DNA of 64,000 bases from Alloascoidea hylecoeti (lineage: Eukaryota), in contig BCKZ01000002.1 of assembly GCA_001600815.1 (NCBI GenBank), positions 1,186,294-1,250,293 on the forward strand, given 5' to 3'. Numbering within the stretch: the first letter of the stretch is position 1; the number at the start of each line of letters is the position of its first letter. Below the pieces are notes generated by a model. It did not search any database. It saw nothing but the letters and a program-made list of their open reading frames with translations, and was not told where the DNA came from. Both the position numbers and the translations under genes were made by a program. Of this stretch, positions 1-64,000 are shown piece by piece.

Positions 1-9
1 CACATTCTA

Positions 10-1584
10 ATGAATCTAGATTATAAATCTCAGATGGGATTTTCAAATCTTCCACCGAAACATCGTTCTAAACCCTTTTACTTAGGTAGCTTCCTAGTCT
101 CTCCTTTATCTTTGTTTGCCCTGATATCCTTTTATGTTTTCATATTTCTAACAAATTTTCATTTGAAGATTGATGGTTATGATATATCAAAAGTGCTTAC
201 TTTGGGACTTATCCCTAAAGAACACTATTACCCAGACTTCCCTTCGGGCAACCAGGTCTATATCAATGAAAAAGGACTAGTAGAATATCAAACACCTGCT
301 GTTGAATTTTTTGATATGTATGACTATAGATCGACTGCTGGAGGTTGGAAAAGAAATGAAAGGATTTTATTTTTGGTTCCTTTGAGAGATGCTGCTGCCC
401 ATTTACCAATGTTTTTCAATCATATGAGAAATTTAACATATCCACATAACTTAATTGACCTGGCATTTTTAGTATCCGATTCAAAAGATGATACAATGGG
501 TCATTTAAAATCTCATCTAAGAAAAGTTCAAGGAGATGGCGACCCTTCTATGAGATTTGGTAGAATTGAAATTTATGAAAAAGATTTTGGACAAAATATT
601 GGACAAGGGTTTTCAGATAGACATGGTTTTGCAGCTCAAGGCCCACGAAGGAAACTAATGGCGAGAGCTAGAAATTGGTTATTATCTGTTGCGTTGAGGC
701 CTGACCATTCATGGGTATATTGGAGAGATGCTGATGTTGAAACTGTTCCAGCCTCTATCTTACAAGATTTAATGCATCATAATAAAGATGTAATTGTGCC
801 TAATATTTGGCGTCCTCTTCCTGATTGGCTCGGTTATGTTCAGCCGTATGATTTGAATTCATGGCAAGAGAGTGAAGGTGCTCTACAACTAGCAGATACT
901 TTAGATGAAGATGCTGTTATTGTTGAAGGTTATGTCGAATATGCAACATGGCGACCACATTTAGCATATCTTCGAGATCCTTACGGTGATCCTGAAGTTG
1001 AAATTGATTTGGATGGTATAGGAGGTGTTTCTATTCTTGCTAAAGCTTCAGCGTTTCGTCAAGGAGCTCATTTCCCAGCCTTTTCTTTTGAAAAACACGC
1101 TGAAACTGAAGGATTTGGTAAAATGTGTGTAAGAATGGGACTTTCTGTAATTGGATTACCACATTATGTCATTTGGCATATATATGAACCTTCAAATGAT
1201 GATTTAAAGCATATGGAATGGATGGCCCAAGAAGAAGAGAAGAGGAAAGAATATGAAAAAGTTAAAGCTATTTATGATAAAGCTTGGGATGTTGCATTTG
1301 AAGACGTTATTCCTGATTGGCGACAAGAAAAGGTTGATGTTTTTAAGAATACGGATTTGGGCAGGTTGCAAAATATTTACAATGATTGGAGTTCTGATGA
1401 TGATAATAATAATAATAATGATAATAATAATGATAATAATAATAATGATAATAATAACGATAATAGCAATGATAATAACAACATCGATAACATTGAAGAT
1501 AACATAGGAAATAAAAAGGATAATAACAATGATAATAATATTGAAAATAACAATGATAACAGCAACTTAGATAACTCTAAATAG
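10..1584 (+). CDS. ANP1: Golgi mannan polymerase II subunit Anp1 (GT62), with N/D-rich tail
   Basis: 524-aa ORF with an N-terminal TM anchor. Motifs PLRDAAAHLPMFFNH, FSDRHGFAAQGPRRKLMARARNWL, WRDAD and WHIYEPSNDDLKHMEWMAQEE match Anp1 rather than Van1 or Mnn9 (recalled). Confidence 0.92.
   Translation: MNLDYKSQMGFSNLPPKHRSKPFYLGSFLVSPLSLFALISFYVFIFLTNFHLKIDGYDISKVLTLGLIPKEHYYPDFPSGNQVYINEKGLVEYQTPAVEFFDMYDYRSTAGGWKRNERILFLVPLRDAAAHLPMFFNHMRNLTYPHNLIDLAFLVSDSKDDTMGHLKSHLRKVQGDGDPSMRFGRIEIYEKDFGQNIGQGFSDRHGFAAQGPRRKLMARARNWLLSVALRPDHSWVYWRDADVETVPASILQDLMHHNKDVIVPNIWRPLPDWLGYVQPYDLNSWQESEGALQLADTLDEDAVIVEGYVEYATWRPHLAYLRDPYGDPEVEIDLDGIGGVSILAKASAFRQGAHFPAFSFEKHAETEGFGKMCVRMGLSVIGLPHYVIWHIYEPSNDDLKHMEWMAQEEEKRKEYEKVKAIYDKAWDVAFEDVIPDWRQEKVDVFKNTDLGRLQNIYNDWSSDDDNNNNNDNNNDNNNNDNNNDNSNDNNNIDNIEDNIGNKKDNNNDNNIENNNDNSNLDNSK
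1396..1560 (+). repeat. (AAT/GAT/AAC)n coding microsatellite encoding poly-Asn/Asp
   Basis: Directly visible triplet runs gataataataataat... Confidence 0.95.
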
Positions 1585-2187
1585 TTAAACAAAAGGCGGT
1601 TTTGTATTGATTATTGGAGTTATATTCTTTAAAAACTTATCATCAATCCTATATCTTTTTCCTCGGTCATTAGTTCCTTATCAAAAGAAGATAGAATTAA
1701 ATTTAGAATCATCATGAAAGGAATTATGATAATTCTAGTTATCAAAAATCACATTTTCACGACTTATTATTATTCCATTTGATTTTTGTATTATGCATAT
1801 AAAGTATCCATTTCCCATTCCCCATTTCCCATTTCCTATTTCATTGCTTTCCATTTGCATATAACTAATACACATCACAGGTATTTCTTAACTTAAAGTT
1901 TTGGGATTTGAATCATTTATAAAAATATAACATATATTTAGTCGTTATTTTGTTTTTGCTTTTGCTTAAATTTTTGTTTTATAATATTACATTTTTTATA
2001 TATATATTCTAGATCTATAATTATTTAAAGCTTGTATTCTTGTTTTTAAGTTGCAGATAATTATTACTAGAGTGTAGTTTTAAGCAGGTTTCACGTTTGG
2101 ATTACAATAGCAAGCAAAAGGACATGGTTTTCAACGAACCGGTCACGCTTTCTCGAATCAAAGGAGGTCACTGTAAAACAAAGAGGA

Positions 2188-2304
2188 ACGCGTCCCGCAA
2201 AAACACAAATAAAAAACCCAGAGAAAGCCCCCCAAATCGACACCTCCAACCCTTAGATTGCACTCAAAACTGGGTTTCCAACATCTTCACTTCATATGAC
2301 GCGT
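2188..2304. promoter_or_regulatory. Two MCB (ACGCGT) G1/S elements upstream of the forkhead gene
   Basis: ACGCGT at 2188-2193 and 2299-2304, 150-270 bp upstream of ATG 2456. HCM1 is a known G1/S (MBF/SBF) target. Confidence 0.65.
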
Positions 2305-2455
2305 AGCCAGCCATTTAAATGACATAAAAAGTGTTTTCTTTGGAGTGTTTCACAGAATGGGCAGTGTGTCATGTGACCAGACACGGTAGCAGATTTAGAT
2401 TTACGAGCAGTGTTCCTCTTTTTTACCTTTTACTTTTTTCTCAACCTCCATCGCC

Positions 2456-4765
2456 ATGAAAGAAGATACCCTCAACACAAATTTTCTGAGATCCCTGGCC
2501 TCCGTGCATCTCCCGCAGCCACCCTCACAATCATCCGTGCATCCCTCCCTGCCGTTACCTGCCATCCCTTACTCATACTCACACGTTCAACAGCATCCCC
2601 AGAATCTGCCCATGGACGGAAGATCACCTATGGCTCAAATAAATACTCCTCCTCACACTCAACAGAAATCACGTCTTCCTCACTCTCTTTTGTTTTCTGG
2701 AAAAGAAAATACCCCTTCGCATCAATCTTTCCCCCAAGCATTTATTCAAGAATCTCCTTCTGTGTCCACTCTATCCCCTATGGATACTGGCAAGAAACCT
2801 CCATATTCGTATTCTTCTCTGATAGGTATGGCTATACTATCCTCCCCTGAACAACGTCTTACATTAGCTCAGATATACCTATGGATCTCTACTCATTTTT
2901 CTCACTATAAGCTATCTGATAATGAAAAGGGCAATGGTAAAGGCTGGCAAAATTCTATAAGGCATAACCTATCACTTAACAAAGCATTTAGAAAATTAGA
3001 AAAAGCAAAAGATGGAAAAGGTTGTTATTGGGGGGTTAATCCAGGGTTTGAAGATGGCCTATTAAAATCCAAATCACTTCGAATTCAGAAATCTACTAAA
3101 AAATCCGTAAATGGATCAATTCTATCGTCATTTAACAACAATGTATCTTTAATGTCTCCTTCATTAAGCAGCACTTCTATAACAAGCACAACAAGTCATC
3201 AGTCTTTACCTCTCCCTGATAATTCGAATAATAATCTTATTACTAGCACTCCATTGCCCACTAAACCGCGATCTATTTATACCCTTACACAACAAGAAGA
3301 TGAAGAAGGGTTAACAATAGAAACTGAAGATACAAATGCAACCGATCCTTTGTCTCCTTCATCTGATATTACAACCCCTGTACAGACACATACTGATGAT
3401 CTGAAAAGAAAATTATTTTCCGATCATGATACTGATGAAGAAGATAGTGATGATGAATTTAAACAACCCATTAAACGTACAAAAACGGCTATTGGTCTAT
3501 CACATCCAACGTTTTACAATTCGAATGACTCTTTAACACCGATTAAGAGTTTAAATTTTAATAAATTTGGTACACCTGATTTAAATCTTTCAATTTCAAA
3601 AAAAACAATTTTACAACCACCTACAAGTTCAAATTCTGATACTTTCAATTTCTCATCGCCATCACCATCAAAGATTGGTATTATGAATAATATTCCCACA
3701 TTATCAGCTCCAAAAACTAATTGGTTCCCACAGGTTGTAGGTGATATTCCTGTCTTTCGTTCACAGGCTCGTTCTCCATCTAAATCTCCTTCTCAATCTC
3801 GTAATTTCACTACAACGGCCTCTTTTAATTCCAAGACTAATATCTCCCCAATGAAACTGATTGATCCCGGTCCTTTATTTCCAATAACTCCTAACTCAAA
3901 GCTATCTAATCTTGCAAAACCTATCTTATTACAAACTCCCAAAAATGAAAGTTCTAGCTCAAATTCCAAAGATAATAATTATGATGAATCACCTACCTCA
4001 TCTAATAGAAGATCCATTTTGCGACGCTTATGGCAAAGTCCTTCATTTATATTTCCATTTGATGATTCTTGCATAAGTCCCACAAAAAGTAAAACTCCGG
4101 GTTCTGGAACAAAAGATTCATCTGTACGAATAACTCAATCTCTTAATCTTTCTATATCAGATTCGGTTTTTAGAGGTTCACCATTACGACATACAAATTC
4201 TCATATTAGGACAAATTCAAAAACGCTTTTATCTTCAACGCCGAATTCAAATTCAAAACATAATAATAATAACTCTTTGAATACTGTAAATGAGGAGAAA
4301 ATGTCACAATTATGGGGATCACCTTGTCGAAAACAATATCAAGAATCTTCAACTTATCCTTATTCTCCACATTCTTTATCACCTTATTCATTTTCTACCA
4401 CTTTTAGTTCTTTTTCAGCATTGCGTGGAGAATTAGATAATGAAGCTGATGGTGATATATTTGGTGTTGATGTATATCGAACTGTCGAAAGAGCAAGTAG
4501 TTCAATTTCTGAAAATTTCGGGATGGCGCGTTCCAATTCTAAAACTAAAGAAGGAACCGATGATGATAATAACTTAGCTGACAAAATAGTTGAACTTAAA
4601 GCAACAGAGGATAATGAAAATGATCATAATGAAAAAGATGATGTTGATAGTCTTAATGATGGTGACGTTACAATAGAAATAATTGAAAATGATAAAGATA
4701 ATACAATAGATGATTCAAATTCAACGATTACAATGCCAGAACAGGAAGATGAATCTGAAATATAA
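2456..4765 (+). CDS. HCM1: Forkhead transcription factor, Hcm1-like
   Basis: Forkhead domain KKPPYSYSSLIGMAI...WQNSIRHNLSLNKAF, no FHA domain, many S/T-P sites, MCB promoter. Linked to tRNA-Ser(CGA), as HCM1 and SUP61 are in S. cerevisiae (recalled). Confidence 0.75.
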   Translation: MKEDTLNTNFLRSLASVHLPQPPSQSSVHPSLPLPAIPYSYSHVQQHPQNLPMDGRSPMAQINTPPHTQQKSRLPHSLLFSGKENTPSHQSFPQAFIQESPSVSTLSPMDTGKKPPYSYSSLIGMAILSSPEQRLTLAQIYLWISTHFSHYKLSDNEKGNGKGWQNSIRHNLSLNKAFRKLEKAKDGKGCYWGVNPGFEDGLLKSKSLRIQKSTKKSVNGSILSSFNNNVSLMSPSLSSTSITSTTSHQSLPLPDNSNNNLITSTPLPTKPRSIYTLTQQEDEEGLTIETEDTNATDPLSPSSDITTPVQTHTDDLKRKLFSDHDTDEEDSDDEFKQPIKRTKTAIGLSHPTFYNSNDSLTPIKSLNFNKFGTPDLNLSISKKTILQPPTSSNSDTFNFSSPSPSKIGIMNNIPTLSAPKTNWFPQVVGDIPVFRSQARSPSKSPSQSRNFTTTASFNSKTNISPMKLIDPGPLFPITPNSKLSNLAKPILLQTPKNESSSSNSKDNNYDESPTSSNRRSILRRLWQSPSFIFPFDDSCISPTKSKTPGSGTKDSSVRITQSLNLSISDSVFRGSPLRHTNSHIRTNSKTLLSSTPNSNSKHNNNNSLNTVNEEKMSQLWGSPCRKQYQESSTYPYSPHSLSPYSFSTTFSSFSALRGELDNEADGDIFGVDVYRTVERASSSISENFGMARSNSKTKEGTDDDNNLADKIVELKATEDNENDHNEKDDVDSLNDGDVTIEIIENDKDNTIDDSNSTITMPEQEDESEI

Positions 4766-5787
4766 AATTGTTATTTACTAAATCAAACAATAAAGTGTAT
4801 TATTTAAAAGGAAATCGTCTAAATTTTTATATTTTATATTTTTTCAAAACTAAGATTCGAATTCGAATAAAGGAAGTTGATACCTTGTTTTTATATCCTG
4901 CTTACCACATTGGGTAATTGATCTTTTTTTCTTTTTTCTTTTTTCTTTTTTGGTGTTGTTTAATACAATTGTTTTTCTATAATTAATTCTATTATTTGCT
5001 TTCTCTTGTATCTTGAAGACTCTGGGGTTTAGTTTTTCGAGTTATATATTATATTATTTCTCATGTTTTTTTATAGTACAAGTACTAGTACTGGTTCACT
5101 TTTAATCTTTTTTATGTTTTTGGGATCTTTTGTAAGATTATGATTATTAAATCATACTCTGTATATTTTCTCTTTTCTCTTTTCTCTTGTACATTCCCTC
5201 CTCTATTTTAAATTTTTAAATTGATTAAGCGTAAGATGATGTTTTTGATTTATTGGTTTTAAACTGTTGTATTTGATATATCATTATTGTAAACTAACTA
5301 GACTACATTAAATCAAAAATGATTATAAATATATAAAAGTTAGCTAGAGGAATAAACAACTTATTTTAACTTCGATATCGTAACTCAAGATGGAAGATTC
5401 AGCTTTCCCTTTTAGTAAATTCGCTGATATAGTACGATCGTATATTTATATGTATATTTATTGTGGTGGTCTTCAACAACTTTAAATTATGAATTTGAAT
5501 TGATACATGCCCTTTTCATTTAAAAAAGACTTCATACATAAATTTATATTAAACGTGTAACTATTAAAACCAAAACTATAGGCTATATTGATTTGGTTTT
5601 AACTAATACTAGAAAGTGTTAAATTTTTTTCTATGTACAAATTTTGTACCCAAGCATATTTTTTGTTATATACTGAATAAGAGGGAAATCTGACCATTGG
5701 AAAAAAGTGAGAAGAATGAGCCTTCAAACGATTGCTCCCACGGATCCTTGTAGATCGGGGATGGTCAAAATAAAAACATAAAAAGAA

Positions 5788-5894
5788 CGACAGCAGCAGG
5801 ATTTGAACCTGCGCGGGCAGAGCCCAAAAGATCACTAATATTCCAGAGAGGATTTAATTCGAGTCTTTCGCCTTAACCACTCGGCCATACTGCC
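5788..5894 (-). tRNA. tRNA-Ser(CGA) with a 25-nt intron (5833-5857)
   Basis: Minus strand reads GGCAGTATGGCCGAGTGGTTAAGGCG AAAGA CT CGA A [intron] A TCTTT TGGGCTCTGCCC GCGCAGGTTCAAATCCTGCTGCTGTCG. Long variable arm, 82-nt mature length, T-run terminator. Confidence 0.95.
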
Positions 5895-5913
5895 AATTTC
5901 TACCATCGTGGAG

Positions 5914-6701
5914 GGACTTTCCTTTGGTTATTGATTCCTGACTTATTACTAAAAATGAAAAAAAGGAAGAAATGGTGGGGATTTATCAAAGAAACATATA
6001 AGGAACACCCTGAGGAGACACAATGGATACATTTGCTCAGCTTGGGATACGTTACTTATATGCTATACCCTAACAAAAAAGCAAAACAATGGTGGCACAA
6101 ATCTGATATTTGTAGTTTATGTCAACAAGGTAAAGACGACATATTACATCTATTTGAAGATTACTCAACCATAAGAATACTAAAGAAGATGATGTTAGGA
6201 AGCGATAGAATTGGGATCAAATTATTGATCGTAAATCCAAAAGATAACCATATATATAGAAAAAAATGGGGCTTTTATCAAAAAGGCACTTGAGCTAAGG
6301 AAAATAATTAGATTTGCAGGGACACCACCACAAATATTAAATGAGATTGATTGGGGGATTCTAATATCTAAAAACTTGAAAAAGTAAAATATATTTAAAA
6401 AAAAAAAAATTTACTTTAAAGGTGGTCTAGGTACATAAGAAGGGAAGAAAGAAGAGTGTCAAAAATACACAAAAATAAGAAGAATAGAAAGAGAGGTTTT
6501 TATTTCACTATATATAGTAGAGATTTCCTCAGAATTTACATAGTTTCTAGTTATATAATTTAATTGGAAAATATATGAAAAGTTAAAAAAAAAATTCACT
6601 ACTATACTTGATGGCATTATTATGTCTTTACCACATAAAATAGATGCCATCAAGAAGTATAGTAGTGAAATAATAATAAGTCAGGAATCAAAGGAAAGTC
6701 C
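5914..6701. mobile_element. ~145-bp foldback/MITE-like element split by the LINE insertion
   Basis: 5914-5950 (GGACTTTCCTTTG..ATTCCTGACTTATTA) joined to 6595-6631 is the near reverse complement of 6639-6701 (..ATGCCATCAAGAAGTATAGTAGTGAAATAATAATAAGTCAGGAATCAAAGGAAAGTCC). Confidence 0.7.
5951..6594 (+). mobile_element. 5'-truncated, decayed non-LTR retrotransposon (L1-clade-like): ORF2 C-terminus, 3' UTR and poly(A)
   Basis: ORF contains CSLCQQGKDDILHLF (CxxC-x8-HLF zinc knuckle, last Cys lost). After a stop/frameshift it continues as LRKIIRF..., resembling the WxxRNxxxF motif, to TAA at 6387. A13 at 6397-6409 and A10 at 6585-6594. Ends are fixed by the interrupted foldback. Confidence 0.75.
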
Positions 6702-6760
6702 AATAATGAGTTCTTTACAACCCTTCAAAAACATGAACTCATGTTTTATGTATAACTCGA

Positions 6761-6842
6761 GTGATTCTCTCACTTAAATGGTTTCTATTTAAAAATTTTA
6801 ATTGGAAATTATACACATGTACTATATAAAGTTAAAAAAAAA
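6761..6842 (+). mobile_element. Older degenerate copy of the same retroelement 3' end
   Basis: GTGATTCTCTCACTTAAATGGTTTCTATTTAAAAATTTTAATTGGAAATTATA...AAAGTTAAAAAAAAA aligns with 6520-6594. Confidence 0.65.
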
Positions 6843-6928
6843 TAATCACGGTTTATATTATATATATTTGCTATACTTAAAGACTTTAGCTATCGATGTT
6901 CCATGTTTACAAAGATATTTCGAATTCC

Positions 6929-6955
6929 AACGTTAACGTTAACGTTAACGTTAAC
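6929..6955. repeat. (AACGTT)4.5 self-complementary tandem repeat
   Basis: aacgttaacgttaacgttaacgttaac seen directly. Confidence 0.95.
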
Positions 6956-7719
6956 TGCTAGTCTCATTCCATTGTTTCCGTAGTTACAATCCAACAGATC
7001 TAGATGAAGACCAGTCTGAAACCTTCACTCTTTAAGTCTTATCCATGTATTTATTCGCATGTAAACTTTTTTAAAGTATCAAACAGCTATTATACTAGTA
7101 CTCCAATGAATTAGAGTTTGAGTGTTAGAGTTGTATCGATTAAATTTGCCATTTTAGTGGAGAATTCTGTATGATAGTCCAAAGTAGAGTTGAAGATTAA
7201 TTGAATTTTTTTAGCCTCTGGAGAAGAATACACCACCTCTACTAGAGAGAATATGTTGACTCGGACTCCAAACAAAATTTAAATGAGAGCCTGTTCTGAG
7301 AGAATATAAATATTGATCTTTAATATCTCTACGTATAGCTATAGAAATCTAGATTTCTTCGATTTCCCCATCCAAAGTTGCTATAAAAAGATAACTGTAA
7401 TAAAATATTTGCACTTAAATTCTGTATGCGGTTTAATCGGGCCCAATCAAAGGGTGCATAATCGATTGGACTTAATTAGTTTTTATTATTTACTATAGTC
7501 ATCTTTAGCATAATAAAAACATGTTTCATAAATTATAATTATGTTTTCTTCTTCCTTAAATTTTCTGCCGTGAAAAAACGTAAGCGATCAAATTCGTGAT
7601 AACTGTGTTTGCCATTTTCTTTTTGACGACATATTTGTCTTCCGCTTTGATTATCTTTGTTTCATTTAAAGTTTCCCCTAATACTCGAGCTTGATTTGGA
7701 CCGACAACTTTTTTGAACA

Positions 7720-9588
7720 ATGGTTACTGAACGGTCTCCTCTTCTACGCCCTGTTCGTTCTGCTGCTCTTTCTATTAATGAATGTCTCGATATCCCAAAC
7801 CCTAGAGGGTTCACTACCTCAAATGAAAGGAGAGCATCTTCCGTGGTAATTGGATCTTCTGGTAGGGTCGGTTTTGTCTATCCCAGTGATATTTTTCCGG
7901 GAACCGATGGTGATGGTGATTTTGACCAAGATTATGATGACGACGACGATGATGATAATGATGATCTTGAAAATGGATATCTTCGGTCTGACGATGCCAA
8001 TCGACTGGTTAATATTCGTAGCATTGATGAAGCTAGAACTTTACTACGGGACCAAGAACATTTATTATCAGAGAATAACATAATATATCCTAATAAGGGT
8101 GGAAGTGCTTCAGGTAGCAGGTCAAGGCTAAGTCGACAAGAGTCACTTGCTTCAATTGGTGATGATATTCAAAGATTATCTGATGTGTGGGTTGGGGCAA
8201 TAGATAGTGGAAAAATTACAACAAACTGGTATAATGAGTTTACGGCGTTGGTTGTTACTTCGATCCCTTTAGCTATCACATTTCTACTACAAAATTCATT
8301 GTCTGTAGCGTCAATCTTTGTTGTAAGTCATTTAGGTAAAACGGAATTGGGAGCTGTCACATTAGGATCAATGACTGCAAATATCACAGGATTGGCAGCA
8401 TTTCAGGGTATGGCAACAGCTTTAGACACCTTATGCTCACAATCATATGGGGCTGGAAAATATAAACAAGTTGGTGTACATTTTCAAAGATGTACCGCTC
8501 TAATGTTGACCGTCTTTCTGGGTGTTTCATTAATATGGTGGTTTTCATATGATATATTAACAACAATAGTTGACGAAAAAGAATTGGCTTATTTAGCAAG
8601 CAGGTATCTTAGAATCATGATTATTGGTGCACCAGGGTATATTTTATTCGAAACAGGAAAGAAATTTTTACAAAGTCAAGGCATTTTCAAAGCTGGTACT
8701 TATGTTTTGATTATTTGTGCACCTTTAAATGCCATTTTAAACTATGTGCTTGTTTGGAATAAGCATATCGGTGTCGGTTATCTTGGAGCACCAATAGCGG
8801 TTGTAATAAACTATTGGCTAATGACAATATTATTATATTCTTATATTTACTTCATTGACGGTTATCAATGTTGGAACGGCTTTGAAATTTGCAAAGCATT
8901 TCAGAATTGGAATAGATTATCAAAATTGGTTATTCCTGGTGTGGTCACAGTAGAAGCCGAATTTTTAGCATTTGAGCTGTTAACACTAGCTTCTTCGAAA
9001 TTTGGACTCGCTTCTCTCGCAGCACAATCAGTTATTGCCACTATCGGAACATTAGCGTATCAAGTTCCATTTTCTATATCTGTGGCTGCTTCAACACGGA
9101 TAGCCAATCTTGTTGGTGCAACTTTAGTTGACGCTGCTAAAATCGCTACCACTGTTTCTCTCATAATGTCTGTAATAGGTGGGGCAATTAACTGTACTAT
9201 CCTTTACCTTGGAAGATTTCATTTGGCACGATGGTTTACAAATGAACCAGAAGTTATATCTTTAATTGTTGAAGTATTGCCTATTATAGCAATATTGCAA
9301 GTTGGAGATGGTCTTAATGCTGTATCTGCAGGTGCTTTGAGAGGCCAAGGAAGACAACAAATTGCCGGATATTTAAATTTGATGGTTTATTATGCTATTG
9401 CATTACCATTAGGATTATCACTTGCTTTCACATTTGGTTGGAAATTAAAAGGACTATGGATTGGTAATACGTTGGGACTAGTGATGCTTGGAATAGTTCA
9501 AACGTTTTTCTTACTTAGAGCAGACTGGCCTTCTATAATCGCTGAAGCGAGAGGTAGGAACGTCGATGAAAGAATTATTGCACATTAA
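7720..9588 (+). CDS. MATE family multidrug/toxin efflux transporter (ERC1/YDR338C-like)
   Basis: 622 aa with multiple TM segments. MATE motifs GHLG-like SHLGKTELGAVTLG, GMATALDTLCSQSYGA, STRIANLVGA and GALRGQGRQ. Confidence 0.92.
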   Translation: MVTERSPLLRPVRSAALSINECLDIPNPRGFTTSNERRASSVVIGSSGRVGFVYPSDIFPGTDGDGDFDQDYDDDDDDDNDDLENGYLRSDDANRLVNIRSIDEARTLLRDQEHLLSENNIIYPNKGGSASGSRSRLSRQESLASIGDDIQRLSDVWVGAIDSGKITTNWYNEFTALVVTSIPLAITFLLQNSLSVASIFVVSHLGKTELGAVTLGSMTANITGLAAFQGMATALDTLCSQSYGAGKYKQVGVHFQRCTALMLTVFLGVSLIWWFSYDILTTIVDEKELAYLASRYLRIMIIGAPGYILFETGKKFLQSQGIFKAGTYVLIICAPLNAILNYVLVWNKHIGVGYLGAPIAVVINYWLMTILLYSYIYFIDGYQCWNGFEICKAFQNWNRLSKLVIPGVVTVEAEFLAFELLTLASSKFGLASLAAQSVIATIGTLAYQVPFSISVAASTRIANLVGATLVDAAKIATTVSLIMSVIGGAINCTILYLGRFHLARWFTNEPEVISLIVEVLPIIAILQVGDGLNAVSAGALRGQGRQQIAGYLNLMVYYAIALPLGLSLAFTFGWKLKGLWIGNTLGLVMLGIVQTFFLLRADWPSIIAEARGRNVDERIIAH

Positions 9589-9837
9589 TAATAAATTTAG
9601 CATTACATTGATGACTGTGATTATATACATTTCTAGATCTCCGGATAACTAACTTTTACTTAACTAATATAAAATTTTCAGATTTTTCCCTTATTTAATA
9701 TTGTCTCTCAATCTGTACAGATTTTGATTTTGGGGATATAAGAAGTTTATAGATTTTATTGCAATTGGAGTACTAATATTACTTTTGTTTGCTTTACTTG
9801 TGTTCAAATTTGGTGAAATTTTCAATAGTTAGTTTGA

Positions 9838-9908
9838 TTTTTTACCTTTATGATCATAAAATCTAGATATAAGGATATAACGAGAAACTACATAGGTGAG
9901 GAAATCAC
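9838..9908 (-). mobile_element. Highly degenerate copy of the retroelement 3' end
   Basis: Minus strand GATTTCCTCA..TAGTTTCTCGTTATAT..AAAGGTAAAAAA keeps the same ordered blocks as 6521-6594. Confidence 0.5.
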
Positions 9909-9983
9909 ACAACCTCTAAATCTATATTCTTTCTATCAACTATTATAATAATTTCCTCTTTTATTCTTATAGCAGAAATCTGC

Positions 9984-10101
9984 TTTTTTTTTTCTTTAAC
10001 TTTTCATATATTTTCCAATTAAATTATATAACTAGAAACTATTTAAAGTCTGAGGAAATCTCTACTATATATAGTGAAATATAAACCTCTTTTTTTATTC
10101 T
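9984..10101 (-). mobile_element. Severely 5'-truncated copy of the retroelement (3' UTR plus poly(A))
   Basis: Reverse complement matches 6481-6587 with 5 mismatches in ~107 nt (hand count) and ends in GTTAAAG-A10. Confidence 0.8.
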
Positions 10102-10167
10102 GGGCGGCTTTTACGAAGGGCATATTGTGTGAATGAAAGGAGGGTAAATAGGAATGGAACAATACGA

Positions 10168-10240
10168 GGGCGTGTGGCGCAGTTGGTAGCGCGTTAGATT
10201 TGCATTCTAAAGGTCTCTGGTTCGATCCCTGACTCGTCCA
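10168..10240 (+). tRNA. tRNA-Ala(UGC)
   Basis: GGGCGTG...CTCGTCCA acceptor stem with G3:U70, anticodon arm TTAGA-TT TGC AT-TCTAA, B box GGTTCGATCCC, T5 terminator. One U-U mismatch in the T stem. Confidence 0.92.
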
Positions 10241-10693
10241 TTGTTTTTGATAATCTATATTTTTAAACATTTTTCCGGATTGGCGCTTGAGAGCAATTGA
10301 TATACCCATACTGATTAGTTTGATATTGAGGGCCGAGTTTCTAGTGAGGCAATACCGTAGAAGGTACTAGCGGGAAGAGCTCATGCTCGCTGAATCACAG
10401 CAGTCAAAAATGATTAAGAGTGATGTAGCACGGTTGTGGCCGGATTCTCTTAGAAGTTATGGGGGGAAGGAAGGAGGAAAGGAGATTCATAAGAGGTAAC
10501 TCAGGTGTATATTCTGACCCTGAGTAAATGCTTGTTTATAGGTTAAGTCATTAAGCAGCGTAACGATGATCAAAGTTGAGTGAGTTTATGGCGCTTGTCA
10601 TAGATCTATAAGGTATACTTGCTGTGTGATTTATTGGTTGTTAAGTATCTCACGTAAATAAATAGTCTAATTTAGAGCTTTAATGGCAAGCTG

Positions 10694-10736
10694 ATAACAA
10701 TCTTTGTTAGAATAACAATCTTTGTTAGAATAACAA
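10694..10736. repeat. 18-bp tandem duplication (ATAACAATCTTTGTTAGA x2.4)
   Basis: Directly visible. Confidence 0.9.
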
Positions 10737-11467
10737 ATTACAGATCATACCTAATCTTGAAAGCTTTCTTAAGCTATTCAAATATAAAAGAAAGGGAGAA
10801 GGAAGGCGCTTAGTCAGCGTCGAGCTCGAGGAACATTTTTGTGGTATAAATTCTTGTTATAATCAGAATTAATTGCAAGTCTGTAATTAATCAGTCGTTA
10901 TTGATGCTTAATTATATAATCCGGAGACTCTTTTATATCCCAAATCTAATTTTAAAATCAGACGATATATTGATTACGAAATTAAGTTAACCATAGACTA
11001 TAAAAGGTAAAAGAGAAATCAAATTTGATCTTTTAAATTGGATAACACCGTACCATGATAAACAAGTATACAATTGCAAGCTTTTCATTCTTTATCGTAG
11101 TTTCCCCATCATATAACTGGCTTTAGCGACCACTGAAACTTTGCTTGGGTTATTTAGAGAAAATACCTACAGTGGCATGCAAGAGTGCGCTCTAGTTGCA
11201 GCCACAGATGCCTATAGAATATAATTATGAATTTATAGCCAATTCTAAAGATTAATATTCATTTGAAATCCCTGGAAGTACTTCAGCTTCGTCATTATTA
11301 TTTTGTAATTGCAAATCCTATACTTACCCGACTTTACTATTTTGATCATATATAAAGATGAACTTTTTCACTACCCCTGATCTTTCTGATCTAACCACTA
11401 AAACTTAGTTTTAAACTTTAAATATATACCTTCCAACAGAGGCAATTATATTTCCAATTGAATCATC

Positions 11468-12943
11468 ATGGCTACTAACTCTGGAATTTCTGAAGTCGAA
11501 GAAGGCTTAATCGAGACAAATTATGAGGAAAGCGTCACAAATTTTGAGGAATTAAACTTAAAAAATGAAATCCTAAGAGGTAAGCTTATAATTGTGTATA
11601 TTTAGATATTTTCAGTTTGTGTATCTTCGATTTTAAAACTATTTGCTTGTTAAAGTGGTAATTTTTATGTTTAATTTTTGCTTTAAATGGTGTTGTTTTC
11701 GGTGATCAGATTTTATCAAATCATGTTGATCATTTGAAATTTGAAATTTGTCCTCATCACCAGATCACGCATTACATGCAAAAAATTCAATAACAATTAT
11801 AATCATAAGTTTAAAACGTTATAATTATGGATCGTACTAACAAGCTGTTTTTTTAAAGGTGTATATGGTTATGGTTATCAGACACCATCTGCCATTCAGC
11901 AAAGAGCTATTTTGCCAATCATCCAAGGCCGTGATACATTGGCGCAGGCTCAATCAGGAACAGGAAAAACTGCTACTTTTGCAATTTCCGCATTAGAAAG
12001 AATAGATCCCGCGGATAAATCAACACAGGCTCTTATTTTGGCCCCGACTAGAGAATTGGCTTTACAAAGTCAAAAGGTTGTAATGTCAATTGGAACCTAT
12101 TTAGATATAACTGTTCATGCATCTATAGGTGGTACTTCAATTAGAGAAGATTATGACGCTTTTAGAAGTGGGGTACAAATAATTGTAGGTACTCCTGGTC
12201 GTGTATTTGATATGATTGAAAGAAGAGCATTGAAGACCGATGGAATCAAAATGTTCATTCTTGATGAAGCTGATGAAATGTTATCATCAGGGTTTAAAGA
12301 ACAGATCTACAATATTTTCAAGTATTTACCTACTACTACACAAGTTGTATTGCTTTCTGCTACTATGCCTGTGGATGTTTTGGAAGTTACTACTAAATTT
12401 ATGAATGATCCTGTAAGAATTTTGGTTAAGAAAGATGAATTAACCCTAGAAGGTATCAAACAATTCTATGTCAATGTTGAACAAGAGGAGTACAAGTTTG
12501 AGTGTCTTTGTGATTTATACGATACAATTTCAGTCACTCAAGCAGTTATTTTCTGTAATACACGAAGAAAGGTTGAATGGTTGACCGAACAATTAGTAGA
12601 TCGTGACTTTACAGTTTCTTCAATACATTCCGATTTATCACAAAAGGAGAGAGATTTAATTATGAAGGCATTTAGATCAGGTTCTTCTAGAATTTTAATT
12701 TCTACAGATCTATTGGCCAGAGGAATTGACGTTCAACAAGTTTCTCTTGTTATTAATTTTGATTTACCAACAAATAAAGAAAACTACATCCACAGAATTG
12801 GTCGTGGTGGTCGTTTTGGTAGAAAGGGTGTTGCTATTAACTTTGTTACAAACGAAGACGTTGGAATAATGAGAGAGATTGAAACTTTCTATTCAACTCA
12901 AATAGAAGAAATGCCTAATGATATTGCTTCGCAGCTCGTTTAG
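11468..12943 (+). CDS. TIF1: Translation initiation factor eIF4A; exons 11468-11579 and 11859-12943
   Basis: [21 protein letters not shown] and [10 protein letters not shown] motifs. Intron GTAAGC..TACTAAC..AAG restores the Q motif [20 protein letters not shown]. Confidence 0.95.
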
Positions 12944-13253
12944 AAAAGTGTTCGTGAATTGTGCCCATATATATATATTCGTTATTATTAGTTTTAGCTT
13001 GTTTCCTATGGGATATATATAGCCTATAGCTATAGTTTGATAAAAACTTGAAATTTCCTATATTTGCATCATGAAAAAAGAATTTACTGTATATGTTATT
13101 GTAGAATTGGAAATAGATATTTAAACTTCTGACTTGATATTGTTCACACTGCATACAGTGCATATGAGCTTTAAATTCATTTAAAAATAACAAAGCATGA
13201 AAATATTTATGTCTAGATCCTATAGTTAATTATAAAACTGTAAAGAAATCTTT

Positions 13254-14246
13254 TTATTCAGCCTCTCCAATTTTTTCAATTTTGCCTTGATCTTTACTGA
13301 TTCCACTGTTTCCAACAAAAACAATTTTTTCAATTATCGTATGATTATCTTCATCTTCACCATCAAAGAATAATACCAAAGAGGTAGCATTTTGAAATTT
13401 AACAAAACGTAATTTAACTTCTATCCAACCATTTTCATCAACTTTATTATTTAATTCAATTGATTGGACTGGTTTCCCATCAGTTGCATCATCAAATGAG
13501 ATTACACCAGGTGTATTGCTCCAAATTTTTAGTGATGTTGGTGGTTGCAATTCATCCTCCGGATAGTCAGGTGTGCCTACCTCTGTAGAAGTCTCTTTTT
13601 CCTTTGATCCTAGTTTAAATTTAATTAAAACTGAGTAAACTTTAGAATGATTATGAAATGGGATAAAAATTAAAATTTGAGAATCAGCATCCGAAACAAA
13701 CTCTGATTCTTTCTTGTGTGACAATTCAAAAATGGTAGAAAGTTGAAGAGTATTTTTAGAGTATAGTGGCGTAATGTTTAAACCATCTAATTGAGTTTTA
13801 TCAATAATGGAATTTAACGTGTCATATCCTTTTGGAATATATTTTTTGATTTCTGATAAAAAATTCGAAGCAGATGAAGACGAAGATGAGCCACTTTTAC
13901 CATCTGGACTTGAAATGTCATTTGCTGAAGATAAATTTGCAAGATTATTAACCTGAGTTTGGATTTGAGGAAACGATGCACCAGTAACCCTTGAAATTTC
14001 TTTTTGATTATGGAAAAAGCAAAAAGTTGGGATGACAGAAACATTATATTTTTTGGCAACATCAGCAAGGCCAACATCTACCTTGACAATCTTGACCTTC
14101 TTATTTTGTTCCGCAAGTTGTTCAATCTTCGGAGAAATGGCCCGACAAGGTCCACACCATTCTGCAGTGAAATTGACCACAAACAAACTGTTTTCGGCCA
14201 GAAGGCTGTTAAATTCAGCAGTACTCGATACTTGGTGAAGGGGCAT
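13254..14246 (-). CDS. Thioredoxin-like protein 1 (Trx plus PITH domain; TXNL1/Txl1 type)
   Basis: WCGPC active site, followed by a C-terminal SDADSQILIFIPF...LRFVKFQNATSL PITH signature. Confidence 0.88.
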   Translation of the reverse strand: MPLHQVSSTAEFNSLLAENSLFVVNFTAEWCGPCRAISPKIEQLAEQNKKVKIVKVDVGLADVAKKYNVSVIPTFCFFHNQKEISRVTGASFPQIQTQVNNLANLSSANDISSPDGKSGSSSSSSASNFLSEIKKYIPKGYDTLNSIIDKTQLDGLNITPLYSKNTLQLSTIFELSHKKESEFVSDADSQILIFIPFHNHSKVYSVLIKFKLGSKEKETSTEVGTPDYPEDELQPPTSLKIWSNTPGVISFDDATDGKPVQSIELNNKVDENGWIEVKLRFVKFQNATSLVLFFDGEDEDNHTIIEKIVFVGNSGISKDQGKIEKIGEAE

Positions 14247-16096
14247 TATTATAAATAAATGTGAGGTGTGTTACTTATAATAAACTTTTATTAATAATGA
14301 TCAGCTCCTAACTGTTACTGACATTTCAAGAGTCCGGAGGTTCTGCTTGGAAACTTACGGTATCTCTTCTCCATTTCTGTAAAAACATTTCAATTTCCTC
14401 AAAGTATCATCATTTCTATGAATCTGAATTTCACGAGTTCGTGACTCAGGTGTAAACTGAAAAATTCGAGTTTGATGTAAAAGTTAACGGGACTATAAAA
14501 AATCCCCTTGACAGAACTTTGCAATTGTGATTGATGGCCGTGACATTCCAGTTGAAGACATTCTTAAATTGGAACCTAAATTAGAAAATGAAGACGAAGT
14601 TAATATTTATTACAAGGAGGTGGAGATGGTACAGTCTTATAACAGTTACTTAAATTATAATACACTTTCAAGGCGACTTTCATAAGCAAATAGGACTACC
14701 CCGGATTTAATTAGTAAGAATCTATGACAGCATGTAAATATATATATTCGGAAATGTTATTTCCTTTTGGATGCCTTGGCTAGATAGATAATATCAATCT
14801 AGATTCGAATTGTGTATCTTTAATTGCTTCAAGTAATCATGATCACAATTGCTATGATGCAAAAAGTATAAGATATCGACAAATAAAAGATTATAACATC
14901 TATTAGATACAAATCTAATTTTGTATTCATATTTAATAGATAATTTCAAGATATTAACACTTTCATGTTATGAAACTGCGCTCAAAAAGAAATAAAAATA
15001 AAAAAATTAACAGTTTAAGAGCATATTTTTTTCGTAATTATATCTAAAACAAGCACAAAAGAGGCACAGGTATGAATAGTATGTTACGAAGATTTAAAAG
15101 CCGGAATCCCGATAGGTATCGCAAAACGATTTATTTACAATATTAATTGTTTCTTTAAGGTAAGCTTCTTAACATTCATCTGCATAGAGACAGAGAAACA
15201 TCAATTGCAAGGCATCTCTTTACTATGTCTCGGCTTTCAATACTTTAAGGCATAGGCTAAGCAATGCATCCAAACCTGCGTTCTCGTCTAACGTTTACAT
15301 CATTATGTTCTTATCTTTAACTAACGTAAACTATTTTAGCATCAATATATTATTGTAATGATTTTCTCGAGAACCAGTACTAGTTTCAATTATGTTATTT
15401 TTTCAACTGAAGCTTGCTCAATTCGAACATCCTTATCGGAATATTAATGGCTAAAATAACAACTTTAGTCTCTGGCGCCAGTGATAACTTCAGCATAAAT
15501 TCCAACGGGAACAATTACAATAAGATATGTGAGAACGCCCTTTGCCGGAAGAGTAATTTTATCTATTAAATGAACTAGATGTGTAAGATTTAAAAGTAAA
15601 AGATGACTTAACCTAAGCTCGATTATAACAGTTGAACAATATTTGAATTCTAAATTATAATAATATAATTTATATAAACTTGCAAACTTAAGAAATTTGC
15701 GTTTACATAGCCAGCATTTAACTAGTTGTACAAGCCATCCCATGAAAACGTTAAAAAAAAGCACAAGAAAACTCTGGTAAGCTTCTGAGGGTGACCGTAA
15801 GAAGTAATTATTGTAAGACTGAGGGACGGAACATTTATTTCCGAATATCGATGGAATATTTAATAATTTGGACATTTTTGGGAATTTTAATAAGGAAAAT
15901 ATTTCGTGTACAGATAAATAATATTACTCTCACACGCACCGCTGCAGAAAGAATAAACAAAACAAAGTATACCACAATATGCATATTACATAAATAAATG
16001 TATATAAATAAATTTATAGCCGTTGCTTCTTCCTTTTTCCACTCCTCCTTCTTTTTGACTTCACCGTTTGTTTATTTGACCACTTTGCATACTGAG

Positions 16097-17778
16097 ATGC
16101 CTAAGTGGAGCGACTTGCAAATGGCTTCAGGTGCGTTGACTCTTGTGAGCGTGATGATGCTTATGGCTTACAAACAGACAAAAAGCTTCGAGAATGAAAC
16201 GCGACTTGCCTTTAGAGAAAGATCCCGAAATCATCACCAAAATGTCATCGAAAATTTAACGGATTCTTCCAAAAGGCGAGAGGCCAAAATAGAGGCCGCA
16301 CGCAACAAAAACAAACAGATAGAAGAATTGTTAAAATTGGAAGAGATGCTCCATAATTTAAATGGATTTCCTTATGAATCCCTGCTGAGTTTCCACAAGA
16401 ATGGAGAGGGAAGATTTTCAATACAGAATCTGTAAGCATCTTTTATCTTTCTAAACAACGATGGTTTGGTATACTCTTTGCCCGTCAATCCTACTTTTAT
16501 TAACTAATCATTTCCTTTGTTTGAATTAGATCTACCAATATATTATTTACAAAATGTTCAAAATCACCCACCTTTATGAAATATCTATCTAAACACATTA
16601 AAGGTCCTCGCGAAGATGGACGATGCAAAGCACTTAGAGCCTTACACCAGCTGGTAAACACCTCGGGTAATGAGGTTATTCTACACAAATCTATTATAGA
16701 ATCCTTGATCGACGGACTATTTGGCTCCTTAGAAAGTCTGCCCCCTACTGTAAATTCCAACTCCCCTCAAAACGATATCACTCGGAATTTAATTTCAAAA
16801 TCGAATAGTGACCAGGCTGCACACACAAGTGAAAATTTAAGATCTTCTGATAGTGCCACTTCGAATTCTACTAATACGAAAAAAACTTTTGATTTCATCT
16901 TAAGACGTTCCGTCTTAGATTTTAGAACAATAAGAGAAAATATAAGAAGAGGTTGTTTTTTACTATGTCGAACTTTCGAATGCGATAAATGGTTTATTGA
17001 TTATGCATTGAATTATGGGCTATTCACATTCTTGTGTGAATACGCCGAATCGACTATTGGATTTAGTACCGATTCTAGCTCATTTCAAGACAATAAAAGT
17101 TATAAATACGACCGTTTTATATTAAAGACTTTGGCGCTTTGTTATGAACGGGCTAAGCATTTCATAGATTCCTTATCTAAAAAAGATAAGAGTGAAGAAA
17201 ATCATTTAAAAAAAATAATGCCTGTTGAATTTTACGCTGAAGATCTTACTACAGTTCAAAGAAATAATGCAATCAGTAAGGCAAAGGCTTTCCTATCAAT
17301 GGGAGAAGTAAATGTATCAAGAAAAGACTTTACTCATTTCTCTCATCAAGAAATTAAAATTATTAAAGCTATGGAAAAAGTTCGTACTATGTATGAAAAG
17401 GGAACAAATGAAAATGTTGATGATCATTTAGGTCAATTTTTCAGAAAATATAACTTTAATAATGGAGATGGTGATAATGATAGTGATGCAGATGAACAAG
17501 ATTTAATTGAAAGAAATGAACAATTCATGGTTCTTGATAGATTCCATGAGGTGATGAAAGGTTGTGGTGGTGTGCCCGATAGTGAAGATGATAACGAAAA
17601 TATCTTTGATGATTATAGCAACCCCAGTACCCCTGGCATCACATCAACACGTTCAAGAGCTTCTACTTATTTAAGTTCGGAATCTGATAATGAAAGTGTG
17701 GCAACACAGGAAGATGTAAATATTGTTTTATCTGCCGTTCACGCCTTTTCTGGTTCTCTTGATTCTTCAGCCATTTAA
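16097..17778 (+). CDS. Uncharacterised ~527-aa protein with N-terminal hydrophobic anchor; exons 16097-16431 and 16530-17778
   Basis: Intron GTAAGC..AACTAAT..TAG joins ORFs 15998 and 16576 in frame (QNL|STNILFTK). The start could alternatively be 15998. Confidence 0.7.
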
Positions 17779-18569
17779 AAATGCATAATGACAGCGTCAA
17801 TTAGATTAATAATAACACGTACGACTCATGATAATAACTAGTTGACATTATTTTTTTTTTCTTTCCCTGGTATATTTATTAATCACCTTGCTTTATTTCA
17901 TTTGCTTTTATTAAAATTCTGTTCTTTTACACTTATCCTCAAATTTTCTGCTATATTTATGAACCCTCTATTGGCAATTAACATAGCTAACTAGGGTACT
18001 TACCATTGTATTTGATATCTGTATTATTTTATTTATATTTTTTTTTTATCTGATTGAAAGAAATGCCATTACTTGCTAATCTTATATATATATCTCGGCA
18101 ATTTGATTACAATTGTCGAAACAGGTAACGCTTTTTTTCTTACTATTATTTATGACTGAAACCAATTGTGTATATAGTCCCCTAATTATAAATAAATAAG
18201 CTTAAGAGAGCTTTTAATATATATTTTCTCTGAAAATTTTCTTTTTAAGAAATTTTCACGTATAGTTTCCTAATTATAAGTTTTTATTCGTAATTGGGTA
18301 ATAATAGTAGTTGTCATTTATTTGAATCTGCCATCCGGTAGCAAGCACTGTTGATATTATCATAATTAATCTGAGCCATGAACGTGTCAATTGCAAGATA
18401 TATTGTTGCGGGTAACCAAATATTTAAAAATTTAAAATGTGGAGGGAAAAACGGGTTTTTGCAATTGGATCTACATATAATAAGGCTTATTATAACTGCA
18501 ATAACTAGGAATTAATTTTCTTCCACTTTCCCCTCCTTCTGATTACTTTTCTATTCCTTAAACTCTCTA

Positions 18570-19504
18570 ATGGCTACAGACGATTGTTGCAAAAACTGTA
18601 ACGGTGGATCTAACGGCTTGAAAAATCACTCAAAGTCACAAGTCCCAAAAATCGATGAGAATGACTTATTAGTCACTTCGAATGAGCCGGAACATCCAGC
18701 AAATTTAATCTGTGAGCTTTGCAAATTATTTTATAATAATGGGTGGGTCACTGGAACCGGTGGTGGTATTAGTATTAGAGATGGGTATGAGATTTCGATT
18801 TGAAATAAGATCTAGAGATTGAGATTAACTTCTGTAATGTAGAACGAATATCTATATTGCACCATCCGGGGTCCAAAAAGAGGTAAGAGAAAGCATAGCA
18901 ACAATGCAACATTTATTATTCCCCTTCATATCATATTAATAACTGTAAATCATAGAGAATGGTCCCTGAAAATCTATTTGTTATGAATTTTGCTGATGAG
19001 AAATATATTAGAACCCCAAAGATCTTTAAACCATCAGCCTGTACCCCATTATTCATGTCAGCATACACAATGAGAAATGCCGGTGCTTGTATTCATACCC
19101 ATTCACAAAATGCTTTAATTGTGACATTAATCTTCGATAAGGTATTCCGAATCTCAACAATCGAACAAATCAAGGCAATTCCTAAAGTAACAAGCCCAGG
19201 AAACTTAAGCTTTTTTGATACATTGGAAATACCAATTATTGAAAACACAGCACACGAAGAAGATCTAACAGACTCTCTACAACAAGCTATTACAGAATAT
19301 CCACATGCTACCGCTGTTCTTGTTAGAAGACATGGAATTTATGTTTGGGGTGAGACTGTATGGAAAGCAAAGGTTTACAATGAAGCTATTGATTATCTAT
19401 TGGAAGTTGCAATAAAGATGCATCAACTTGGATTTCCAACCGTGGTTAACGATGATCAAAGAGCTACAATAAAAAAACGAAAGATCGAAGAAGTGTCAAA
19501 TTGA
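18570..19504 (+). CDS. MDE1: Methylthioribulose-1-phosphate dehydratase; exons 18570-18784, 18843-18882, 18956-19504
   Basis: [22 protein letters not shown] (restored by splicing), [14 protein letters not shown] and [10 protein letters not shown]. Confidence 0.93.
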
Positions 19505-19723
19505 GCCGACTCGACTCTATCGTTAGTCGAGCGTTTATGTATAGTTACATTTAATTTGTTCTTGTATACTGTTTATATCTTGCTCATCACCTTGCTTTAT
19601 TCAAAACCCCGTTACAACCCAAATCACATGCACATTACTCTTATGGATTTTTCATATCTTGTTTCATTCTATTCAAATTTGAAAAACCATATACAAAATG
19701 ATAATTGTAACTGTAGTCGGGAT

Positions 19724-20223
19724 TCATGTTTTGTGTTTCGTTGTTCCCAACGTAGCTCCACGAACCTAATTATGTCAGAAACACGTTAAACCAACATTGC
19801 AACATTGATATTTCTTCTCGATTCAAACATACCTTGCTCCAGTTTATTTGTTTATCAATTTCTTCATCCAATAAACCACATAAAGCTACACTTTCACCTC
19901 GTAGTAAATATAATCCCAATTCAATCTCTTCTGTAGGTTCATCAGGGGAAATTATCCTTTCTATCGTGCCTCCCAATATCAAATTTGTTGCTTGATCATA
20001 TCCTTCTAATTTGCCCTATATTATAAAATCGGAAAAAGAGATCAGTTAGATATATTTCATTCTTTAATGATTGGAGTTTTTTGTCTCGCATACCACAAAT
20101 AATCGTCCATCTGTCGTGATTACAGTCACTTTTTCTATAAAATGAGCACGCTAGTATAATGTTATCATATTAATGAGCTCACTTCAATTACATACTTTCA
20201 ATGTAAGCATTCAGAGCAGACAT
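19724..20223 (-). CDS. LSM8: U6 snRNA-associated Lsm8; exons 20223-20196, 20134-20094, 20015-19833, 19765-19724
   Basis: Spliced product MSALNAYIEKKVTVITTDGRLFVGKLEGYDQATNLIL...LGLYLLRGESVALCGLLDEEIDKQINWSKVRG. Confidence 0.92.
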
Positions 20224-20539
20224 GTTTCTGTGAGTAGAGAAAAAATGATAGATAAATGTGCTTTTACTATATCTGAGAAGGTTCTTTTTACAGCACGTGA
20301 CCAATAGCAGCACGGCGTTTATTAGGTAATACATGTGAGACATATTACTAATACGATTTAGATCATGTTTGAAACCTAATTTATTACGGGAGAGATCGAA
20401 CGCTGCTAGATATTCTTATTGTTGAATCGTTCACAAAACACAAAGATTAATGTATTATAAATTTCTATATCGATTACAGGAACATTTTGTTTTGACATCT
20501 TGAGATCATAGTAATAACATCTTCATAACAAAAACAAAA

Positions 20540-22507
20540 CTAGTTTGTGACAGAAGTTGTAGCTTCTTGAGTAACATTGGGAATAAGAGTATCTTGTGAG
20601 ATGGTATTACTTTCTTTTTGGCTGTTGATAAACTCTCCATAAGCAGCAAATGCCTCTTCAATTCTAGATTTGAATAATATCTCATCTTCAAGTAAAGTAA
20701 GAATTTCATTGTTGTCCAGATCCAACATCATACCAGTGATTTTACCAGCCACTTCTGGGTCTTGTACCTTTTCATAAGAAATAACTTTAGGGTAGAGCGC
20801 TTCTCCTAACATTCTCTTTTGTTGTTCTACCGGAGCAGAAGAAACAATGGCAGCTAAGGAATCATTTCCCGAATTACGACCCTTTCCACCACGATTGTTA
20901 AATTGCCCTTGGTACCCGCCTCTTGGAATACCTTGGCCATTTCTTCCTTGCGGTGGAAAGTCACTATAAACTGGAGGAACACCATAAACTGGAACTGGCG
21001 CACCATTTGGTCCTGGACGTCCCCATTGACCTTGAGAGGGAGGAGAAATGCCCTGACCCCTCGAAGGGATACCACCTTGTTGCATCATCATCTGTGGATT
21101 GGCCCCATAAGGAACATTTCCTCTGGCACCGGGTGGAATAAAGCTAGGTTGTTGTTGACTGTAAAACATTGGAGGCATGAATTGTCCTGGAATTCCACCA
21201 GCAGCTGCTTGCTGGAGCCTCATTTGGCTTCTTGCTTGAATCTGTTGCTCAAGCTGGCTTTTTCGAACATCTTTTCTTTGAGCAAGAGCAACGTAGAGCG
21301 GTTTACCGGCAATCATACGCTGATTCATTTCGGTGACTGCCTTGGAAGCCTCTTCAGGTGAAGAAAAGCAAACAAAGCCAAAACCCTTTGATTTAAGCTG
21401 ATCATCAGTCATAATCTTTGCAGAAGTAATTGTGCCAAAAGGAGAAAATTCTTCTCTAAGTTTATTGTCATCGACAGAATCATCAAGGTTCTTAATAAAT
21501 AAATTAACACCTTGATATTTACTCAACTTTTCCTGTCTGGCCGCTTCATACTGTTTTTTCAATTCCTCTTGCCTTTCATGCTTCTTTTGAGCTCTACCAA
21601 CATACAATTTCCTACCCTTATACTCACTATCATTTAATGCTTCGACAGCTTTAGCAGCCGCTTCATGGGATTCAAAATTGACAAATCCAAAACCTCTTGA
21701 GTTACCTTCCCTGTTAAGCGCAAGAGCAACAGAAGTAGTTTTGCCGTATGAATTAAACAATTCACTGAATTCTTTTTCAGTAACTTCAGGATCAACGTTT
21801 TTAACATAAATATTCGTGAAATTGGCCTTCATAGCCTCAAACTTAGATTGACGTTCCCTCCTTGGAATATGAGGTCCAACAAATACTTCTCTATTATTTA
21901 AAAGCATACCATTAACATTTTGAATGGCAGCTTCAGCAGCATCAGCAGTTTCATAGTGAACAAACCCAAACCCCTTGGAAACCCCATATTCATCAGTGGC
22001 AACTTTGCAAGACAAAATCTTGCCAAATGCAGAAAACGTATCGTGAAGTGCCTTGTTGTCAATAACAGGATCTAGATTTTTGATGAAAATGTTACCTGCT
22101 CCTGTCTTTCTCTTCGATGGATCTCTCTGAGACCACATGATCCGACAAGGAATACCCTTAATAGGAGTATAATTTAATTCTTCAATAGCACGCTCACCAT
22201 CATCAGTAGAATGAAAATTTACATAAGCATAACCAAGAGATCTTTTGGTAACGGCATCACGGCAAACACGTATAGAAGTAACTTGTCCAATAGAAGAGAA
22301 GACCTCAAATAGCACTGCCTCATTTACATCTGGGGCAAGTTCTCCAACATATAGAGAAGCAGAAACCTCAGGAAATGCTTGAGTTGGTGTTTCACTGTTT
22401 TCCTCAGTGGGAGCAGGGGTTTCAGATGGAGTTGTTTCTTCAGTAGGATTACTGATTGAAAGTTTTTCAAGGGCTTGTTCAGCGGCAGTTACAGCGTCTT
22501 TAGACAT
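20540..22507 (-). CDS. PAB1: Poly(A)-binding protein
   Basis: Four RRMs ([33 protein letters not shown]) and the MLLE-domain motif KITGMMLD. Confidence 0.97.
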
Positions 22508-23477
22508 GCTAAATATTTTTTAAAATTCTTTATAATGTTTGTTAATATTGTTGATTTAAATAAAGTCAAAAATAATGAAATATCCGAATAATTTCAATTC
22601 TGTGTCTATTAAAAGTCTTTTATGAAATGAATTATAAAATTAAATCAAAAAGGCTATATGTAACTGTAAACGTATGAATTTTTTATGATTTTCTGATTTT
22701 TTTTGGATTTTTTAATTTTTTAAAGAGATTTTTGATAATCTTTAGGGGTAAAGATTATGGTTTTGATGTTTATACTTCTGTATTGAAATTTTAAAAACTT
22801 AAAAAGAGAATCAAATGGTTTCCTAGGTCTTTTAATTTATAACCGAAAATTTACACATGTGATCAACAGCGTGTGCATTTATGCTGAAATTTTATCTAAT
22901 ATTATAATTTACAATGGGAATTGCAGACAAATATTCTGTTTGGCAGACACTACCCGAGTCCCAAAGAACCCGGAGGACATGTGCGTGCATATGTATGAAA
23001 TCATGCATTATATTTCCAACTGGGGACATATAAGATGCGACAGTGACTTTACTACAGTCAGTTCATTATTTGTTTTGCATGCTAATTCAAATATTAGGCG
23101 AATACTACCTCCACCGGCTACCGAAATTAAGTGAAAGTAGTATTTACTTTGATTATTCCATTTCAACTACTTGATAACTGTAAAAGTAAAATAGAAATAT
23201 TATATCTACAGAGTTACACAATACTTATACCTTCTGTTAAAGTTCAAAGTGCCTGTTCTCCCAGTTGCGCCAAAAAGCCAATCGACTCTTTAGTGAACGG
23301 TTCCAAGAGTGTAATATATCCAACACACACCCCAACCTTAGGCAGGTCACTTTACTAATCGCCATATCTGCTCACCCATATATATCCAACACCTTCTTTA
23401 TACCAAATGGTAAACACTATGACATAGTAGGGCATTGCAATTATACAGTGCTTTTAATATCGACTACTTGTTGACCT

Positions 23478-23812
23478 ATATATCGTCACTCAGTTGTAAA
23501 GCTAATAGCACACGATGTAATAGTATTCGAGCTTCTCACTTAAGTTCGTTCACCTTACTCTTAATATTCGACCTCCTTTATATCCAACAAAATGGTTAAA
23601 ATGGCCAAAACTGGTCTTTAAAAAAGTTTAAAGTTATTAAGAGCTGAACTCCCATTGAAAGTGCAATTTGAAGACCTTTTAAGATTTTGAAAGCCTCGTT
23701 TTGACCAGTTTTAACCATTTTGTTGGAGATAAAGGTGGTGGAACTTAAATGAGAAACTCAGATACTATTACAACATGTGATCGAATTACTAGCTTGAACT
23801 GTGGGCGAATAT
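23478..23812. mobile_element. ~335-bp foldback/MITE-like inverted repeat
   Basis: Core arms 23570-23611 (CCTTTATATCCAACAAAATGGTTAAAA) and 23698-23740 (TTTTAACCATTTTGTTGGAGATAAAGG). Pairing continues outward, e.g. TGTAATAGTAT with ATACTATTACA. Confidence 0.75.
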
Positions 23813-24032
23813 CCTCTCAATAGAGTGTGAATATCAATGCATGCAAACATCCTAATGAGGTATTTCTGCTTAGATGCATACCGAGTGACCGGGAAAATTG
23901 CCCCGGGTAAACAAAATATTTGTCTGTATGTAGCAATTCCCAATTTACAATTCATTACCAGTAAGCAAATAAAATCAACTACTATTAACTATAGAATCTT
24001 AAAATCTTAAAATCTTAAAATCACAATAATCT

Positions 24033-27000
24033 TTAACATTTGGAAATCTGACTGTGTGCTTGGTTAAGCTTATTATACATTAGTCTAATCTTATCAGATG
24101 GTGCCTTTGTTGGCCAAAATAAACTTGCAAATGCCCATAGATGTTTTTCAGCCTTTGCCTTTTCTTCGTCTGATAACTTTTTAATCAAACCATCAATATG
24201 AAGCCCAATTTTCAAAAGTTCTGTCTTTAAAATTTTAACCCATTCTTTTTTATCCAATCCCTTATCACCCTTCTTCAAACGTCGTAGACTGTGACGAACA
24301 TCATGCAATGAATCTCTACAAAATTCCTCATCCATACTACCGTAATCCTCATAATTATAATCATCATCCTCTACTAGTGAATTCATAGCTTCTTTAATTT
24401 TTTCCGTTGTTTTTGTATGTGCATGAGAATTAGTTCCTCTACTCTCAGAGGGAGAATCTTGCTTGGGGGATTGGTGATGAGATAACTTTGGGCTAGATGA
24501 AGATGAAACCTCTTTGCTTTTAGTTTTTTTTTGCTTTTCTGAACTAGAGCCGCTAGTTATTCGTGGCTTTTTCTCCTTCTTTTCCTTTTCATGTGAAATA
24601 TGTTTATGTTTAATATCAGGAGTATTACTCGAACGGTTTGTATTTAGAGCAGGAGATTTAGAAGCACCTCCTTTTACAATCGATTTTATTTGCCTCTTTG
24701 TTTTCTTTTTATCACCACTACCATTAATAACATCATTTACTTCATCCCGAAGAACAGAAATTAAATAATCCACTCTTCTACTCAAATGAACAGACCCAGG
24801 CATTTTTGGTTTTTGGTTTGGCTCTCTTTTCCCCTTCTTTTCAACTCGATGTTCTTCTAAAAAAAACTTATCTCCCAATCCAAGTAATGGATCATCTCTA
24901 ATTGATACCCAAGCGCCATATCCATATTTCCTTACCCCAACAAGAAGCATTACATCTTCTTGTTCTTCCCATGAAGAGACCCATCCATGGACAGATTTAA
25001 CCGGATTAGTGAACTTGAAATCCATCATTGAATCAGATTCTAATTTATTTCTCAAAATTTTCAAATCACTAGGTCTTTGAATAATTAGTTCAGCATTGAG
25101 AGTTTTAACGCCCAAATATTCAAATAATATTGCCTTTCTTTCTTTTCGCTTTGCTATTACTTTTGCAGAATTCACAATATTTTCTTCTATTTCATTTGGG
25201 TTCTTGGCACGCTCTTGCGCAATTAATTCCCTTAATGATTCTTCTTTCCTTATCCTCTCTTTTTCTACTAACCCTTCGCTCAATTTGATAAGATCAGAAT
25301 AAACATTTTTGATCAATGAGGGGACTCTATTTGATAAGGTACCATCACTAAATAGCTGATCCCAAATATCGGAAAAGTCACCATATCGTAAAATTGCTTT
25401 ATATAAACCACGTATTTCCTTTTCTGTTACTTTAGTAGGATCAAGTTGAGGTTCAGACTTTTTTCTTGGTTTTTTCTTCTTTCCTGAATGCGAATTATCA
25501 TCATCATCTTCTTCTTCCAATACATTAATATCTTTCCTCATTGCAGCTTTTCGACGACTATACAATGAAATCTGTTCTTCTAAGAATTTGTCATTTTCAC
25601 GACGCTTTTCTTCTTCTTTAATTTTCACTAATTCTTCGGATGGGATTATATCATCCCAATCAACATCGGCCTTATAATCAGTAACTTCAAATTGTTTTAA
25701 GAATTCTTCTCCACCAAGGTGCGATTCACCTAAATCTGGAGTAGTAATATGATCCTCAGCATGGTCTAACACATCGTCAAGATTCATATTTTCCAATTTC
25801 CTCTGGTTATCTACATTTTTGAACATATTCCCAGCACCAAATTTTAATATTTGAGAAAGTTCATTAGCAGTAGGATCACTTTTCTTTGCAGCTGATCCTT
25901 TATCAGTTATACCCAATGAAATAATAGCATATTCTAAAATCATTTTTCGTCGGGCCCTTTCCAATACTTCTTCTTCAATTGTGTCCTTAGATACAAATCG
26001 ATAAACCATAACATGAGATTTTTGTCCAATCCTATGAGCTCTTGCCATAGCTTGCAAATCTGCTTGGGGATTCCAATCCGAATCAAAAATGATAACAGTA
26101 TCAGCTGTCATTAAATTAATTCCTAAACCTCCGGCTCTAGTACTCAATAAAAATACAAAATCTGGACTACCATGAGCATTGTAGTGATCAATTGCAATTC
26201 TTCTTGTTGCAGATGGAACAGTACCATCTAATCTTTGGTATGCATATCCTTTAATTGATAAATAATCGCAAAGAATATCCAACATCCGTACCATTTGGCT
26301 AAAAATCAAAACACGATGTCCATCCCTTTTCAACCGGGTAAGGAGTTTATCGAGAAGAACCATTTTCCCACTGTTCATGACCATACCACGAAATATATTT
26401 TCACGTCTTCTATCTTTTGTGGCTTCCATGAACACTTCTTCAGCATTAGGGAATAAATAGGGGTGATTTGAAGCTTTCTTTAATTCAACCATGACATTTA
26501 GAAGACTTATCTGGGAGGAACCAGTGGCACCAGCATTTAAAGCACTATAATTCTTTGAGATGATATTTTTATAGTACTCTGTTTGCATATCTGATAACTC
26601 AACACGTAAAATCCTTTCAGTTTTAGAAGGTAGTGATTTCTCGACATCTTTCTTTAAACGACGGAGAATGAATGGTTGTAATTTTGTATGTAAACCTTGT
26701 ATGTATTCTTCTTGTTTGTCATTAGGTTGCTCAAAGTCAATTTCCTGATCAATTGAGAAGTATCCAGGCATAAGAAAATTAACCAGTGCATCTAACTCTT
26801 TAATGTTATTTTGTAAAGGAGTACCTGTGATCAACAATTTATTAGCAACCTTGAGCTCATTTAATGCTTCATAAAGAGATGATTCTGCATTTTTCAAACG
26901 ATGAGCTTCATCGACGGCCAAATATTGCCATCTAATTTGTCCTAATTCTGATCTATCCTTTAATACATAATCATAGGTTGTAATAAGAAGATTAAATTTC

Positions 27001-28750
27001 GGTTTCTTGTTTTTTTCAGTTACAAAAAATTCATGTTGACGGATTGTCTGTCTTGACTTAGCATTACCAAGATACATAATATAGTTCAAATCTGGAGCCC
27101 AGAAATCAAAAGTCTCTTGCCAAGCTGGGATTGTAGATAATGGAACAACAACTAAAAATGGTCCATTTTGTTTTCTAGCATAGATAAGCCATGATAAAAA
27201 GGCAACAGTTTGTACTGTCTTTCCTAACCCCATTTCATCGGCTAATATACCATTTTCATCTCTGGACCATAAAAATGCCATCCAGTTTAATCCTGTCAAT
27301 TGAAAATCCCGAAGTTGTCCACCTTTTATGAAGCTTGGTTGTTCACTAAGTTTTTCAAATTTAGGCCTCTTTGCACCAAATTGTAAACTTTGAGTTGGAG
27401 ATATCTTTGAGTTGATTCGTCTTTGAAAATGTTCAATTTGTTTGGGTGAAATTTGGCCAATTTCATTGGCATCTTCCCATGTACACTCATCATAATATAA
27501 TCTCTTCCATTTAATTAGATATTGCAATTTGGTCGGTGAAGTCTCGGTTGCTGGTAAACGTTTCGAGGTGACTATTCTTTCGACTAGTTTATATTCTTCA
27601 TATTGCTCCCTTCTACGTTCAACGTCAATGTCCATAGCTTCAATATCTTCTTGAGTAGTAAATGAATCTTTTCTAATCTCTTGATCTAAAATAATAAATT
27701 GTTTAATATAATTAGACAAACGCTTACTTCCACGAATATTTGAAATATTTTCATGTTTCTCCCAAGTATTATGGATATGTGATAAATCTTTCCATTTAAC
27801 CAGGAATTCATAGTCATTTTCTAGAGCATCAGATGGTTCTTCACCCTCATTAATACGCCGATGATCTAAAATCATATCAATAAAATTAGCACTATCTTCG
27901 GGTTCAGCAGTCAAACTTGGTTTTGATGTTTCATCATAATAATATACATCATCGCCATCACTTTCCAATAAATCATCATCATTAGTATCAATACTATAGT
28001 TCACGGACGCGCTATTTCGTGTAGAGAAACGAACAAAACTTGGCTCATCACTCTTAAAAGGTTTCTTGGACTTCCGTATCTTAGATAAACCCTTTTCTTT
28101 ACTTCTAGACTTTTTATTTGGAGCATAAGAATCAGATTCCTCTTCAGTTTCACCACCATCCATCGTGCTAGCATTATATGATTCATTTCTTGACCTATAA
28201 GCAGGAAATCCATTTGCTTCATCCTTTCTCTTTGATTTCTTTTTACCTTTCCGTCTTGCCCGACTATGGGCATCTTCAGAGTCCTCATCTGAACTATAGG
28301 TATATTTGGTTCTTTTACGATGATGTGTTGGTTCTTCTTCGATTTGAAACCTTTCAGGAGCAGTATGGGCTCTTCTTGATCTTCTTAACCCGTAAAGTTC
28401 TGGGTTTTGGTAAATACTTTCATTTACACCGTGAGAAAATTTAGAGGAAACGGCAGGGCTGTGGGAAACAGGGGATAAGAAGGGAGCATTTTCCGTGGTG
28501 GACGTCTATATATGGGTTAGCATTTAGCCATGTACAGATATAAATATGGAGTATTATAAGTGCATTATTGTAAACCATCGAAGCCAATAATTATAAGTTT
28601 GTTTTGAAATCATGTCCAAGAAGAAATTTTGCCCAAAGCGCCGATGCTCACTTAATAGAAATATTTCGATCAAGGTATGATCGAAGGGAAAATAATGATA
28701 AAATAGGAGAAACAAAATAAGAAGAAAATACTTACTGGATTCGAAGTCAT
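24033..28750 (-). CDS. CHD1: Chromodomain helicase Chd1; exons 28750-28736 and 28505-24033
   Basis: Two chromodomains and an SNF2 ATPase ([15 protein letters not shown]). A 15-nt first exon plus intron GTAAGT..GCTAAC..TAG extends the ORF to the conserved [10 protein letters not shown]. Confidence 0.95.
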
Positions 28751-30122
28751 TATTGCTTGTACTGTGAGATTTTGTGGCCGTAGAAAATATCTTGATATAC
28801 CAACAGTTCGACAAGCGAGGTAAAGAATTATTTATAAATAGAATAATCCGATCAGCTTAATAGATAAATTATATCAATTAATTAAATAATGAAAAGTTCG
28901 TGAATAATCGGGGAGTAGAATACTACAAAATATAGTGAAAAATATAATCGACTGCTTTGAGTTGGAGGTTACGTTGGTTCTAGGTGAGGCAATCCGAATG
29001 TCTGAAACTTTATATATGGATAACCTTTATTATGGTATTCAAAGTACCTTATTATTAAATCTATACTTTATAAATCTATTTTATCAATCATCAAAACAAT
29101 TTCCGAAATCATAAATATGTTAAAGGAAATCATAGCTATCTAGATATTCTTCCAGCTATTAGTATCTGTTAAAAATGTGTCAACAAATGAGTCATAGTAA
29201 GTGTTTATTTCGATTTCGATCAGAAACTTGAAGATATAGCCTATATCTATTAATCATATCTGTAGAATTAAGCATTGGGTATGAGATCAGAAAAATTAGT
29301 TGGATACAGAGCAAAACAAGGTCATAATCGATATCAATGTGTTCGAATGGTATACAAGAAATATTGAATCTTGGGTAAATAATAGTGTTTATTAACGGAT
29401 GGTACTTTTCTTATAGACCTTCTTTCTGTGGATAGCAATTAGATATTTGAAGTACTTGAACATAAAGCAGGGACTCATAGTATACTCAATGAATGTCCTT
29501 CAGTTAATACGTTGCATATATTCAATCTCCAATTCACCCGCCAATCTTAGTAAAACAAGTATCAAATAACCGAAAAGGTTTAAGGATTATGTTGAAAAGC
29601 TGATCAGCCAGTTAATTGTATATTGATCTGATATCATAATGTATTGTAATATCAACAATCAATGACATTCCACCTCAATATCGTCAAATAAGAGGTCCCT
29701 TGTCATGCGAAATAGCCCTGCTAATCAGACACACTGAACAACTGAAAGTTTCATCTAAACATTTGAACGATTTCCGGCATCTAGGCAAAAAAGAAAATAT
29801 CAAAAAAAAAATCAAATTTCAAGGGAGGTACAGGTATGAAGGCAATAAAAAGCTTCGTATAATTATAAGGTGCCGTAAATAACATTTAAAACACCCGGAA
29901 AGTTTTATAGCTGGCCAATTAGGGCTTGTTGGTAGTCATCCGTGCTCATATATACGGAAACAGGCGTATATGGTGTCACATTAACTCTGCTGAAAAGTTG
30001 AAAAAAAAAATATATTGTAAGAGCTTAAATTATTTGGATCACCATCTGCACTCTATATTCTTCTTGACTTTTGCTCCTTGTTTTTTTTTTCCCAGTTGTT
30101 GTCTGATCTTTGATATTCTATT

Positions 30123-31943
30123 ATGTCCTCTAAATTGACAAGAATTGCTATTGTTAGCACTGATAAATGCAAACCCAAAAAATGCAGACAAGAATGTCGA
30201 AAATCATGTCCTGTGAATAAAACTGGTAAATTATGTATCGAGGTTACTCCAACTAATAAAATCGCCTTCATTTCAGAAATTCACTGTATTGGTTGTGGTA
30301 TTTGTGTCAAAAAGTGTCCATTTGGTGCTATCAATATCATTAATTTACCAACTGATTTGAGTAAAGATGTTACCCATAGATACTCAGCAAATTCTTTTAA
30401 ATTGCACAGATTGCCTACCCCTAGACCTGGTCAAGTTCTTGGATTGGTCGGCACAAATGGTATTGGTAAGTCGACCGCTTTGAAAATTCTAGCGGGTAAG
30501 CAAAAACCAAATCTAGGTCAGTACGACAACCCTCCAGATTGGGAAGACATTTTAAAATATTTTAGAGGTAGTGAACTACAAAATTACTTTACTAAAGTTC
30601 TAGAAGATAACATTAATGCTATCATTAAACCTCAATATGTTGATAATATTCCAAGAGCTATTAAAGGTCCAATGAATAAGGTTGGTGAATTATTAAAGGC
30701 AAAATTACAAAGAAAGGACACTTTTAAAGAAATCTTTGAAGTTTTAGAATTGAAGAGTATTTTAAAGCGTGAAGTTGCTAAATTATCCGGTGGTGAATTA
30801 CAAAGATTTGCAATTGCCATGACTTGTGTCCAAGATGCAGATGTCTACATGTTTGATGAACCTTCTTCTTACTTGGATGTTAAACAGAGATTAAATGCCG
30901 CTAGAATGATCAGATCGTTGTTACATGCGACAAACTACTGTATTGTTGTTGAGCACGATTTATCTGTCTTGGATTACTTATCTGATTTCGTTTGTATCTT
31001 ATATGGTGTTCCATCAGTTTATGGTGTTGTTACTCTGCCTTCTTCAGTTCGTGAAGGTATTAATATGTTCTTGGACGGTAACATTGCTACTGAAAATTTA
31101 AGATTCAGAACTGAAAGTTTACACTTTAAATTGACTGACTCCTCTGATGTTTTCCTAGTTGATAAAAGTAGAAAATTTGAATACGATACTATGACAAAAA
31201 CCCAAGGGGATTTTAAATTGACCATTGATTCTGGTGATTTCAGTGACTCTGAAATTATTGTTATGATGGGTGAGAATGGTACTGGTAAGACCACCTTTTG
31301 TCGTCTTCTTGCTGGTGCTATTTCACCGGATAATGGAAAGAAAGCTCCCGAATTAAATGTAAGTATGAAACCCCAAAAGATTGCTCCTAAATTTACCGGA
31401 ACAGTTCGTCAATTGTTCTTTAAGAAAATTCGCGCATCTTTCTTGCATCCTCAATTCCAAACTGATGTTTGTAAACCATTGAGAATCGATGATATTGTTG
31501 ATCAAGAAGTACAACATTTGTCTGGTGGTGAATTACAACGTGTTGCTATTGTTTTGGCTCTTGGTAAACCTGCTGATATCTACCTTATCGATGAACCTTC
31601 TGCTTATTTGGATTCTGAACAACGTATTATTTGTGCTAAAGTTATCAGAAGATTTATTCTCCATTCCAAGAAGACTGCTTTTATCGTTGAGCATGATTTT
31701 ATAATGGCCACTTATCTTGCTGATCGTGTTATTGTGTTTGACGGTCAACCATCAATTAATGCTAGAGCAGCAGCCCCAGAAAGTTTGTTAACTGGTTGTA
31801 ACCGATTTTTGAAGAATTTGAATGTTACCTTTAGACGTGATCCTACTTCATTCAGACCCAGAATCAATAAATTAGACTCTCAGATGGACAAGGAACAAAA
31901 AGCTAATGGTAATTATTTCTTTTTGGAAAACACCGATCTTTGA
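30123..31943 (+). CDS. RLI1: ABCE1 Fe-S ribosome recycling ATPase
   Basis: N-terminal Cys clusters ([27 protein letters not shown]) and twin ABC domains with LSGGELQR. Confidence 0.97.
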
Positions 31944-32461
31944 AAAGGTTGTTTTCGCACATGTTGTAATTAATTTTATTATTAATCACTCCAACCGGGT
32001 TTGGTCTGACGTGAATTATTCTTTCCAGCGAAAGAATGACACCTATTGCTATTCAAGAAAGATTCCTTGATCGTATAGAAACAGAGGTAGCCGTAACCCT
32101 TTCATATTGATATAGTGTTTACGGCATGTTTCAAAACTAATTGGTCAACAATTAGCCAAGAACCCATTTTGAAACACAATCATCTCTAAGACTAGCCGTT
32201 TGTAGAGTGGGGATAGTTGCTGAACTATTGAATTTTTGTTATTATTATACGTTTGATATTTGTTATATAGAGGAAATCCTGAAAAATCGTTTAATTATAC
32301 ATAGTTTATATAATGAATAGTTTGTTGGGTTTTTCTGCAATACATTTATAAAAAATAAAAGTGCATGGTATGTAGAGTGGGTAATAAATCTAAATTTTGC
32401 TGTGGACACAAAGAAAACTATAATTAACACTATTTTGCCTCTTCACAAACAGCTTTTCAGA

Positions 32462-33480
32462 ATGGCTATATTAGAGAAAAACAGTAAGTACTCGATCCTG
32501 TGTGGCTTTAACAATGCCTGTATGTGTCTAATACCAATTCGTTCTTTAAAAAAGTAATATATACTGCTGTGGCTTATGGATCCACGGTCCTTGTGGGATA
32601 CAATCAGACCTCAACCAATCCATCCACAATCGTGGGTCTTGTATTGAACAGAATTCAACCGGAAGACAATGAAAAGGTATACTCATCCTTCCAGTGTTTC
32701 ATGTATCCAGATTACGTATAATATTAACATTTTTTTAACTACTAATGTTTTAGTTAAGCTTCATCTACGATGACTACCTGATCCATTACTCGACAACAGG
32801 TGGTACTCCCGCCCTACCAAACGGCCTTACATATATTGTGATGGCCCGTAAGGTTCTCGGAAAAAGAATTCCTTTTACCTTGCTTTCAGATGTAGAAAAA
32901 TCATTTAATGAGTTATACGATGCTACTCAAATAACAAAAGCCAAGGAAAATGGGTTGAAAGATTTTGGAAGTACTTTGAAGAGCTTGGTCGAAGTTGCCG
33001 AGACTGGCGAGAGTGATCCGGCGTTTCTAGCCAGGGGAGATATCGATGAGGTCCGAGATATCATGGTTCAAAATATTGAAAGGTAATTTTCTTGCTGAAT
33101 ATGATATGGTACACATTGCTAACATCGAAATAAAGAATTCTTGAAAGAGGTGAACGGATAAACTTGCTAGTTAATAAGACTGATATAATGAACACAAATG
33201 CAGCGGCCTTCAGAAGACGAACTGTTCAGATTAAGAGACATCTCTGGTGGAAGAACGTAAAGTATGTGTGCTAATCTACGTCCACTGATATCATGTACTA
33301 ATACTTTACTTTTAGGATGATGGCGTTCTTAACTATAGGTGGAATTATTTTACTTTACCTAATAATCGGGTCTGCCTGTGGATTGCCTTGTAAGTATTGA
33401 TCTCTTGATCTATTAACGTTAAATGGTACTAATATAGCTATAATACAGTTTATGACCGATGCTTTAGGAGTGGGAATTGA
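32462..33480 (+). CDS. Longin R-SNARE, VAMP7/Nyv1 family; exons 32462-32483, 32555-32676, 32754-33082, 33136-33261, 33316-33389, 33449-33480
   Basis: Spliced product has a longin domain (IIYTAVAYGSTVL..GKRIPFTLL), SNARE motif IMVQNIERILERGERINLLVNKT, WWKNVK, a TM segment and SACGLP. Confidence 0.88.
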
Positions 33481-33494
33481 TTAATTAATAGGTA

Positions 33495-34488
33495 TTATAA
33501 TTCATCTTCACTCTCAATGTCACTGTTTTCTTGTTTGATATCTTCATCGCGATCGCCAACCAATTCAGCCTCTTCTGATACTAAAGCGTCATTGTCGTCC
33601 TCTTCCTCTACCACATGGGCATCTACCTCATCATCCTCGTCATGTTGTAGCTCTTCAGTTTCTTCCTCACTTTCGGTGTCATCATCACCGCTGATTGTAA
33701 GCTCATCATCTGAATTGTTTGCCTTCAAATAATTAGTGTCAATTCCATCACGTATAATATACAGAAATTTCTTTTAAACTTACCGCATTCTTTGAATCTC
33801 CTTTATTTGTTTTGATTTTCTTAGTTGTTGGAGATGCAGACGAATCTAGACCATTGTTTGAACTATCAGCCTCTGTTGTTTTTTTATCCTTTTCCTTTAG
33901 TTCTTCTGCTCTTTGTTTCTTTGATAGCTTTTTTTGTGCGGCAAGCTTTTCAAATTCTATAATTTGTACCAATGTTAATTAAGATATATCTTTATATGCA
34001 AAATGTATTTTGATGCGTACGTTCCAATTCTCTTTTTACCGTTGGAACAAACGAAGCTAGATCCGCAGCTTCCAGCCCAGCAATTATATCTTGAGCATTG
34101 AGAGTTTTTCTTTCTTGACTACTGGCAACTTGATTGGCACTGATAATTAAAACCATCATTAGCATGTTAATTGATTTCAACCCGGTTACTATTATAACCA
34201 CTTACTGAAAAAAAAGATAATTGACAAATACAGTAGCACTTCGTTGCAGTAGCCGTAATGAATCCTTTGAAATATTGTTATCAGATAAAACATCTTTGGC
34301 TAATCTCAAAATAGTCGAGCGAGGGAACAATAGATCCTAAACCAATGTTAGAAAAGCGTGTCGATAATTGTTAGTATATATTGGCTTACCTCGACAGAGT
34401 ACATTTCATCCTTTTTTGAATTGCTCTGAGGTGCAGTTGGGCCTTCTTTGTTTCCATCCGGATACTTTCTCCATCCCTTTGGTGGCAT
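33495..34488 (-). CDS. DPB4: DNA polymerase epsilon/ISW2 histone-fold subunit; exons 34488-34390, 34336-34206, 34139-34021, 33956-33784, 33722-33495
   Basis: MPPKGWRK start, EDLLFPRSTILRLAK, ISKDSLRLLQRSATVFVNYL, RKTLNAQDII and an acidic tail. Confidence 0.9.
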
Positions 34489-34599
34489 TATTTATTATTC
34501 AGAGTGAAAATAATATTCGCAGCTTGCTTTCTACAATTAACACAGTATTACCAAAGTTACCCTGATTGATGACTATAAAAGATCTTGCATGTCTTAAGT

Positions 34600-34607
34600 A
34601 TGACTCA
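34600..34607. promoter_or_regulatory. Gcn4/CpcA site ATGACTCA in the DPB4-ARO1 divergent promoter
   Basis: 54 bp upstream of the ARO1 ATG. ARO1 is a known general-amino-acid-control target. Confidence 0.7.
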
Positions 34608-34628
34608 ACTCTATTAATATATTGTTAA

Positions 34629-39394
<4,766 letters not shown>

Positions 39395-41010
39395 TTAAAT
39401 AGGACACATTAGTAGTTTTAGTATTATTTCATTACTTTAAAGTTTTATCAACCTTAAATACGTGTATAAATATGAGTAGTTTGTGTATTCCTTCTGCTAA
39501 TTATCTACTCAATACTTCAAAATTTATCAAACTTTTATTATATAATATCACATTACTCAAGTAATCTGCAGCACACCTTTGTTTTTTTTCCGGCGCATAG
39601 AATTTTTATAATCTTTCTTTTACACATATAAAATTATCAGGTAACTCATCTGCATAATAACATGTATGAACGAAAGTATACCTATTTCATTTATAATTTC
39701 TTCACCATCATTTGTTTTAAAAGAGATATAAAATAAGATACAACTAATTTAGGATTTTTATATCTTTTATAAATTAAATCCATAAAATCAGTACAGAATA
39801 CTCTATTTACTTGAGATGATAAAAATTTTACCAATTGAATCAGCTTTACCAATTAATTATTTTTTATAAAGATTAAAAAGAATACCAAGATTATGAATAT
39901 TTGGTTTTATATTTAAATCAATCATATAATTTAATGATAAACATTCATTTATATAATCAATTTTTGATTCTTGAAAACTTTTTATATTTTAATACTTGTC
40001 TTTTATATTTAATATTTGTTAAATTTTCAAAAAAAATTAGAAATATCCATTTCCCCCCATGTCTTGTTGTTGTATTTAAAATCAAATATTTATATTAATT
40101 AACAAAAGTCTTCTTCTAAAGGCAATATACTCCAGATTTGAAAAATTAAAGAATTACGACCGTTGATCTTTAAAAGGTTTGACAAAGTAGGTTGGAACTT
40201 ATTGTGAATGACAAGCTGTTTGGTTACTGAGAACAAACGCTCAGTAGCAACCCAATTTAATGAAAGATGAATCTTAATATTTTAATTGATTGGGCCTAGG
40301 ATATATTTGCAAAAATCGAAGTATTTTAATCTTTTTTTTATTTTCTTAAAAAACTTTAGAAATCTCTCCTTCATTCTTTAAACGACATCCACCAAAAGCC
40401 ACCCTCACTTACAACATAACGACGAATAACACCTTGGATGATAATGATATTAGTTTAACTGTTCCATTATACAGATAGTCAAGATATTGTCAATGTGTAT
40501 ATTGAAATTAAATCTAGCTAGAGGTAAATTTTACATGAATATATAATTCAGCTGCAGGATCAAGAAAACCAGTTGGCAGAGTTTGTACCTCTACGCTGAT
40601 TTTTATTGTAAAGTTGTCCCTGTCTAAAATTTTATTTAAACAAGTTTTTGTTCTCTTCCGTTCCAAAAATTAAACCAAATTTTACCGACAAAAGTTGATC
40701 ATAATCCTCAAGAGAAAGGGTAAGTAACTGTTTTATATTTGATGAATAACTAGTCATTATATGGGTAATATTGTTATAATTAGGTCAAATAAATCGCCGC
40801 ATTACGTAATCCAAAATGGCAACCATTGAAAAAGTAGCAGCGTCCGTAGATTTACTCATTGTGTAACTTTTGTAATATCCAAGATTTGAGGTAATTTAGA
40901 ATTTTATTTGATAAATAAAAATAGTATGTATACGTAACCGATTAACTTTATGGAAACATCAAAATTCTATACGACACATCCACTGTTTTTTCGAAAAAGA
41001 TTACGAGGTA

Positions 41011-44000
41011 TCATTGGTCTCTAAACCCGTCTTTCAAAACCCATAATTTCGATTTATTATCCCAGTCCGATATCTGCTTTAACATCTGTCTGGCTGATGC
41101 AATATCTTGAGACTCATTGATAGGTATACCTATTCTTTGGACAATATCCTGTGAACTTGCTTTGAATCCGTCTTGTTGTGAGAGAAAATTTCTTAACTTT
41201 TCAATTATTTCTTTTTGAGACTCCATATTTATTGATCTAGAAAAATTTGCTGAACTGAACGATACTGCCGAATTACATGTATTTCCTTCTAATTCTCTCT
41301 TTTTACGAATATTTTCCAAAATAGAGGATGAAGACATATCATTGACTTGAGATTTCTTTCTACCAAATTTTCCAGCTGTTCCAAATCGACCCGTCCAAGT
41401 GGGTGTACCAATATTAGCTTTACGAGTTGCTTTTCTAGATGCCTTTAGCATTTCAGCAGCTTTCTGGGCTACTCTTACAGCTTCTTTTTCTATGAGAATT
41501 GTGTCAGGTCTAGAGGCAGTCATTACGGCGTCATGTTCTAAGGTGCTGTGTACCCCAGAATTTGCAAATAGTCCTTCCATTATTCTATCATCGTCACTCG
41601 ATTTGAGCTCTTTTGTAAATGATCCATCGTCATTTGCATGATAGTCCTGGATACTAGATACTCCTGCCATTTCAGCCACTTGATAGAAATCATCTGCATC
41701 TTTTTCATTCTTCTTAGGTTGAGAATTTAACATTACATCTTCTCCTAATCTAGTTTCAGTACCTTTGAACATAATCCCGGTTTCAGTTGAGCTTTCACCA
41801 TCACCTAAAGCAAACAAATTATGTAAGTCCGTCGTTTTGAAAAACCTTCGCTGCTTGGGATCTTTCAAAATCTTATTTGTCAGAAATTGTTTAAATATTT
41901 GACGATGATATATTTTTTCTTCAATACATCCTGCCGTCATTAATCGATATATTGTTACATCTTTCTTTTGACCCAATCTCCAAGCCCTTTCTCTAGCTTG
42001 CATATCTGTGGAAGGGTTCCAATCCGGATCAAAAATGATGACACGGTCAGCACCTGTTAAATTAATGCCCAATCCACCAACTTTGGTAGTTAATAGAAAC
42101 ACATGATAGTCCAGATTATTATTAAATGTATCAACAAGAGACTGTCGGTTTCCTATTGGGGTCGATCCGTCCATTCGTAAAAACTTTACACCCAATTTTG
42201 AAATAAAAGTTTCTAATATATCTAACATTTGCTTTGTCTGACTGAACAACAAAGTACGATGACCTTCTTGTACCCACAATTGAATCAAAGCTTTTATCAC
42301 CTGCATTTTACCTGATTTATTTGGGGCCCCATATGTATAACCAGGTTTAGTACGTAAAATATCCCGATTTACCAAATCTGGATGATTACATATCTTTCTT
42401 AAAATATCAATTCCATATAAAGCTTGTCTTTTACCATCTAAAATGGATTTTAATTCTTCCGACTTCAAAAAATCAATATATGCATCCCGTTGTTGTTTAG
42501 TAAGTTTACAAAAAAGAACCTTCTCACTTTTATGAGGTAGATCTGATGCAACATCAACTTTCATGCGTCTAAGTAAATATGGAGATATTAAGTCCCGTAA
42601 TATAATTGCACATTTATAGGCTGTCTGTACTTGAACATTTGTTGCGTTTGCGTACCCCCCGAGATTTATTGGTATCGAGAACTGAGACTTGAATACAGGT
42701 AACGTTCCCAATCTTCCTGGGAAAACAAAATCAAAAAGACTCCAAAGTTCAATTAAATTATTTTGAATGGGGGTACCAGATAAAATTATTCTATTCCAGG
42801 TCTTAACTTGTTTACAAATCAATGAAATATCAGCATTAGGGTTGCGAATGTTGTGACCCTCGTCTAGAACGCAATATCCCCACAATTGTGGTAATAAAAG
42901 ATCACCATATACCTTCAATCCAACATATGTAGTAATTAATACATGTCCTTATGTTTGAAATGTTAGTATTAATAATATAAATATAAAATAAGTTAGGATA
43001 CATACCATTTTCAAAAACTCTATCGACAATCGCTTTACCGTTTGAGCGTGTTTTTTTTCCATACTCGCTTCTTATTCTTTTAGTAGTTTTATCATTGGAT
43101 TCCAGTAGCTCGCCCTCATCCTCTAAGTCTATATCAATATTCTCACCATGCATTCCACTTCCAATTGAATGGAGAATGACGGTCCTGAAAGGGGGCCACC
43201 ATCGATGGAACTCATTTACCCATTGCCTCATGACCGTAGCTGGACATACAATCAAAACAGGTTTATCTAATTTCCCACTATGATGTAGACCAGCTAGAAA
43301 TGAAATGATTTGAATTGTCTTACCTAAACCCATTTCATCTCCTATAATTCCTCCAGCTTTCTGAGAATATAGTTCCCATAGCCATTGAATTCCTGTCTTT
43401 TGATATTCAAATAAGCTTTCATATACGTCACCCGGTACCTTATATTCATGATCTAATGTCGCATCTGGAATACTTGGATGTGGTTGTAACCACTCGTCAA
43501 TGGATTTGTCATCGTGATCAGAACTCATATTTAATTGTTCTAGTGGGGAAGAGTTTGTTCTCATACTTTGCCTTCTAGATATCCATTTTGATAATCGTAG
43601 TTGGTAAAATAATTCATCACCATCATCTGTTACTATCTCTTTCTTTTCAACTTTTTGTTTTTTGCTTCCTTTCTTTTTTGCTTTAGTTGTGAAAATTTCT
43701 GGGTCACTGTCTTCATTGTTTATAAATTCATCTTCACTTTCTGCGTCATACGACTGTTTGTATTCTTGCAAGTCTTGTTGATCATCGTCTTTCAACGTAT
43801 CTGAAGCCTTACTGTCTGTATTATTATCATCATTTATATGTTTACGTTTAATAACAATCGCTTCAGATTCATAACTTGGTACTGAACCTATAGTTATTGG
43901 ATTATTAATTTCTGGTATCCTCAAATTTTTATGGGATTTCTGCTCCTCTTGATGATAGTTCTCCCCATCAATACCAATTTGTTTAAAGCCTCTGGTAGAG

Positions 44001-44566
44001 GAGAATGGCGTGATTTTTCCTGTCCGTATTAGAAATGCTTGCTCTGTTTCATTTGGTAACTTATGCACCTTTGTACCTTTATCTTCTAAACTTATCGTAG
44101 CGGATTCCCGCTGAAAATTTCTTAATCGGCCCTCAACATCCTTAATATCTTTCAAAACGGTTCCTAAATCGTTGCTTTTTATATCTTCTACCTGCTTTCG
44201 TATGCTCTCTTTTTGACTGATTCTTGTATTTCTATTTTGTAACTTTGACTCTAGAGAACTTATCCTATCTGTTATTATGTTTTTCTGATTTGATAACTTT
44301 TCTAGACGTTTTCGATCAAGTACCATATCTCTATCCAGCATTTCCATGTTTAATTTCCTGGCAACATTTTCTTCTATAATATCTTGCGACATGAATCGTA
44401 CTCCTAGTTCTTCAAGCGTAGTTGCTCTTTCGTCAATTTCAGCCTCATTATTATAATCAGGACTATTCAAACTCTGATCTTGTTCTTTGTGTTCTCGAAT
44501 ATGAGGTTGAGCTATTCCTCTCATATCCTCTTCTCCTGAATTTAATGGGCTTTCGAGTTTTGACAT
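41011..44566 (-). CDS. RAD26: Transcription-coupled repair ATPase Rad26/CSB; exons 44566-43006 and 42947-41011
   Basis: [34 protein letters not shown] and PTWTG. Intron GTATGT..TACTAAC..AAG joins the two ORFs (ENG|HVLITTY). The start codon is uncertain. Confidence 0.93.
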
Positions 44567-45232
44567 TGCAACAAAGATTGAAGATAAAGATTTTTGTAAA
44601 ATATATTGATCATGATTTATTAGTCGATATATGATGCGTCTATGCAATGAAGTTACCCGGATGTATATATGCACTATAAAATTATATATGTATAGTGTTT
44701 TTTGAAAAGGAATATGTTTTAGAAAGTATTTTGTAAAGATATTGAAAAATATTTCGCTAATTTTAAAAATATTTTCTTTTTCTGTCAATTGTTAAATACC
44801 ATTTTCAAGAACGACCGAAATAAAGCTTTAAAAGGAACGAAAAACAAGTTGAAAACCAACGAAATAGGTTTTCTGGAACTACAAAACACAACTTTTTATT
44901 ATAATGCTATGCTACCACAAGCAAATCAGCAAAACTTTACAGGAAAAAGATGTACCGGTATTTGGAAAATTCGAAAACTTTTCAAATAATACAGCTGTTA
45001 TGGCACACAAGTTATAAAAAATTATGACAATTTCATTAATATTGTTTCTTCCAATAAAAGCATCAGGTAAAGCATAGGCTTTAGCTAAATATTAAATTAT
45101 TTATACAAATCATATTAGTTCATCACATTCTGAAAGAAAAGCGTGAGTCTCATTACCAAAGCTCATCAATCAAAAGTGATTGATAATATGTTCACAATCA
45201 TTAAACGCATTCATTAATAAATAAATAAATAG

Positions 45233-46454
45233 TTATTTGTTTTTCTTTTCCTCCTCTAATTTATCCTTTTCTTCTTGTAGTTGCTTTCTTTTTTCATAAA
45301 AATCCGAGATTACAGTTTCTGATTCAAAAGGACCATATTTTCTAAAGTCTTTAATAAGCTTGACTTTCTCCTGTTGGGTTAAAGATTCACTTGAGACTGT
45401 ATTGATATGTGTTTCGTAAATTACATCGAAATAATCTTGAGATAATAACAACTTATCAGAGGTTGCTAAAGTTTTCAAGGAATATTTATCATTTAAAGAA
45501 ACACCAAATCCTTCATCTGATTCAAGAAGAACACCAGCGTTGATGATTTTAGTTAGAGCGCCCATTCTACTAGCTTTCAAAAGACCACCAAGTTTTTTAA
45601 CTTTGTAATCTCTATGAGCTTCTCTCCATTCATCTAAAGTGGCACGTCTAACTCCAGTCCAACCAAGATTTACCAATATCTCACTACTCAGTTTAGCTTG
45701 TTTTTCTTTTATTTTCTTAAAGTTGAAAGAGGCCGGATTGATAATTCCTAGTCTAAATACCAGGTAAATCATGGCAATCTTAAAAACATGAAACGCGAAG
45801 AACAAAGATTGAGAAGTAAGAGATGATTCTGAGTTTAATTCATCTAATATAGATTTTGCCATTTCTTCTTGACCGTACCAGTGAACAGCAGTGCCAAATA
45901 AAAGAGTAAGCACATTAGTGAGACAAATTCCTGGTGTAGGTGAAATGAAATCAGGCAAATCAGTATATAACCAAGCAAACAATAAAAACAAGAACACAAG
46001 GTGACGTTGACTATTGAATTCCCAAAGTGGGACCACCAATTGACAGGGCCATAATTGCTCCCCAAATGATTTCTCATCATCTAACTTGGAGATAAATTTG
46101 TCTTCTGCTGATTCGTATGGAAATAAAATACCACCATCCGGAGTTAAAAATCCGGGGAACTTTGAAGCAGCAAATCCAACAGGCGTCTCATTGTAAAATA
46201 AGGATGGTCTTAAAGCAATCGGAAGAACATCGAAAATTTTGTACAAATTTTTAACAGGATCTGGAAGAATAAAAACAAATAATCATTAGTACTTGGTTAG
46301 CTTATATGAAACTTAAATACCGGTACATACCGGCTTTCTTCAGAAAAAAACAGTAATCTTTTTCAAAATCATCGTTCATACGAACAAATACGTCCATTGC
46401 TGGCTCATCCAAGCTGATGATGACAGGTTCCTTTTTTTCCTGCTGTTCTGTCAT
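45233..46454 (-). CDS. GSF2: ER membrane glucose signalling factor 2; exons 46454-46331 and 46260-45233
   Basis: MDVFVRMNDDFEKDYCF, LRPSLF, QLWPCQLVVP and WLYTDLPDFISPTPGICLTN. Confidence 0.9.
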
Positions 46455-47026
46455 TATACGTTTCCTGAATGACAAGGAAAGTAACTGAATTTTATACTTA
46501 AGCAGTATATCTAAGTGCGGGTAAATTTCAGAACGACAGACCACTTTCTCCCCCTTTGTCTCTGTCTCTAAAAGGAAATATGTTTAAAAAAGTTGTAGTT
46601 ACAATTTTTATACAAAATTTGCTGTGGGAAGGTAGAAGTTATGGCTCCTTTGTTATTCAACTATTAGCCACATCCTTGATCTATAATGACAAAAAAGGAG
46701 TAACTTTAGTGTAAAGTATTTCTGGATATGGTATTACTTTTAATTGTATTGTTATTATAGCTACTCACAACATCATACCTGCAATTGAGGTTGAGCACAA
46801 CCATTAAACATAGTTAAACCACCATATATAGCCTGTAGTTCTCCCCTCTCTGTACTAGTAAACGTTGAAATGTGAAGCTTTTTATAAATTTAGAGAATTG
46901 AACTTCTCTTCATGATCAGATTTAAGATTTTGCAAATTATTATGAAGATGTAATGTTGTAGAAAATTAAACTTATCAAAAACAAAAAACAATAAACAAAT
47001 TTAAAATATATGAATTTTTCCATAAT

Positions 47027-50000
47027 ATGGTGTTTGGTCTTTATTCTCTAAATGTGCAACGTCCACAAATCACTCAGTCAATTGCAGGCTACTTTTCCAG
47101 TCCCAAATCTCAAGAAATATTGGTTGCACGAGGCTCTTGTCTTGAGCTCTATCGTTTCAACACCGACACTGAAAAGTTGGAATCCATGCTAGTTCATGAT
47201 TGTTTTGCAATAATAAGAGCTATTTCTTCCTTCAGAATAGAAAAGGCAAGTAAAGAACATATAATTGTAGCGTCAGACTCGGGGATTATTGTGGTCCTCG
47301 ATTATGATAAAGATAAGAATTGTTTTAATCAAATTCACGCAGAACCATACGGAAAGACAGGATTACGAAGGCTTGTACCTGGTCAGTATTTAGCAGTCGA
47401 GTCAAAGGGAAGAGCCGCATTAATTGCTTCGATTGAAAGAAATAAACTAGTGTATGTGCTGAACAGAGATTCAAAAAATAAGATTACAATTTCAAGTCCC
47501 CTGGAAGCCCATAAGTCCAAAACTCTGGTATTTAACGTTATTGGATTAGATGTCGATTATGAAAATCCTATATTCGCAGCATTAGAGGTGGATTATTCCG
47601 AGGCCGAATCAGATCCTACAGGAAGAGCTTATGATGAAGTCCAGAAAGTGCTAACATATTATGAACTAGATCTTGGCCTAAATCACGTTATTCGAAAATG
47701 GACTACTGAGGTTGATAGAGAATCAAATTTTATAATAGCTGTTCCTGGTGGTTCAGATGGTCCTTCAGGTGTGATAGTTGGTTCGAAAAATTTCATTACT
47801 TACCATCATAAAGAGTGTACACCGATATCAGTTCCAATACCAAAAAGGACAAACTGTAAAGATGACATATCAATTATTACAGGAGTGGTTCATATTATAA
47901 AAGTAAAAGAATTAACTACATTCTTTTTCTTATTACAAACTGAATCTGGTGATATTTTTAAATTGACAATAAATACCGATAATCAAGGTCGGGTTCAACG
48001 TTTAACATTAAAATATTTCGATACTATATCAGAATGTTCGTCTATCAATATTTTAAGATCAGGATTCTTATTCGCTGCTGCACAAAATGGAAATGCTCAC
48101 TTCTATCGATTTATCGCTCTTGGTGATGACGATGATACTATAACCTTAACTAGTGATGACTTTAAGCAATATACACCGAAAGATTTCCCAACTAGCTATT
48201 TCAATCCAAGACCTTTGTTCAATTTAGATGATGATCAAGAGATAACTCAGTTAAATCCATTATTAGATGCAAAAGTTATGACATTAGAAGATGGGGGTGT
48301 GCCACAACTATTCACAGCCTCAGGACAAAAAAATAAGGCTTCACTTATAATTACTGAAAATGGATTAAGAGTAAATGAGGTAGTTTCAACAGATCTTCCC
48401 GGATTACCTTTAACAGTTTGGACAACCAAGTTATCAATCACAGATGAATTCGACAAATATATCGTTTTATCATTTTCAAATGGAACTTTAGTCTTATCAA
48501 TTGGTGAAAGTGTAGAAGAGGTCACAGACTCTGGCTTGTTAACCAGTGTTTCAACTGTTGCCATTCATTTGTTAGGTGATAATAATCTAGTTCAAATTCA
48601 TCAATCTGGAATCAGACATATTTCTGCGGAGAAAACTATAACTGAGTGGAATGTTCCAAGAGGTAAAGTAATTGTAGCAGCTACTGCAAACAATTCACAA
48701 GTCGCAATTGCTTTATCAAATAAAGAAATCGTGTATTTTGAAATCGATGATGAAGGTCAACTAAATGAATATGATGAGAGAAAAGAAATGGATGGGTTCA
48801 TTACTTGTATGTCTTTGGGAGATGTTCCTAAAGGTAGGTTGAGAAATCCTTTCTTAGCTGTAGGCTGTGATGACCAGACAATCACTATCTTGTCTGTCGA
48901 CACTGATACCACGCTAGAGGTTTTATCAGTTCAAGCATTATCGACGAGACCTAGTGACATCAGAATAATGTCTATGATAGATTCAACAACAGCATCCCAT
49001 AAAACCTCCACCTCATATGCTCACATTGGTATGGTCAATGGTGTCTATATAAGGGCAATGTTAGATAAAATAACTGGGGAGTTATCTGATATTAGAACAA
49101 GATTACTTGGGACAAAACCAGTCAGATTATCAAAGGTTACACTGTTTGGCCAAGATTGTATACTAGCATTATCAACAAAATCGTGGTTAGGATATACACA
49201 TTTAGACTCTTTCCACATATCGGCAATGGACCAAACACCGTTAGAATTTGGATCAAGTTTTGTTAGTGAAGAATGCCCCGAAGGGATAGTAGGCATCGAT
49301 GAAACAAACTTAAGAATTATAACAGTTGATAGTATTTCAGAAAATGCTAAAACGGATGTTATATCTTTACGTTATACGCCTCGGAGGTTTGTAAAATCAG
49401 ACCAAACATCTCTACTTTATGTGGCAGAAACAGATAAGAACATAGCTTCACCATACCAAACCGAAATTCCAGAAGACTCTGTTAAAGAAGTAGAAGAAGC
49501 AATCAAACAATTTGGCTATGTTAAACAATTAGGAAATTGTGCATCTTGTGTCGAAATTATTGATCCCATTTCTAAAGAAATCACAAATAGCATTGAATTA
49601 GACAAAGGGGAATCCGTAGCAAGTATTACTGAGTGTCGTTTTATCTCAAGATCGAAGTTTTTTCTGGCAGTTGGAATATTCAAAAATCAAAAAATTGGCA
49701 CAGGTGAATGCGAGGCAGCATATATTAATCTCTACAAGTATGTTGATGGTGGAAGACAACTTGAATTAGTATATAGAACAAATCTAGAATCTATACCATC
49801 AGCAATGATTGAGTTCCAAGGGAAACTATTGGTCGCTATTGGTAACAAATTAAGATTATATGATATGGGCCAGAAACAATTGTTACGAAAAGCTGAGGGT
49901 AGACTGAAATTAAAGACAATTGTAAAATTGGACACTGAAGGGTTTAGAATTGTTGTTGGAGATATCAAAGATTCTGTGACGTATGTAGTTTATAAACCTA

Positions 50001-50605
50001 AGGAAAATTCATTTATTCCTTTTGCAGATGATGTCATTTCAAGGCATACAACGGCTTTGATGATGCTAGACTATGAAACTGTTGTGGGAGGCGATAAATT
50101 TGGAAATATTTGGATTCTTAGATGTCCTCAAAAGGTCTCAGAAGCATCGGATGAAGATGATCATGGAACTACTATACTTAACAGAAATAGTATTGTTGAA
50201 GGCTGTCCAGATAAGTTAGACGTTATTGCACACTTCTACGTTAATGATATTCCAACTTCGTTTTCTAAAATGCCATTGGTTCTTAATGGAGTGGATACAA
50301 TTACTTACACTGGTTTGCAGGGGACAGTTGGTGCTCTTATTCCTTTCAGAACATCTGATGATGTGGAACTTTTCAGACAGTTGGAATCGCAAATGAGAGT
50401 ACATGACCCACCACTCACAGGACGTGACCACTTAATTTATAGAGGTTATTACGTTCCTGTTAAAAATGTCGTTGATGGAGATCTCTGTGAAAGATTTTCT
50501 GCTCTACCTAGAGAAAAACAGCATCTTATTGCCAAGGAACTAGAAAGGTCTATTAAAGATCTTGAAAAAGCTATTAGTGAGATGAGAACAAGATCTGTTT
50601 ATTAG
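47027..50605 (+). CDS. RSE1: U2 snRNP SF3b subunit Rse1/SF3B3
   Basis: 1192 aa with YGKTGLRRLVPGQYLA, YYELDLGLNHV, GGDKFGN and YYVPVKNVVDGDLCE. Confidence 0.96.
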   Translation: MVFGLYSLNVQRPQITQSIAGYFSSPKSQEILVARGSCLELYRFNTDTEKLESMLVHDCFAIIRAISSFRIEKASKEHIIVASDSGIIVVLDYDKDKNCFNQIHAEPYGKTGLRRLVPGQYLAVESKGRAALIASIERNKLVYVLNRDSKNKITISSPLEAHKSKTLVFNVIGLDVDYENPIFAALEVDYSEAESDPTGRAYDEVQKVLTYYELDLGLNHVIRKWTTEVDRESNFIIAVPGGSDGPSGVIVGSKNFITYHHKECTPISVPIPKRTNCKDDISIITGVVHIIKVKELTTFFFLLQTESGDIFKLTINTDNQGRVQRLTLKYFDTISECSSINILRSGFLFAAAQNGNAHFYRFIALGDDDDTITLTSDDFKQYTPKDFPTSYFNPRPLFNLDDDQEITQLNPLLDAKVMTLEDGGVPQLFTASGQKNKASLIITENGLRVNEVVSTDLPGLPLTVWTTKLSITDEFDKYIVLSFSNGTLVLSIGESVEEVTDSGLLTSVSTVAIHLLGDNNLVQIHQSGIRHISAEKTITEWNVPRGKVIVAATANNSQVAIALSNKEIVYFEIDDEGQLNEYDERKEMDGFITCMSLGDVPKGRLRNPFLAVGCDDQTITILSVDTDTTLEVLSVQALSTRPSDIRIMSMIDSTTASHKTSTSYAHIGMVNGVYIRAMLDKITGELSDIRTRLLGTKPVRLSKVTLFGQDCILALSTKSWLGYTHLDSFHISAMDQTPLEFGSSFVSEECPEGIVGIDETNLRIITVDSISENAKTDVISLRYTPRRFVKSDQTSLLYVAETDKNIASPYQTEIPEDSVKEVEEAIKQFGYVKQLGNCASCVEIIDPISKEITNSIELDKGESVASITECRFISRSKFFLAVGIFKNQKIGTGECEAAYINLYKYVDGGRQLELVYRTNLESIPSAMIEFQGKLLVAIGNKLRLYDMGQKQLLRKAEGRLKLKTIVKLDTEGFRIVVGDIKDSVTYVVYKPKENSFIPFADDVISRHTTALMMLDYETVVGGDKFGNIWILRCPQKVSEASDEDDHGTTILNRNSIVEGCPDKLDVIAHFYVNDIPTSFSKMPLVLNGVDTITYTGLQGTVGALIPFRTSDDVELFRQLESQMRVHDPPLTGRDHLIYRGYYVPVKNVVDGDLCERFSALPREKQHLIAKELERSIKDLEKAISEMRTRSVY

Positions 50606-50736
50606 TATTTGAGTTGCAATGAACCCATTATATATACATTTTTATAATAATGCCTTATTTATCGATAAACAACTGTTAATATCCAATAGTAATATAGGAT
50701 AATACATTAAAATTAGTTAATTATGATCAACTTTAA

Positions 50737-51850
50737 TCAGGATTTGTTACCACGATATAATTCTTCGATTATGCGACCCTTCTGGACAGTTTCTGATATA
50801 ATTCCTTGGACATGTTCAGGCCTAACACGGCCATACCATATACTTTCCCCGGATTTATCAATATAGATCACATTTCCAGCATACTATTCAATGATATGAG
50901 TTAATGAAATATGTATGAATATAGATAGAAAATACTTACGGCATGACCACCAATATGTGATACAGTTCCAACTTTAATGCCAGATGGATTTTTATCTGCA
51001 TCAAATATTAGCCCTTCCTTTTTCAGTATATGCTTAAATTCCTCAATGATTGGTGGTGCAAGAAGACCACACCTGATATCTCGACTTTTATGGCCACACA
51101 CCAATATAATAGGATTCTTATTTTCAATTGGTTTAAATAAGGCTTCTGCTTTTGATCTTTCTTCTTCTGTAAGATCACAAGAGTCTTTCGGGTTTAGGTA
51201 CGCTTTCATAAATAAAAGAATAGAATCTTGAGGAATATCGCTAAATTCCTCATTAGTTGGGATTAATAGTGCTGAATATGATTTTTTAGCTGTTGCAATT
51301 GAAGGAAGATCTGAATTTGTAACTAATATAGGGAACATTGGCTGCCATATTTCGTTAATAAAGAATTAAAAGATATAAATCATGTATATGCTATAGTTAT
51401 ATATTCATTACTTACATTTAAAATTTTCCGTCTGATCATTCCGATTTCTGAAGCCATGGATTCTGGTTGGAGATCTATTTTGCTAGACCATTCTATAACC
51501 GTTTATAATATGTTAATATGAAATCATTTAGAAGTTACCAAAGTTACGAATCCAAATTAGAGCATACCATAGCCTTGCTGTCCTGTATAAATAATTAGAT
51601 GTCTATAGCTAACTCCAGCGGTCCCTCGTAACTGTTTTGTGAAATCTAAAGGCTTCTTTTCTGGGATTTTGGGCATGCAATATGTGCAACCAGTGTCAAG
51701 AGTTGGAGGTGGACATTTTTCAACAAAAGTATAGTGTGATCGATGGGAAGTTAACACTTTGAAGTACCTGGGATTATAATAAGAAAATTTTAGGAGGTTT
51801 GGAATTTTCTGATATTCATGAGGTTTGATTGGGAAGCGAGGAACAATCAT
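50737..51850 (-). CDS. AIM32: Thioredoxin-like 2Fe-2S ferredoxin, Aim32/Apd1 family; exons 51850-51568, 51492-51416, 51341-50940, 50883-50737
   Basis: CGHKSRDIRCG and HIGGHA|YAGNVI..WYGRV motifs. Adjacent to RSE1-GSF2 as in S. cerevisiae (recalled). The start codon is uncertain. Confidence 0.8.
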
Positions 51851-51968
51851 TAAGGCCCATATATCTATTATAATTTCTCTTTGTATCTCTCTTATTGGTG
51901 GATGGGTGTTTTGAGTAAGCTCATCAATTTTCAACCTTGTTTCTTCCTAAAATTTTAAGATATTCACA

Positions 51969-52558
51969 TTGTTGCTTGGTACCTGTAAAGTCTGTGGCGA
52001 AGCACCTGCTAAATACAGGTGCTCAAAAACTAAAACACCATAGTATGACTTTTCTAAATTATATTATGCAGTGAGGTTTAATCCATTAACTATAAAGTTC
52101 AATTTAGTTGCTCAGTAACATGTTATAAGATTCTTCAAGCTCAGATTGCAGATGGAACATTTACAGCTAAAGAAGATACAAACACCAATGACAAGCTCGA
52201 ACCGGGTAATGATATTCTTGATGTGAAAAATGATATAAATTTCTCCAACGTTACATTAATTATAAAAGATGAACCTGCAACACAACAAAAAGAAATAATT
52301 AAAGATGAAAACCCACTGATAACCAAGATCGTAAACGACGAAAAAATTCGCTACTATCTCCAGTATCCAGGTTTACAATTTCATCTTGCTACAATCTATA
52401 GATTTCTCGTTGATCCTCAAGCTGCTGGTGAAGTAACTGATGAAGCAAGACGAGCAATTGCTTTAAAAAAATTAAAAGAATTAAGAATCGGTGGTGATGA
52501 ACAGAATGAATTAATAGAGGAATTTTGTCAAAGAATACTAGAATTACTCGAGTCTTGA
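51969..52558 (+). CDS. HIT1: Box C/D snoRNP assembly factor Hit1 (zf-HIT); intron 52043-52107; start codon unresolved
   Basis: CKVCGEAPAKYRCSKTKTPY|CSVTCYK and a C-terminal QFHLATIY..LRIGG..NELIEEFCQ segment. Confidence 0.8.
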
Positions 52559-52686
52559 TTACACTCAAAACCCAGTTTGCATGATTGATATTTAATAGCT
52601 AATTAATTTAAAGGGAGTTAAGAAAAAGTATTGATGCATATACTTTTGTTGATATTAAATCATCCGATCCTAAAAATCCAAGTTCA

Positions 52687-54002
52687 TTAAAGATTTATCT
52701 CTCCACCCCAGACATTCTTCTTAATACCCCTAACTCCAGGTATTTTAACCCTAAATATTTCACCACCTTTATCGACCTCTCCAATTTCGGGATATATGTA
52801 AGATTCATCTGCATGACGTAAATTGGCTGATGTGACGAACAGTTCATCCATATCAGGACCACCAAAAGTTGGGCAAGAAATGCATTTGGCTGGGAAATGA
52901 TACTCTTCTAATAATTCACCTGTAGGACCATACCTCTGAACTCTAGAAGTACTCCAAACAGCAGTCCAGATACTTCCATCAGTTGTCATTGTAAATCCGT
53001 CAGGCTCGGCTGTTTGAATTTAAGTTAGTCAAGTATAATGCTATTTGGTACTTAGGATGATATTTTCTAAAACTTACGGCTATCAAATTCTCTAAGAGAT
53101 TCCTTCACGTTAATGTAAGGTTGTCTATTAGAAAGTGTACCCTTTTCCTCATCAAAATCATAAGCCCAGATAGTAAATGTCAGAGAGTTGGTATGATACA
53201 TGGTTTTTCCATCCGGAGACCAGCCAATTCCATTAGGTATAGTCAAATCTTCTAGTACTACTTCAACCGATCCATCAGGATCAAATCTGTACAACTTCCC
53301 TGTAATTTCATCATTAGGATATTTTTCAATTGAAATATATACCACTAATAAAGCTTTACTTTCACTTACCGTTTGGACCTAGATCAGCATGGAAACTACA
53401 AATACATGGTCAGTCAAATATAATATGAGCATTAATCACAGGCACTTACTCGTTCATTGATCCCAGGAAAAAGCGTCCCTTGGAATCAATTGCACCATCA
53501 TTGAATCTCATTTCGCTAGGGAAGGGAATTTAAAAATTAGTATTGATCAATTATAATAATGTGTAGTGTCAATTGAAAAATGCTTACTCTTTGTCCTTCT
53601 CTGATACGTGTACTTTATTAAGATATTCAAATCCCCCTATTCTTCTATTGATTTTAGCTAGTCCATATTTACAACCAATAATTAACTTTTCAGGGTTTGT
53701 TGTAAAACCAATAGCACCGACAACATCTGGGGTATTAACAACTAAATGTGTTTTTTCAATACCTTTGATCTCATCTTCTGTATATTCTAGTGGAGACAAA
53801 GTAGTAGATGGAAGTATTACAGTATGAATCTTTTTTCCAATGATATCAATCCAAGAAAGAGAATTGTCAGCTGAGTTATAGGAAGGACCTTCAGAAAGTC
53901 GCCCATGATATTGAAGAAACGGCTAATTGTAATCAGTTAGTAGATATAGATAAAATATACCAGATAATTACTTACTTTTTCAATTATTGTCACTTTTACC
54001 AT
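52687..54002 (-). CDS. Regucalcin/SMP-30/gluconolactonase family; exons 54002-53976, 53922-53588, 53515-53450, 53395-53370, 53299-53078, 53009-52687
   Basis: LSEGP, MRFNDGAIDSKGRFFLGSM, IPNGIGWSPDGK, PEPDG and CPTFGGPDMDELFVTSA. Confidence 0.9.
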
Positions 54003-54469
54003 TGCTGTAACCTTCTTGATATATTTTTTTATGAAAGGTCATATATATAATTATAAGGAAAAGGGGAATACCTGAGAATCAAACTTATTTCTGCAACACC
54101 GGCTTATATTTCCGTCCCAATTTCCAAGGTTTATGTAATATGTCCTTGTTCTTGCTTTGTTAGATTCTCTCACGTGGTGCGGCGTTTCGTTTTATTCTTT
54201 ATAATTCGTCGGTTAGATCAAAAATATTCGTTAATGTAGAAGCATACATTATTCATTGTATGTAACACAAAAGCTTCCTCAAGTTTTGAAGAATCGGTAG
54301 TATATTTGCAAGTGATAGTTAGTAATTATATACAATGTTGGTTATTTACGGAATATGTTAACAGATTGATAAATCTTATATCTCTCTGTAAAAAAGACAT
54401 CTTTCAAATTTGCGATTTCAATTGATTTATAATTATATCTGGATATAGCCTGAAACTGTTCAAGGACAA

Positions 54470-55804
54470 CTATACTCCTGGATCCTGTAAAATAGCACCA
54501 GGTGCCTTATAACTATGATCCTCCCAACCAAGAGGTTTTTTCAATCCCATAATGTTGTGATAAGCCTCCGTACAAGATAAAAAACTAAATGTTATATCCC
54601 GATCAGGATTGCAGTCACAATTTTTTTCTTCCCAAAGCTTTCGGTCAATTGGGCAACTCTGAAAAGGAGCGTGAAAGTATCCGATATCGTTAAAGAAGTG
54701 CACTTTGTTTCGATCAAGAAATAACGATACTGCCATTGTGTGAATCGGGGCATCCCCCCATCTTTCATAGAAGAACCCACCCTTGTGATCTAAGTAATCG
54801 AAATAATCTTGGTATGCCTGACTTCTCCAAAACGACAACTTTCCGATTTCGAAATTGGACCAGAAATGGCAGAGATTGTATGTTTTACCTTCATTATCCG
54901 ATATTAATTTCATGAGATTATTTTTAGCGACGTGTTCTGGATGCTCGCGTAAAAACTCTTGTGTAGTGCGCCAAAGGGTGGGAATTGTTTCTTCATATTC
55001 AGGCAAAGTTATAGCAAATCCATATTCTTTTTTATTTTCCCTCATGAATTTAAAAACATCATAATTAATATCACAGTGAAGCTCAATATTCGGCTCAACC
55101 CTCCAGTAATACTCATAGTTGTTAATTAAAGGGTGTCTCCAGAAAAAGCCCGATTCATACCTACACATATGTCGATAAGATATAGAATCTCCGTATATTA
55201 TGTTCTTCATTTCTATTCTTGTTATTTCGAATTCTTCATGATCTAGCCAATCGGGAAAAGACCAGTGCTCAAGTGGTATATCTCCATAATATGCATTTCC
55301 GCTGACCAATTTAGTAGTATTTGCTTTGAACTCTTCTGTGAATGGTTTGTTATTAAGAAAAACCCAGTCATAATGATATCTTTGGTTGAATCTCTTTTCT
55401 ACCTCCATAATCGATTTTTGAATAAATACCAGATCAGAGTTTCTCGCAAGTACAATAAAAGTAGCGTTTTCTCGTTCATAATTATTGTTGGAATTTCCAA
55501 TTGTCTGTTGAGCTGCCATGGTATTGGCTGTCATTTCTAATGCATCTTCATGATCAGTGGCTTTTTCTGAACTTTCACTTTCAGTAAAAATTTTATCGCT
55601 TGGGCTTGGGTATATGTGTGACCTTTCTGGTGAAATCTCAATGTCATCAATCGATTCAGCCGTCCCTTCATGGTCTAGAGCTTCTTTATAATTATGTACG
55701 CCAATTGTTAGCTTTAACTCATCTTGGAACAAATAAAATAACAACATTATAGAAGCAGCAAATACCAGAATACGCTCAAATCTCCGCCTGTTGAGTCTTC
55801 TCAT
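54470..55804 (-). CDS. KRE2/KTR family alpha-1,2-mannosyltransferase (GT15)
   Basis: Type II TM anchor with ENATFIVLARNSDL, SYRHMCRYESGFF, YNLCHFWSNFEI and ERWGDAP. Confidence 0.93.
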   Translation of the reverse strand: MRRLNRRRFERILVFAASIMLLFYLFQDELKLTIGVHNYKEALDHEGTAESIDDIEISPERSHIYPSPSDKIFTESESSEKATDHEDALEMTANTMAAQQTIGNSNNNYERENATFIVLARNSDLVFIQKSIMEVEKRFNQRYHYDWVFLNNKPFTEEFKANTTKLVSGNAYYGDIPLEHWSFPDWLDHEEFEITRIEMKNIIYGDSISYRHMCRYESGFFWRHPLINNYEYYWRVEPNIELHCDINYDVFKFMRENKKEYGFAITLPEYEETIPTLWRTTQEFLREHPEHVAKNNLMKLISDNEGKTYNLCHFWSNFEIGKLSFWRSQAYQDYFDYLDHKGGFFYERWGDAPIHTMAVSLFLDRNKVHFFNDIGYFHAPFQSCPIDRKLWEEKNCDCNPDRDITFSFLSCTEAYHNIMGLKKPLGWEDHSYKAPGAILQDPGV

Positions 55805-56603
55805 TTTTTCAATCCGGTTACTTTATTCCTATAACTGATTACAGTGATTAGTTATAATTAAAGCAGTTATAATTTAGGGTTTAATTTTCACCAACGACAA
55901 CGAAAATTAAACTTAATATTTATTAATTACGAACAGATTTTACACTTAGTTTAGGCCACATTGTGTAATAACTACTAGGTAATGCGGGTTGAAATTTATT
56001 GGCCTTTGCAATTGGGTCTCCCATCTCAAAAATCTCTGTCACCAATACAAGCATCATCATCAGCCCTTTTTTCTTAAGCCACCCGTTCACAGTTGATGGT
56101 GGAATTCCTAATTATATATAATCGACCTCGTGCGTTGTTTAGACAATTTCAGGCTTAAATACTTTTTTTGTTACATATTTCCTGGAAGGTAGCAGAATAT
56201 TAGGACATAAATTAAAGTAGATACCGGTATAGCCTAATGTTTATATTCAAAAGTGGATTAAATTAGGTGGAGTGATTATATTTCGGCAGTTTACATAGTT
56301 TATATAATCATTAGTATGGTGATTATCTCCATCTTAATAGGCCCCTATAGTGCTCCATTGTGTAAACTTTAACAGTAATCAATTTCATTCATAATAGTTT
56401 ACGTTCCGTATCGGCCTGACTCAGTGAATTTGAAATGATATTGCATTTCTCTCATATGATTACAATTTCAAATCCCCTAATGGGTAATGAAATCGGATAA
56501 ACGAAGATCTACATTTAAGTAAAGATATATTTTAACTTTAATAAGCCTAAACAAAAAATAAACACACACACACACTAGTACACCACTACTTACACATCAC
56601 AAA

Positions 56604-57394
56604 ATGGGCACCAAATACTACGCAGTGATTCACGGAAGGTATATCTTTATATGGATTATATTCGGGCCATAACCTATTAAATTTTCTGACAGCTTTTTAA
56701 AAGACAAACTGGTGTGTTTGACAATTGGCCTGATTGTCAAGAACAGGTTTTTAGGTATTCAGGAGCTAAATTTAAATCTTTTCCATCCTATTCAGAAGCG
56801 AATGATTTTGTAAATTATCATAACGGTGGACAATCCTTTTATAAAAGTGGTGAAAGTTATGAAAGTGAAAGTGAAAATCAAATTATTGATACACCTATTT
56901 ATGTTGACGGAGCAGCCCGTAGAAATGGCCGAAGGGATTGTGTCGCTGGGTATGGGGTTTACTTTGGAAAAAATGACCCACGAAATATTTCAGAACCTTT
57001 GCGGGGTAAACAATCGAATCAGAGAGCAGAATTGATGGCGGTCCACGCAGCTCTTGCTTACATTGAAAAACACCTTCCAATCCACGGTCCCTCTCGAAAG
57101 TTTGCAATTCATACTGACTCCAAATATTCTATGAGATGTGTAACAGAGTGGGTCCATAAGTGGAGAACAAATGGTTGGCAAACTTCTGTAGGGGGAGATG
57201 TCGTGAATAAAGATTTGATTGAAGCATGTGCGGGTATGCTTGGCACTATTAACGCTGTCTATTTAAGAAACCGTATGGGAGAATTGAACTTTTATCATGT
57301 TCCTGGTCATCAAGGAATAGAAGGAAACGAGGAGGCAGACAATTTAGCTAATTTAGGAGCAGATAGAAATGAAGGTGTGACTTACTATATCTGA
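56604..57394 (+). CDS. RNH1: Ribonuclease H1; exons 56604-56638 and 56704-57394
   Basis: Hybrid-binding domain KYYAVIHGR|QTGVFDNW, then catalytic YVDGA, SNQRAEL, TDS and HVPGH..GNEEADNLA. Confidence 0.92.
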
Positions 57395-58374
57395 TTTTAG
57401 TGGCACTTTTCAAAATTCACACCAAAAGAATCCTATATCTTTCAACACAACGGAATAATTCTAATACGAAAGAATCAAAGCTGGAGCAGATTATTATACT
57501 GATTTTACTAGAAAGTTTTGGTTATACTGTAAGTTTAATAGTTATGCTCTATTCATATTAGTTGATACAATATTATGTAAAGGTGTTATATATATATATT
57601 GTATAAGTTATAGATCAACTCTCAGAAATAATCAATATCCTCTTTTATCTGTTGCTATAACCTTATGATTAACTCATAACCTTGTGCTTCTTTCTCATTT
57701 TTAGTGGCACTAAGTTATCCTTTAGTTTCCCATCCTATTCATGACATTGTCGAGAAATATTAACCAGAAGTTTGCAATTAGGGATTGATTAACGATTCAT
57801 GCCTTAATAATTAATTGGACAATTATTAATTAATTTGATATCAGAATACATTTACTTCTTCTGCACAGTAATATTTATAAATATGAACATTACCTATTTA
57901 CGTAGTGGCTTGTTGAATATTGGCCATCGATCAGTTTCTTGTTTAATAAATACTAATTAACTTTATTGGCAATTGAGAACCTTTTTGTTACAATCCAATA
58001 AATCATTTCCAGTTGATGTCGACTACCAATCAGTTTATTGATTTCATTGATTTGTTTTTATCCAAGCAAAGTTAAGCTGTTATGAATTATATGTGAAATA
58101 TATTATTAATACATGACATTTCAAATATAAAATTCAACTTACAATATAGCTAATATTTAATATTCTATACCCTATTGCTTGTTCAGTTTAAATTCATATC
58201 CCTACTAGACACTTCAGAATATTCCTTCTCATTAAGTACCCTCCCTAATAAATTCAATATCAATCTCAATTGCAAGAAAAGCTTCGAGTTAGATACAAAC
58301 CGCTATATGCTGTAACACAAATCACCTGAGATAAAAGAAGTCCAAATAATAATATTTTTAGATCAATTAATTAT

Positions 58375-61300
58375 TTAAGTTAATTTCAATATATTTCCAT
58401 TTTCCATAGTTGTTGTTCGAGAGAATGAAGCATATTTGGCAAATGGAGAGTTTCTTTCCAAATCATACTCCGGATTATGAGATTTTGCTCCTTTTCTTTT
58501 AAAATATATTCTTTTGAACCACTTATAAACCTCAACACCGATGACAAATAGAATAGAAGCGACAATAGAAACAGCCCATTCCCAACCAATTGGGCCATGC
58601 TTAAAAACAACTTTGTTAAGACCTGGAATATAAATGACTGGAACAACGGTAACAAATCCTATCATACAAGACCAGAATAAGAATTTATTTCTCCATAGAT
58701 CTCTAAAAACTTGTGTGTATGGAGTTTCTGATTCTGGTTTCATGGAAAATAGTGATCTTTTTCTATCAATGACTTCCCAAGCAAGTAGCAGTGAGCACCA
58801 TGTCATAATTATAAAAGTACAAGATCTTCCTCTAAAAACATCATGACAACTATCATTGAATTTATCGTTACAATTATAACCCAAGTTAGCGGAACCAGTC
58901 CTGTACATTACCAAAACAAAGGAAGTGATGCAAAGAATGGCCATCCAGATACCAATGACTGCCATGTCAACTATAAGTTCCCATGTGAAAATACCTTCCT
59001 TAGGATCTTTTGGTGGATTAATCATAATATCAGGCTCGGCTTGTTCCAATCCCAACCCCATAGCTGGAAAACAAGAAGTAACCATAATAATCCAGAGAAC
59101 TTCTACTGGAGATAATGGGAAAACAGAGTATCCATCGTTATCCTTGAATGCAAGACCAATCAATAAGAAAATAGCTTGGGCGACATTCTGAGACAATAAA
59201 TGTAATACAAACTTCTGGATATTCTCCGCCATACGACGACCTTCTTCAATAGCATTCAAAATAGAAGCAAAATTATCATCAGATAGAACAATATCAGAAG
59301 CATCTTTGGCAACATCTGATCCAGAAATACCCATTGCAATACCGACATCCGCACGTTTTAAACTAGGAGAGTCATTTACACCATCACCAGTCATGGCAGC
59401 AAAGGCTCCTCTTCGATGCAATGATTCAATCATTCTAACTTTGGTATTTGGTGCACATCTTGCTATAACCAAAGGTAAAACAGGTAATTGATCAATCTGT
59501 TCATCTAATAAGGCATCAAAGTCGGAAGCAGTCATTATCATAGCATCCACGATCTCTTGTGTATAATGATACAGATTATGAGGTAAAATTCCAACTTCCT
59601 GTGCAATAGCTCTTGCTGTACCGGGGTGGTCACCAGTTAACATGTGAACATTAATACCAGCCTTATGACATCTCTTGACTGCACCTCTAGATTCTTCTCT
59701 TGGAGGATCATAGATTCCAACGAGCCCCAAAAAGGTTAAGTCGCATTCTACTTCAATTCTATCAATGTTTGTCCAATCTCGTTTCACATTTTCATTTTTT
59801 GTAGCGAAAGCCAAAACACGTAAACCTTCTTTTGATAAAGCATTCATATTATTTTCAATTCTAGACATATCATCCTTGGTTAATTTTCTCTTATTTTCCA
59901 AAGAGCCATTATCATTAGAATCGGTATACCAATGCGTGCAACATCTCAAAACTCTTTCAACAGCACCTTTAGTGAAAACTGTGACTTGATTAGTATCGTT
60001 CATTTTATAAATAGCAGACATTCTTTTAATAGATGAATCAAATGGATATTCTGCCAAGTGTGTAACAACTGGGTTATTACCTTCTGTAAATTTTGTTCTT
60101 GGGAATCCTAAACGAGTTGTAAAGACTTGGATTGAAATTTCAGTTGGATCTCCATGAGCTTTCCATTCTTGGTCACCATTTTCAGTTTGCATTTGAGATA
60201 CAGTCGCAATATTGGCTAATGTAGCAGTCTTAACCCAAGCAAGGAAACGGGAAGGAAGACTTTCCGAAAGAGAAATAATTGTTGGGTTTTCTCTAGTTTC
60301 ATCTTCCGTATCTTGATCATCTAGAGGATCAAATCTAGAAAATGAGACTTCTCCCATGGTTGGATTGAAGGGTTCATTTGTCTTATCCACGATATAAGTA
60401 CCGACAGTAGGAATCCAAACTTTTCTAGCAACCATCTTACCTTGTGTTAAAGTACCAGTTTTATCCGAACAAATGTCATTAACAGCACCCAATGCTTCCA
60501 ATGAATCAAGTTTTCTGACTATAACATTTCGTGTTACCATTACTTTAGCGCCAACGGCCATTGTAATTGTTAATACAACAGTAAGGGAGGAAGGAATCAT
60601 GGATAAAGCAACAGAAATTGCGTAAATTGCAACCTCTTTATTGACCGAAAACTTTTGCGTAGCCATAACAATAATAGCACAAAGAACTGCAATGAAAAAC
60701 AATAGAATAGCTAGTTTTGCGAGTCTCCTATGCAATGGAGTACCAACTGTAGTTCCCAAAAACGCACCACCCATATCTTTGGAAGTACCTAAGAAAGCTT
60801 TTGTATAATCACGCTTGCGGGCTTTACCAAATTCGTCTCGTTTTACCGGTCTGAAATGCTTATTTTCACCTCGAAGAGAGGTTGCAATTACACCAATTTC
60901 CGTCTCCATACCGGTGGAAGTTACAATACCTGTAGCACGGCCTTTGGTAACAATTGAGGATGAAAAAGCCATATTGATTCTATCACCGACGGGTACAACA
61001 TCATCAAAAGTTTTTGCAATTGATTTAGTAACAGGCATTGATTCACCAGTTAATAAAGCCTCATCTGTTTCAAAATTCATGCCATCGACAATCCTAAAGT
61101 CAGCAGGAATAGTATCACCTACTTGTACCAAAACAATATCACCAGGAACAACTTCTTCTGAAGGAATTGTTTCATCATTGCCATTTCGAATAACTCTAGC
61201 AGTTGGGGAAGATAATGATCTAAGAGCATCCATTGTCTTTTCAGCACCATATTCTTGGTATGTACCAATGCCAACGTTAATGATAATTACAGCGGCAACG

Positions 61301-61629
61301 ACACCCCCAGAAATCCAATCCTTTATACCAAATGCAATACACATGGCAATTACCAGTACTAATATCATAGCATTACAAAATTGATGGATAAAGACTTGAA
61401 GTATTGAAGCAGAACCACCACCTTCAAGAGCGTTTCTCCCATACTGTTGAATTCTGGCCGCAGCTTCCTGGTTGGGTAAACCAAACTCAATAGAAGTACC
61501 AAAGGCTTGTTCACATTGCTTGGTGGTAAGTTGATAGGGAGTAGTACTAGTTTCGATTGAAAAAATTGATAGTTCCCGATTGGAACTTTTCTCATTCAAA
61601 TATTTATTTTCAGTATCTCTCCTATTCAT
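58375..61629 (-). CDS. ENA1: P-type IID Na+/K+ efflux ATPase
   Basis: TGES, ICSDKTGTLTQGKM, VHMLTGDH, TGDGVNDSPSLK and PLSPVEVLW. Confidence 0.93.
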   Translation of the reverse strand: MNRRDTENKYLNEKSSNRELSIFSIETSTTPYQLTTKQCEQAFGTSIEFGLPNQEAAARIQQYGRNALEGGGSASILQVFIHQFCNAMILVLVIAMCIAFGIKDWISGGVVAAVIIINVGIGTYQEYGAEKTMDALRSLSSPTARVIRNGNDETIPSEEVVPGDIVLVQVGDTIPADFRIVDGMNFETDEALLTGESMPVTKSIAKTFDDVVPVGDRINMAFSSSIVTKGRATGIVTSTGMETEIGVIATSLRGENKHFRPVKRDEFGKARKRDYTKAFLGTSKDMGGAFLGTTVGTPLHRRLAKLAILLFFIAVLCAIIVMATQKFSVNKEVAIYAISVALSMIPSSLTVVLTITMAVGAKVMVTRNVIVRKLDSLEALGAVNDICSDKTGTLTQGKMVARKVWIPTVGTYIVDKTNEPFNPTMGEVSFSRFDPLDDQDTEDETRENPTIISLSESLPSRFLAWVKTATLANIATVSQMQTENGDQEWKAHGDPTEISIQVFTTRLGFPRTKFTEGNNPVVTHLAEYPFDSSIKRMSAIYKMNDTNQVTVFTKGAVERVLRCCTHWYTDSNDNGSLENKRKLTKDDMSRIENNMNALSKEGLRVLAFATKNENVKRDWTNIDRIEVECDLTFLGLVGIYDPPREESRGAVKRCHKAGINVHMLTGDHPGTARAIAQEVGILPHNLYHYTQEIVDAMIMTASDFDALLDEQIDQLPVLPLVIARCAPNTKVRMIESLHRRGAFAAMTGDGVNDSPSLKRADVGIAMGISGSDVAKDASDIVLSDDNFASILNAIEEGRRMAENIQKFVLHLLSQNVAQAIFLLIGLAFKDNDGYSVFPLSPVEVLWIIMVTSCFPAMGLGLEQAEPDIMINPPKDPKEGIFTWELIVDMAVIGIWMAILCITSFVLVMYRTGSANLGYNCNDKFNDSCHDVFRGRSCTFIIMTWCSLLLAWEVIDRKRSLFSMKPESETPYTQVFRDLWRNKFLFWSCMIGFVTVVPVIYIPGLNKVVFKHGPIGWEWAVSIVASILFVIGVEVYKWFKRIYFKRKGAKSHNPEYDLERNSPFAKYASFSRTTTMENGNILKLT

Positions 61630-61824
61630 TTTTCAAGGTTATCTGATTTCATGAAAAGAAAGTTAATATGGATCATTACAAAACTAAGTATAAATGAACA
61701 GCGGAATCTTATGCTTATATATTTCTTCGATAAGAGAATTAAATTGTGAGTAACCATCATATTTTCTTGGGTTTATCTTAATGCATGCAGGTAGATGTTT
61801 GCTTGAAAACTAATATTGCTTTAG

Positions 61825-63550
61825 TGCCAAGGAGCCAAGAGCCGAACTCATGGCATCAACAATATTGTTTATGGTCGATCAATTTTTGGTCCAAAAGTGA
61901 GTGAAGTTCAAATTATCTTTTGGTGTTGATGTTGGAACGTTATGGTGGAAAAGATATAAGCAAATGGCTATAAAACATGATGCTTGAGGTGATGTTTGAT
62001 GTGACAACTACCATGTACCACCACCTATTGCAGAAGGTGCAGACACGTGCTACTATTATCCACAAACTCTATTTATCAACGATAGTTGTCAATGAAAGAT
62101 GTCAACGATAGATTTCAACCTTAATATCCAATTGAAACTATTGAATAAGAATATGAGACATAGCTTGATATGTTGCTTATAGAAATTGTTATTACTATTA
62201 TTCATATTAATATTGTATGTATATGTAGGTGTAGAAATACGAATGTCCACTGATTGTTATTATAAATCATCAATTGCAAGTGATTGTAATGAAGTTAAAA
62301 ATCAGTTTAAATGAGCTATAGCCAGTGATCCTTTTTATACCTACTATATCCTAGCTACAGCTAGAGTCTGAAACTTTAACTAATACAGGTTGATTATAAT
62401 TATTGTGCAATATTCTACACAGTTCTGTTATCTTCCTTGTACTGAATGCCAAGAAGTTTTTTCTAAATGTGTAAGTGTAATATAAGAATTCCAATTGGTT
62501 TGGTGTTATACTAGTAGGTTAGTAACAACGTTAATATATTCATGGTTTGCAAAATGTAACTACAAAATTTCAATCACCGCATGATAATAGTACCCGATTT
62601 GTTCCCAATAGGATCAATGATTCAAGATTAATAAACGATGATTGGTTATTACTATTTACATAATAAAAACGAAATTCTTTTTTACCCTCAAGTATGTCTT
62701 TAACCGCTATAAAATTTTTAACTGTTTTCCTAGCCGTGGCTGAAATATTATAACGATGGGCTAATATAACCTTTTAGTGAAATCCGCACGATAATTATAT
62801 AAATTATATGGATTGGACTTTGATTATAACGTTAACGTTACGATTTATATTCTCAAGGTATACTAGGTTATCAATTGCAAAAGGAGTTACAAATGTGGTA
62901 TTACAACTATGTATACCTGCACAACATCTGTTTATATAATCTTGATTTTGCAACATTAGGGCGACTGTCACAATTGTAGATCCACTGATCGGCGGAGTCC
63001 ATCCTATAATTGCTATAATCATATCCAGATTCCGGGTCCTATTTGTAATATTATATGATAATTATTAATACAAATAGCTACTGTTCGGTCCAAACCACCT
63101 GATTCTAGCTATAACTAGACTTAACAGGAGAATTCCGATAAATTTATCTGAATCATAATTATAGTAGAAGATAACATCAGGTTTCAAGATCAGCTATTTC
63201 AATTATAATTGCGATACGGGCTGGTCAATTCCTAATAATGAACGTATAACTTATAAAATAATTAGTGTTATATGGTCGGATCATGGCCTAGACTCTTCTT
63301 TTCTAATTACAGACATGCGGCTGAAATCTTACGCTTTTTTACCTGTTCATGCAGCATTGCGCATATACTAAACGGCTGTAGAAGACAGATCTAGAAAGTG
63401 CATATCATGATGATTGAAAGTTGAAACACAATTTAGCATACACTTCTGAACGAAAGATAAGCAGACAAAGTTAGGAACAAAATATCTAGAGCGCTGTGTA
63501 ATTTTTTCCCCTTTCAATTAGCTAGAGATAATAAATAAGCTTATCGTGGG
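61825..63550. promoter_or_regulatory. ENA1 upstream region with candidate PacC/Rim101, Crz1, Pho4-type and Mig1 sites
   Basis: GCCAAG at 61826, 61834 and 62448; GTGGCTG 62736 and GCGGCTG 63317; CACGTG 62044; TTATCGTGGGG 63541-63550. Confidence 0.55.
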
Positions 63551-64000
63551 GTTTGTATTTATAATTATTCAAGGTATGGTAATTACTAATTATATTATGA
63601 AATGTTTAACATCCTAACATCCATATAATTTTACCAATGTAGATTTTTATCATCTACCTCAATTAAAAAATTTCCTGGAAATAAAATTATTCCAGGTCCA
63701 GCAAATTAAGTTCGGAGTTCCTTCTTTTGACCAATTGATTTTGCGATCGAGAAATTCCTGACATACTACCCAATCTAAAGTAAACTTTATAATTAATTAA
63801 TATATTACAATTAAATAATATAGTCTCTTAGTTACTATTAATGTTATATTGCTTGTCAAACTATTATCAGAGAGTGTACATATAGTTTCTAGATATTCTG
63901 AAATTCCATTGTTATAGCTAGCGCTTATATACCGTATAATATATCCTGTAGTACCTGTAGCACTCGTATCATGTCGTATTCTGGGAGGACGCAGTCAGAA

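Follow-up and report, generated by a model that had tools for sequence, protein, structure and literature searches.

The question raised by this locus is what kind of repeat lies immediately upstream of its tRNA genes, and whether it came to lie there by targeted insertion. The window, i.e. the whole 64-kb stretch of Alloascoidea hylecoeti DNA that was analysed, contains two tRNA matches at the Rfam gathering score, a Ser gene and an Ala gene. The first (positions 5788-5894, minus strand; RF00005, 48.5 bits) is read by us as a class II tRNA-Ser(CGA) whose anticodon is followed by an intron; this reading follows from the long variable arm and from the S. cerevisiae gene as a guide, no tool having called the isotype. 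ARAGORN, with introns allowed, placed the gene at 5787-5895 with a misplaced intron and called it Thr. The second gene, tRNA-Ala(UGC), occupies positions 10168-10240 on the plus strand (Ala(tgc) by ARAGORN; 61.4 bits with Rfam).

A preliminary description of this DNA had claimed that a poly(A)-tailed copy of one and the same element stands just upstream of both tRNA genes, and the Rfam matches together with a long inverted repeat confirmed it. Copy 1 is a 5'-truncated LINE-type insertion of 643 bp on the plus strand (5952-6594), delimited by an empty-site alignment, tblastn relatives and contigs from public sequencing runs. It consists of the C-terminal remnant of an ORF (5955-6293, then, after a frameshift near 6245-6260, 6235-6387 to the stop), an internal A13 run (6397-6409), a 3' UTR (6410-6584) and an A10 tail (6585-6594). 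Copy 2 (9984-10101, minus strand; nhmmer E 6.6e-19) is a 5'-truncated tail copy of 118 bp, with its A10 tail at 9984-9993 (T on the plus strand). The inverted repeat pairs 6481-6594 with 9988-10101, with 108 of 114 nt identical, in agreement with the ~95% identity over ~107 nt given earlier. At both genes the 5' end of the element faces the tRNA, its transcriptional orientation being opposite to that of the tRNA, and the distances given earlier (56 bp for Ser and 66 bp for Ala) were reproduced by the coordinates: 56 bp from 5894 to 5951 (spacer 5895-5951, 56-57 bp) and 66 bp from 10101 to 10168 (spacer 10102-10167).

Each of these copies is followed, on the side away from the tRNA, by an older one in unchanged orientation. 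Behind copy 1, local alignment detected a decayed last ~70 nt with an A-run (copy 3, 6773-6848, plus strand), whose core at 6773-6842 has an alignment score of 50 against a shuffle mean of 20.7, a score reached by none of 300 shuffles; nhmmer returned it with E=7 only. Behind copy 2 lies a probable decayed tail copy (copy 4, 9838-9966, minus strand), whose core at 9838-9906 scores 33, a value of marginal significance reached by 2 of 300 shuffles, and whose remainder to ~9966 was delimited by eye only; two stretches of equal length, taken as controls, scored at the shuffle mean. In total, both tRNA genes of the window (2/2) carry element copies, four copies in two stacks. The earlier statement that no further copy exists in the window therefore holds away from the tRNA genes, where none was found by blastn, nhmmer or tblastn in the 64 kb, but not behind the first two copies, where the decayed copies at 6773-6842 and ~9838-9906 had been missed.

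The insertion site of copy 1 can be reconstructed from a palindrome. Its outer left arm (5913-5951) is the distal part of the tRNA-Ser spacer, and the remainder (6595-6701) comprises an inner left arm (6595-6631), a loop and a right arm (6633-6701). The composite of 5913-5951 and 6595-6631 is colinear with the reverse complement of 6633-6701, so that the right arm preserves the uninterrupted, "empty" form of the site. As a DNA hairpin the palindrome is predicted at -23.2 kcal/mol (z -8.8), and its depth in public runs is that of single-copy sequence. The empty-site alignment shows that 5952-6594 is a single insertion without target-site duplication. At the peptide level, longer copies may resemble the window sequence as far back as 5931, which makes the 5' junction of copy 1 uncertain by ~20 bp; with a junction there, the spacer would measure ~36 bp.

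Public runs give a view of the element beyond the window. In three runs from three studies (X1, X2 and X4), 201, 220 and 201 contigs, respectively, match positions 5700-7000 at >=80%. The flanks of copy 1 have single-copy depth, while summed contig depth amounts to ~15-70 times the flanks over 5964-6447 and climbs over 6448-6579 to ~160, 330 and 500-600 times, a rise towards the 3' end seen in 3/3 runs; according to the warning of the tool, summed contig depth is not to be equated with copy number. Seventeen X1 contigs run out of the element at 6592-6594, each continuing into an A-rich sequence unlike the others. Some contigs extend 5' beyond the window copy, in frame with two of the protein fragments treated below (P0015 and P0005), and joints such as those of 6593 to 6472 and of 6594 to 6000 represent head-to-tail stacks elsewhere in the genome. 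A 173-nt contig spans 6331-6511 in another copy of the element, and thus the ORF end, the A-run and the tail travel together; together with the empty-site alignment, this shows that in copy 1 the remnant of the ORF entered as one unit with the 114 nt shared with copy 2.

Taken together, the fixed 3' end, the varied A-rich flanks and the depth gradient point to 5'-truncated LINE copies rather than solo LTRs. The opposite reading, namely that the repeat is a solo LTR or another non-LINE repeat unconnected with the zinc-knuckle ORF, draws on the frequency of solo LTRs (Ty1, Ty3, Tca8 beta) upstream of yeast tRNA genes. It can be regarded as refuted for practical purposes, since the 5' end is variable while the 3' end is fixed in an A-run, since neither TG..CA ends nor a 5-bp duplication were found, and since the ORF end is contiguous with the repeat in another genomic copy and was inserted here with it. 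The earlier assignment to the 5'-truncated, poly(A)-ended non-LTR type, with the solo LTR set aside, is thereby supported by the fixed 3' end, the variable 5' ends, the depth gradient and the empty site.

Further indications of a LINE come from the ORF. A HMMER scan of 1.84 billion representatives gave 12 matches, nine of which, at 38-159 aa, are fragments taken from genome contigs at NCBI; the three long proteins were dismissed as composition-driven. An alignment search added two fragments, bringing the set to 11 related ORF fragments in other genome contigs, all of which tblastn aligns with 5973-6338 (E 1e-10 to 6e-33). The ORF2-type zinc knuckle proposed earlier is degenerate in copy 1 (C-x2-C-x7-H-x4-Y), and Pfam yields nothing for the window peptide at E<=1, but several of the fragments retain the fourth Cys and hence an intact CCHC. 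Among the 12 sequences composed of the 11 fragments and the window ORF, four have zf-RVT as top Pfam match (E 3.5e-4 to 0.047), always at profile positions 47-82 and always below the gathering score. No true relative longer than 159 aa was present in the full scan of 1.84 billion representatives, and the searches recovered neither an RT domain, an endonuclease, an ORF1 nor a full-length copy; the route to a full-length element suggested in the preliminary description thus yielded the 11 fragments and sub-threshold zf-RVT matches, but no RT. Solved structures, including human L1 ORF2p, gave no sequence match at E<=10 except two at chance level.

An alternative that keeps the LINE but divides the repeat supposes that the last 120-150 nt are a separate short non-autonomous element, SINE-like or "tail-only", which shares or has borrowed the 3' end of the LINE, copy 2 being such an element. 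Its tRNA targeting would still derive from the LINE machinery. Summed depth jumps ~7-fold from bin 6404-6447 to bin 6448-6491, several contigs among the matches listed start at 6472-6476 with unmatched sequence before, the joint at 6472 mentioned above fits the same boundary, and the A13 run could be an older tail. Nevertheless, no head resembling a tRNA, 5S or 7SL RNA was detected in the repeat with Rfam, the start of copy 2 corresponds to 6481 rather than to 6472-6476, depth is still rising across 6448-6579 as in graded truncation, and the contig bridging 6331-6511 joins ORF end, A-run and tail in another copy. The cluster of starts, moreover, was seen among the longest of ~670 pieces and may reflect that selection. 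We consider this division of the repeat unlikely.

As regards targeting, the two spacers show no similarity to each other (best local score 13). Since both the spacers and the tRNA isotypes are unrelated while the geometry is the same, copies 1 and 2 are independent insertions. The chance of two independent clusters lying <=70 bp upstream of both tRNAs in that orientation is P ~6e-7 over the whole window and P ~2.7e-6 when only sequence outside long ORFs is counted. One external fragment, P0004, adds to this: an antisense tRNA-like sequence is followed ~57 nt later by the element. On the complementary strand, this sequence is able to specify a T-arm and a complete tRNA cloverleaf, a weak reading obtained from back-translation and also allowed by 78 of 2000 shuffled peptides (p ~0.04); P0004 is the one fragment of 11 with flank enough to judge. 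Scans of sequence collections returned nothing that bears on a genome-wide association with tRNA genes. The association is therefore supported on a small sample, the two window genes and this one external fragment.

The order within the stacks is informative as well. In both, the proximal copy is near-consensus and the distal tail copy far more decayed, and a younger copy beside the tRNA agrees with an insertion point tied to the tRNA gene. It argues against insertion into earlier poly(A) tails, by which the younger copy would be placed distally. The latter process belongs to a reading that we regard as quite unlikely, in which an ordinary yeast LINE with no target preference, or one that, like Zorro3, prefers A/T-rich or poly(A) sequence, survives only in gene-free DNA upstream of tRNA genes, its tails piling up in earlier poly(A). 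Zorro3 does enter poly(A) tracts without target-site duplication, tails stacked with 0-3 nt between them are present at other sites of the genome studied here, and the compactness of the genome (18 long ORFs in 64 kb) makes selection against other sites plausible. However, an A-run is lacking from the copy 1 site in its empty form, and copy 2 likewise has flanks that are not rich in A; ~30 kb of the window lie outside long ORFs, with no copy in the other intergenic stretches; and survival bias leaves the common orientation and the spacing of 56, 66 and ~57 bp unexplained.

Capture of LINE cDNA at chromosome breaks, independent of an endonuclease, offers another route to the same places. tRNA genes are replication fork barriers, and break capture yields insertions without duplications; stalled forks could give rise to breaks whose repair collects fragments. 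Copy 1 has no target-site duplication, and the palindrome around it could be a break-repair scar. Such a process should orient copies at random and often truncate them at the 3' end, whereas all four window copies are complete at the 3' end, A tail included, and uniform in their orientation to the tRNA, and the spacing is similar at unrelated loci, so that this origin is very unlikely.

The closest known parallels are found in dictyostelids, to which the tRNA-targeting non-LTR elements in the table of a 2018 review are confined. Upstream of the mature tRNA sequence, the TRE5 elements of Dictyostelium discoideum (TRE5-A, -B and -C) insert at distances of ~40-54 bp, a range also given as ~44-54 bp, and NLTR-B in Polysphondylium pallidum at 39-64 bp, all in opposite transcriptional orientation; the distance of ~50 bp and the orientation cited earlier for TRE5 agree with the review. 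They resemble the present element in being of the non-LTR type, in ending in oligo(A) and in having a zinc finger at the close of ORF2, and their orientation is the same, the spacers here being 56, 66 and ~57 bp in a comparison made by description. They differ in that their hosts are amoebozoan while the element studied here resides in a budding yeast, and in that target-site duplication is absent at the single site that could be judged. Among budding-yeast LINEs, the L1-type Zorro3 (Candida albicans) and Ylli (Yarrowia lipolytica) share with it poly(A) 3' ends, 5'-truncated copies, the lack of recognisable target-site duplications, internal A-runs (a 19-bp A tract between the ORFs of Zorro3) and a Cys-rich C-terminal region in ORF2. 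By description, they diverge in target: Zorro3 is reported by its authors to integrate into poly(A) tracts, in contrast to the window site without an A-run, and to be unassociated with tRNA genes, and the passages on Ylli describe no tRNA preference. The earlier remark that tRNA-targeting yeast LINEs had not been reported is in line with the review table and with the Zorro3 study. Pile-up upstream of Pol III genes with nested or stacked remnants is a habit of Ty3 and Ty1 (Saccharomyces cerevisiae), Tca8/beta (C. albicans) and Tyl3/Tyl6 (Y. lipolytica); these, however, are LTR elements with an integrase, TG..CA LTR ends and 5-bp duplications, and the Ty distances differ, Ty3 inserting at the transcription start and Ty1 up to ~1 kb away.

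The most likely explanation, held with moderate confidence, is thus a non-LTR (LINE-type) retrotransposon of budding yeast that targets Pol III genes, and the preliminary interpretation as a whole is partly supported. The last ORF of such an element would close with a zf-RVT-like knuckle (C-x2-C-x7-H-x4-C), followed by a 3' UTR of ~200 nt and a poly(A) tail. Target-primed reverse transcription, often halting early, would account for the pattern shown above, in which numerous tails are truncated at the 5' end but share a fixed 3' end. New copies would enter ~55-65 bp upstream of the mature tRNA 5' end, in opposite orientation and without target-site duplication, and repeated insertion at one tRNA would displace older copies outward into head-to-tail stacks; this insertion rule and the stacking are supported by the genes and the fragment named above. 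The likeliest guide would be an element protein recognising the pre-initiation complex of Pol III (TFIIIB/TFIIIC) at the tRNA gene. Guidance by TFIIIB is suggested by TRE5-A, whose ORF1 protein contacts this factor, and by Ty3, and extends to the yeast element by analogy only. If this explanation is true, the tRNA-targeting habit of dictyostelid LINEs would also be present in a LINE of a budding yeast.

Exactly two Rfam matches in the 64-kb window (G+C content of 34%) reached the gathering score, and both are tRNA genes: an intron-containing tRNA-Ser(CGA) at 5788-5894 on the minus strand and a tRNA-Ala(tgc) at 10168-10240 on the plus strand, the latter with its isotype called by ARAGORN. For the 5788-5894 gene, ARAGORN, when run with introns permitted, sets the intron at a wrong place and reports tRNA-Thr; the serine identity assigned in the preliminary description was kept from a reading of the sequence, and we take the gene to be tRNA-Ser(CGA) by its long variable arm and by its S. 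cerevisiae counterpart. As had been described, a poly(A)-ended copy of one and the same element lies upstream of both genes, copy 1 at 5952-6594 (plus strand) beside tRNA-Ser and copy 2 at 9984-10101 (minus strand) beside tRNA-Ala. The sole long inverted pair returned by the repeat finder in this region, 6481-6594 versus 9988-10101, is identical at 108 of 114 nt. The spacers to the mature tRNA 5' end measure 56 bp (copy 1) and 66 bp (copy 2), and in both cases the 5' end of the copy faces the tRNA gene, the element being opposite to it in transcriptional orientation. Geometry of the TRE5 kind (approximately 40-65 bp upstream of a tRNA gene, in opposite orientation) was thus found at 2 of 2 tRNA genes of the window. 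Since the two spacers are unrelated (best local score 13) and the isotypes differ, the copies represent two independent insertions rather than a duplicated block. Two clusters placed at random would land in this orientation no more than 70 bp upstream of the two tRNA genes with a probability of ~6e-7 for the whole window, and of ~2.7e-6 when restricted to DNA outside long ORFs.

The assignment of the element to the LINE type is well supported by public sequencing data. Contigs of four coded runs were compared with window positions 5700-7000 at a likeness of at least 80%, and the locus was present in three runs from three studies, namely X1 and X4, both isolates of 'organism A', and X2, a metagenome from wood decay, with 201, 220 and 201 matching contigs in X1, X2 and X4; the insect metagenome run X5 was left out of the element analysis as too thin (10 contigs). 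The flanks 5700-5831 and 6624-7000 are at single-copy depth (~59-61 in run X1). Summed contig depth reaches ~15-70 times that of the flank over 5964-6447 (part of the ORF and the proximal UTR) and then ~160, 330 and 500-600 times over 6448-6491, 6492-6535 and 6536-6579, values that do not equal copy number and are used only as a sign of many copies and of a rise toward the 3' end; the shape of the profile is common to all three runs. At 6592-6594, 17 X1 contigs part from the element, each running on into A-rich sequence unlike that of the others (agreement ~0.5), which indicates a fixed 3' end followed by tails of varied length, and A-runs terminate copies 1, 2 and 3, the last being a decayed tail distal to copy 1. 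The 5' ends are variable: copy 1 starts at 5952 and copy 2 at the position corresponding to 6481, and the joints and loose ends of run contigs fall at ~6000, 6022, 6307, 6440 and 6472-6476. Some contigs extend 5' of the window copy, and their in-frame letters match the N-terminal extension of two external ORF fragments related to the window ORF (P0015 and P0005).

Both marks of a LINE, a fixed A-rich 3' end with unrelated flanks and variable 5' truncation, were therefore found, and together with the depth rising toward the 3' end they bear out the earlier reading: the element is a LINE-type retroelement that makes 5'-truncated, A-tailed copies. A solo LTR, named in the preliminary description as the reading that would overturn its own, was checked and rejected, as neither fixed TG..CA ends nor a 5-bp target duplication was found and the run-contig evidence does not fit it. 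Nor was a SINE head (tRNA, 5S or 7SL) detected inside the repeat at the Rfam gathering score. A further rival takes the tail for a separate short element; a 173-nt contig recovered in all three runs spans 6331-6511 of a diverged copy, so that ORF end, A-run and tail are contiguous elsewhere too. Several of the listed contigs from the three runs start matching at 6472-6476, and one joint, 6593->6472, falls there; positions 6472-6481 may be a favoured 5' end, or else point to a distinct short subfamily ~120 nt long. The RNA fold of the tail is not distinctive (z -1.7), and its conserved DNA pattern gave no match in metagenome_contigs, genome_contigs or viral_contigs. As to the runs themselves, 86% of sampled words were present in the wood-decay metagenome X2, while X5 holds two 151-nt contigs identical to the unique stretches 6543-6693 and 6795-6945, so that the same or a near-identical yeast seems to occur in this insect metagenome at low depth.

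The insertion site of copy 1 lies within a palindrome (5913-5951 plus 6595-6701) with arms of ~70 nt, which starts 19 bp upstream of tRNA-Ser and the left arm of which is split by the copy; the two arms are distinguished by indels of 7 nt and 3 nt. The palindrome has a DNA hairpin z of -8.8 and single-copy depth in the public runs, and may have originated as a foldback repair scar or a small foldback element. With 5952-6594 omitted, 5913-5951 and 6595-6631 align colinearly across the junction with the reverse complement of 6633-6701. Judged from this alignment, the simplest reading is that one 643-bp insertion (5952-6594), made up of an ORF remnant, the 3' UTR and the tail with an A13 inside it, split a palindrome that was already present. 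By the alignment of this empty site, the 5' junction lies no more than a few bases from the originally proposed position 5951. BLASTP similarity to longer copies runs back to 5931 ('LIPDL' versus 'LIPKL' or 'LIPEL'), an extension regarded as chance or microhomology; if real, it would shorten the spacer to ~36 bp. The interpretation of 5913-5951 as wholly LINE sequence was dropped, the colinear empty-site alignment fitting better. The internal A13 (6397-6409), situated 10 nt past the ORF stop and inside the element, is reminiscent of the A tract inside Zorro3 and may represent the fossil tail of an ancestral shorter element.

No target-site duplication was found at copy 1 in the empty-site alignment, and copy 2 shows none either; one rival account of the insertions is that cDNA was captured at DNA breaks. 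The missing duplication does not bar membership among LINEs, because the accepted yeast LINEs lack it as well: Zorro3 is described as integrating into poly(A) tracts without target-site duplications, and Ylli as having no recognisable ones, in the accessible parts of the respective reports. Another rival is a LINE that is untargeted, or targeted to poly(A), with survival bias responsible for the distribution of the copies seen today. For the poly(A)-targeted version, A-runs would be expected at the target, but neither the pre-insertion form of the copy 1 site nor either flank of copy 2 contains one, which speaks against a Zorro3-like entry into an existing poly(A) tract; in this respect the element differs from Zorro3.

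With the element and the related proteins as queries, blastn, nhmmer and tblastn returned no convincing copies elsewhere in the 64 kb. The earlier claim that the window holds no other copy stands for the DNA away from the tRNA genes and fails directly behind each copy, where a decayed tail was found. The tail distal to copy 1 (copy 3, 6773-6842, or to 6848, plus strand) has a local score of 50, matched in 0 of 300 shuffles; its support comes from this shuffle test, since nhmmer alone gave E=7, below significance. The tail distal to copy 2 (probable copy 4, ~9838-9906, minus strand, within 9838-9966) has a local score of 33, reached by 2 of 300 shuffles. Local scores of two control stretches equalled the shuffle mean. 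Both decayed copies follow the final ~70 nt of the element colinearly and carry an A-run at the end. Each tRNA gene is therefore accompanied by a head-to-tail stack of one geometry, in which a well-preserved, younger copy stands beside the tRNA and a decayed one farther out. Joints 6593->6472 (3 letters between) and 6594->6000 (2 letters between) in run contigs indicate head-to-tail stacks elsewhere in the genome.

Between this retroelement debris and the MatE transporter gene, a short tandem of the hexamer ACGTTA (~4 units, with GTTAAC sites) occupies 6930-6955. Besides the MatE transporter, the window encodes Anp1, a forkhead protein, Pab1-like, Chd1-like and Rli1-like proteins, the pentafunctional Aro1, Gsf2, Rse1, a Ktr-type mannosyltransferase and a P-type ATPase, and short introns seem to break up several of its genes. 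This set of genes, taken with the G+C content of 34%, fits a budding yeast. In particular, the Aro1-like gene (34629-35290) is read in two frames ~45 nt apart (35244-35287), '...GEVIK' being followed by 'TAAIWNE...', a pattern suggestive of a short intron and not of gene breakage. A SNF2-type helicase (41011-44566, minus strand) is split into two ORFs, and DEAD-box helicase, class II aldolase-like and Gsf2-like genes each start in the middle of a Pfam domain (coordinates listed along with the split gene: 12083-12943, plus; 18959-19504, plus; 45233-45862, minus). These split ORFs and mid-domain starts suggest that short introns are common in A. hylecoeti.

The ORF of copy 1 occupies frame 5955-6293 and, beyond a frameshift, is carried on by 6235-6387, which runs to the stop codon. 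A HMMER scan of 1.84 billion representatives gave 12 hits, namely nine short fragments (38-159 aa, 52-82% identical) and three long proteins (P0008, P0009 and P0011), of which the latter are repetitive, contain unrelated domains and were dismissed as composition-driven. Two further fragments, P0014 and P0015, came from an alignment search. By exact-sequence lookup, each of the nine fragments is a single-member cluster from NCBI genome contigs. The motif C-x2-C-x7-H-x4-C is intact in several fragments, and in the window copy Y replaces the last Cys. The Pfam family zf-RVT (PF13966) is the top match in 4 of 12 sequences (the 11 fragments and the window's own ORF product), with E values of 3.5e-4, 9.3e-4, 1e-3 and 0.047, covering profile positions 47-82 in all four and scoring 14.8-21.6 bits, all below the gathering cut-off of 27.5; in an Atlas lead, 13% of the proteins in a single neighbouring cluster also carry zf-RVT. 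The knuckle lies ~80 codons ahead of the stop, followed by the 3' UTR and the tail, and ORF2 knuckles occupy such a position near the ORF end. This position, together with the sub-threshold zf-RVT matches, makes a zinc knuckle of ORF2 type likely. The knuckle originally attributed to the window copy is thus likely from its relatives, several of which keep CCHC, and is degenerate in the copy itself, the peptides of which have no Pfam match.

Neither a word-based search for longer proteins nor the full HMMER scan recovered a reverse transcriptase, an endonuclease or a true relative longer than 159 aa, and a protein profile (A3) drew no relatives from metagenome_contigs, viral_contigs or genome_contigs. 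The search for spurious ORFs running from a tRNA into short tails through the open 3' UTR frame gave no candidates. Solved structures yielded two chance-level rows (E 0.25 and 0.76), L1 ORF2p being absent from them, and the AlphaFold2 model from alignment A4 (mean pLDDT 48.9) was too poor for a fold search.

Only one of the 11 external fragments, P0004, begins well outside the element. The reverse complement of its back-translated N-terminal part can accommodate a T-arm, in which the two strands of a 5-bp stem enclose a T-loop consensus, as well as a full cloverleaf; only 78 of 2000 shuffled P0004 peptides permit such a tRNA pattern. The putative tRNA would be antisense to the element, with ~57 nt between its 5' end and the first element codon, and the antisense T-arm of the window tRNA-Ser gives a like translation. 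P0004 thus hints at an independent locus that repeats the window geometry. With two loci in the window and this putative third, targeting of tRNA genes by the element seems to us reasonably probable.

Targeting of tRNA genes is a textbook route by which retrotransposons persist in compact genomes without killing the host, and the integrase-based yeast targeters reach these genes via AC40 (Ty1) or TFIIIB (Ty3). To our knowledge, dictyostelids are the only hosts in which such targeting is documented for elements moving by target-primed reverse transcription. Consistent with this, the table of a 2018 review on Pol III targeting, consulted alongside a 2016 dictyostelid survey, lists non-LTR targeters from dictyostelids only, with TRE5 at 40-54 bp and NLTR-B at 39-64 bp upstream, as well as TRE3 and NLTR-A, and its yeast targeters are LTR elements only. 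The element resembles TRE5 and NLTR-B in behaviour. Among yeast LINEs, the authors of the Zorro3 study found no association with tRNA genes, and a Scheffersomyces stipitis study that found LINEs in 6 of 8 CTG-clade species leaves tRNA genes undiscussed in its accessible text. In open full text, recent yeast genome papers included (subscription papers, Repbase reports and supplements lay outside the search), no report of a tRNA-associated LINE in budding yeast was found, which agrees with the review table and with the initial statement that no such report was known for yeast LINEs.

Under the targeting reading, integration would be anchored to the tRNA gene, with the first nick falling ~55-65 bp upstream of it; reverse transcription would proceed from the distal side toward the tRNA, and every new insertion would displace earlier copies outward. 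The guide would probably be the Pol III pre-initiation complex, by analogy with TRE5-A, the ORF1 protein of which binds TBP, Brf1 and Bdp1 and the targeting of which requires the B box, and with Ty3, the integrase of which binds TFIIIB, as summarized in the reviewed literature. The fuller proposition, that a budding-yeast LINE independently evolved integration aimed at the Pol III complex, ~55-65 bp upstream of tRNA genes and head-to-head with them, leaving hundreds of stacked tails over a large share of these genes, we regard as having slightly better than even prospects.

If true, this would be the first tRNA-targeting non-LTR element outside dictyostelid amoebae and, beside Ty1 and Ty3, the third independent solution to tRNA targeting in yeasts, providing a fresh case of convergent evolution in experimentally tractable organisms. 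Zorro3 works in S. cerevisiae, and Pol III factors, genetics and retrotransposition assays are well developed in yeasts. The finding would open the question of how TFIIIB/TFIIIC positions a DNA-nicking ribonucleoprotein, and it would also affect the annotation of yeast genomes, in which such short tails are easily missed or called small ORFs.
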